Of a DNA stretch of 36,347 nucleotides, positions 1-36,347 are shown one piece after another. The stretch is from contig JAHQXB010000158.1 in assembly GCA_029856435.1 (NCBI GenBank), positions 1 through 36,347 of the forward strand, given 5' to 3'. This DNA comes from Candidatus Jordarchaeia archaeon (GTDB lineage Archaea; Asgardarchaeota; Jordiarchaeia; Jordiarchaeales; Jordiarchaeaceae). A model generated the notes under the pieces. That model was not told where the DNA came from. It saw only the letters and a program-made list of their open reading frames with translations, and made no database searches. Position 1 is the stretch's first letter. Every line of letters begins with the position of its first letter. The position numbers were made by a program, and so were the translations under genes.

Positions 1-321
1 TTTCCCTGAAAGGAGGGCTACTTTATTTTTTCTTTTCCAGAGTGGGGGACATTATCCAGAAAAGTCCAAATAAGCCCTCCTTCAAGGTTTAGAGCCCCAA
101 TATCCGTTATTCGATCACAACAGATAAATACATATCTTAATTATTTGGTTTGATATGACTTACAGTTTCCGACATACGCTGCATAACCACAAAATGACGG
201 AAGTGTTAAAAAAGAACAGTTAACTGTGGTACAATTTTAATGAGTTGCATTTATTTCTATTTAAAGAATTAAAAAGGCAGAAGCGAACGATGCTTCACCA
301 TAGAGGAGTTTTGAAGATCGG

Positions 322-1491
322 TTAGATGCGTGGGATTCCTAAGTCTCTGTCTGTTTCATTTGAATCTTCAGTAAATAAGGGGAATAGTGGCTCGTTATCC
401 TTCATTATGCTGGGTTTCTTTCCATAGTCTGTTAGGGGTTCTAGGGAGGCTAAATCTGGTATAATGTTTGTAGGTCCTAAAAGCTGTGGGCTTGTGACGC
501 CAGTAAGAATTAGTATAACTCTAACCATGCCTTCAGCTCGGGGGTCTTTTCTGGCGCCCCATATTACGTTGGCGTCCTCAATCATTTTGTCCGTGACTAA
601 CTCTGCGGCGAGAGTTGCTTCTGATAGAGTTAAGTCGTTGCCTCCAGTAATGTGTATCAATGCTCCTGTTGCACCCACTATATCCACATCTAGGAGTGGG
701 CAGTCTAAAGCATTTTTTACCGCCTTTTCTACTCGGTTTTCGCCTTCGCCTTCCCCTATTCCTACCATGGCCACTCCACCATCGGTGAGTATGCTACGTA
801 CATCCGCGTAGTCCAAGTTGATTAAACTTGGAATAGATATGCACTCTGTTATCCCTTTTACCATATTTGCTAGTATTTCATCTGCAACACTGAATGCTTC
901 TTCTATGGGCAGATTTGGCACCAGATCCAAGAGTCTGTTATTATCTATAACCACTACTGTGTCTGAGTAGTATCGGAGTTTTCTGAGGCCCTGTTTGGCT
1001 TTTATCATTCTGCCTCTCTCCACGTTGAAGGGCATGGTTACAACGCCTACCACAATGCTTCCCATCTTTTTCGCTATATCCGCAATGATTGGTGCACTGC
1101 CGGTTCCGGTTCCACCTCCCATTCCAGCTGCTACGAAAACTAAGTCCGCATCAGAAAGAATTTCGGCTAATTCTTCCCTGCTTTCCTCCGCTGCAGCTTC
1201 CCCTATTCGGGGGTATCCCCCGGCTCCTAGGCCGCGGGTTGTGTTTCTTCCTATTAGCAGTTTGACATGTGCCTTAGTTACGTCTAGGTGTTGCTGGTCG
1301 GTGTTGACCGCTATGCACTTGGCCCCTTGTATACCTATTTGCATTATTCTGTGTACAGTGTTGTTTCCAGCGCCTCCAGTTCCTATAACTAGTATTCTGG
1401 CTGACCCTGGTTTTCTATTGGCTCCTTGTTCTTGGTTTGCTCTAGCGTTTTGCAATGCGCCTTTAATTATGCCATTTATTGTCATTGACAT
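322..1491 (-). CDS. ftsZ: Cell division protein FtsZ, FtsZ2-type (likely start at the second ATG, 1485)
   Basis: GGAGNN and tubulin-signature GMGGGTGTG motifs. IDNNRL, PSLINLDYADV and HITGG are FtsZ2-like, and the gene lies downstream of cdrS. GGGTG RBS is 7 nt before ATG 1485. Confidence 0.97.
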   Translation of the reverse strand: MSMTINGIIKGALQNARANQEQGANRKPGSARILVIGTGGAGNNTVHRIMQIGIQGAKCIAVNTDQQHLDVTKAHVKLLIGRNTTRGLGAGGYPRIGEAAAEESREELAEILSDADLVFVAAGMGGGTGTGSAPIIADIAKKMGSIVVGVVTMPFNVERGRMIKAKQGLRKLRYYSDTVVVIDNNRLLDLVPNLPIEEAFSVADEILANMVKGITECISIPSLINLDYADVRSILTDGGVAMVGIGEGEGENRVEKAVKNALDCPLLDVDIVGATGALIHITGGNDLTLSEATLAAELVTDKMIEDANVIWGARKDPRAEGMVRVILILTGVTSPQLLGPTNIIPDLASLEPLTDYGKKPSIMKDNEPLFPLFTEDSNETDRDLGIPRI

Positions 1492-1523
1492 CCACCCAAA
1501 CCTAAGTTCTACTTAAGTTTCGT

Positions 1524-1694
1524 TTAGTGTCCTGCGCCCCTGAAAAATAGTTGCCTTTCCCACAATTCTCTTTTTAGTAAATCTCTAACGGCTACTCTAA
1601 TCGCTTCGCTTCTGTTTGGATAGATTTTACTCTTCACAAGTTGTTCCAAACCTTCCAAATAAGCTTCGGGGAGATGCACTGTCACGAGAATTAT
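1524..1694 (-). CDS. cdrS: Ribbon-helix-helix cell-division regulator CdrS (56 aa, apparent ATA start; absent from ORF track)
   Basis: Manual translation (M)ILVTVHLPEAYLEGLEQLVKSKIYPNRSEAIRVAVRDLLKRELWERQLFFRGAGH* is a typical CdrS-family RHH directly upstream of ftsZ. In-frame TAA lies 6 codons upstream with no ATG/GTG/TTG in between. Confidence 0.9.
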   Translation of the reverse strand: MILVTVHLPEAYLEGLEQLVKSKIYPNRSEAIRVAVRDLLKRELWERQLFFRGAGH

Positions 1695-1708
1695 ACGACC
1701 ACCCCCAT
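1691..1708 (-). other. 5-codon upstream ORF (MGVVV*) whose TAA overlaps the cdrS ATA start (ATAA)
   Basis: Minus strand ATG GGG GTG GTC GTA TAA, seen directly; translation unproven. Confidence 0.4.
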
Positions 1709-1749
1709 GTTATAGAATCTTAAATTTATTCTTTTCTAATCTATGATTT

Positions 1750-1794
1750 TAATGTGAGTAGTTTTTATTTAATACTCATGTGATACTCACATTA
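1750..1794. promoter_or_regulatory. Palindromic operator-like site upstream of cdrS-ftsZ
   Basis: TAATGTGAGTA (1750-1760) and TACTCACATTA (1784-1794) form a perfect 11-bp inverted repeat. Nested ATGTGA-tac-TCACAT (1778-1792) and a third TACTCA (1773-1778) flank an AT-rich TATA-like stretch. Confidence 0.5.
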
Positions 1795-2007
1795 TATATG
1801 GGAGACACTTCTTAACCGGGAAGTATGCCTTTTTCCCCTCGTTTCTCCTAAATGTATTTTTATAGTCTCTTCTTGAAGTTTTGGCAGATTTTTCACCCAC
1901 ATTTTTATTATTAGGTTATTTTGATGCTTGAATCCCCTTTAAATTGGTTCTTTTCGAAAGATTTTTCGTGTAATCTCCATTATTTCCAAAAGACTATTGG
2001 CGCGTTT

Positions 2008-3357
2008 CTATATGGAATTTATTGATATCATACTGGAATTTTTCTTATGCGTTTCCAGATTATTCTCTACTAGTTCACCTTCCAAATATCCTGACTTCGC
2101 ACTGTATACCCTCACATTAACTCTTTTTCCCAAGGCTTGATCTGTGTTATGAATCAGGATTGGTTTGTAGGAAAGATTTCTTGCTATCCAACCGCCTTTG
2201 GGTGCCGGCTCTGTTATGAGGGCTTGCCCCTCCCAACCTACCCATCTTCTATTTCTCTCCTCGCCAATTTTACGCATTATTTCGCTTAATTCCCTGCTTC
2301 TCTCTTTGATAATCCATCCTGGGATTTGGTTTTCCATTTTTTCTGCTTGTGTTCCCGGTCTTGGCGCGAATCTTGAAATGTTGACGATATCGGGTTTTAT
2401 GTCTTGAATGAGCTTAACTGATTCTTGGAAGTGTTCGTCGGTTTCTCCCGGAAAGCCTACTATTATATCGGTGGATAGGGTTAAGTCGGAAATTTTTGTT
2501 TTAAAAGCTTTAACGATTTCCAAGAATTGTTCCTTTGTGTAACCTCTGTTCATGGCCTTCAAGATTTCGTTGCTTCCTGACTGTACGGGGATGTGGAGAA
2601 ACTTGTAAATCTTGGTATTTTGATAAATATCTATAAGTTGGTCAAGTATGGGCGTTGTATGTTTAGGATTTGTCATGCCCACTCTAACCTTAAAGTCCAG
2701 AGGCAGTTCAACAATCCTTCGGAGTAAATCGGGGAGCTTCTCATCCTTCCAGCGATATGTTCCCGTATCTTGGGAGGTCAACCAGATTTCCCTGCAACCA
2801 CCCTGAACCGCCTTTTCCACCTCCTTTAAAATAATGTCCGGAGGGTAGCTTAAGAGTTTGCCTCGGGCAAATTTTACGCAGCAATAATAACAATCACCCA
2901 AGCAGCCCTCCCCTATGGGGATGATTGCAATCACTGGGTTAACCAGTTTTCTTGGAATCCCCAGCTTGATGCCTTTTTTGTCCTCGAGTTCTATAATTCC
3001 TCGCTTACCCTTCTCCACTTCTTTTACTATGTCCTTAATTTTGAATAGGGAGTTAGTGTCCAATATGGCAGCGAATTTCGGCCCCGCTTCTATTACCCCT
3101 TTTAGATTTATTCTCGGCAGACAGCCACACACGATAAATGGTTTTCCAGACTGATTGAGTTGCGAAATTTTTTTCAGAATCTTCTTTTCTGTAGGTTCCT
3201 TTACGCCGCAGGTGTTCACAATCAGAATATCCGCATATTCCTCCGACTCTGCTATACTATAGTTTGCTCCTACTAGTGCACCTAACATAATTTCTGTATC
3301 AGCTTGATTCATAGAACAGCCATAAGTAGTGATGTGTACTGAAACCAAAACCATCAC
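2008..3357 (-). CDS. MiaB/MtaB-like tRNA methylthiotransferase (radical SAM, UPF0004 + TRAM domains)
   Basis: N-terminal TYGCSMN and VNTCGVK; radical SAM CLGDCYYC; HIPVQSGSN; DIIVGFPGET; C-terminal TRAM-like region. Start may be TTG at 3348. Confidence 0.92.
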   Translation of the reverse strand: MMVLVSVHITTYGCSMNQADTEIMLGALVGANYSIAESEEYADILIVNTCGVKEPTEKKILKKISQLNQSGKPFIVCGCLPRINLKGVIEAGPKFAAILDTNSLFKIKDIVKEVEKGKRGIIELEDKKGIKLGIPRKLVNPVIAIIPIGEGCLGDCYYCCVKFARGKLLSYPPDIILKEVEKAVQGGCREIWLTSQDTGTYRWKDEKLPDLLRRIVELPLDFKVRVGMTNPKHTTPILDQLIDIYQNTKIYKFLHIPVQSGSNEILKAMNRGYTKEQFLEIVKAFKTKISDLTLSTDIIVGFPGETDEHFQESVKLIQDIKPDIVNISRFAPRPGTQAEKMENQIPGWIIKERSRELSEIMRKIGEERNRRWVGWEGQALITEPAPKGGWIARNLSYKPILIHNTDQALGKRVNVRVYSAKSGYLEGELVENNLETHKKNSSMISINSI

Positions 3358-3369
3358 TTATGTTCTTTT

Positions 3370-3681
3370 CTAAAAAAAGAGGTGAAGTGTATGCAGGCTG
3401 CCTCCAGCTACAGGTGGAAGGATAGCCAAAACATCTTTGTCTCTAAGAGGAGTATCTAATCCTTTAAGTTCATTGATGGAAACACCATTAACCATAAAGA
3501 TAAAAGCAGGTTTAGGTTTTCCATTCTTTTCCATCAAGTAGTTTGCCAGCTTGTCCCCATACTTCTGGTTTAACAACTTTATTGCGTCAGAGACGGTTAT
3601 GTTGTCCTTTGACTCAAGTTCGATTTCCTTTGCTTTAGTTATCTCCCTTATGGTCGCAAAGACTTTAACTTTGAATTTCAT
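3370..3681 (-). CDS. MoaD/ThiS/SAMP family ubiquitin-like (beta-grasp) protein with a 9-aa extension after GG
   Basis: VKVFATIRE...VNG...GLDTPLRDKDVLAILPPVAGG followed by SLHTLHLFF*. Confidence 0.9.
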   Translation of the reverse strand: MKFKVKVFATIREITKAKEIELESKDNITVSDAIKLLNQKYGDKLANYLMEKNGKPKPAFIFMVNGVSINELKGLDTPLRDKDVLAILPPVAGGSLHTLHLFF

Positions 3682-3845
3682 TTGTTTTCCCCTAAATACT
3701 CTTAAAGTGAATCATTGCATAGTTTGATAAATTTTCTAGGTGAAATATTAATATGGTTGTGTCTTAAACTTTACTTACCTCTCATCAAAAATGTTTAAAT
3801 AATTATGTATCAATGTGGACGATTACAAAAGGAGAGACGTGATTT

Positions 3846-4499
3846 ATGAGCGGGCAGGCATTCCGAATTTTTGATGTTGAGCAGGACCTTATTAAGGCGA
3901 ACGAGAAGCTTGCAAAAGAGGTTCAGAAGGTTTTCCATGAGAAGGGAATCAAAACTTTTGATATTGTGGGAGCTATAGGTGCGGGTAAAACCGCTATCCT
4001 CGAAGCTTTGGTGGAGAGGCTAAAAGGAAAATATAGGCTAGCATTAGTCACCGCGGATGTAACCACAGAGATTGACGCGGATAGAATTAGGCGCCATGGA
4101 GTTGAATGCATACAAATTAATACTGGTAGGGAGTGCGCTTTAACAGCAAGTCTCCTAAAAAATGTTTTGGACAAGTTACCCTTAAACGATGTTGACATAC
4201 TCTTTGTGGAGAATGTTGGCAACTTGATTTGCCCCGCGGATTTCGTGGTGGGATGTGACAAAAGGATTGTCGTGGTTAGTATAACTGAGGGAGGACATGT
4301 TATCATAAAACATCCTTTACTGTTTAAAATGTCTGACGTTGCAGTGATAAATAAAATAGACTTAAGGAGCATCATGGATGTAGATCCAGAGAAAATGGTC
4401 GAAGACGCCCTAACAATTAATCCCTCCCTAAAAGTGGTTTTGACTAGTGCAAAAACTGGCGAGGGCATAGACGAGTTAATTAAAGCACTGGGCTTGTAA
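3846..4499 (+). CDS. hypB: HypB-family (SIMIBI G3E) metallochaperone GTPase
   Basis: GAIGAGKT P-loop, VENVGNLICPADF, NKID. Confidence 0.88.
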   Translation: MSGQAFRIFDVEQDLIKANEKLAKEVQKVFHEKGIKTFDIVGAIGAGKTAILEALVERLKGKYRLALVTADVTTEIDADRIRRHGVECIQINTGRECALTASLLKNVLDKLPLNDVDILFVENVGNLICPADFVVGCDKRIVVVSITEGGHVIIKHPLLFKMSDVAVINKIDLRSIMDVDPEKMVEDALTINPSLKVVLTSAKTGEGIDELIKALGL

Positions 4500-4663
4500 A
4501 ACTTCATTACTAGATAGATCCATTCTTTTGAACCTTGGCTATATGGTAGGATGTTTAAATTCAATATGTTTATGTAAATTAAATTGAACTGTTGCATGCA
4601 AATAATCGGCGGGAGGTACTTGGTCAGAAGAAGGCTAAAGGGTGTGTGCTCGGAGGATCGGTG

Positions 4664-5737
4664 ATGTCTACTATTTGGGTTGATTATGTTGCTCCCAAAG
4701 ATGTTGTCTACTTCTTGAGTATGGTGGAGCGGCTAAAAAGTAGAGGAGATACCGTTATTGCAACAACTAGAAAGTTTAGGGAAGTAAATGAACTAATGAA
4801 ATTGAAGAACGTTGAGGCGAAGATTCTGGGGCGCTACGGTGGAGGAACACTTAAAGGTAAATTAGTTGAGGGAGCAAAAAGAATAGCCAAATTGGCGGAG
4901 CATATTTCAAGATTTAACGTGGATGTCATGATCTCCTACTGTTCACCTGAAGCGGTTCGTGTGGCTTTTGGGCTTCAAATTCCCATCATAAATGTTTATG
5001 ATGCCCCCCACGCCATTAAACAAGTACTCTTGGTATCAAGGCTTGTAGATGTCCACATTTCCCCAAAATGTGTACCCCGAAAAGAATGGCTTAAGCTGGG
5101 TTTCAAACCGGAGCAACTCCTGTTTTATGACGCCATAGATCCGGCTGCTTGGCTCAAAAACTTTACCCCCAATGAAAACATCGTTAAAAACTTGGGACTG
5201 GATCCCGAAAAGAAAATTGTTGTGGTGAGAGCAGAAGAAGCTTTCGCTTCATACCTACTTGGGAAAACCTCAGATGATAACCCTCTGATAACTCCCCTAA
5301 TAAAGGAGCTTTTAGCCTTCGACGATGATCTTCAAATCGTTGTGCTTTGTAGATATGGTCGCCAAAAATCAAGTTTAAGAAAAATTTTCAGGAACATCAC
5401 CGTTACTGAACATGTTGTAGACTCAGCCAGTTTAATCTCTAAAAGCGTCCTTTTCATTGGGGGCGGCGGAACCATGACCTGTGAGGCAGCCCTCCTTGGA
5501 GTACCATCTATCTCATTTTTCCCCGGAAGACTTTACTACGAGGAACCCCTCATAAAAGAAAAACTACTCTATCACCCGAAGACAATAGACCAAGCCAAAA
5601 GACTAATTGGAAAAATACTGGGCCAATCAGAAGATTATTTAAACAGTTGTAAAAAAAGGGCTAAGCGCTTACTAGAAGCCATGGAGGATCCAACCGATAC
5701 TCTAATTGCAACAATTGACAAATTCTTAAAAGAATAA
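4664..5737 (+). CDS. DUF354 family GT-B fold glycosyltransferase-like protein (start moved from 4592 to ATG 4664)
   Basis: IWVD..PK N-terminus; GRYGGGTL; GGGGTMTCEAALLGVPSIS; GGAGG RBS 7 nt before ATG 4664. Confidence 0.8.
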   Translation: MSTIWVDYVAPKDVVYFLSMVERLKSRGDTVIATTRKFREVNELMKLKNVEAKILGRYGGGTLKGKLVEGAKRIAKLAEHISRFNVDVMISYCSPEAVRVAFGLQIPIINVYDAPHAIKQVLLVSRLVDVHISPKCVPRKEWLKLGFKPEQLLFYDAIDPAAWLKNFTPNENIVKNLGLDPEKKIVVVRAEEAFASYLLGKTSDDNPLITPLIKELLAFDDDLQIVVLCRYGRQKSSLRKIFRNITVTEHVVDSASLISKSVLFIGGGGTMTCEAALLGVPSISFFPGRLYYEEPLIKEKLLYHPKTIDQAKRLIGKILGQSEDYLNSCKKRAKRLLEAMEDPTDTLIATIDKFLKE

Positions 5738-5748
5738 TGGTTCAAAAA

Positions 5749-6063
5749 TTATGCAGCCAATTTTTCCTTACTGAGCTCCATCCAGAACAGCTTTTTGGAT
5801 AGTTTGTACCATGTATACAACCATGCCAGCACAAGCAATCCCGAAAAAATTATTTGAAGAATGTTCCTAATCATACTCCAGAACCCTTCTTGTCCATAAT
5901 CGAGTCTATAGGGTGTAGTGAGGTGGTTTATTATCGACCAATATGTTTCTTGGGGTGGTCTCCAGGGAACAATAATTGAGTCTATAACCACAAATATTAC
6001 CGTTATTGTGACCCACACAAATAGGATTAGCAGCAAAAGGGGAACATACCTTCTGAACTCCAT
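5749..6063 (-). CDS. Small two-TM membrane protein, probably co-transcribed with the GPT gene
   Basis: Two hydrophobic segments; 4-nt gap after 6068..7108. Confidence 0.7.
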   Translation of the reverse strand: MEFRRYVPLLLLILFVWVTITVIFVVIDSIIVPWRPPQETYWSIINHLTTPYRLDYGQEGFWSMIRNILQIIFSGLLVLAWLYTWYKLSKKLFWMELSKEKLAA

Positions 6064-6067
6064 TTTC

Positions 6068-7108
6068 TCACCACCAAACCATTAGTATTGCTGTCAAAAC
6101 GGCTAAGAATGAGCTGAAGAGGCTTAATAGATAGAACCCTTTAACAATCTCTGGCTCGGTTAGAGGACCTCTTGCAAGTATCATGCGTACCAAAGGTATG
6201 GGCGCTTTTGGATCCTTATTGGCTGCTATTCTACCGTCTGGAAGGAGTATGGTGGCCGGCGACTTTACGAGTCTATACTCCATTATTTTTCCCATACTGC
6301 TCAACATATAGAAAGAATTCATAATGAAAGGTATCAATGCTATAACTGTGACTATCTCTAGCTCTCCCACAATTGCGAGAGCACCAATCGCGGCCCCCAC
6401 AGTTAGAGAACCCACATCACCCGAAAAAACCTTGGCCGGGTACCTGTTAAATCTATAATATGCTACCATTACACCCAACATTACCGCCGATATAATTATA
6501 CCTGTTTTTGAATCCAAGAGAGCCGAGCAACACAACATAGCCCCAAATGTTATTATAGTGGTTCCCGGCATCACCCCATTCAGAATATCCAACATATTCA
6601 CCGTATTGGAGCAAACAGCCACATTAACTGGGACGTATATTGGGTAAAGGATGCTTAACCTAGTTCGCCCAATGAAGGGGAAACGTGGGGAGTAAACCAT
6701 AATAGGATGGAAAAAGTTTATTACCAGTAACGGGAGGGCGGCAACTACTGTGAGTATCATTTTCGTGTACGCTCCCAACCTCTTTAAATCGTCAATAATT
6801 CCCACCGCCCCCGAAGCAGCCACAGTTAATAAAAATCCTAACAACCTCAATCTAATCAGGTTGTCCTCAAAGAGTACGGCGGTCAGCGACAAGCCCACAA
6901 TTATACTAGTCAAAATAGCAAGTCCCCCCATTTCTGGTATAACGGGCTTATCGAGTTTATGTACGTCAACCCCCGTAATTTTTAAAATCTTCATCTTCCT
7001 CATAACGTAAGGAACCAAAAAATTACAAATTAGAAAAGAAAAGAAGAACCCAAATATGACATATAATACTTCGATTGGTTTAAAGTATATCACGCTGCCA
7101 CCAACCAT
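6068..7108 (-). CDS. UDP-GlcNAc:polyprenyl-phosphate GlcNAc-1-P transferase (MraY/GPT family, AglH/DPAGT1-like)
   Basis: PEMGG, GIIDDL, NTVNMLDILNG, YPAKVFSGDVG and many TM helices. Likely start GTG 7093 by RBS spacing. Confidence 0.88.
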   Translation of the reverse strand: MVGGSVIYFKPIEVLYVIFGFFFSFLICNFLVPYVMRKMKILKITGVDVHKLDKPVIPEMGGLAILTSIIVGLSLTAVLFEDNLIRLRLLGFLLTVAASGAVGIIDDLKRLGAYTKMILTVVAALPLLVINFFHPIMVYSPRFPFIGRTRLSILYPIYVPVNVAVCSNTVNMLDILNGVMPGTTIITFGAMLCCSALLDSKTGIIISAVMLGVMVAYYRFNRYPAKVFSGDVGSLTVGAAIGALAIVGELEIVTVIALIPFIMNSFYMLSSMGKIMEYRLVKSPATILLPDGRIAANKDPKAPIPLVRMILARGPLTEPEIVKGFYLLSLFSSFLAVLTAILMVWW

Positions 7109-7279
7109 TTAAACCAGTTAAAGCAAGACTTTTATATCCCAATAAACATTTTCAAACAAAAATTGCATACATTTATATTTGTTACTATAATATAGCAATA
7201 TTACTATTTGTGTTCGAAGGCAACCCATATCTAGGTTTCGATATAAATTTTTACAAATCCCCCTACCAAAGGTGATTAC

Positions 7280-9007
7280 TTGCAAAAAAGAACGGCTGTA
7301 CTATTGGCACTTTTAATTCTAACAATGGGACTCACAACCCTCATAATACTAAATAGCAACGCCCACTCTCCCACTTACTACTCACCCCTCATTCAAACCA
7401 CTAACACGGTGACTTTGAAAAACATGGAAATAACATCCACCAGCAATCTAACTAATAGTTTAGTCCTAAGAAATATCTCCATAAACAACTTCGGCGTAGC
7501 CACTGTTACAGACACCTTCACGGTGAGAAACGACGGAACAAACTCTGCGACATTTGCAGATGTGCTCTACCCAGGGAATGTGTGGTCTGAGCTCATCACG
7601 TACACTGCTTGTCACGAGGACATCCAACTTAACACAGAACGAATTTTTTCAGGAGGAGTAAATGGAACCCGAATAATATTCCACAAATCATTATCTCCTG
7701 GGGAAAACTATACATTTACGTTAAAACAATATTTTAACAACACACTCAGTACAGTTAGCTCTCAGATGCGGTTTAGCTTCCCAGCTTATCCTTATTCACC
7801 CTACCGAACAGAAGAGTGCAGAGTTTCAGTGGCATTACCTAAAGGCGCTTATTCTACATCCTCCCTGAAATACAATTACGCTAGTATATCACCCTTTGAC
7901 GCCAGCAATACATTGGGAATAAACTTCACGTTTAACGATGGGAGCTCTATTGTGTCGCTTAAAACAGTCTACAGGCAAGTAACAATCGACCCCTGGATGG
8001 GAATAAATGTAATAGAAGCCCATCTAATAGAAAATAAGGGGGTTTCAAATCTAAATAAAACCTATTTTCAAGCTCCCGCGGGCACAGTAAAGTTTGAGGC
8101 CAACGATGCTGCTGGAACCTTAACTTCTTGGCCCTCAGGCGACAGCCTAGAAATTTATACACGCTACTCGATTCCCCCCAATGGAACCTACGTCTACTAC
8201 CTCACATATTCCATTCCCATAGTGTTTTCACAAATTGGCAGCTCCGGAACTTACCTACTCGCCTTTAACATTGTTCCTAACTATGGGGGAATAATTGAAA
8301 ACTTCTACGTCTCCATAATATTCTCCAACTTCCTAGGCATATCCTTCCAGAGTCCTCCAGCACTACCCATTACCTCAATTAATAAGAACATTTATCTCTA
8401 CACATACAAAAACGTCATTCCAACACAAAATATATCATCATACTTCCTTTACAGCGTCGGATTCCCAAACACTTACCTTCGCCCCCTCGCCCTGACGCTA
8501 GCATTTGGCTTGGCGGCTGCTGCTTACGCCTTTATCAGGTCACGTCGCGTAGAGGCTGCACCCGCTATAGTGAGACCAGCAGAAGTTACAGCTTCGATTC
8601 TCAGTGAATTCCTCGACTTGTACGAAGAAAAGAATACACTAATACTCGAAATGGAACGTTTGCGTGAAGACGTCCTCAGAAAAAAGGTTAGCAAGTTAGA
8701 GTACGCCCAAAGAATAAAAAACTCGGAAAAAGAACTAGCCAGACTTGAAAGTGAAATAAACAAAATAAAGACCAAACTCATAGAGGCAGACAAAAAATAC
8801 GCGTCGGACATCAGATACTTTGAAATAAATGAGGCAGACCGAGAGCAAGCCAAACTGGCTCTACAAAGCCTTAGAAGAAGGTACCTCATGAAACGCCTAG
8901 ACAAAGAAACCTACCTCAAACTAAAGGAAGCCCAAGAAAACAAACTCAGAAAGGCAGAATCAAACCTAGACAAAAGAATACAGGACCTACGCAGAGAAAC
9001 TATCTAA
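7280..9007 (+). CDS. Ribophorin I (OST1/RPN1)-like membrane protein
   Basis: N-terminal signal, beta-rich ectodomain with many N-x-S/T sequons, RQVTIDPWMGINVIEAHLIENKG resembling RPN1 RVIEVSHWGNIAVEE, single TM (LALTLAFGLAAAAYAFI), cytoplasmic coiled-coil. TTG start with GGTGA RBS. Confidence 0.75.
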   Translation: MQKRTAVLLALLILTMGLTTLIILNSNAHSPTYYSPLIQTTNTVTLKNMEITSTSNLTNSLVLRNISINNFGVATVTDTFTVRNDGTNSATFADVLYPGNVWSELITYTACHEDIQLNTERIFSGGVNGTRIIFHKSLSPGENYTFTLKQYFNNTLSTVSSQMRFSFPAYPYSPYRTEECRVSVALPKGAYSTSSLKYNYASISPFDASNTLGINFTFNDGSSIVSLKTVYRQVTIDPWMGINVIEAHLIENKGVSNLNKTYFQAPAGTVKFEANDAAGTLTSWPSGDSLEIYTRYSIPPNGTYVYYLTYSIPIVFSQIGSSGTYLLAFNIVPNYGGIIENFYVSIIFSNFLGISFQSPPALPITSINKNIYLYTYKNVIPTQNISSYFLYSVGFPNTYLRPLALTLAFGLAAAAYAFIRSRRVEAAPAIVRPAEVTASILSEFLDLYEEKNTLILEMERLREDVLRKKVSKLEYAQRIKNSEKELARLESEINKIKTKLIEADKKYASDIRYFEINEADREQAKLALQSLRRRYLMKRLDKETYLKLKEAQENKLRKAESNLDKRIQDLRRETI

Positions 9008-9479
9008 CACATCCACTACAAACAAAAAACTATGATATCCAAGCTGACTAGAAGTAAAACAACTCTGTAGAAACAAAATTTTTTTGGCAACAATTCACAT
9101 CGCAACTAGTCATAATGTTCCTCTTGCATATACTGATACCGAGAAACAATTCGAATAAAAATGACCTTCAGAAAGCATAGAATTCCAATCTAACCACTTG
9201 TTAGTACCCTCTTTTTAGTATTCTTTCACATTCTCGCGACTTAGCTTTCATACCAACGCTTTCGTATAGAAAAATGATGCTATACAAATACGACAGCGAT
9301 AATCTGTTCTATCTGGGTAGTACTAATGACCTAAGCCCATACCATAATCTTCCACCTTGATGTGGTGTTAAAACTGCTTCTATTTAGAATAAAGCTTGTT
9401 AACTTCCAACAGTTAACGTTAAAGAAAAACCATTAAATCCATCATTCCCTTAAAAACAAACATACACATAACATGTTGT

Positions 9480-9681
9480 GCAGCCAATTCCGGCAAAGCC
9501 CGGAATGTGGGGTTGAAGTTCGAAAAAGCCCAAAAGAGGGCATGGCCACAATTGGGAACATCCTCCCACCGAAAGCAAGGGAGATGTGCCTGCTTCAACC
9601 GTTCCCCAAGCGAGGCCCCCATGAAACCGGTGGAGGAAGACCCAAAGTTACGCGAGGTTAACGCTGGGTCAGAACGGTTGC
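9480..9681 (+). ncRNA. Unidentified ~200-nt structured RNA candidate
   Basis: GC-rich island with many complementary segments: 9488-93/9500-05, 9511-18/9593-600, 9528-31/9538-41, 9558-67/9579-87, 9639-44/9665-70 and end pairing 9480-85/9676-81. G-U pairing and a GCGA tetraloop favour the + strand. Confidence 0.5.
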
Positions 9682-9713
9682 TCTTTGTATAATTTATAGT
9701 TTAAAAAAAGGAT

Positions 9714-9817
9714 TGGTAGCCCGGCGCAGATTCGAATTCCGCGGCCACCAATAGTGTGGTTGCACTGCGGTCAAAGGGTCCAAAGCCCTCTATGCTTGTC
9801 CGCTACACCACCGGGCT
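9714..9817 (-). tRNA. tRNA-Gln(UUG), CCA-encoded, with a 28-nt intron at 53/54
   Basis: Acceptor AGCCCGG/CCGGGCT+ACCA, anticodon arm GAGGG-CTTTGGA-CCCTT, T arm CGCAG|TTCGAAT-CTGCG after intron removal gives 76 nt. Confidence 0.95.
9737..9764 (-). other. Non-canonical tRNA intron (T-arm, 53/54) with BHB motif
   Basis: UGA-CCGC-AG|U...CC-GCGG-AA|U-UCG: 4-bp central helix CCGC/GCGG, two 3-nt bulges, cuts after the 2nd bulge nucleotide reconstitute the T arm. Confidence 0.92.
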
Positions 9818-9925
9818 AGGGGCTTTTTTCTTTTTTTGGGAAGAATTCGTATGTTATGTATACTTTTCGAGTTTTTAACTCTTATCTTTATTGATTTCTA
9901 TTATTATGACAAAATTATGTCAGGC

Positions 9926-10140
9926 TTAATCTTCTTCTATGGTAATTGCTGAATAGTCGCATTGGATTTCGCATGCCCTGCAAACTAGGCACTCGTCTTC
10001 AGATACTACCTTTGCTAAATTTTTTTCAAGTTTGTACACTTCTGCGGGGCAGATTTTTACGCGGTAAGGCTGGTGCCTTATTCCTCTACGCACACCCCAC
10101 AGCCGACGCACTTGTTTTTGTCAACCTTTATTTTCACCAT
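9926..10140 (-). CDS. 2[4Fe-4S] ferredoxin, split: exon1 10140-10086, exon2 10056-9926 (61 aa after splicing)
   Basis: Spliced product MVKIKVDKNKCVGCGVCVEICPAEVYKLEKNLAKVVSEDECLVCRACEIQCDYSAITIEED has two CxxCxxCxxxC motifs. GAGGAG RBS precedes ATG 10140. The unspliced frame stops at codon 21. Confidence 0.9.
10057..10085 (-). other. Candidate BHB (tRNA-type) intron in a protein-coding gene, 29 nt
   Basis: U-GCGU-AG|A-GG-AA-UAAGGC-ACCA-GCCUUA-CC-GCGU-AA|A-A. Removal gives the in-frame junction GTA G|AA ATC TGC CCC (V-E-I-C-P). Confidence 0.85.
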
Positions 10141-10268
10141 TTTCTGGGGCTCCTCATATACTGTTTCATTAACAGTCGGAAGACTTACTGGTTTGTTCTT
10201 TGTTTTAATATACTTTGGCTAAAGTGTTTTGTACTCTCAAAATGGATATTTGAGAATTATTTGCGCCT

Positions 10269-10880
10269 TTATTTTAGATTGAATGGTTTCCCCTCATTCA
10301 GAATCTTCCTTGGAATATTGTTTTTCCATTTTTCTAAAAAGGCCTTATCTTCTTTGGCTTCGCGGAGATCGTCGGGTAGCATGTGGGGTATTGTTTCTAT
10401 TATGGGGTACCATCTGTTGCACTTTTCACAAATCATTAGGCCTTCCTCCACCTCGGCTCGATATAATAGCCAGTTTATCAGGTATATATTTGTGGTGAGT
10501 TCGGGGGTGAGACTTGCTGGGGGCTTTTCCTTTCTAGTTTCCAATGCCTTTTTTACAAGTTGCGCCGAGGAGGTGCCGCTCAGGTCTTCGATAGTAGTTA
10601 ATATGTCTAATTTTTCTGCGAATGTTTTGAGATAGTCTTTAAGCGGTAAAGGTTCCTTAGTCATCTCGTCCTCTATCTTAACAGTAAATCCTGATTCATC
10701 AATTGTGATTCTGTCCTTCAGGGCCTTTTTTAGAAAGAGTAGGTCCTTTTTTTGTATATCCTCGAGAACTTTTTCGAAATTCTCTTTTTGGGTCTCCCAG
10801 CTGAAGATTTTAAGCTTAAGAGGATAACTTTTGCACCCTTCAATGGGGCAAGCCAGAATATCTAACAACCATAGCTTCAT
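10269..10880 (-). CDS. Trm112-like methyltransferase activator with a large internal helical insertion
   Basis: MKLWLLDILACPIEGC at the N-terminus and EGLMICEKCNRWYPIIETIPHML at the C-terminus (split Zn-binding module). Confidence 0.85.
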   Translation of the reverse strand: MKLWLLDILACPIEGCKSYPLKLKIFSWETQKENFEKVLEDIQKKDLLFLKKALKDRITIDESGFTVKIEDEMTKEPLPLKDYLKTFAEKLDILTTIEDLSGTSSAQLVKKALETRKEKPPASLTPELTTNIYLINWLLYRAEVEEGLMICEKCNRWYPIIETIPHMLPDDLREAKEDKAFLEKWKNNIPRKILNEGKPFNLK

Positions 10881-11090
10881 TTTTGAACCTCTTTAGAAAT
10901 TGTTGCCAATTCCTTGTTAGTTTTTAAAATTTCTGCAATATTCCTTTTTATTTGATTCGTCGTTTATCCACTTTTCTGATTAGTGCTAACTTGCCCTAAG
11001 TAGCAGTGGGCATTGTATTTACGATAAGATAATAATTTAATATAAAAAACTTTTGTACAATCCTTCTTTTCTCAACTATTTGTGTTGTGC

Positions 11091-12230
11091 TTAGATCTTT
11101 GTTCTTACTATGCCACTTATTTGGCCTTCAACCCACAGATCTGGCCATATTTTTGACCCAGGTAAAACTACGGTTGAGTCCGCTATTTTGCAGTTGGGTC
11201 CCACGACTGCCAGTTTACCTATCTCTACCCTATTCCCCACCTCACAGTTTTCGGCTATAATGCATTCTTGGAGGTGGGCGTTAGAGGCAATTTTTGAGTT
11301 CTGATACATTACCGCTTTGTCGATTTTGGTTTCCCTTCCTATACTTACTCCCGACTTCACAATTGAACAGGGCTGAATTTGGACGTCTGCTTCTATTGTG
11401 CAATCATTTTCAATAATTACTGGGCCTTGAATTTTTGTGCCTTTCTTTACTACTGTGTTTTCCCCGATATGTACCGGACCGCTTATTTTTCCTTCTATTT
11501 CCGCCGTTTCGCTTATGTATCTCTTTATCTGGTTAACGATCCATTCTGTGGCTTTCATGTATCCTTCGGGTTTACCTACATCTACCCAAAATCCCTCTGC
11601 CTTATAACCGTATATGCGTTTACCCTTCTTCAGCATCAGAGGGAAAAGGTCTTTGCCAAAGTCAAAAGGAGTATTTTCAGGAATGTAATCCAGAATTTCA
11701 GGCTCCAATATGTAGAGCCCTGTACTTGCAAGGTTACTGAAGCATTCGTCCGGTTTTGGCTTTTCAATAAATCTTTTTATTTGATTTTTTCTGTTTAGCT
11801 CTGCTATGCCAAATTGCCAGGGGTTTTCCACCCCGACAAGTGAAATGGTAGCTATGCCGTCTCTCTCCTTATGGAATTTTAAGGCACTTGCCAGACTTAT
11901 CTCTGTAATATTATCTGACTGTATTACTCCAAAGGTTTCATCAAGATATTTTTCAGCGTTTTTAACTGATCCCGCGGTTCCCAGCGGTTCATCTTCCTTA
12001 GGATAATATATTTTTACCCCAAAATCCCGTCCATCCCCCAAATGTTTCTTAATCTTATCCTCCAAATAGTTAGTGGTAATGATAATTTCATCAAAACCCT
12101 GTTTACTAAGATACTCAATTATCCACTCTACAACAGGTTTATCGCAAATAGGTAACATAGTTTTAGGCGTAGTATAAGTTAAGGGCCGCAATCTGGTGCC
12201 ATAGCCTCCAGCTAATACCACTGCCTTCAT
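11091..12230 (-). CDS. NDP-sugar synthase (sugar-phosphate nucleotidyltransferase) with C-terminal left-handed beta-helix
   Basis: LAGGYGTRLRPLT..PK, EPLGTAG, FIEKP, WVDVG and hexapeptide repeats. Confidence 0.9.
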   Translation of the reverse strand: MKAVVLAGGYGTRLRPLTYTTPKTMLPICDKPVVEWIIEYLSKQGFDEIIITTNYLEDKIKKHLGDGRDFGVKIYYPKEDEPLGTAGSVKNAEKYLDETFGVIQSDNITEISLASALKFHKERDGIATISLVGVENPWQFGIAELNRKNQIKRFIEKPKPDECFSNLASTGLYILEPEILDYIPENTPFDFGKDLFPLMLKKGKRIYGYKAEGFWVDVGKPEGYMKATEWIVNQIKRYISETAEIEGKISGPVHIGENTVVKKGTKIQGPVIIENDCTIEADVQIQPCSIVKSGVSIGRETKIDKAVMYQNSKIASNAHLQECIIAENCEVGNRVEIGKLAVVGPNCKIADSTVVLPGSKIWPDLWVEGQISGIVRTKI

Positions 12231-12392
12231 GCTATTACCTCTCCTTTTAACCCAACCCTAGCCTTAACGAAGTGATAAGATTAACTTTTTTTCCTAACTA
12301 GCTCTTTTAATTAAAAGTAACTTCAATCGATTCGAATTCTGTTAGTTAGTTTTAAGACTTTCTCTAATATAAATCTAATGGAATATTTTACG

Positions 12393-12500
12393 GGTGATGT
12401 AGAATTGTTCGTTTTCGCCTCAAAAAGGGGGTGTTTATAGGGCTTCTTTTACGATTTGGAGCCTTATTAGGGAGATGGAATCGAATAAATCTGCATCACC
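12393..12500. mobile_element. 108-bp MITE family A, copy 1 (IS1-like termini), 9-bp TSD TATTTTACG
   Basis: TIR GGTGATGTAGA.../...TCTGCATCACC. TSD at 12384-12392 and 12501-12509. 106/108 identical to the copy at 29470. Confidence 0.9.
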
Positions 12501-13127
12501 TATTTTACGAAACATCTCTCATACTTATTCTGTATCTCCAAACCCAATGGCTTATGTTAGCACTCCTTTATACTTTATTTGCTTTTTTCTGATGGTTTTG
12601 GTGGAGTTATCTTTCTTAATCCTTATTTGCTGGGAGATTCTATGTTTTAAAGGACGAGGAGCGCCAAAAAAATTCTCGGAGGGCTATGACGGGAATTAAC
12701 AATTAAATGGTAAGTAATTGCCGATGAATAAGCTCGATAACTGTATGGACTTTCTAAATCATTGATGTATTTAAAATAATTATTGTTATGAAAAATCTTT
12801 AGGTTTTCATTCTTTATCTAAAACGCTTAAGCGTATGTGGGTTTGCCATGAAAACATTTTTCATGCTTTGTCTAAGAAGCGAAGCTTATGTAGGTTTTCT
12901 ATATTTTAAAAATTGTAAAGTTTAGAGGTTCTAAAAAGACCTTATATGTAGAATTTCTTAAATAATTTCATAAGGTTTAGGTAGGATTAAAGAATGTAAT
13001 TGGAAAAAAATGGAAAATTTAATAATGCAGGAGCTCTCTTTTACCCATGCTATTTAAAAAAGGTTCTAAAGGGCTTCGTGGGCGGTTCATGTACCTTATA
13101 CTGTTTGGAAGCGTTGGTGGTATTTAA

Positions 13128-15305
13128 ATGGTTACAAGTCTCGGAGAAATAAAGGGTATAGGAAAAAAGGTAGAAGAAAAGTTGGTGGAATACTTTGGGT
13201 CTGAGGAGGAGGCGCTCGAAGCGGTTTTGAATGCAAGAATATCCGAGATTGGCGCTATTCCCGGTATCGGTCTTGGTAAAGCATTTCAAATCGTAAAAAA
13301 TGCTTATGAATACGTGGAAGGTGTAACCTCCTCCCAAGTTCTGAAAACTGAGGATATCGAAAAAATTTACAACCACCTGATTGAAATAGCGCAATCCTAT
13401 GCTAGGACTGCGTATGCTAGAAATAAAATGATGCTTTATTGGCCGCTCCCTCCATCTAAGATAGAAAAAATAAAAGCTAACTTGGCCCGTTTTATGGATG
13501 CAAAGGAAATTGTTCAAACTATTGGTAAAGAAAAAATTGATGAGATATCAAATCTCCTTAGCGTCCTTACTCCTCTTAAAAAGGGTGTGGTGAAAAAGAA
13601 GGTAGAAGGCAGAGTAATCCTGACAAAAAGTAATGAGGCTTATGAGGAAATCAGAACACAAAAGGTTGACCGCTACTGTAATACCCTTTTATTAGAACCG
13701 GGTGAAAAGATCGCAGAGTATGCTCAGGGATACGACCTAGTGTTATACATTGCTCATGGCGAAGACTATGATAGTTCGTTTGATTATGTCGAAAACATTT
13801 TCACAATTCCTTCTCAGTGGACTATGAACGATTTGATCCCTGAGCTAACTATTGAGTTTTATTCAACAAACTACAAAGTAATAAACGCAACCTGCGATTT
13901 GGCGAAAATAATCAATACTTTACCAAGTGTAAAGGCCTTAGACGAATTTAAATCGCAGCTAGACATTAAAATTTTGGAAGAGGTAAAAACCCTACTGGGA
14001 CTAATAACTGAAGAGGGGAGTGTGGTTGAGGGTTACAATGCGGAGCTGGACAGATACCGAGCAGCCCTAAAAAAATTTGACACCGCAGTACTTGATACAC
14101 AAACTTGGCTGAACGATGAGATAAGAAGAAGACTGTCTGAAAGCGAGGCAAAACTGGGGGGAGAACAAATAATTAGGATTCTGGAAGCTGCCAGAACGGA
14201 CTCCATCGAAGCAGGAAGTCTAAGAAGCTATCTGCCAAGTGAGGTTACCGACACCATATTGGACTGCATAAGGGAGGCTGAAGATAGATTCTGTAAAATT
14301 CTAAAGCTGTCTGCTAAGGAAATAACTTGGATAGAGGGTATATTTCCTGAAGAAATTTTACTACCCATAGAGCTGAATCGCTCCAAAACAATTGAACTAG
14401 AAAATACTTTACGTAGACAGTACAGAGTCAAGGAATACATAATACTGAAAGAAATCGCCGATAAACTTTCAAAATATGTGGACGCTGTCAGAAAGGCGGT
14501 ACAGGCAGTTCTTGAATTTGACTTATTCTTTGCTGTAGGGTTATTCGCTAAAGATTATGATCTTAATGCTCCCTTAATTCAAACTGAGAACATTGGAATT
14601 GGATTTGAAGGCGGACAGAATGTATTCCTGAAGGAGATGGAATTAAAAGGAAAAGAAAAAGTTATCCCTATAAACTACGTAGTGGGCGATCCGGGCTTAA
14701 AATTTGATAACACTAATGGCGAAAGAATTGTTATGCTATCGGGGGCCAATTCTGGAGGAAAAACCATGACTATTCAACTCATAGCCCAGATTGCCATATT
14801 GGCTCAAATGGGATTCCCTGTTCCGTCTAAGAAGGCGAGTTTAAGCCTGTTTGAAGAACTTTTTTACTTTGGGAAATCCCAAGGAATGGTATCCGCAGGG
14901 GCTTTGGAACAAAATCTTAGAAGATTTGTAGCAATAATAACTAACCCTGCCTCCAAACTTGCCTTGTTTGATGAAGTGGAAGCCATGACCGAGTCAGGAG
15001 CGGCGGCCAAAATTATTGCCGGAATACTTGACATTATGGGTGAGAGTAGGGGGACATGTGCAGTATTCGTTAGCCACCTATCCGAGGAGATTATTAAATT
15101 AACTAAGAACAAAGTTAGGGTAGACGGAATATCCGCAAGGGGACTCGACGAAAACATGAACCTCATTGTAGATAGAACACCCAGATTCAACTACCTTGCT
15201 AAATCAACGCCCGAATTAATCCTCCAAAGATTGTACTCTCTTTCTCAGGGCGAAGAAAAAGAGGTGTTTAGAAGCATTCTGGAAAAATTAGGAGAAGCAA
15301 AATAG
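13128..15305 (+). CDS. MutS-family ATPase with N-terminal helix-hairpin-helix motifs (archaeal MutS5-like)
   Basis: IKGIGKK and IPGIGLG HhH motifs, GANSGGKT Walker A, LFDEVE Walker B, VSHL; no recognisable mismatch-binding or Smr domain. Confidence 0.85.
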   Translation: MVTSLGEIKGIGKKVEEKLVEYFGSEEEALEAVLNARISEIGAIPGIGLGKAFQIVKNAYEYVEGVTSSQVLKTEDIEKIYNHLIEIAQSYARTAYARNKMMLYWPLPPSKIEKIKANLARFMDAKEIVQTIGKEKIDEISNLLSVLTPLKKGVVKKKVEGRVILTKSNEAYEEIRTQKVDRYCNTLLLEPGEKIAEYAQGYDLVLYIAHGEDYDSSFDYVENIFTIPSQWTMNDLIPELTIEFYSTNYKVINATCDLAKIINTLPSVKALDEFKSQLDIKILEEVKTLLGLITEEGSVVEGYNAELDRYRAALKKFDTAVLDTQTWLNDEIRRRLSESEAKLGGEQIIRILEAARTDSIEAGSLRSYLPSEVTDTILDCIREAEDRFCKILKLSAKEITWIEGIFPEEILLPIELNRSKTIELENTLRRQYRVKEYIILKEIADKLSKYVDAVRKAVQAVLEFDLFFAVGLFAKDYDLNAPLIQTENIGIGFEGGQNVFLKEMELKGKEKVIPINYVVGDPGLKFDNTNGERIVMLSGANSGGKTMTIQLIAQIAILAQMGFPVPSKKASLSLFEELFYFGKSQGMVSAGALEQNLRRFVAIITNPASKLALFDEVEAMTESGAAAKIIAGILDIMGESRGTCAVFVSHLSEEIIKLTKNKVRVDGISARGLDENMNLIVDRTPRFNYLAKSTPELILQRLYSLSQGEEKEVFRSILEKLGEAK

Positions 15306-15564
15306 ATGAAAAATTTGGGCAAATTAATACGCTCCCCTAAATCCAAAATTTTTTGATATAGACTTTCCATTTAATTTTTTCCTTTTCGCTTCCAGAGAAT
15401 ATGGTTTTTTCCGCCTTTTTTTGGGGAAAGAAGCCTTAAATAACCCCGGGTTAAGAAGAGGTTTAGGAAATATTAATGAGAAAATCTATAGGGTCGTCCT
15501 AACTTTATTTTTATTTCGAACCAAAAATTTTCAGCAGACATTTATTTAGCTTAGGTTTTTCTTC

Positions 15565-16383
15565 TCACCTAATTTTGATTTGTCTTTCCACTTTAACTTT
15601 ACTTCCCACTTTGATACCCAATTTCTTAGCTGCATTACCCTGATTTATTGATATCTCTAAAAAGTCGTAGCTTCCAATAACGCAAACATAACTCCCAATT
15701 TTAGTGCACCCATATGCCTTTTGGAAGGGGGAATTTATTCTTTTACCGTCAATCCTGATTTTAATATTGGAACCATAAGTTACACCTATCTTTTCTAAAT
15801 CATTTTCGGTTATGTTAGTTATTCCATTACCAAACTGGTCTATGTGTATTATCTCACCCCATATTACTCCTTCTTTGACCATGGTTTTTGGAATACTCCA
15901 ACGAATATAATTTTTAATTTTGGGGCCCACCATTCTAGGTTCAACTCCGTTCGCTAGGTGTGCCGCTACTGGCGAAAAAATGGTCAAACCGTGGAAGGTG
16001 TGTGTTTTCTTTTCAAGCATTAAATCCTCATTCCTAATTTCATAAACACTTCTGACCCTCTCCCTGTCCATAAGGAGCGAAAAGAGGCCGTTATCAGGCC
16101 CGACTGCCAAGTAATTCTCGGTTTCTACAACTATTCCCCTTCTCTCTGTACCAACACCTGGATCGACCACACCCACAAAAATGGTGCCTTTAGGAAAATA
16201 TGGAGCCGCCGAAGCTAGCACAAAAGCACCATGCCTTACATCGAAAAGGGGGATTTCATGACTAATATCAATGATCTGAGCCTCCGGACATATACCCAGT
16301 ATGGTGCCCTTCATGGCTGCTACCGACGACTCCTTCAAACCAAAATCTGTAAGTAATGCTATAATCTTGTGTTTGCCAAGCAT
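15565..16383 (-). CDS. SAM hydroxide adenosyltransferase / chlorinase-fluorinase family (DUF62)
   Basis: LLTDFG, VVDPGVGTERR, GPDNG, TFHG, IDQFGN, LEISINQGNAA. Confidence 0.9.
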   Translation of the reverse strand: MLGKHKIIALLTDFGLKESSVAAMKGTILGICPEAQIIDISHEIPLFDVRHGAFVLASAAPYFPKGTIFVGVVDPGVGTERRGIVVETENYLAVGPDNGLFSLLMDRERVRSVYEIRNEDLMLEKKTHTFHGLTIFSPVAAHLANGVEPRMVGPKIKNYIRWSIPKTMVKEGVIWGEIIHIDQFGNGITNITENDLEKIGVTYGSNIKIRIDGKRINSPFQKAYGCTKIGSYVCVIGSYDFLEISINQGNAAKKLGIKVGSKVKVERQIKIR

Positions 16384-16594
16384 AAGGCATACATCCCAAA
16401 ATCCAAATAAACAAATTTCATAAAAGACTTTTAAATCCTATTTTCTCAAAAATTAAAAAGGGTTTCTAAGCCAAGATAGTATATTTTTTGATGGCGCTCT
16501 GGTTTAGAAAAATTTTCCAAATAGCTTTTTAATGAAATAATATAAAGAAGAATGTGAAGAACCCAACAGTTTCATAGTGACTAGGTAAAGGGTA

Positions 16595-17161
16595 ATGGTA
16601 ATGACTCGTGGACTATTCGTTGGCAGGTTTCAACCGTTTCATTTGGGCCATTTGTATGTTGTGAAAAAACTGTTAGAAAGTGTGGATGAACTAATAATTG
16701 CTATTGGCAGTGCACAGTACAGCCACACGTTCAGGGATCCTTTTAACGCTGGTGAGAGAATCTGGATGATTAGAAGTGCGTTGGACGCGGATTTAGACCC
16801 CAGAAGGTATTATGTGATACCAGTTCCGGATGTTAACGACAACCGCGTCTGGGTAGCCCATGTGGCTTCGTATACTCCCCCTTTCCAAATAGTTTTTTCG
16901 AACAATTCTCTTGTTAAAGTGTTATTCCAGGAGGCGGGATACGATGTTCAGAGCTTACCATTATATAAAAGGGAATTGTACTGTGCTACAGAGATTCGTA
17001 AAAAGATTGTGGCTAACGAGAATTGGGAACACCTTGTCCCGGAAAAGGTGGCCAAAATCATTAAGGAGATAGGGGGAGACAGAAGACTAAGAGAAATTGT
17101 TAAAAAGGACTACAATTACCATGACACTAATAACGACCATAAATTTATTCACCAACTATAG
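16595..17161 (+). CDS. nadM: Nicotinamide-nucleotide adenylyltransferase
   Basis: GRFQPFHLGH (HxGH motif), GSAQYSH, ATEIR. Confidence 0.92.
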   Translation: MVMTRGLFVGRFQPFHLGHLYVVKKLLESVDELIIAIGSAQYSHTFRDPFNAGERIWMIRSALDADLDPRRYYVIPVPDVNDNRVWVAHVASYTPPFQIVFSNNSLVKVLFQEAGYDVQSLPLYKRELYCATEIRKKIVANENWEHLVPEKVAKIIKEIGGDRRLREIVKKDYNYHDTNNDHKFIHQL

Positions 17162-17173
17162 GGACGTAGAGGT

Positions 17174-17710
17174 ATGACGATAATTGCCTCAATACTGAAA
17201 AATAATGGGCTGTACGTCGGGGCGGCTAGGCGAGGAGAAAAATTGGTCGCCACAATGTTCCCGGTTAATGACGAGAAGGTGGCTAAGAAAAAATTAATGA
17301 GCGCCATTCATGATAAGAACGTTGAATTCAGGGACGACCCCACCTGCTTATCGGTTTCCCAAAAAATTTTTCAAATTCTTAGAGGAGAAAAAGTGGAGTT
17401 TAACGAACCCATAGAAATATCACATTTACCTCCTTTCCAAAAAAGAGTTTTAGAGGCAACTAAAGAGATTCCTTGGGGCACGGTAACCACATACGGTAAA
17501 CTCGCAGATAAATTAGGAAATAAAAAGGCAGCTAGAGCCGTGGGAAACGCCCTAGCAACAAATCCCTTACCCCTAATAATAGCATGCCACAGAGTTGTTA
17601 AAAGTAACGGCGAGATTGGAGGATTTGGAGGCGGCCCCAAGCTTAAAAAGAAACTCCTCCAAAATGAGGGCATCAAATTTCAAGGCAATAGAATAGCTCT
17701 AACCCAATGA
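17174..17710 (+). CDS. ogt: O6-alkylguanine-DNA alkyltransferase (MGMT/Ogt)
   Basis: IPWGTVTTYGKLA, ARAVGNAL, NPLPLIIACHRVV (PCHR variant), KKKLLQNEG. Confidence 0.9.
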   Translation: MTIIASILKNNGLYVGAARRGEKLVATMFPVNDEKVAKKKLMSAIHDKNVEFRDDPTCLSVSQKIFQILRGEKVEFNEPIEISHLPPFQKRVLEATKEIPWGTVTTYGKLADKLGNKKAARAVGNALATNPLPLIIACHRVVKSNGEIGGFGGGPKLKKKLLQNEGIKFQGNRIALTQ

Positions 17711-17786
17711 GACCTGACAATGATTACAAAAATCCAATTTACCATTCTAAGTTTCAGCTGTGGAAATAATAGTAAAGACGTAGGAG

Positions 17787-18863
17787 GTGCAAGAAATTAT
17801 AGAGATAGACGGAAGCCAAGGAGAGGGTGGAGGACAACTTCTTAGAACAGGTGTGGCCCTCTCAGCTCTGGTGAATAAACCTGTTAAAATTTATAACATA
17901 CGCGCTAAGAGGTCAGAACCCGGACTTAAAGCTCAACACGCCACCGCAATAAATGCATTAGCCAAAATAACCCAGGCCCAAGTAACAGGGATTAAAATCG
18001 GATCAGACACCATAACTTTTACTCCCAATAGGCCTCAAGGAGGCGAATTCAAATTTGATATTGGCACAGCAGGATCAATTAGCCTCGTTCTCCAAACTAT
18101 AATGCCCTGTGCCGCCTTCGCCCAATCACAGACCAAACTAGAAATCAGAGGCGGAACAGACGTGGCTTGGAGCCCACCCATAGATTATATAACCAATGTT
18201 ACTCTGCCAATTCTGGCAAAAATGGGTTACCGGTCAGAAATCGTAACTATTAGAAGAGGGCATTACCCTCGGGGAGGAGGGTTGGTAAAAGCCACTTTAA
18301 CCCCTGTCCAGAAATTGTTTCCACTAAACTTGATGGAAAGAGGAGAAATACTTAGAATTAGGGGAATCTCGCACGCTGTAAAGTTACCCCAACATGTTAG
18401 TCAAAGGCAGGCAGATGCGGCAGTAAAAAAGTTGAAGAAAGCGGGTTTTGAAAATGTAGAAATTAAGCTAGAGTGGTATGAGAAGGAGAAGGATCCACAC
18501 TTGGGCTCTGGATCTGGTATCGTATTATGGGCAGAAACCTCCTCAGGAAGCGTGATTGGTGCAGATGTACTGGGTGAGAAGGGTAAACCGGCAGAGAAAG
18601 TAGGTGAGGAAGCGGCAGACAGACTCTTGAGAGAAATTAATAGAAACGCGCCTATAGATTCCCATATGGGTGATATGCTGATTCCCTACCTTGCAGTCGC
18701 AGACGGCGTATCCCAAATAAAAGTTTCTGAATTAACTCTTCACCTACTGAGCAACATTTGGGTTACTGAAAAAATCTTAAACGTTAAATTCAGTGTCACA
18801 GGTAAGGAAGGAGAATCCGGAACAATCAGTGTTAAGGGAATAAATCTACAGAATCCCGTCTAA
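17787..18863 (+). CDS. rtcA: RNA 3'-terminal phosphate cyclase
   Basis: IDGSQGEGGGQLLRT, GLKAQH, GGTDVAWSP, RRGHYPRGGG, DSHMGDML (catalytic His). Confidence 0.95.
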   Translation: MQEIIEIDGSQGEGGGQLLRTGVALSALVNKPVKIYNIRAKRSEPGLKAQHATAINALAKITQAQVTGIKIGSDTITFTPNRPQGGEFKFDIGTAGSISLVLQTIMPCAAFAQSQTKLEIRGGTDVAWSPPIDYITNVTLPILAKMGYRSEIVTIRRGHYPRGGGLVKATLTPVQKLFPLNLMERGEILRIRGISHAVKLPQHVSQRQADAAVKKLKKAGFENVEIKLEWYEKEKDPHLGSGSGIVLWAETSSGSVIGADVLGEKGKPAEKVGEEAADRLLREINRNAPIDSHMGDMLIPYLAVADGVSQIKVSELTLHLLSNIWVTEKILNVKFSVTGKEGESGTISVKGINLQNPV

Positions 18864-19002
18864 GCCACTTTCTCAAAGGTTATTGATTCAAAAATAATAT
18901 AAACTATCATGTTTAATTATGCTGTCTAGGGGCTTAGCTCAAATTGTTCTTCTCAAAATCTTATTTTTTCAATCTTTTTGCGCATTTCTTACAAATTAGT
19001 CG

Positions 19003-19422
19003 TTAATCCACTTTTACTTTGTCTAATTTTTCCGATTTGCTTTTTTTGGGGATGTGAATTTCTAGAACTCCATTGTTTCCCGAGTATTTGGCTTTAATAC
19101 TGTTGACATCGATTTTTTCGGGAAATGTGAAGCGTCTTTTAATGGAACCTTGAGGTCTCTCTCGTAGAAGATATCTGACTGGTCCAAAATCTGGGCTTTG
19201 GATATCTACTGAGAGATCCAGATAGTTATCTGCAGCATTCAAGATGATTTTGTTCTTGTCCGCTCCTGGCAGGTCAATGAAAACTGTGTATTCCGCTTCG
19301 GATTCTATTATATCTGCGAGAGGAAATTCTATTTCCTGCTTTTTCTCTAGAGCTTGCCGAAGCTCATTTTCCAACCTTTTTATAATCATGAACAGGTTTT
19401 CAGCGGAGGGCTCTCTTTTCAT
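19003..19422 (-). CDS. Hsp20/alpha-crystallin small heat-shock protein
   Basis: DIIESEAEYTVFIDLPG, RRFTFPEKID, AKY..NGVLEIHIPK. Confidence 0.9.
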   Translation of the reverse strand: MKREPSAENLFMIIKRLENELRQALEKKQEIEFPLADIIESEAEYTVFIDLPGADKNKIILNAADNYLDLSVDIQSPDFGPVRYLLRERPQGSIKRRFTFPEKIDVNSIKAKYSGNNGVLEIHIPKKSKSEKLDKVKVD

Positions 19423-20431
19423 ATTTCACCTCTCCTTGGAGTTTACTGTACCTCATTACCGCCTCAATTGTTTCCCGCACTCCGATATTCTGAATTGCTA
19501 CCATCCTGATTGGATTATCCAACTTTCTTTCAACTTCTTCTAAATGCTCATTATCCATTAAATCCACCTTATTAATTACAATGACTATTGGTAGCGTGGG
19601 GAACATGGCTTTTATTTCACTCAGCAGTTCTAATTGTGGCTCTATGGGGTAGCCGCAGCTTAAAGTTGGGTCTATAATAAATACGACTACGTTAGCAATG
19701 TGGCGAATAGCCGCTATGGCTTGAAGTTCTATCTTGTTTCTCTGATTCATGGGTCTATCGAGGATGCCGGGAGTATCAATTATTTGGCAACGCTGGTCGT
19801 TGTAGGAAAAATGGCCCAAAATGATCTTTTTTGTTGTAAAGGGGTATTCTGCGATTTCAGGCTTTGCTGAAGAAACGCTTCTGACAAAAGAGCTTTTACC
19901 GGTGTTAGGATATCCTGCAACAACAACTGTAAACTCGTCAGTACTAATTGTGGGAAGTTTTGACAGTGTTTTTGTGGCTTCTATTAAAAAATCTAGTTTT
20001 TTCCCCCTCTTCTCAATCACTGAGGAAATTCTGGCATAAGCCTCTATTCTAGCCTTCGCCGCGGATTTAGGGCTTTCCGAAAATTTTATCTCCCTAACTT
20101 TTTCTTTACCAATTTTTTTAATTACCCGGGATATGCCTTCAAGAGAGGCTAGAGCCTCTTTTAACCTACCAATACCCACAAGAACATCCGCCAACTCATA
20201 ATAAAATGGGTGAATCTTATCCAGATTTGGAAAAGTTTTCACAATACTCGTCAAATACCTTTCGAGACTGTCTGAAATAAACTTGACACGCGCCGCTTCG
20301 CGCTTCCTCGCCTTAACAATGAAGGGGTCACGTTTAGGGACATTTAGGGATAGACGCGAAGCCCTGTGGAAAACTATATCAAGAAGTTCCTGTGGCCTAT
20401 GGATCTTCTTGATTTTTGAAAAGGGCTGCAT
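19400..20431 (-). CDS. NOG1-family ribosome-biogenesis GTPase
   Basis: GYPNTGKS, YPFTTK, DTPGILDRP, NKVD; 3' end overlaps the hsp20 start. Confidence 0.92.
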   Translation of the reverse strand: MQPFSKIKKIHRPQELLDIVFHRASRLSLNVPKRDPFIVKARKREAARVKFISDSLERYLTSIVKTFPNLDKIHPFYYELADVLVGIGRLKEALASLEGISRVIKKIGKEKVREIKFSESPKSAAKARIEAYARISSVIEKRGKKLDFLIEATKTLSKLPTISTDEFTVVVAGYPNTGKSSFVRSVSSAKPEIAEYPFTTKKIILGHFSYNDQRCQIIDTPGILDRPMNQRNKIELQAIAAIRHIANVVVFIIDPTLSCGYPIEPQLELLSEIKAMFPTLPIVIVINKVDLMDNEHLEEVERKLDNPIRMVAIQNIGVRETIEAVMRYSKLQGEVKYEKRALR

Positions 20432-20677
20432 CTTTCATATCCCTCAATAAACAAACAAAAAAAGACACTTAACTCTATCGGCAAGCAGCTAAGAGAAAAT
20501 ATAAAATTTTTCAATTTTCACCTCCGTGAGTTTACTATAATTTAAATTTTTAACAAATTAAACTTTTGAACAGAAATTATTAAAAGGTGATAATTAGATT
20601 GAAATTGTAGTGTGTTAATTTTCTCACAAAAAGTTTTTATTTGCCGAATAATTCATGGGTTTAAGGAGAGAATCAAA

Positions 20678-21277
20678 ATGTCTGGTTATCCAGAGAGTGC
20701 AACAATAGTTGGAATAGTTTGCAAAGACGGCGTGGTGCTAGCCGCAGAAAAACGTGTTACTTATGGTAGGCTTATCCTGAGCCGTACTGGTAAGAAGGTT
20801 TTCAAGATTACTGACAGAATAGGCATTGCGGTCGCAGGGCTAGTGGCCGATATGCAAGTTTTATCTAAGGAACTCGAAGCAATGAGTAGAATGTACTCTA
20901 TGGAGATGCGTAAACCAATAAGTGTTCGCTCCGCAGCTACACTCCTATCAAATATACTTTACGAAAGAAAAATGGTGCCCTTCTTCAGTCAAACAATAAT
21001 CGGTGGGCTTGATGATGGAGAACCGACAATTTATACCCTAGATCCATTAGGTTCACTATTAAAGGACACTTATGCAGCAGCTGGTTCAGGTTCAGAGATA
21101 GCTCTGGGAACCCTAGAAAGACACTACAAAGAAAAAATGAGCGTGAATGAGGGAAAAGACCTCGCAGTGCGAGCAATTAGGGCCGCAGCAAAAAGAGATG
21201 TTCTTTCAGGAGAAGGAATAGACATTATGGTCATAACCGACAAGGGAATAGAAATATCTGAGGAAAGCATCACCTAA
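20678..21277 (+). CDS. psmB: Proteasome beta subunit, non-catalytic type (Thr1 position is Ala); start moved to ATG 20678
   Basis: ATIVGIVCKDGVVLAAEKR, AGLVADMQ, AGSGSEIALG, RDVLSG; AAGGAG RBS. Confidence 0.92.
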   Translation: MSGYPESATIVGIVCKDGVVLAAEKRVTYGRLILSRTGKKVFKITDRIGIAVAGLVADMQVLSKELEAMSRMYSMEMRKPISVRSAATLLSNILYERKMVPFFSQTIIGGLDDGEPTIYTLDPLGSLLKDTYAAAGSGSEIALGTLERHYKEKMSVNEGKDLAVRAIRAAAKRDVLSGEGIDIMVITDKGIEISEESIT

Positions 21278-21464
21278 ATTACTCAGGCAACCCTCCTTTT
21301 TCTTAATAAACAACTGATCTATGGAGCTAAAAATCGAAAAGCACTAATTCTATTGATTATATCTCCCCTAATGTAAACTAATTTCTAACCTAAAATACCC
21401 TTAGAAAACATTTCTATGACACGGATTTGTTCATCTTGAAAAATATTTTGCTTGGAGAATCGAA

Positions 21465-22415
21465 ATGCCCGAATCAATAGAGAAAATGGCCTCTAGATCA
21501 AGTAGAGCTTTAGTTTTTGGAGTAGGCGGTGGCGGGGACATTCTGGGTACACTGCCAACAAGTGAATATTTGAATACTCTAGGAGTGGAGACAATTCTGG
21601 GGGGTGTGAGCTGGGAACGTGTAGTCTTTGACCCAAAACCTGGACCGAGATCACTAGAAGAGATACAAAATATAGAAAAAATATCTGATAGCACCGCCTA
21701 TACGTATAAAGACTCTCATACCCGCGAAGGGGTGTACTTTCAGTGTAGTAACATGGCTAATTTTCTTAATAAGAGGACAATAATTGTTGATGTTTCAAAA
21801 ACCGCGAGGGAAATCTCAAGAGGGCTGCAGGAAACTGCGGAGAAGCTTGACTTGAACCTAATAATCGGTGTAGATGTGGGAGGAGACATTCTAGCCGGAG
21901 GATCTGAGCCTGGGCTGAGGAGCCCCCTTTGCGACGGTACGATACTTGCCGCCCTTAGTTTACTGAAAATTCCAACAGCCATAGCTGTTTTTGGTTCAGG
22001 TTGTGACGGGGAACTTACCTTGGATGAGCTTATTGGGAGGTACGAGCTTGTAGCCAAGAAATCTGGATATTTGGGTGCGCGAGGCATGACTCCCGATGAT
22101 TTTTCAATTATGAGTAAAGCCGTAAAGTATGTTAAAACCGAAGCCAGCCTTCTCCCTCTAAAAGCTTGGAAGGGAGAGCACGGAGTTTTCAAAATTAGAG
22201 ATGGTGCCCGTAGCGTAAATCTCTCAATCATCTCAACCATTAGCTTTTATTTTGATACTAAGACTGTCTATAGTTTGAGCCCCATCGGGAAGGCTCTCAG
22301 GAATGCCAAAAATTTTCAAGATGCAAACAAAAGACTTCATAGACTTGGCCTAACTACAGAATACGACTTTGAGTTAAACTATCTGAAAAATGGTAAAAGT
22401 GCAGGTATGGGATGA
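21465..22415 (+). CDS. DUF1152 family protein
   Basis: GVGGGGDI, GVDVGGDILA.G.E.GLRSPL.D, G.GCDGEL. Confidence 0.8.
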   Translation: MPESIEKMASRSSRALVFGVGGGGDILGTLPTSEYLNTLGVETILGGVSWERVVFDPKPGPRSLEEIQNIEKISDSTAYTYKDSHTREGVYFQCSNMANFLNKRTIIVDVSKTAREISRGLQETAEKLDLNLIIGVDVGGDILAGGSEPGLRSPLCDGTILAALSLLKIPTAIAVFGSGCDGELTLDELIGRYELVAKKSGYLGARGMTPDDFSIMSKAVKYVKTEASLLPLKAWKGEHGVFKIRDGARSVNLSIISTISFYFDTKTVYSLSPIGKALRNAKNFQDANKRLHRLGLTTEYDFELNYLKNGKSAGMG

Positions 22416-22439
22416 GCTTTCATCTTTTTTTCTCCTTTT

Positions 22440-23708
22440 TCAGATTTGAAAATCACTAATCCTTTTTGAAGCCTTCATCTGCGAGTCGAAAAATCCCCAA
22501 ATCCTGCCGCCGCGGCCGATTTCATATAAATCTCTGAGCACATCCTTGTCTAAGGGTGCAGGTTTGCTTTTAGCTAGGGGCGTTCCTGCAAGTGGTATGA
22601 AGTAGTGAAGCCTAGCCTTAACTTCACGTTTCTTCAAAAGGTTTTTAATAACTTCGTAAGTCGTATATTGGTCTTCCCTTGTTTCTGATGGGAAACCCAG
22701 AAGAAAATCTACAGAGGCGCCTAAACCATTTTTTACTGCGCAATCCACTGCTGCGTAAACATCCTCTACTGAGTGTCCCCTATTCATTAATTTGAGTATG
22801 CGGTTGCTTCCAGACTGAGCCCCTATGGCAATAGTTTTGTTACTGCAGTACTCTGAAATAATTCCTGCCACTTCTTCATCAAAATTTTCAGGTCTGCCTT
22901 CTGAGGGAAATGTGCAGAAGAAGACCCGGGTATTATCATATGATTTTATAATTCTTAGTAAACCTTCAATAGCTTTGGGGTCTGCTTTTTTTCCATCTTG
23001 GGAACCGTAACAGAGTGAGTTTGGACTAATAAATCTAATATCGACGCTTCTTCTATTTCTAAACCGTTTTTCGTAGGCTTCTACATGTTTTTTTACGGCT
23101 TCTAAACTTCTATGAAGCATTTTTCCACCGAAAATATAGGAAACTTCACAGTACCTGCACCCATGAGGACAGCCCCTACTAATCTCAATGGGCGGAAACA
23201 TATCAAACTTTTCCGAGAAACCATAAAATTCATCCAGAGATAATTCTCTTGGCTTGTTTGACACCACTTCGTTGCCAAGAAGATACGCGATTCCTGGAGT
23301 ATTGTAAATTGGCTTATTCACTTGAACATTATAGATTAAGTCTGGAAAACTAGCTTCACCCGGACCCACGACTACCACATCAAAACCCATTTTCAGAGTT
23401 CCTCTAACGTCTCCAGTGGCGTGGGGCCCCCCTGCAACTAGGATAAAGTTCTCTCTCCCAAGCTGGTTAATGCAACCTAAAATTTTTTTTAACTCTACCA
23501 GAATTATCGGAGTCTGCGTAGTGAAAAAAGAATATGCAAAAACTACTCTCCCATACTCTTCAAACATCCTCCTGATGCTGTCCTCTGTTAGAACTCTGGC
23601 ATCTCTAATGATGCTTATGGGTGTAGTACCAAATCTTTTATCCCTTTCCAGTGCTCCCAGCAGGGGAGCAAAACTGTACCAATTTTGTTTAAAAATTCTT
23701 AGAACCAA
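22440..23708 (-). CDS. B12-binding-domain radical SAM protein (TIGR04013-like)
   Basis: AGGPHATG, G.GE, PIEISRGCPHGCRYC, IGAQSGS. Confidence 0.85.
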   Translation of the reverse strand: MVLRIFKQNWYSFAPLLGALERDKRFGTTPISIIRDARVLTEDSIRRMFEEYGRVVFAYSFFTTQTPIILVELKKILGCINQLGRENFILVAGGPHATGDVRGTLKMGFDVVVVGPGEASFPDLIYNVQVNKPIYNTPGIAYLLGNEVVSNKPRELSLDEFYGFSEKFDMFPPIEISRGCPHGCRYCEVSYIFGGKMLHRSLEAVKKHVEAYEKRFRNRRSVDIRFISPNSLCYGSQDGKKADPKAIEGLLRIIKSYDNTRVFFCTFPSEGRPENFDEEVAGIISEYCSNKTIAIGAQSGSNRILKLMNRGHSVEDVYAAVDCAVKNGLGASVDFLLGFPSETREDQYTTYEVIKNLLKKREVKARLHYFIPLAGTPLAKSKPAPLDKDVLRDLYEIGRGGRIWGFFDSQMKASKRISDFQI

Positions 23709-23769
23709 TAGAAACTTCGTCCACCCCCTTTTTTGGGCTAAAGGGCACTAGGGTTCCACTCTAGCTGTA

Positions 23770-24110
23770 GAAATTTCTGGTGTTTTTTCCGTTTTTCATT
23801 CAATCCAGAACCGGTGTCGGTCGGTATTTTTGTAATTCTCTGCTGTTTAGGCAGTTACCCCTGTCTTTGGGGTCGTCGTGCTTGGGATGTTGACGATACG
23901 CAGACGTACTTTATGTTCTCTCTCTGTTTGTGGATGTGGAGCAGTCGCTTGATTTTACTTTGGAGTATCCATCTCTTGAACCGCCGGCTGTTGTGAATGC
24001 TTGTAGCTTGTTCTGTTTACCCTATTTCTGGATGGTTTGTGTCGTGGTGTCTAGTGGTTGTTTTGTCTCTTTTGGGTTGTGTAATCGCTCCATGGGCATC
24101 CGGCTGTAGT
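23770..24110 (-). pseudogene. Possible decayed gene or transposase remnant
   Basis: Strong strand-biased composition; minus-strand frames broken by stops, one reading ...VRLRIVNIP...DRHRFWIE*, reminiscent of the IS4/IS5 Y-x2-R-x3-E motif. Confidence 0.25.
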
Positions 24111-24450
24111 TCAGCGTAATTCTATTGGAACACCGCTATTTTAGAACTGTTAGCATAAGGCGAATCAATCGTACACAGTATTCTAAAAAAATAAATTTTT
24201 TCAACTATTTTTTGCGAACGATTTCCTCTAGCTTACTCAAAGAAGGAACCATAATCCAATATCCTATTTCCACCTCTTAGCCTTTAATTGGGTTTCGGAA
24301 CTTAAATAAATATGGAAGCCAAAAATATTATTGACATTTCACGGGAATCCACTGTTCTAAAAGAAAAAAATACGAAATTTCATGAATTTAAATAGAGGCG
24401 CCCCGGATTAGAAAAGGTAGTCCTTTGCTCGAACTGTAGGAGGAAGGACC

Positions 24451-25047
24451 TTGCCCGGTTATGAAAAAAAATACATTGGACTAAACACAAATATGGAAGC
24501 GGTTTTTGAGGATCTTAAAGCCTTTTTCACGGATCAGGGATTCAAAATTAAATCCTTAAATAAAAAAAAGGGAATTATGGAAGTCCAGACGGAAAGCGAC
24601 GTGGATAAGAGCTATGGCAAAATTTCTTTTATTGGGAACCCTAATGATTACGTAGCCCGGGTTGACTGGGAAGCAACACTAAGAAAAGTTTTCTGGATAA
24701 ATTTCAGCAATAAGTTACATGACCAGATAAAGAAAAATAGTAACCCTGAAAAGCAGGGAGAAATAAAGGGAGAAAGTTGGTCCCCCTCAGAAGAGATTAC
24801 AGGAAAACTGGATTGGAGGAGGGTTCCCGACGATCCAGAGTTGGCGAAGCTGAGAAAGGAAGCAGAAAAGGAGCTAGATGGTAAACGCAGTGTTCTTCTT
24901 GCACAAGCGGAAACCTACGAGATGGAGGGAGAAATAAAGGAAGCATTAAAACTCTACAAAATGGCAATTATAATATCAAAAGACTTGGGTGAAAAAGTCT
25001 ACGCCGAAATGTTTGAATCAAAAATTAACGAACTCCAAAAAAAGTAA
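24451..25047 (+). CDS. Hypothetical protein with C-terminal TPR-like helical pair
   Basis: TTG start with GGAGG RBS; LAQAETYEMEGEIKEALKLYKMA is TPR-like. Confidence 0.7.
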   Translation: MPGYEKKYIGLNTNMEAVFEDLKAFFTDQGFKIKSLNKKKGIMEVQTESDVDKSYGKISFIGNPNDYVARVDWEATLRKVFWINFSNKLHDQIKKNSNPEKQGEIKGESWSPSEEITGKLDWRRVPDDPELAKLRKEAEKELDGKRSVLLAQAETYEMEGEIKEALKLYKMAIIISKDLGEKVYAEMFESKINELQKK

Positions 25048-25141
25048 AGTAAAAATTTTCCCTTCAACATAAGAATACAATGCGCTTCTCAACATTTTGA
25101 GGAATGCCAATTTAACGAATCCAAATTTTTGGGGAACTATT

Positions 25142-25297
25142 TTAGGTTGTTTTTCTTAGGAATTCTCGTCGCCTAATTACTTTTCCAGAAGATTCTATTT
25201 CCTCGAAAACTTTTACATGTTTATTTTTGTCTGACTTTTTTCCCTCCGCTCTTTCTTGCAGTGTGGCCCACCTGTCCAAAATCTCTAATACATACAT
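25142..25297 (-). CDS. Possible 51-aa charged small protein (not in ORF track)
   Basis: GAGG RBS before ATG; MYVLEILDRWATLQERAEGKKSDKNKHVKVFEEIESSGKVIRRREFLRKTT*; same strand as the upstream operon. Confidence 0.3.
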   Translation of the reverse strand: MYVLEILDRWATLQERAEGKKSDKNKHVKVFEEIESSGKVIRRREFLRKTT

Positions 25298-25387
25298 TTG
25301 GTTTCCTCTGTTTCTCAGTGAAATTAAAATATATTTCCGGTTCTTTTAACATTTTAGTTGAAACCAACCCCTAGTAAAGAAGTGTTC

Positions 25388-25930
25388 CTATTCTAGGGTT
25401 TTGACGAAGTCCTCTGCCTTTTTTCTGAACCTATAGAACGATATGGTAATGAGTGCGGGTGCCAGTATGAGAGAGGAAATTACTGGAACTAGGAAAATCG
25501 GGTTATTAAATATGGCGTAGTTATTGTTTATGACCGCCCAGACAAAGCAGACAAGGGTGAGGTATCCTGCATAAAGAAGCGCTGCCACAGCGATGGCAAT
25601 ATAGCGCCAATCCTCCCATAAAGCGCTCCTTGAAACTAGGGAAGATAGGTTCCATGTCTGAATTACCGCTACCGTAAATAGTATTAACCCTGTGGCTAGA
25701 ACTACCATCACAACGGGACCTACGAGCGGATTCATCCCAAAGAATTCACTTAGAGTCATAATGTCTCCAGTGGTTGAAAGGACTAGAATAAAGGGCCCCA
25801 AAGGGTATTCTATGCCCGTGGCTAGCCTTATAGAAAACTTCAAGACGGGGGCAGGGATTAGCGCCAGTAATACTACAGGTATGATAAGTAATGCTAATAC
25901 AATTATTATTGATTTATAAGCCAACCTCAT
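25388..25930 (-). CDS. Multi-pass (~4 TM) membrane protein
   Basis: Hydrophobic helices; start codon directly abuts the stop of 25931..26872. Confidence 0.75.
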   Translation of the reverse strand: MRLAYKSIIIVLALLIIPVVLLALIPAPVLKFSIRLATGIEYPLGPFILVLSTTGDIMTLSEFFGMNPLVGPVVMVVLATGLILFTVAVIQTWNLSSLVSRSALWEDWRYIAIAVAALLYAGYLTLVCFVWAVINNNYAIFNNPIFLVPVISSLILAPALITISFYRFRKKAEDFVKTLE

Positions 25931-26872
25931 TTATTCAACCTCCCTTAACCATTCTATAGAGTTACCTACTCTTTCAAGAATATTTACGAGTTTAGTTTCA
26001 GGAATTTCAAGGAGACTAGCAATTTCTTCTAATGTTCTTTTTCCATTGCAGAGTCTTCTGAGCTCCTTGTAAAAATTAATGTAAGAGGGATCAATCCCAA
26101 AGAGTAATAAACTTCCCCTATCCAGTCTTTTAATGAGAGGATACTGCTTAACCCTTTTAACTGTGCTTTGACTTATTCCTCGCTGTATGGCTTTCCTAAC
26201 TAGTTCTAGTGGAATTCCTGTTTTTTCAACTATTTCTTGAACTGTTTTTTTACCATCAATTTCATTTAAAACTTTCATCTCTACTTCGTTAAACACCTCC
26301 GAAAGTTTACTTTTTTGTTCATCGGTTTGGAAAACTGGGGAAAAAATTTCATGTTGCAGAATTTCGGATTTAGATCCGTCGAGCGTAAATTTTTCATATA
26401 ACATTAGGCATTCTTCTGCAGGGAGATAACTCAACTTCACAACTATTTGATCAATTCTTTTTGAAAAATGCATAATGTAGGGTGTTTTAGACAAAAGCGC
26501 CCCCAACCCTCCTTCAGTATAGATTGTAATTGCAGCGTTATCTGACAGCTTCCAAATAATTAGGGAGAGATCGCTTCTAGGTATGGCATAACTTCCCTTA
26601 GGATAAGATTCATGATTTTTTTGTACAAAGTTTGATATAAATTCCAGTATCTCCCTTCTCTGAGCCCTGCTACAATAAAATATTTTGCCCTGAGTATTTA
26701 AAATGCAAATGTTTGCTTTTGGAAAGGTTCCAATAACGCTTTCTATTTTTTGAGCAATCTTTTCGAGCTTGCGGAATAACTTTTTTTTCTCCTTTTCGTC
26801 TAAACCATCTTTTTTTAATTCCCTTAATTTATCAAGTCCCCAACTTCTTGAATAGGGGAAATTATTCATCAA
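25931..26872 (-). CDS. Hypothetical protein: N-terminal alpha/beta sensor-like domain plus two winged-helix-like repeats
   Basis: Two similar motifs, IDGKKTVQEIVEKTGIP and CNGKRTLEEIASLLEIP. Confidence 0.7.
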   Translation of the reverse strand: MMNNFPYSRSWGLDKLRELKKDGLDEKEKKKLFRKLEKIAQKIESVIGTFPKANICILNTQGKIFYCSRAQRREILEFISNFVQKNHESYPKGSYAIPRSDLSLIIWKLSDNAAITIYTEGGLGALLSKTPYIMHFSKRIDQIVVKLSYLPAEECLMLYEKFTLDGSKSEILQHEIFSPVFQTDEQKSKLSEVFNEVEMKVLNEIDGKKTVQEIVEKTGIPLELVRKAIQRGISQSTVKRVKQYPLIKRLDRGSLLLFGIDPSYINFYKELRRLCNGKRTLEEIASLLEIPETKLVNILERVGNSIEWLREVE

Positions 26873-26997
26873 AAATTATCCCTACCTACAAAATTGTGGT
26901 CTACCTAATCTCTATATATAAAACGGCTGCTCTCCTTTTCTAAACTTTATTTTTCTAAACAACTTTTACTTATCTCATACGATGGCAAATTTGATAT

Positions 26998-27399
26998 TTA
27001 AACTGGGAGGAGTCTGCCAGTATCCTTCATGCTCATTAACCTATCAAAAATCTTTCTACTAATTATCCCTACGATTTTATCACCGTCCTCCACGGCGATC
27101 CTCTCCGCATCTGTCTGCTGAAAAATCCTCTCAACCTCTATGATAGGAGCATTTCTATTCACCTTATAGACTGGACTTATCATTACATCCTCTGCTATAA
27201 GATCTTGCGGATTCTCTCCCTCAGCTATCACCCGAAAAATTTCCCTATCTGTCACTATTCCCACAATTTCACCTGAATCATCTTCAACTAAAAGTGAACC
27301 AACTTCCTCATTAACCATCATTCTTGCAACCTCTGGGAGAGGATCGTCGGATTTACAGATAACCACATTTTTTCTTGCTATGTCATAAGCTATGGACAC
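26998..27399 (-). CDS. CBS-pair domain protein
   Basis: VGSLLVED..GEIVGIVTDREI and IAVEDGDKIVGIISRK. Confidence 0.9.
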   Translation of the reverse strand: MSIAYDIARKNVVICKSDDPLPEVARMMVNEEVGSLLVEDDSGEIVGIVTDREIFRVIAEGENPQDLIAEDVMISPVYKVNRNAPIIEVERIFQQTDAERIAVEDGDKIVGIISRKIFDRLMSMKDTGRLLPV

Positions 27400-27772
27400 G
27401 GTTTTCAGTCCTCAATTCAATGCGTTAAAATTTAATTTAATGAAGCTCTATTATCCTTAAATTTGTTACCCTAAAATTATGAGCAATTACTAATTGATGA
27501 AGACATTGCAAGAAACTATCTATTAACACGGATTAAAAAATTTATGGATATAATACTTTCATCCCATTTTCCATACCTATGGTTTACTTTGTAGGTTTCA
27601 CAAGTCTGAAAAAATTAGAAGACTTGAATATCTAAATTCTTGTTAGAGGTGTAATTGGGAAAACGGAAAAAAAATAATAAAAGGTATTCAAGCTGCAAAG
27701 GGTAAGAAACATTACCAAAAAGTAGATTTCTAAAGAGGAACTGTTATAGCGTTTGGCTATAAATTGTCACGT

Positions 27773-28246
27773 CTAGTTTTTAGTGTTTGGAATAAATTTG
27801 TGGCACCTTATGCATTCGAACCCGATGGGTTTCTCTTCTCCCCTTATTAGCAATGCGTCGGATTCGCCGAGTTCTCCATCGCCGCAAAGATGAAGAGCAG
27901 TAATTTTTGAGGTGTTCCCACAATGGAAACATTCATACTCGTACTCCACAGAGGATACATTCTTGACTTTATCGATGGATACCACATACTTTTCTATGAA
28001 CATTCTGCGACACACGGCACAGGAGTATACTATTTCATCGGCAATTATTGTTGTCGGGCAACCACAGCGAGGGCAATTTTTGTGGGGCCTTTTAACCCGG
28101 GATCCAAATAAACTTTTGGTCTCTAATTTTTGGTACCATCCACACCATTTGCAGACTTCGTGTAGAGGTGAATCGGTTTCGGGTGAGCTGATTCTTCTGA
28201 AAACCTTCATGAGCTCGGCCTTTTTCCACATTCGCTTTACCCTCAT
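27773..28246 (-). CDS. Cys-rich multi-zinc-ribbon protein
   Basis: Five CxxC motifs (CKWC, CPRC, CAVC, CFHC, CIRC); likely start at second ATG 28231. Confidence 0.7.
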   Translation of the reverse strand: MRVKRMWKKAELMKVFRRISSPETDSPLHEVCKWCGWYQKLETKSLFGSRVKRPHKNCPRCGCPTTIIADEIVYSCAVCRRMFIEKYVVSIDKVKNVSSVEYEYECFHCGNTSKITALHLCGDGELGESDALLIRGEEKPIGFECIRCHKFIPNTKN

Positions 28247-28565
28247 TGCATAGCCTTACGCAGAAGTATTTCTGCACAGTCGCACGTATAACAAAATTGG
28301 TTGAATGTATATATATAGCTTTCTCATCTTATTGAGAACTTCACAATAATTAAAAGGATAATATGCGAAAATAACAAAAAACCCTATAAAAATAATAGGA
28401 AAAATAGCGTCCCGCAGCAAAACAGTAAAAAATCACGTAAAAACAAATATTTAAAATATTATAAACTCTAAACAAACCCCAATGAATTTTAGAAGGAAAA
28501 GACAGGGATAAGTAAAACTGTTTTTTCCAACATGGCTTATAAAAATTTTATTAAACCTGTTACTG

Positions 28566-28864
28566 AATGATTTAGAATCGTTCGATTTCGCCTCAAAAAG
28601 GGGGTGTTTATAGGGCTTCTTTCACGATTTGGAGCCTTATTAGGGAGATGGAATCGAATAAATCTGCATCACCCCATATGTTTAAGCAACACTCCGGGGG
28701 GCTGAATTTTTGTAGTGACCTTGCCTTAGCCTGCCTCCGCATCCCTCCCTACCTCCATTTTTCTACACAAGGTGTTAAAAAGATGGGGAAATGTTTTCTC
28801 TCAAAGCCAGCCACAAAAACAGATCCCTACAAACAGGAGTGCTGCCTAAACATATGGCATCACC
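28566..28864. mobile_element. MITE family A, copy 2 (body 28566-28673, left end decayed), split by a nested MITE; 10-bp TSD CCTGTTACTG
   Basis: 104/108 identity to copy 3; TSD at 28556-28565 and 28865-28874; CATCACC end duplicated at 28858-28864. Confidence 0.88.
28675..28856. mobile_element. 182-bp MITE family B with CAT termini (IS4-like ends), nested in the right end of MITE A
   Basis: 21-bp TIR CATATGTTTAAGCAACACTCC / GGAGTGCTGCCTAAACATATG (19/21 match); 9-bp TSD GCATCACCC at 28666-28674 and 28857-28865. Confidence 0.85.
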
Positions 28865-28868
28865 CCTG

Positions 28869-29252
28869 TTACTGGTTTCTCTTCCCGAATTGGTTAACCC
28901 GTGCTGCGAGACTTCTTAGACAAGAAAGCTTGGAAGGATTGCCACTATATTTATGCATGATACTCTCAGCATAAGTCATAAAGCTCTCCATATCTACTCC
29001 TCGTTTAAGAAATAGACAGAGAAGGTTATATTTGTATGAAGATACAACCACATTTTTATCTTTAAAAACTATAGCTTTGGGCAGGATGTTGCGGTGCATC
29101 CCCACCATAAACATGGTGTAAAACTCAGTTATCATTTCCTTTACCGATGTCTCTCCGTCAAGGCTCGTTTCCCATTTTAACATTGGCCCATATTCCTGAT
29201 CCATGCCAATTAATGCCACTGCCTTCAACCCATAATCTTTAAGCGACTCCAC
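28869..29252 (-). CDS. Small longin/uDENN-like domain protein
   Basis: AVALIGMDQEYGPML resembles the (F/M)D.. .GP.L start of uDENN/longin folds; 127 aa; GTG start with GAGG RBS; stop codon lies within the MITE TSD. Confidence 0.5.
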   Translation of the reverse strand: MESLKDYGLKAVALIGMDQEYGPMLKWETSLDGETSVKEMITEFYTMFMVGMHRNILPKAIVFKDKNVVVSSYKYNLLCLFLKRGVDMESFMTYAESIMHKYSGNPSKLSCLRSLAARVNQFGKRNQ

Positions 29253-29469
29253 TTTTAATCCTCCTCTATGCCACTGAGAGAAATTAACATGAAATTATAT
29301 TAAATATAGTATTTTTTAGATAATATTCAAAGAACCTTTTCTTGAAAAATCCAAAAAACCTTATTATGCTTCAAATTATTCAAGTACTAAAACTTAATAG
29401 TATGCAAATGTTTAACAAAATAATTGTATATACCCCTAAATTACTTATACAAAATTTTTCATATTCCTT

Positions 29470-29577
29470 GGTGATGTAGAATCGTTCGTTTTCGCCTCAA
29501 AAAGGGGGTGTTTATAGGGCTTCTTTCACGATTTGGAGCCTTATTAGGGAGATGGAATCGAATAAATCTGCATCACC
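29470..29577. mobile_element. MITE family A, copy 3; 10-bp TSD CATATTCCTT
   Basis: Intact TIRs; TSD at 29460-29469 and 29578-29587. Confidence 0.9.
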
Positions 29578-29638
29578 CATATTCCTTAATGGAAAAATTA
29601 AAAAGATTCTAAATTAAGGGAAAAAAATAGGGAAACAT

Positions 29639-30070
29639 ATGGCCATAAGAAACTTATACGTCTTCAAATCTTCAGGTCTCCTGCTGTTTCATAAAGACTA
29701 CCAATCGGTTAGTGTGGACTCTAATCTAGTATCCGGCTTCTTTTCAGCAATACAATCCTTTGCTGAAACACTTTTACAGGAAAAAGAAACAGAACTCCAC
29801 AGTATGAATTTAGGCAAATACACCTTCATATTTCATTCTGAAGACGATTTAGAAATCACAACGGTAATTGTGGTTGACGACATAAAAAAGGATCAAGAAA
29901 ACGCAAAAAGAATTATAGATGCTTTAAACAAAATACTTAAAGAAAAAAGATCAGTGATAGAAACTTTTAAAGGAAATCTTGAAGACTTCTCTGATATTAC
30001 ACAAAAACTAGATGAAATAGTTAAACCAGAAACCCTAGATAAAAGAGCTATAAAAGCCCTATGGGAATAA
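29639..30070 (+). CDS. Longin-domain protein (Fuz/Mon1/TRAPP/AP-sigma-like, Asgard-type)
   Basis: IRNLYVFKSSGLLLF...LVSGFFSAIQSFA...HSMNLGKYTFIF is a typical longin pattern. Confidence 0.75.
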   Translation: MAIRNLYVFKSSGLLLFHKDYQSVSVDSNLVSGFFSAIQSFAETLLQEKETELHSMNLGKYTFIFHSEDDLEITTVIVVDDIKKDQENAKRIIDALNKILKEKRSVIETFKGNLEDFSDITQKLDEIVKPETLDKRAIKALWE

Positions 30071-30186
30071 TAAAAAAACAAAAATCCAACGCGGGAAAAA
30101 ATGAGAGGGCCTATGACACTTTTTATCCTCGGAACTTGAGCTCTTCAACTAGAATGAAGTATTCTTTGACAAATGAGTTTTAAATG

Positions 30187-30374
30187 TTTTTAAAACCGAT
30201 ATTTCGCAGATTCTGGGAAGCTCTTTGGGTGATTGTGCTTTTCTCAAAATGGTTTGGAGTTGCTTTTTCACCGGCATGGTATATTTATTCTCCCAAAAGC
30301 GGGAAGTGTGATGATGGGACGCTACGCAATCCCATTAAAGGATCCTAAATCTGCGAAAAAATGGGTTTAAAAAA
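30187..30374. repeat. Long imperfect inverted repeat (~190 bp) in a convergent intergenic region
   Basis: TTTCGCAGATT (30202-30212) / AATCTGCGAAA (30348-30358) perfect 11 bp, extended by TTTTTAAAACC / GGTTTAAAAAA; internal ATGGGA/TCCCAT hairpin. Confidence 0.55.
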
Positions 30375-30406
30375 GGCCAAAAAAATGTGATGGATGGAGT
30401 ATGAAC

Positions 30407-30904
30407 TTACCATTCTCTAGTAATCAAGCCACCTATCATCCCTAGACCTGCCGGCAGTCCAAAGAGAAGTGCATAATCCCAACCAGAAACGCCAGTGATG
30501 ATGCCGAATATAGAGCTCCAGTCAAGGTGACCAGAAATGCCCCAGGCGAAGTAGCCGATAACCACTATGAAGGAGCATATTATTCCAATGATTATGGCCT
30601 TCAAAGGATGCTTCGTAATGAGTCCGGAAATGAAGCCTGCAAGGCTTAGGGCTGCAATTGGAACAAAGGTCTGTGCAGGTGGACCTGCGGTGGCTAATGT
30701 GTAGGGGCGTATCAAGTAGTCCGTGACTGCAAATTTAACATTGGACCAGAATGCTGTATACTGTCCACTGCTCTCCAAGGGCAACAGCCACAAACTGTAA
30801 GCATTGTACAGGTTCATCAGAGTGTGTCCCATAGCTACGAAGTAGATAATCCCGAACATTGTTGCAAGACATACTATAAATGCTAAAATGTGTCTCAAAA
30901 TCAT
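30407..30904 (-). CDS. Multi-pass membrane protein
   Basis: About 4 hydrophobic, Gly-rich helices. Confidence 0.75.
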   Translation of the reverse strand: MILRHILAFIVCLATMFGIIYFVAMGHTLMNLYNAYSLWLLPLESSGQYTAFWSNVKFAVTDYLIRPYTLATAGPPAQTFVPIAALSLAGFISGLITKHPLKAIIIGIICSFIVVIGYFAWGISGHLDWSSIFGIITGVSGWDYALLFGLPAGLGMIGGLITREW

Positions 30905-31231
30905 TCTTTAATCGCTTCCTTTTACTTTTTTCTATGTGGATATATTCTTTCTGCAAATTAAAAATGTGCCGTTTAAGGCATTACTTAACTCTAAAATAAA
31001 ACTCGGTTTCTAATCTTTAAATATTCATATTATTCTTTATCGAAGAGGTACCTTTGATCGCACTTCGCAGACTCTATCTGAATAATTTTGCTCCTCTCGG
31101 TGTATCCAGCAACATTTTTGCTTTTTCGTGGGCTTATGGTTTTTCTCTGAAAGATGGAAGTGTTAGTGGCTTAAGGTTAATCAAAATAAGGGATGCAAAA
31201 AATCTGAAAATGGTTTTTTATAACTCCGGTT

Positions 31232-32197
31232 TTATTCTTCGCTTGTTTTCTTTTCTGGGTTGGATGTTTTGGCTCCGAACGCTTTTCCGATTTGACCCGT
31301 GATGTTTAGTAGCTCTGTCGGGATGACATATTTCCGAGAGTTTCCAGCAGCCATGTTCCTAAGGGTATCCAGGTACTGTATTCCTAGCGTTTTGGTATCT
31401 ATATTCTTCGCCACTCCCTGTATGATTTCCAGAGCTTGGGAGTAGCCTTCTGCCTTTAAAATGGATGCCTGCCTCTTAGCCTCGGCCCTAAGAATGAGGG
31501 CCTTCTTTGCGGCCTCCGCTCTCAAAATTGTTGCCCTCTTTTGTCCCTCTGCCGTTTTTATGGAGGCCACCCTTGTTCCATCAGCCTCAGTGACGGTAGC
31601 TCTTCTCATTCTTTCTGCTTCCATTTGTTTTATCATTGCTTCGAGAACTTGTGATGGGGGCAATATTTCCCGTATTTCGACACTTGTAATTTTAACGCCC
31701 CAACGGTTTGTGACTTCATCCAATTTCTCTCTGAGTATATTATTTATGCGTTCCCGCTCAGCCAGAATCTCATCAAGATTTATATCCCCCACCACCGACC
31801 TAAGGGTGGTTTGAGATAATCCCACGGCGGCCCCCTTCCAGTCTGCAACCTTAATAACTGAATCATAGGCGTCCATAATTCTGTGATAAATTAAAACATC
31901 GATCTCTGCAGGAGCATTATCTTTTGTTATGCATTTCTGTCTTGGCACATCAAAGAAGCTCTCTCTCAAATCCACTTTAACAGCTCGATCTATGATAGGA
32001 ATTACATAGATTAGTCCTGGACCTTTAGCTCCCGGTAGTGCTCTCCCCAAGCGGAATATTACGGCCCGCTCATATTCTCGGTATACGCGGAGTCCACTTA
32101 TAATAACTAGTAAAATGAGTATTAAAACTATTATAAATGCTATGAATATTGGGTTTTCCAATAGTGAGGTTTGAAACTGTAGTTGGGCTGTTAACAT
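31232..32197 (-). CDS. SPFH/band-7 (stomatin/QmcA-like) protein (start moved to ATG 32197)
   Basis: N-terminal TM, YERAVIFRLG, PIID, ITKDNA, TTLRSVVG, WGVKITSVEI, AEG/AEA repeats; GGAGAAGGAG RBS. Confidence 0.92.
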   Translation of the reverse strand: MLTAQLQFQTSLLENPIFIAFIIVLILILLVIISGLRVYREYERAVIFRLGRALPGAKGPGLIYVIPIIDRAVKVDLRESFFDVPRQKCITKDNAPAEIDVLIYHRIMDAYDSVIKVADWKGAAVGLSQTTLRSVVGDINLDEILAERERINNILREKLDEVTNRWGVKITSVEIREILPPSQVLEAMIKQMEAERMRRATVTEADGTRVASIKTAEGQKRATILRAEAAKKALILRAEAKRQASILKAEGYSQALEIIQGVAKNIDTKTLGIQYLDTLRNMAAGNSRKYVIPTELLNITGQIGKAFGAKTSNPEKKTSEE

Positions 32198-32440
32198 TTT
32201 CTCCTTCTCCCTTATGTTGTATTTACCCTTGCTTCTATATTCTTTCACAGGACTTTTAAATCTTTATAATTGTGCATAGTAACTTCTAATATTGGACTAA
32301 AGGGGGGACAGGTTCCAATCAACTTTTTTTGTGTAGCCATTTCCATTTAGTTATTTTGGCTTGTTTTCCATAGTGTTTAAAAAGTACTTTTGCAATGTTA
32401 ATCTTAGGATTTTTACTAAAATCGCCCCATTTAGAGGTAA

Positions 32441-35107
32441 ATGACATTGTTCCTTGCCCGGTGTGTAGATGATGGAACACTGAGTGATTTTTACCTTGTC
32501 GATGTTCACATGCATTTAGGTGTTGATCGAGGCCCACCTATAAAGAATTATAATCGCGATAATTTTTTCAAGTTTTGTCAGTCGGTAGGGAAAGCCTTTT
32601 TTAAGGAATTGTCTGGGGAATCAAGTCTTAAATATAGGCTAGAGGGGAATAGTGGTACCAGTGAGTTTGTTGGCTTTCCTCTCTTGTTGGAAGGTAAAGA
32701 GAATTCACAAACTTTGTTTGACGAGTTCTTTGTGGCCCCCTATGTGAGTAAAATTGCCTCCATCAGCGTGGATCATGTAAAAGTTGAAAATGATGAAGCT
32801 CAAGTTTTAGGGAATAATAATTTAATTTTGAAGTGGAGCGCTCTTTCTGGCTTGGAACGTTTCACAACTTTCAAATATGTGATGTCTTCAAGTACAAGTT
32901 CGATAGAGAATGAGGTTCGATTGGCTCAGAGTGAGGGTTTTGCTGGTATTAAGGTTAAATTTGACTTTTTAGAAGGGTCATTTAAATCTGTACTTAGGCT
33001 CCTACAGAATAAGAATACACCGCTTATGATAGAGATGTTGAGCTCAAAAAAATTTGAAACATTTTATGAATCATTAAAGGATGCTAGGTTAGAAATTGGT
33101 GGCAATCTAACTCCAATTATTCTTAATTGCTTCGAGTATGATTCAAATGAGGATTTGTTCTGGAAAATTCTAGAAGGGGATAATATTTATGTTGATCCAT
33201 CTGGCTTGGAGGTTAAAAACCTAGTTTCCTTCATAAGTTCAATGAAAAGTAACGTACCCAATTGGTCTAAGAAAATATTATTCGGTACTAACTATCCCTT
33301 TTGCAAAATTGGTGATATTGTAAAAATTTTAAGATACCTTTTCAGCTATGATTTTGTGGGGAACTCGGCCGATCTTAGGAGAATAATGGGAGCGAACGCC
33401 TTAGAATTGATTCCGCCTCGCTACAGTTCAACGGCCGGTCCAGTAGAAGAAAAATGCGTTATGGCTATTGATGAGTATTCTGAACAGGCAGCGAAAATGT
33501 TCGAAGAATTATTGAGCTATTATATAAAAAGGGGCGCAATAAAAATTAGTTCGTGTGACTTTTTGGCAAGAAGTGAAGATGGGGTTGTCGATATTTCAAA
33601 ATATTTACTAACTTTAAAGTCCACAAAGGAAAAGGAAAATGGCGTTACCATCCTGTTTATGAAATCCCGAGGAAGCAAAACCCGTGACGCCCTAGCACTA
33701 GCAGTGCTAAGTCCTAAAACCTTAAGCGGGTTTAAAAATAAGACAATTGAAAATGTTGGAAATAACGAAAACCTAAAGAATCTGCTAAGACAAGCCCACT
33801 TTATCTCCTCGGATAGTGAAGTATCCGAATTAATTACTGAGGCACTCTACAAAACCAACACAATTGAAAGAGACGAACTTAAAATATACACGCTCTCTGC
33901 GGCTCCGCTCAGAGAAAAGGTTGTAGGAATCAATCCCAAAGACATGCAAGCTCTCGGTCTAAATGACTATGATGTAATCATCGTGGAACCTACCGCTACA
34001 GGGGACTGGTACGCCGCTTTAGTGAAAAGCTTTGAAGATGTTTCTCTAGGAGACCTACAAGTTAACGAAGAACTTATGAACGATTGGTACGTCTTCGAGG
34101 GAGACACTGTAAAAATAGAAAAATATACTGGCAAACTTGACCTTCTCAGACAAGTGGACTTTGCAGTAGAATCCTCAGAAGAAATGAAACTACCAGAATT
34201 CTTAGTTAAAATTAAAGATAAGATGGATCTACTCTATGAAAAACTAGATGGAATCTATATAGGAAAAGACATGAGGCTTATACTATCGATGCTATTTTTG
34301 GACTCCCCAACCATTATAAGGCCTGTTTATTTTCAACCTGAGCTTGAAGACAAGAAGCTTGGAATTATCAAAAAAGGAAAGACCATAATTAATTTTGTCT
34401 CTAAAAAATTGATTAAACCATACAATCTACTCCTAGTCATAGACGTGTCCGAAATTATGAAAGAATCAGAAGTACCCATTGACGAATTTGAAAAAATGGT
34501 GGATCTATTTACTGCACTGGATGCAAATCAAGTGGAGAAATTCGAAAAACAAATCCATGACGGAAAAATCAGAAAAAACAACGCTGTAGCTTTAATTGGG
34601 ATTTCCTGCTTAAAGAATCTTTCAGAACAAAGCAATCTAAATAAGGCATCCGTCATATCTTACTCTAATCAAAGCAGTTTGTTCACCATACTAGAAAAAA
34701 CAAAGGTAATACCCTACATGGATTTCAGCGCAAATAGAAAAAATTTCTCCCTAAAAGTGCTTTCATCATATATAATTGACAAGTGCCAGTCTCCTGAGGG
34801 AAAAGCAGACCTCAAAGAAGCAGGAAGCAAAATTAAAGAGTTCACTGAAAAAATAGGAGGAAAAATTCCAACCCTAATTGTAATAATCACCTCTTTGGAA
34901 AAAGCAGAGAACTTCGAAATCTTCCAAGAAATCGCAGATAAAGACCCTAAAATAAAATTCGCATTAGTACAAATTGGCAAAACCGAAAATGAAAGCGACT
35001 TGAGAGAAGCTGTAGAATCCATAAAAGGTAAATACATTCCCATCAGAAAAATAGACCACCAAACCTTGGAAATAGATTTGGCATCTATGCTAATTGACCT
35101 TTTATAA
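32441..35107 (+). CDS. Multidomain protein: amidohydrolase-like TIM barrel + CDC48 N-terminal-like domain + vWA-like domain
   Basis: DVHMH, GIKVK, YVDPS, KILFGTNYPF, IMGANALEL; VGINPKDMQALGLNDYDVIIVE...LQVNEELM.DW.V.EGDTVKIEK; LLLVIDVSEIM ...LIVIITS. Confidence 0.65.
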   Translation: MTLFLARCVDDGTLSDFYLVDVHMHLGVDRGPPIKNYNRDNFFKFCQSVGKAFFKELSGESSLKYRLEGNSGTSEFVGFPLLLEGKENSQTLFDEFFVAPYVSKIASISVDHVKVENDEAQVLGNNNLILKWSALSGLERFTTFKYVMSSSTSSIENEVRLAQSEGFAGIKVKFDFLEGSFKSVLRLLQNKNTPLMIEMLSSKKFETFYESLKDARLEIGGNLTPIILNCFEYDSNEDLFWKILEGDNIYVDPSGLEVKNLVSFISSMKSNVPNWSKKILFGTNYPFCKIGDIVKILRYLFSYDFVGNSADLRRIMGANALELIPPRYSSTAGPVEEKCVMAIDEYSEQAAKMFEELLSYYIKRGAIKISSCDFLARSEDGVVDISKYLLTLKSTKEKENGVTILFMKSRGSKTRDALALAVLSPKTLSGFKNKTIENVGNNENLKNLLRQAHFISSDSEVSELITEALYKTNTIERDELKIYTLSAAPLREKVVGINPKDMQALGLNDYDVIIVEPTATGDWYAALVKSFEDVSLGDLQVNEELMNDWYVFEGDTVKIEKYTGKLDLLRQVDFAVESSEEMKLPEFLVKIKDKMDLLYEKLDGIYIGKDMRLILSMLFLDSPTIIRPVYFQPELEDKKLGIIKKGKTIINFVSKKLIKPYNLLLVIDVSEIMKESEVPIDEFEKMVDLFTALDANQVEKFEKQIHDGKIRKNNAVALIGISCLKNLSEQSNLNKASVISYSNQSSLFTILEKTKVIPYMDFSANRKNFSLKVLSSYIIDKCQSPEGKADLKEAGSKIKEFTEKIGGKIPTLIVIITSLEKAENFEIFQEIADKDPKIKFALVQIGKTENESDLREAVESIKGKYIPIRKIDHQTLEIDLASMLIDLL

Positions 35108-35181
35108 CAAATTCATAATGAAATATGGCATCAGAAAATTGTATGCTAACCTTTTTGGTGAAAATCGTTTTTCCAAAATGT

Positions 35182-36183
35182 TTACCAGTAAAACAGGGAG
35201 AACAGAAATATTCTAATTACCAATAGCGCTGAGAAAACCACAAGCCATACTGGAAATTTCCACCGCATAATTTTGAGGCCGTCTAGGGGTCCGAAAGGTA
35301 ACATGTTGAATATTCCTATATCTGCGTTTATACTCGCCCCCACAATCAATATTTGATATAAGCTCACCTGCGAGAATAAAGATTGAACAGTGAAATTTTG
35401 GAAAATAAAGGATAATCCTAGTAAAACTATGCCTAGCACCAAGTTAACTAAAGGTCCTGAAAGAGAAGTCTTGCCTACAGTATGCCAATCGCTAGATCCA
35501 GAAATCATTACTGCGCCTGGCGCTAGAAACTTTAAAGGAGAAATAATGGAAACTAGTGTCACAAGGACGCCACTAAATATTAATCTAAATTCTGCTCGAA
35601 GACCATACATTTCGGCAACAAATTTATGGGCGAATTCATGTAGTAGAAAACTCACCACAACAATGGCTCCTAACCACAAAGCATTATCGATTCGAAAGAC
35701 CAGTAGAAAGTTTGACAACCATGGTACAAAAGAAACCAACCAGGTTAATCCGTTGAAGATCATCCAGATAAGAGTTCCAAACACAAAATTGCCCAGCCCA
35801 CTACTCAAAACCCATACTACACTGTAAATTAAACTTGAAAACACAACAACCAAAACAATGAAAGTGGCAATAGAGAGGTGGGCGACTTCTTTTTTAGAAG
35901 GCACTATTCTTGCCAATCTAGCAGCGGACTTATCATATACGATGCGTTTAGGAACTATATCTCTATCAAAGGTTCTCTCCTCATGTTTTGTTTCCATCTT
36001 CGCTGGTGCTCTTTCCAAATTGTTCCCTTTTTCTGAAACTAAAAGCGTGGAAGTACAATTATGATTTTCTGGGAGGCGATGTTCTATGCAAAAGTAACCC
36101 CCACAATTTCGGCACTTGAAGGGTAGGTAGTCTTCCTTACCACAGAAATCGCACTTGACCACTTTATAATCCTCCGCAACCAT
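35182..36183 (-). CDS. AN1-type zinc finger fused to M50 (site-2) intramembrane metalloprotease
   Basis: CDFC...CRNC..YFCIEHRLPENHNC; HEFAH (HExxH); NMLPFGPLDG. Likely start GTG 36162. Confidence 0.88.
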   Translation of the reverse strand: MVAEDYKVVKCDFCGKEDYLPFKCRNCGGYFCIEHRLPENHNCTSTLLVSEKGNNLERAPAKMETKHEERTFDRDIVPKRIVYDKSAARLARIVPSKKEVAHLSIATFIVLVVVFSSLIYSVVWVLSSGLGNFVFGTLIWMIFNGLTWLVSFVPWLSNFLLVFRIDNALWLGAIVVVSFLLHEFAHKFVAEMYGLRAEFRLIFSGVLVTLVSIISPLKFLAPGAVMISGSSDWHTVGKTSLSGPLVNLVLGIVLLGLSFIFQNFTVQSLFSQVSLYQILIVGASINADIGIFNMLPFGPLDGLKIMRWKFPVWLVVFSALLVIRIFLFSLFYW

Positions 36184-36347
36184 CCGAATTCATAAAACCT
36201 TAAATCCTAAAGAGACCAAGCACCTATTCTATATCAAGTCTTAGGGAAATTATAAAAAACAAAAATTTAAGTCTTTACCCCAAAAATATCCAAAAAGTTT
36301 CTTTTACACCCCCTATTGAAGCAAATAATCTATTAAAAAAATTATAA

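Follow-up and report, generated by a model that had tools for sequence, protein, structure and literature searches.

Splicing of HAC1 and XBP1 mRNA proceeds by IRE1 cleavage and RtcB ligation. The pre-mRNA intron of archaeal cbf5 was reportedly treated by Watanabe in 2002 and by Yoshinari in 2006. This intron, which occurs in Desulfurococcales and Sulfolobales, is a short BHB-type intron within protein-coding sequence; its length resembles that of tRNA introns, a hetero-oligomeric splicing endonuclease cuts it, and it is restricted to certain clades and shows evidence of gain (Yokobori 2009, PMC2738675). In our literature search, introns of archaeal coding sequences that are cut by the endonuclease were documented essentially only for cbf5. 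The transposing tRNA introns of Thermoproteales are BHB introns that move between sites, and their families share at least 70-80% identity across genes (Sugahara 2008; Fujishima 2010, going by the statements that cite them in 10.64898/2026.10.13.758758 and PMC4090602). In Freyarchaeia and Jordiarchaeia, introns in the T-arm are common, tRNA genes hold ~2.2 introns each, and gains have been repeated (PMC11291895; 10.64898/2026.10.13.758758). A census of Asgard tRNA introns found no copying families in Jordiarchaeia and noted that chance alone often produces matches at 70% identity (10.64898/2026.10.13.758758). Introns of mRNAs are mentioned in neither of these two Asgard studies, and the term 'mRNA' occurs 0 times in the census.

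Here we describe two neighbouring inserts of this kind in Candidatus Jordarchaeia archaeon, one in tRNA-Gln(UUG) and one in a ferredoxin gene. The first, at position 53/54, is an ordinary member of the non-canonical tRNA introns of Freyarchaeia and Jordiarchaeia (PMC11291895; 10.64898/2026.10.13.758758). The second makes ferredoxin a new host gene for an intron of the cbf5 type, and mRNA introns are unreported for this lineage in the literature that we searched. Unlike the cbf5 case, the host is a 61-aa ferredoxin, the lineage is Asgard, and splicing is predicted from sequence. The idea that one of the two introns was copied from the other is the same in concept as the Thermoproteales families but, unlike in those families, the two hairpins are unrelated and repeated copies are absent. 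As in HAC1 and XBP1, an mRNA intron would be taken out by a protein endonuclease and RtcB with a change of reading frame, although the nuclease and its recognition motif are different.

Two BHB-type inserts in adjacent genes

The window is a stretch of 36,347 nt (contig JAHQXB010000158.1) from the 3.54-Mb assembly of this archaeon, here called G000, which we compared with five relatives of the same genus (G001-G005). Ferredoxin lies upstream of tRNA-Gln(UUG), in tandem on the minus strand (Table 1). The original prediction had given the letters, lengths and coordinates of the 28-nt and 29-nt introns correctly, and its further observations also held: 7 of the 8 letters agree between the 3' ends CCGCGGAA and CCGCGUAA, the preceding exons end in CGCAG and CGUAG, and the separation of about 110 bp was measured as 108 nt.

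Table 1. Positions of the ferredoxin and tRNA-Gln(UUG) gene parts in the window (splicing as predicted)
Feature	Position	Strand	Description
tRNA-Gln(UUG) gene	9817..9714	-	CCA encoded
tRNA-Gln(UUG) 5' exon, positions 1-53	9765..9817	-	boundaries fixed by intron-less tRNA-Gln of other Asgard families
tRNA-Gln BHB intron, 28 nt, position 53/54	9737..9764	-	sequence UGCAACCACACUAUUGGUGGCCGCGGAA
tRNA-Gln(UUG) 3' exon	9714..9736	-	T-loop, T-stem 3' strand, acceptor 3' strand, discriminator, CCA
Ferredoxin exon 1	10086..10140	-	ATG at 10140; MVKIKVDKNKCVGCGVCV and base 1 of Glu19
Ferredoxin intron, BHB-type, 29 nt	10057..10085	-	sequence AGGAAUAAGGCACCAGCCUUACCGCGUAA, preceded by ..GUGUGCGUAG
Ferredoxin exon 2	9926..10056	-	Glu19 bases 2-3, ICPAEVY...CLVCRACEIQC...IEED, stop codon
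AT-rich spacer, 108 nt, ferredoxin stop to tRNA 5' end	9818..9925	-	

The insert of tRNA-Gln is flanked by CGCAG of the T-stem 5' strand and UUCGAAU of the T-loop. Without it, the gene gives a 76-nt tRNA-Gln(ttg) that is accepted by ARAGORN, and the intron-less genes of other Asgard families set the boundaries independently of any motif. The BHB structure has a central helix CCGC:GCGG, bulges AG/U and AA/U (the slash marks the splice site) and a 5-bp outer helix, UUUGA:UCGAA, that follows directly after the 3-nt 3' bulge. A 3' CCA (or CC) is encoded in the ~20 recognisable tRNA genes of the genome.

In the ferredoxin gene, the unspliced small ORF that starts at the ATG reads MVKIKVDKNKCVGCGVCVEE and then meets a stop. 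Excision of the 29 nt (10085..10057) joins GUAG to AAAUCUGCCCC and yields a 61-aa ferredoxin of the 2x[4Fe-4S] type, in which CxxCxxCxxxCP is restored alongside a second CxxCxxCxxxC motif. The spliced protein aligned with uninterrupted homologues with no gap across the junction. Its Pfam scores, 43.7 bits for Fer4 and 39.6 bits for Fer4_7, lie above the cut-offs, which the unspliced GTG ORF does not reach, so that the spliced form alone passes.

The 106-nt stretch around this insert folds with a z-score of -3.3. Its 5' bulge (AG/A) and central helix (GCGU:GCGU) are canonical, and the inner part consists of a GG:CC helix and a 6-bp hairpin, UAAGGC/GCCUUA. The 3' splice site, AA/A, differs from that of tRNA-Gln in lying inside a 6-nt loop ahead of an outer helix of 8-10 bp; this 3' bulge is non-canonical, with a single U-A pair, then a gap, then the long outer helix. 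As modelled, the motif is a relaxed, HBh'-like form of the BHB. The boundary can be slid by 1 nt (A/A) with the mRNA unchanged. A consensus fold of three diverged ferredoxin orthologues contained 20 pairs, with one compensatory pair and one loop indel.

Within the spacer between the two genes lies a GTTAAAAA box (9879..9872), unchanged across the genus (alignment columns 301-308), which may be the tRNA-Gln gene's own promoter. Two other features lie close by. The 203-aa protein encoded at 10269-10880 (-) matches the Trm112p zinc ribbon over residues 5-161 at only 35 profile positions, and is predicted to be a Trm112-like fold split by an insertion of ~120 aa. Downstream of tRNA-Gln, and convergent with it, is a GC-rich stretch of ~200 nt (9480-9681), flagged in the original prediction as a candidate structured RNA, in which we found no long conserved ORF and no Rfam match even at E<=1.

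Both inserts are conserved in the genus

Both inserts were found at identical sites in all four genus relatives in which the locus is assembled; in the fifth, the contig ends at the tRNA. DNA identity of the locus in these four is 97, 96, 76 and 72%, the ferredoxin-tRNA tandem is kept, and exon 1 is in frame in each. Presence and position in relatives had been suggested as a check of intron mobility, and among these four there was no presence/absence difference at either site.

Outside the genus the two introns part company. The tRNA-Gln intron has 30 nt in the relatives from the genus, and in the sister family this site carries an intron of 12-19 nt; its helices and bulges are invariant among orthologues and its interior varies in length and sequence. 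At 53/54 it is absent from tRNA-Gln of other Asgard families, which is intron-less or has introns elsewhere. The closest ferredoxin homologues found outside the genus, from four other families and with 53-58% identity, are uninterrupted, and in the sister family no ferredoxin adjoins tRNA-Gln. Judged by these comparisons, the tRNA-Gln intron is order-wide, and we found the ferredoxin intron in the genus only.

Similarity of the two introns

The original prediction saw one architecture in the two introns and took it as a possible trace of intron spread from tRNA into mRNA. The part that stood is the BHB type, the size class and the topology; the part that found no support is common descent, as the hairpins are unrelated and the structures differ. 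To judge the resemblance we used 17 introns of this genome, 12 from tRNAs and 5 from mRNAs (ferredoxin, rtcB, ahcY, tyrS and ppsA), a set that is small and, having been picked by our own BHB solver, biased to well-formed type I motifs. Stops or a change of frame interrupt the Pfam matches in rtcB, ahcY, tyrS and ppsA, whose inserts are all type I BHBs of 29-30 nt. Position 53/54 holds five of the tRNA introns.

Across the set, 14/17 introns start with A, 11/17 end in AA, 7/17 follow an exon that ends in AG, and the helix strands are rich in G/C. The tRNA-Gln and ferredoxin introns agree at 14/20 junction positions, compared with a mean of 7.9 (sd 2.7) over the 136 pairs; this puts them in a tie for ranks 3 to 5, within the top ~3%. 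Unlinked pairs scored equally or higher: Arg and Lys-i2 (18/20), Asp-i2 and rtcB (15/20), and Lys-i2 and tyrS (14/20). The helix strand, which has to complement each intron's own exon (CCGC of the T-stem, GCGU of the Cys-Val codons), supplies four of the matching letters, and the Cys-Val codons already read UGCGUC in an intron-less ferredoxin homologue. Within the set, 'CC' ahead of the helix strand is peculiar to this pair. Inside the hairpins the similarity was at chance level (score -3, rank 27/136), being matched by 27% of plain and 39% of structure-preserving shuffles. The trait of a mobile family, at least 70-80% identity beyond what splicing needs, is absent between the two.

The orthologues also bear on the proposed signature N-G-S-AA...CC, whose letters are present here and lost in the orthologues of both introns. 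Those of the tRNA-Gln intron start with AGAAG or AGUAG and have 'UC' for 'CC', and those of the ferredoxin intron start with AGGUA; because the starts and ends diverge in this way, 'N-G-S-AA' and 'CC' are not conserved features. Most of what the two introns share in letters can thus be accounted for without a common origin.

Three further likenesses were set aside. A 7-nt match, AAUCUGC, occurs in both 3' exons, and is offset by 3 nt, constrained in ferredoxin by coding (Ile-Cys-Pro) and weaker in G002 and G005. The hairpins of Lys-i2 and tyrS agree at 17/24 positions (family-wise p = 0.009), and the score fades from 9 to 7 to 3 in the orthologues (G001-G004 and G002). Those of Asp-i1 and ahcY also looked related, and seem less alike by eye in the G005 orthologues. 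We read the last two as chance combined with a positional preference for A../..UU.

A search of the genome for CCGCGKAA gave 89 sites, among them one further BHB intron with such an end. This intron, GCGU AG/U GG...CC GCGU AA/G with the same 3' end CCGCGUAA as in ferredoxin, is a 32-nt insert in the variable-arm loop of tRNA-Leu(UAG) (C81:37097-37265 (+)). The tRNA carries three inserts (D-loop, variable-arm loop and T-loop) and was read by eye and from genus orthologues, as the splice-and-ARAGORN solver gave no solution. The Leu(UAG) and ferredoxin introns agree at 16/20 junction positions and share GCGUAG/NGG...CCGCGUAA; under independence the probability of such a match is ~0.01, a rough and post hoc estimate. 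The orthologous Leu introns end in CCACGAAA and CUGCGUAG, and the CCGCGUAA end was found only in aligned G000 and G004. Since the orthologous ends differ, the shared end is recent and lineage-specific rather than ancestral. The original prediction had named two things that would speak against it: features generic to all BHB introns, and an end found in no other intron. The features did prove mostly generic, but the end is also that of the tRNA-Leu(UAG) intron.

Copying from a tRNA intron is improbable

The ferredoxin intron could be descended from a tRNA intron, that of the Gln T-arm or of the Leu(UAG) variable arm, by reverse splicing or DNA copying into a site able to form the central helix, so that only the selected ends are still alike. 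The matches at 14/20 (Gln) and 16/20 (Leu(UAG)) end positions would fit, the tRNA-Gln intron is the older of the two, tRNA introns have been gained or lost within the genus (Asp intron 1, Lys 53/54 and the Leu T-loop insert), and fast-evolving hairpin interiors would make old copies unrecognisable. However, the Gln and ferredoxin interiors resemble each other no more than chance predicts, the letters shared at the ends are either dictated by the exon or found in most introns, the tRNA-Gln intron did not have G-S-AA and CC ancestrally, and the Leu CCGCGUAA end is confined to the two aligned genomes named above. Nor did the genome contain repeated intron copies: blastn-short of the 17 introns against the 3.54-Mb assembly gave self matches, and the remaining matches were of at most 16 nt with E >=0.016. 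As for the proximity of the two genes, chance alone would place an mRNA intron no more than 350 bp from a tRNA intron ~0.3-0.5 times, a rough figure that assumes ~46 tRNA genes in 3.5 Mb and tens of mRNA introns. The published census has no copying route for Asgard tRNA introns (10.64898/2026.10.13.758758). We therefore regard descent from a tRNA intron as improbable. The proposed spread from tRNA to mRNA was not borne out, given interiors at chance, no second copies in the assembly and different phylogenetic depths, and with it goes the hoped-for trace of intron movement; the census likewise leaves the arrival route of introns open (10.64898/2026.10.13.758758).

A broader form of this idea is that Asgard archaea of the Jordiarchaeia type harbour a single pool of ~30-nt mini-introns, spliced by the endonuclease, that enters tRNAs as well as mRNAs along one common path of insertion. 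On this view the ferredoxin intron is a diverged copy of a tRNA intron, that of the Gln T-arm or the Leu variable arm, and only the selected ends GG...CC-GCGK-AA after GCGUAG or CCGCAG would stay recognisable. We give it the same low standing as simple descent.

A little less probable still is a functional sub-class, convergent but meaningful, in which the enzyme or a regulator would favour GG...CC next to a GCGK helix together with AG and AA bulges. The CCGCGKAA end is common to three introns of the genome, and the bulge letters are strongly biased across the 17 introns. However, the orthologues of all three introns drift from the motif yet keep the intron.

The explanation that we favour as the probable one is that the two are independent BHB introns, alike through a shared enzyme and through complementarity to their own exons rather than through copying. 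The shared enzyme would impose A-rich bulges, a G/C-rich 4-bp helix and a hairpin of ~30 nt on both, and the 3' part of each intron would be constrained to complement its own exon.

The ferredoxin insert and the splicing machinery

Selection on the ferredoxin gene was examined in five assemblies, G000 and the four relatives with the locus. The insert lies at the same codon in all five, where the unspliced reading meets a stop after 20-24 codons; three genomes have an insert of 29 nt and two have one of 28 nt, and the exon frames are intact. In the spliced frame dN/dS is 0.06-0.20 with dS of 0.8-2.9, which indicates strong purifying selection. The stem changes from GGC:GCC to GAC:GUC in orthologues, a GC to AU compensatory exchange, and the bulges change from AG/A to AA/A and from AA/A to AC/A. 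This combination of findings is difficult to account for if the RNA retains the insert.

That the 29-nt insert stays in the RNA, with ferredoxin a pseudogene, read by recoding or bypass, or made from exon 2 alone, is very unlikely: the relaxed 3' bulge would allow it, and gene callers would give only the 61-aa GTG ORF (9926..10111) that covers exon 2, but at this dS purifying selection acts on the spliced frame in both exons, the 1-nt change in insert length between species breaks any fixed read-through or upstream GTG frame and leaves the exon frames unharmed, and the fold is conserved with its compensatory pair. A product of exon 2 by itself, moreover, would have just one of the four cysteines in the first cluster motif, and it scores below the Pfam cut-offs.

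The genome encodes the enzymes that splicing would need. Two genes carry the EndA domain PF01974 (contigs C104 and C64; 108 and 80 bits), and there is one RtcB gene (579 bits). Asgard EndA has been reported as an (alpha-beta)2 enzyme with an L1 loop that cuts relaxed motifs (PMC5829648), and two EndA-domain genes would fit such an enzyme of broad specificity. The sole RtcB gene (C93:302-1636, -) itself carries a 30-nt BHB insert with an in-frame TGA, and the mRNA of the ligase thus appears to require the ligase itself.

By their structures, the restored products, the conservation under selection and the enzymes encoded, both inserts are genuine BHB-type introns, and we infer that they are cleaved and ligated in the cell. 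In the precursor RNA, four exon bases would pair with four bases close to the 3' end of the intron, exposing both cut sites in bulges. The splicing endonuclease would cleave after the second base of each bulge, and RtcB would then ligate the exons. In tRNA-Gln this would restore the T-arm. In ferredoxin it would remove an in-frame UAA and a frameshift from the mRNA, and the 61-aa two-cluster ferredoxin would be made from spliced mRNA only, the unspliced mRNA giving a 20-aa peptide.

The ferredoxin intron is one of at least five verified mRNA introns in the genome. It is kept under strong selection genus-wide, as are those of at least four housekeeping genes, rtcB, ahcY, tyrS and ppsA; the ferredoxin, tyrS and ahcY introns are present in every genus genome in which the site is assembled. 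This suggests, on genomic grounds, that mRNA splicing by the tRNA machinery may be routine in close relatives of eukaryotes.

Other introns of the genome

ARAGORN (with and without -i) and the Rfam tRNA model, run on the window and the genome, returned almost nothing, because nearly all tRNAs hold non-canonical introns; this matches the published ~2.2 introns per tRNA gene. Pattern searches for the T-loop and acceptor recovered only ~20 tRNA genes, and the splice-and-ARAGORN solver was ambiguous for several tRNAs with multiple introns. We also scanned the whole genome for BHB candidates that, once taken out, would fuse two open frames, and compared them with frame-shifted controls. Junctions between tandem genes dominated the signal and left no usable excess overall; an excess was confined to the strongest hairpins (13 vs ~4.5).

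Several tRNA introns differ within the genus. The T-loop insert of tRNA-Leu is absent in G002. Intron 1 of tRNA-Asp (28 nt; G000:C115:30624-30786) is present in the other five genus genomes and precisely absent in G002 (C351:36-157), which reads CGUCGUGG/ACCC. In G005, tRNA-Lys(CUU) is without the 53/54 intron of its G000 counterpart (C109:14114-14276) and has an insert of ~19 nt right after the anticodon loop that is not in G000; intron positions therefore differ between orthologous tRNAs within the genus.

What the first reader, a model, noticed from the sequence alone, without database searches (positions are those of the whole stretch)
9926..10140. Ferredoxin gene interrupted by a 29-nt bulge-helix-bulge intron (candidate archaeal mRNA splicing)
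Seen: the frame from the RBS-preceded ATG 10140 reads MVKIKVDKNKCVGCGVCVEE* and stops inside the first Fe-S motif. The rest of the ferredoxin (ICPAEVY...CLVCRACEIQC) continues in another frame. The intervening RNA folds as a 4-bp central helix GCGU/GCGU (2 G-U pairs) with 3-nt bulges AGA and AAA, an intron stem GG/CC + UAAGGC/GCCUUA, and a 9-bp exon-exon helix (10094-10102 with 10042-10050). Cutting after the second nucleotide of each bulge, the known rule for archaeal EndA, removes exactly 10057-10085 and restores an in-frame 61-aa protein with two CxxCxxCxxxC motifs. Established: archaeal protein-coding BHB introns are best known from crenarchaeal cbf5. Inference: ferredoxin synthesis here depends on the tRNA splicing endonuclease and RtcB, which could act as a post-transcriptional switch.
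Basis: partly seen in the sequence, partly recalled or inferred. Interest (0 to 1): 0.95.

Follow-up and report, generated by a model that had tools for sequence, protein, structure and literature searches.

The report
tRNA-type mini-intron in Asgard ferredoxin gene
A small iron-sulfur electron-carrier gene of an Asgard archaeon (Jordarchaeia/Freyarchaeia) is split by a 29-base insert shaped like the introns archaea cut out of tRNAs, so its mRNA almost certainly has to be spliced; papers document such splicing inside the coding sequence of only one archaeal gene (cbf5), and no RNA data were available here.

Summary
On the minus strand, ATG 10140 opens a frame that stops after 20 codons. The rest of a 2x[4Fe-4S] ferredoxin continues in another frame to 9926. 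Removing 10085..10057 gives a 61-aa protein that matches Pfam Fer4 and dicluster models across the junction.

The insert is not an artefact or a dead gene:
- It sits at the same site in four diverged versions (29 nt here, 28 nt in two congeners and one metagenome contig).
- All eight cysteines are kept. dN/dS of the joined CDS is 0.06-0.25, with dS 0.4 to above 1.
- All versions fold alike: 4-bp central helix, 3-nt 5' bulge, intron hairpin with one compensatory pair, 10-bp exon-exon helix.

The 3' bulge is looser than the textbook motif.

The genome has an alpha/beta splicing endonuclease pair and RtcB, and nearly all its tRNA genes are interrupted. A 28-nt intron in tRNA-Gln lies about 290 nt downstream. 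I found the same kind of 29-31-nt intron in rtcB, cbf5 (at the catalytic Asp codon), ahcY, tyrS and an HdrC-like gene.

This scan had already reported this ferredoxin intron in congeners and other mRNA introns in this genome. The "regulatory switch" idea has no support.

The parts
10150..10155 (-). Shine-Dalgarno-like GAGGAG, 9 nt upstream of the ATG
   Evidence: Read directly. The GAGG core is conserved in all versions aligned.
10086..10140 (-). Exon 1 (55 nt): Met1 to Val18 plus the first base of the Glu19 codon. It carries Cys11, Cys14 and Cys17 of the first cluster motif.
   Evidence: Alone it matches only positions 1-16 of the 24-position Fer4 profile.
10057..10085 (-). 29-nt intron (phase 1, inside codon 19). 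It contains the in-frame TAA at 10080-10078 and a hairpin: GG/CC (10084-10083 with 10064-10063), UAAGGC/GCCUUA (10080-10075 with 10070-10065), loop ACCA.
   Evidence: Same site in G002, G005 and L046 with a 28-nt version, one compensatory G-C to A-U pair and a shorter loop.
10088..10091 (-). 5' strand of the 4-bp central helix (GCGU), in exon 1. It is followed by the 3-nt bulge AGA (10087-10085), cut after 10086.
   Evidence: The helix is paired in every version (helix 3, 100% of cells).
10056..10062 (-). 3' strand of the central helix (GCGU, 10062-10059), followed by the bulge AAA (10058-10056), cut after 10057.
   Evidence: U changes to C in G002 and L046, turning G-U into G-C. The minimum-energy fold instead shows a 6-nt bulge here.
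10042..10051 (-). 3' strand of the 10-bp exon-exon helix. It pairs with 10093-10102 (codons for Cys-Gly-Val against Cys-Pro-Ala).
   Evidence: 96% of cells paired across versions.
9926..10056 (-). Exon 2 (131 nt): the last two bases of the Glu19 codon, then Ile20 to Asp61 and the TAA stop. It carries Cys21 and the second CxxCxxCxxxC motif.
   Evidence: It stays open and conserved in all versions.

Best explanation
The gene encodes a 61-aa 2x[4Fe-4S] ferredoxin whose pre-mRNA carries a 29-nt archaeal bulge-helix-bulge-type intron inside codon 19. The transcript folds so that the codons around Cys14-Val16 pair with those around Cys21-Ala23. This brings together a 4-bp helix (GCGU/GCGU) flanked by a 3-nt bulge on each strand. 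The heteromeric (alpha-beta)2 splicing endonuclease cuts after the second bulge nucleotide on each side, and RtcB joins the exons (GUAG|AAAUC), restoring CVGCGVCVEICP. Shown here: the sequence anatomy, the fold, conservation of site and structure, purifying selection on the joined frame, the enzymes in the genome, and equivalent introns in a neighbouring tRNA and in other protein genes. Inferred: the cleavage and ligation themselves, and the exact 3' cut. Most likely the intron is a tolerated passenger removed constitutively, not a regulator.
For: (1) The joined product matches Fer4 PF00037 at E 1.9e-11 across the junction (residues 4-25) and the dicluster models Fer4_7 and Fer4_9 essentially end to end. 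Each exon alone matches only a truncated part.
(2) The insert is at the identical site in G003, G004, L015, L017 and L047 (same 29 nt) and in G002, G005 and metagenome contig L046 (three different 28-nt versions).
(3) For the joined CDS, dN/dS is 0.06-0.25 with dS 0.41 to saturation, and all eight Cys are invariant.
(4) The intron is 29 nt in one version and 28 nt in the others, so exon 2 lies in a different genomic frame relative to exon 1. Only removal of the insert explains all versions.
(5) All four versions fold independently into the same architecture. 93% of pair cells are standard pairs, against 36-48% with slid partners, and there is one compensatory pair plus three pair-preserving one-sided changes.
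(6) The genome has two PF01974 endonuclease genes. One has the Tyr/His/Lys motifs and one lacks the His. It also has RtcB. PMC5829648 reports that Asgard archaea have the broad-specificity (alpha-beta)2 type with the L1 loop.
(7) Positive control in the window: removing 9764..9737 by the same cut rule turns an undetected sequence into tRNA-Gln(UUG).
(8) The same class of 29-31-nt intron is found in rtcB, cbf5 at the catalytic Asp codon with the same AGA/AAA bulges, ahcY and tyrS and an HdrC-like gene.
Against: No protein like the spliced product is in the 5.8-billion-cluster collection, so no assembled spliced transcript is on record. The 3' half is not textbook: the minimum-energy fold has a 5-bp central helix and a 6-nt bulge, and the strict register leaves a lone U-A pair between two 3-nt bulges. 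Covariation statistics are weak with only four distinct versions: one compensatory pair, and 60 of 500 shuffles score as high. No intron-less allele with the predicted junction was found in 400 Asgard genomes, so the junction is not confirmed by a precise loss.
Confidence: 0.8

Rival explanations
1. Translational bypassing (a ribosome hop, as in phage T4 gene 60). Peptidyl-tRNA-Val takes off at GUA 10089-10087 and lands on GUA 10060-10058, 29 nt downstream, giving ...CVKICP..., which also restores the cluster motif.
For: In G000 and G005 the string GCGUA occurs at both borders, so matched take-off and landing codons exist, and a hairpin lies between them.
Against: G002 and L046 have GCGCA at the 3' border, so no matching landing codon exists, yet their exons are equally conserved. 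No stop codon directly follows the take-off codon. The same genome has equivalent inserts in tRNA genes, where translation is irrelevant. Bypassing has not been described in archaea (my own knowledge).
Confidence: 0.04
2. Disrupted gene (pseudogene), or a sequencing/assembly artefact that inserted 29 nt.
For: Read conventionally the gene is broken. Gene callers predict only a spurious 61-aa GTG-start ORF over exon 2.
Against: The insert is present in at least eight independent assemblies and four sequence versions. dN/dS is 0.06-0.25 at dS around 1, with no exon indels and all Cys kept. That is incompatible with neutral decay or an artefact.
Confidence: 0.03
3. Programmed ribosomal frameshifting through the insert, giving a ferredoxin with about 10 extra residues between Cys17 and Cys21.
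For: In G000 the exon-2 frame is open back to 10111, so a -1 shift could in principle join the frames.
Against: It would need -1 in the 29-nt version and +1 in the 28-nt versions. In G005 the exon-2 frame is open for only 5 codons upstream (open frame of 47 aa). The product would break the CxxCxxCxxxCP spacing that Pfam recognises only after exact removal. No slippery site is conserved.
Confidence: 0.02
4. The intron is real and also acts as a regulatory switch: ferredoxin output is set by endonuclease/RtcB activity or by conditional folding of the motif.
For: None directly. The unspliced mRNA would yield only a 20-aa peptide, so splicing efficiency must limit output.
Against: Equivalent introns sit in unrelated housekeeping genes (rtcB, cbf5, ahcY, tyrS) and in nearly all tRNA genes. 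That argues for general tolerance rather than gene-specific control. No alternative conserved fold was seen.
Confidence: 0.08

Closest known systems
cbf5 pre-mRNA intron of Crenarchaeota (Desulfurococcales, Sulfolobales; PMC2738675 and the earlier work it cites)
   Same: A short (16-44 bp there, 28-29 nt here) ORF-less bulge-helix-bulge-type intron inside a protein-coding sequence. It interrupts a functionally essential motif, is often frame-breaking, and is removed by the heteromeric tRNA-splicing endonuclease and ligase. It has been mistaken for a frameshift or ignored by annotation.
   Different: A different gene (a small ferredoxin) and a different lineage (Asgard, Jordarchaeia/Freyarchaeia). 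Splicing was shown experimentally for cbf5 but not here. Here it is one of many such introns in one genome, which also has its own cbf5 intron.
Non-canonical tRNA introns of Freyarchaeia/Atabeyarchaeia (PMC11291895; bioRxiv 10.64898/2026.10.13.758758)
   Same: Same genome lineage, same size class and same motif geometry. The tRNA-Gln intron about 290 nt downstream is 28 nt with CCGC ag|U ... GCGG aa|U. Both have a short outer helix next to the 3' bulge.
   Different: The host is an mRNA. These papers describe tRNA introns only; searching the 2026 preprint for mRNA, cbf5 or ferredoxin found nothing, and its only use of 'protein-coding' refers to neighbouring genes used for synteny.
BHB intron in the 5' UTR of a Haloferax volcanii mRNA (PMC7714728, listed; I did not open it, so the detail is from my own knowledge)
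   Same: An endonuclease substrate in an mRNA.
   Different: That one lies outside the coding sequence, so removing it is not needed to restore a reading frame.
Ire1/RtcB splicing of HAC1/XBP1 mRNA in eukaryotes (established knowledge; RtcB's role is noted in the abstract of PMC8718801)
   Same: Spliceosome-independent, endonuclease-plus-RtcB splicing of a short, frame-changing mRNA intron.
   Different: The endonuclease is unrelated (Ire1), the stem-loop motif is different, and the event is regulated. No homology is implied.

Membership tests
Archaeal bulge-helix-bulge (splicing-endonuclease) intron | 4-bp central helix with a 3-nt bulge 3' of its 5' strand (the 5' splice site) | tested here: met
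   GCGU then AGA in the minimum-energy fold of all four versions (AAA in G005).
Archaeal bulge-helix-bulge (splicing-endonuclease) intron | A second 3-nt bulge on the opposite strand, exactly 4 bp away (the 3' splice site) | tested here: inconclusive
   AAA follows the 3' GCGU, but the minimum-energy fold extends the helix to 5 bp and gives a 6-nt bulge. The strict register needs a lone U10092-A10055 pair. This is a relaxed motif, as accepted by (alpha-beta)2 enzymes (PMC5829648).
Archaeal bulge-helix-bulge (splicing-endonuclease) intron | Flanking helices h (exon-exon) and h' (intron) | tested here: met
   h' is GG/CC plus a 4-6-bp stem with one compensatory pair. h is 1 bp, then a 3-nt bulge, then 10 bp. 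The rtcB, ahcY and tyrS introns also have only 1-2 adjacent outer pairs.
Archaeal bulge-helix-bulge (splicing-endonuclease) intron | Cutting by the bulge rule yields a functional product | tested here: met
   Pfam Fer4 and dicluster models match across the junction only after removal. The same rule works in all four versions.
Archaeal bulge-helix-bulge (splicing-endonuclease) intron | Splicing endonuclease and RtcB ligase encoded in the genome | tested here: met
   Two PF01974 genes, read as alpha and beta, and RtcB PF01139 at E 5e-174.
Archaeal bulge-helix-bulge (splicing-endonuclease) intron | Spliced RNA, excised intron or in vitro cleavage observed | not testable with these tools
No spliced-type protein is in the protein collection.
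Programmed translational bypass (T4 gene 60 type) | Matching take-off and landing codons flanking the skipped stretch | tested here: not met
   GUA/GUA exists in G000 and G005 but not in G002 or L046, which have GCGCA at the 3' border.
2x[4Fe-4S] bacterial-type ferredoxin (Pfam Fer4 clan) | Two CxxCxxCxxxC(P) motifs in about 55-60 residues, matching the Fer4 and dicluster models above their cut-offs | tested here: met
   PF00037 scores 43.7 bits (cut-off 21.1), PF12838 39.6 bits and PF13187 32.0 bits (cut-offs 27) for the joined product. All eight Cys are invariant.

The most novel reading that the evidence does not exclude
The ferredoxin intron is one visible member of a genome-wide population. 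In Jordarchaeia/Freyarchaeia the tRNA-splicing endonuclease and RtcB routinely splice dozens of mRNAs, including cbf5 and the rtcB message itself. That would make this Asgard lineage the first prokaryote in which mRNA splicing is an ordinary step of gene expression, with introns spreading between tRNA and protein genes.
Probability: 0.6. Interest if true: 0.88.

Novelty: new member of a known kind. Interest (0 to 1): 0.68.

Why it matters
The papers I could search document splicing inside an archaeal coding sequence only for cbf5 of Crenarchaeota (PMC2738675). That paper says other cases were predicted but never confirmed. A ferredoxin gene that cannot be translated without tRNA-type splicing points to mRNA splicing by the tRNA machinery being common in a close relative of eukaryotes, because it is conserved across a genus of Asgard archaea and is accompanied by like introns in rtcB, cbf5, ahcY, tyrS and an HdrC-like gene.

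It also has a practical side. Standard gene callers miss or truncate such genes: here they emit a spurious ORF, and the true ferredoxin is absent from a 5.8-billion-cluster protein collection. Metabolic reconstructions of these lineages are therefore under-counting genes.

Tried and rejected
2. Rfam and ARAGORN found nothing in the window. This reflects interrupted genes, not absence.
3. Protein searches: with the mis-called exon-2 ORF, only itself was found. With the joined product, only that ORF and two 41%-identical ferredoxins were found, and no spliced-type protein.
4. Genome-wide scan for the motif plus ORF joining: the first script timed out. The working version gave about 10,000 hits, equal to decoy geometries, so it has no discriminating power on its own. 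Adding the empirical bulge rule (A-N|N, A-A|N), length 26-34 nt and both exons at least 200 nt gave 14 hits against 1-7 in decoys. The decoys are not perfectly matched and the rule was derived post hoc, so I use the list only as leads. I checked five of them individually and give no census.
5. Search for an intron-less allele with the predicted junction in 400 Asgard genomes: none found.
6. Synteny beyond the genus: the Trm112-like neighbour occurs elsewhere without the ferredoxin. The sister family has uninterrupted small ferredoxins 36-45% identical to exon 2, but orthology is not established, so the direction (gain or loss) is open.
7. Target-site duplication: GCGTA flanks the insert in G000, but not in G002 or L046, nor in the other introns. 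It is a by-product of the near-palindromic central helix.
8. Independent translation of exon 2: rejected, because G005 has no start codon in the 5 open codons upstream.

Full report
**Observation.** On the minus strand an ATG at 10140, preceded by GAGGAG (10155-10150), opens a frame reading MVKIKVDKNKCVGCGVCVEE. It stops at TAA 10080-10078, inside the first cluster motif. The remainder of a ferredoxin (ICPAEVY...CLVCRACEIQC...IEED) runs in another frame to TAA 9928-9926. RNAfold recovers the architecture in a 73-nt piece (-27.7 kcal/mol, z -2.46) and in the 255-nt transcript, in both the minimum-energy and centroid folds.

My one correction concerns the 3' side. The minimum-energy fold adds a fifth central pair (U10092-A10058) and leaves a 6-nt bulge. 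The textbook 3-nt AAA bulge requires the alternative register, with a lone U10092-A10055 pair and a second 3-nt bulge. So the 5' half is canonical and the 3' half is relaxed.

**The product.** Removing 10085..10057 joins GUAG to AAAUC and gives a 61-aa protein with CxxCxxCxxxCP and CxxCxxCxxxC. Pfam Fer4 matches residues 4-25 across the junction (E 1.9e-11), and the dicluster models Fer4_7 and Fer4_9 match essentially end to end. Exon 1 alone reaches only profile positions 1-16 of 24.

**Organism and machinery.**
- The window is contig C89 of a 3.54-Mb, 181-contig genome.
- A neighbouring gene is 95-97% identical to records named Candidatus Jordarchaeia QZM_A3 and Candidatus Freyarchaeota SQRJ_82. 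This is an Asgard archaeon.
- The genome has two PF01974 endonuclease genes. One has the Tyr/His/Lys motifs and one lacks the His. That fits the (alpha-beta)2 enzyme with the L1 loop, which PMC5829648 reports for Asgard archaea and links to broad substrate specificity.
- RtcB is present.
- ARAGORN finds only 6 tRNA genes in the whole genome. This agrees with the report that 92-95% of Freyarchaeia tRNA genes carry introns, often at non-canonical positions (PMC11291895).

**Positive control in the window.** At 9714-9817 (minus strand) neither ARAGORN nor Rfam sees a tRNA. Removing 9764..9737 (28 nt) makes ARAGORN call tRNA-Gln(UUG). That insert is bounded by CCGC ag|U and GCGG aa|U, which is the same cut rule.

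**Comparative evidence.** Syntenic loci in four congeners carry the insert at the identical site. A pattern scan of metagenome contigs added a further version on a 427-kb contig. There are four distinct versions:
- the 29-nt one, in G000, G003, G004, L015, L017 and L047;
- three different 28-nt ones, in G002, G005 and L046.

All contain an in-frame stop. All fold independently into the same shape. Across versions 93% of pair cells are standard pairs, against 36-48% with slid partners. There is one compensatory G-C to A-U pair in the intron stem and three one-sided, pair-preserving changes. With so few sequences the shuffle control is not significant (60 of 500).

The exons give the decisive signal. 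The joined CDS has dN/dS 0.06-0.25 at dS 0.41 to saturation, has no indels, and keeps all eight cysteines. The insert is 29 nt in one version and 28 nt in the others, so exon 2 sits in different genomic frames relative to exon 1 yet is conserved as coding in all of them. Only removal of the insert explains this.

**Rivals.**
- *Artefact or pseudogene:* excluded by the points above.
- *Frameshifting:* it would need opposite directions in different species and would insert about 10 residues into the cluster motif. In G005 the exon-2 frame is open for only 5 codons upstream and contains no start codon.
- *A gene-60-like hop from GUA to GUA:* formally possible in G000 and G005, but G002 and L046 have GCGCA at the 3' border.

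**Chance.** The geometry met here occurs at 2.9e-4 of position/length pairs in this genome. About ten alternative windows would preserve the motif spacing, so chance is roughly 3e-3 before conservation is counted.

**Other mRNA introns in the genome.** Before reading any earlier notes I saw a TGA inside the RtcB match. It lies in a 30-nt in-frame insert bounded by CCCG ac|A and CGGG aa|G, and removing it restores LPD^AHQGYGFPIGG.

Earlier notes of this scan list introns in tyrS, selD, ppsA, ahcY, rtcB and a radical-SAM gene of this genome. They also list this same ferredoxin intron in congeners. I treated those notes as leads.
- ahcY has 1 TAA and tyrS has 3 stops inside their Pfam matches. 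Both have 30-nt inserts with the motif geometry.
- My own scan is too noisy for a census, but it surfaced two further cases that I checked.
- cbf5 is split by a 31-nt intron in the catalytic Asp codon (GHAGTL|D|PKV), with a textbook fold and the same AGA/AAA bulges as the ferredoxin. DKCLD matches upstream of the intron and TruB_N, TruB_C_2 and PUA match downstream.
- An HdrC-like gene has a 30-nt intron at CTTCYTCQE^RCP, two bases away from the equivalent position in the ferredoxin motif.

The rtcB, ahcY and tyrS introns have only 1-2 outer pairs next to the 3' bulge. The ferredoxin's relaxed 3' side is therefore typical for these mRNA introns, although cbf5 folds canonically.

**What is missing.** No protein like the spliced product exists in the 5.8-billion-cluster collection. 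No intron-less allele with the predicted junction was found in 400 Asgard genomes. The sister family has uninterrupted small ferredoxins that are 36-45% identical to exon 2. Orthology is unproven, so gain versus loss stays open.

**Comparison with what is known.** The mechanism proposed is that of the crenarchaeal cbf5 pre-mRNA intron (16-44 bp). PMC2738675 describes cbf5 as the only confirmed case of archaeal pre-mRNA splicing, with others merely predicted. Searches for Asgard together with bulge-helix-bulge, cbf5 or pre-mRNA found only tRNA- and rRNA-focused work.

I therefore file this as a new member of a known kind: a new gene in a new lineage, and part of a larger set. The switch hypothesis is unsupported. 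The breadth of hosts argues for tolerated introns that are removed constitutively.

**Verdict.** A real feature and very probably a spliced mRNA intron (confidence 0.8), pending RNA or enzymatic proof.

Noticed in passing
G000:C73:22783-22813, minus strand (L052:1284-1314): cbf5 of this Asgard genome carries a 31-nt intron that splits the catalytic Asp codon (GHAGTL|D|PKVTG). It has a textbook fold (CACU ag|A ... AGUG aa|A). DKCLD matches upstream and TruB_N, TruB_C_2 and PUA match downstream. The paper on crenarchaeal cbf5 says its intron also disrupts the catalytic-residue codon.
   Followed up: partly
G000:C93:1547-1576, minus strand (L025, same coordinates): rtcB, the ligase needed for this kind of splicing, is itself interrupted by a 30-nt in-frame intron containing a TGA. 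Removing it restores LPD^AHQGYGFPIGG.
   Followed up: partly
G000:C49:341-370, plus strand (L051:341-370): An HdrC-like dicluster protein has a 30-nt intron starting with TAG inside its second cluster motif (CTTCYTCQE^RCP). That is two bases from the position equivalent to the ferredoxin intron, so 4Fe-4S motif codons may be a favoured landing or retention site.
   Followed up: partly
window 9714-9817, minus strand (intron 9737-9764): tRNA-Gln(UUG) has a 28-nt intron between positions 53 and 54 (T arm). ARAGORN and Rfam miss it until the intron is removed. Its 3' end (CCGCGGAA) resembles that of the ferredoxin intron (CCGCGUAA).
   Followed up: yes
whole genome G000: ARAGORN, even with its intron option, finds only 6 tRNA genes in a 97.8%-complete 3.5-Mb genome. 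Nearly all tRNA genes must be interrupted at non-canonical sites.
   Followed up: no
G000:C81:48230-48259 and 49794-49823, plus strand: ahcY (1 TAA) and tyrS (2 TAG and 1 TAA within the Pfam match) each carry a 30-nt insert with the motif geometry (TGGG aa|A...CCCA aa|t and CTGG at|A...CCAG aa|t). They lie about 1.5 kb apart on one contig.
   Followed up: partly
window about 9440-9690: A G+C-rich island of about 200-250 nt between tRNA-Gln and the next gene, with no Rfam match even at E up to 1. It may be an unclassified or interrupted structured RNA.
   Followed up: no
G000: C136:1412 (-), C24:15039 (-), C119:4421 (-), C180:23719 (-): Further scan hits with clean intron hairpins and plausible junction peptides (for example VHICG^THEQTI and VDPAYG^KYHFDGHR). 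They are unverified candidates for more mRNA introns.
   Followed up: no
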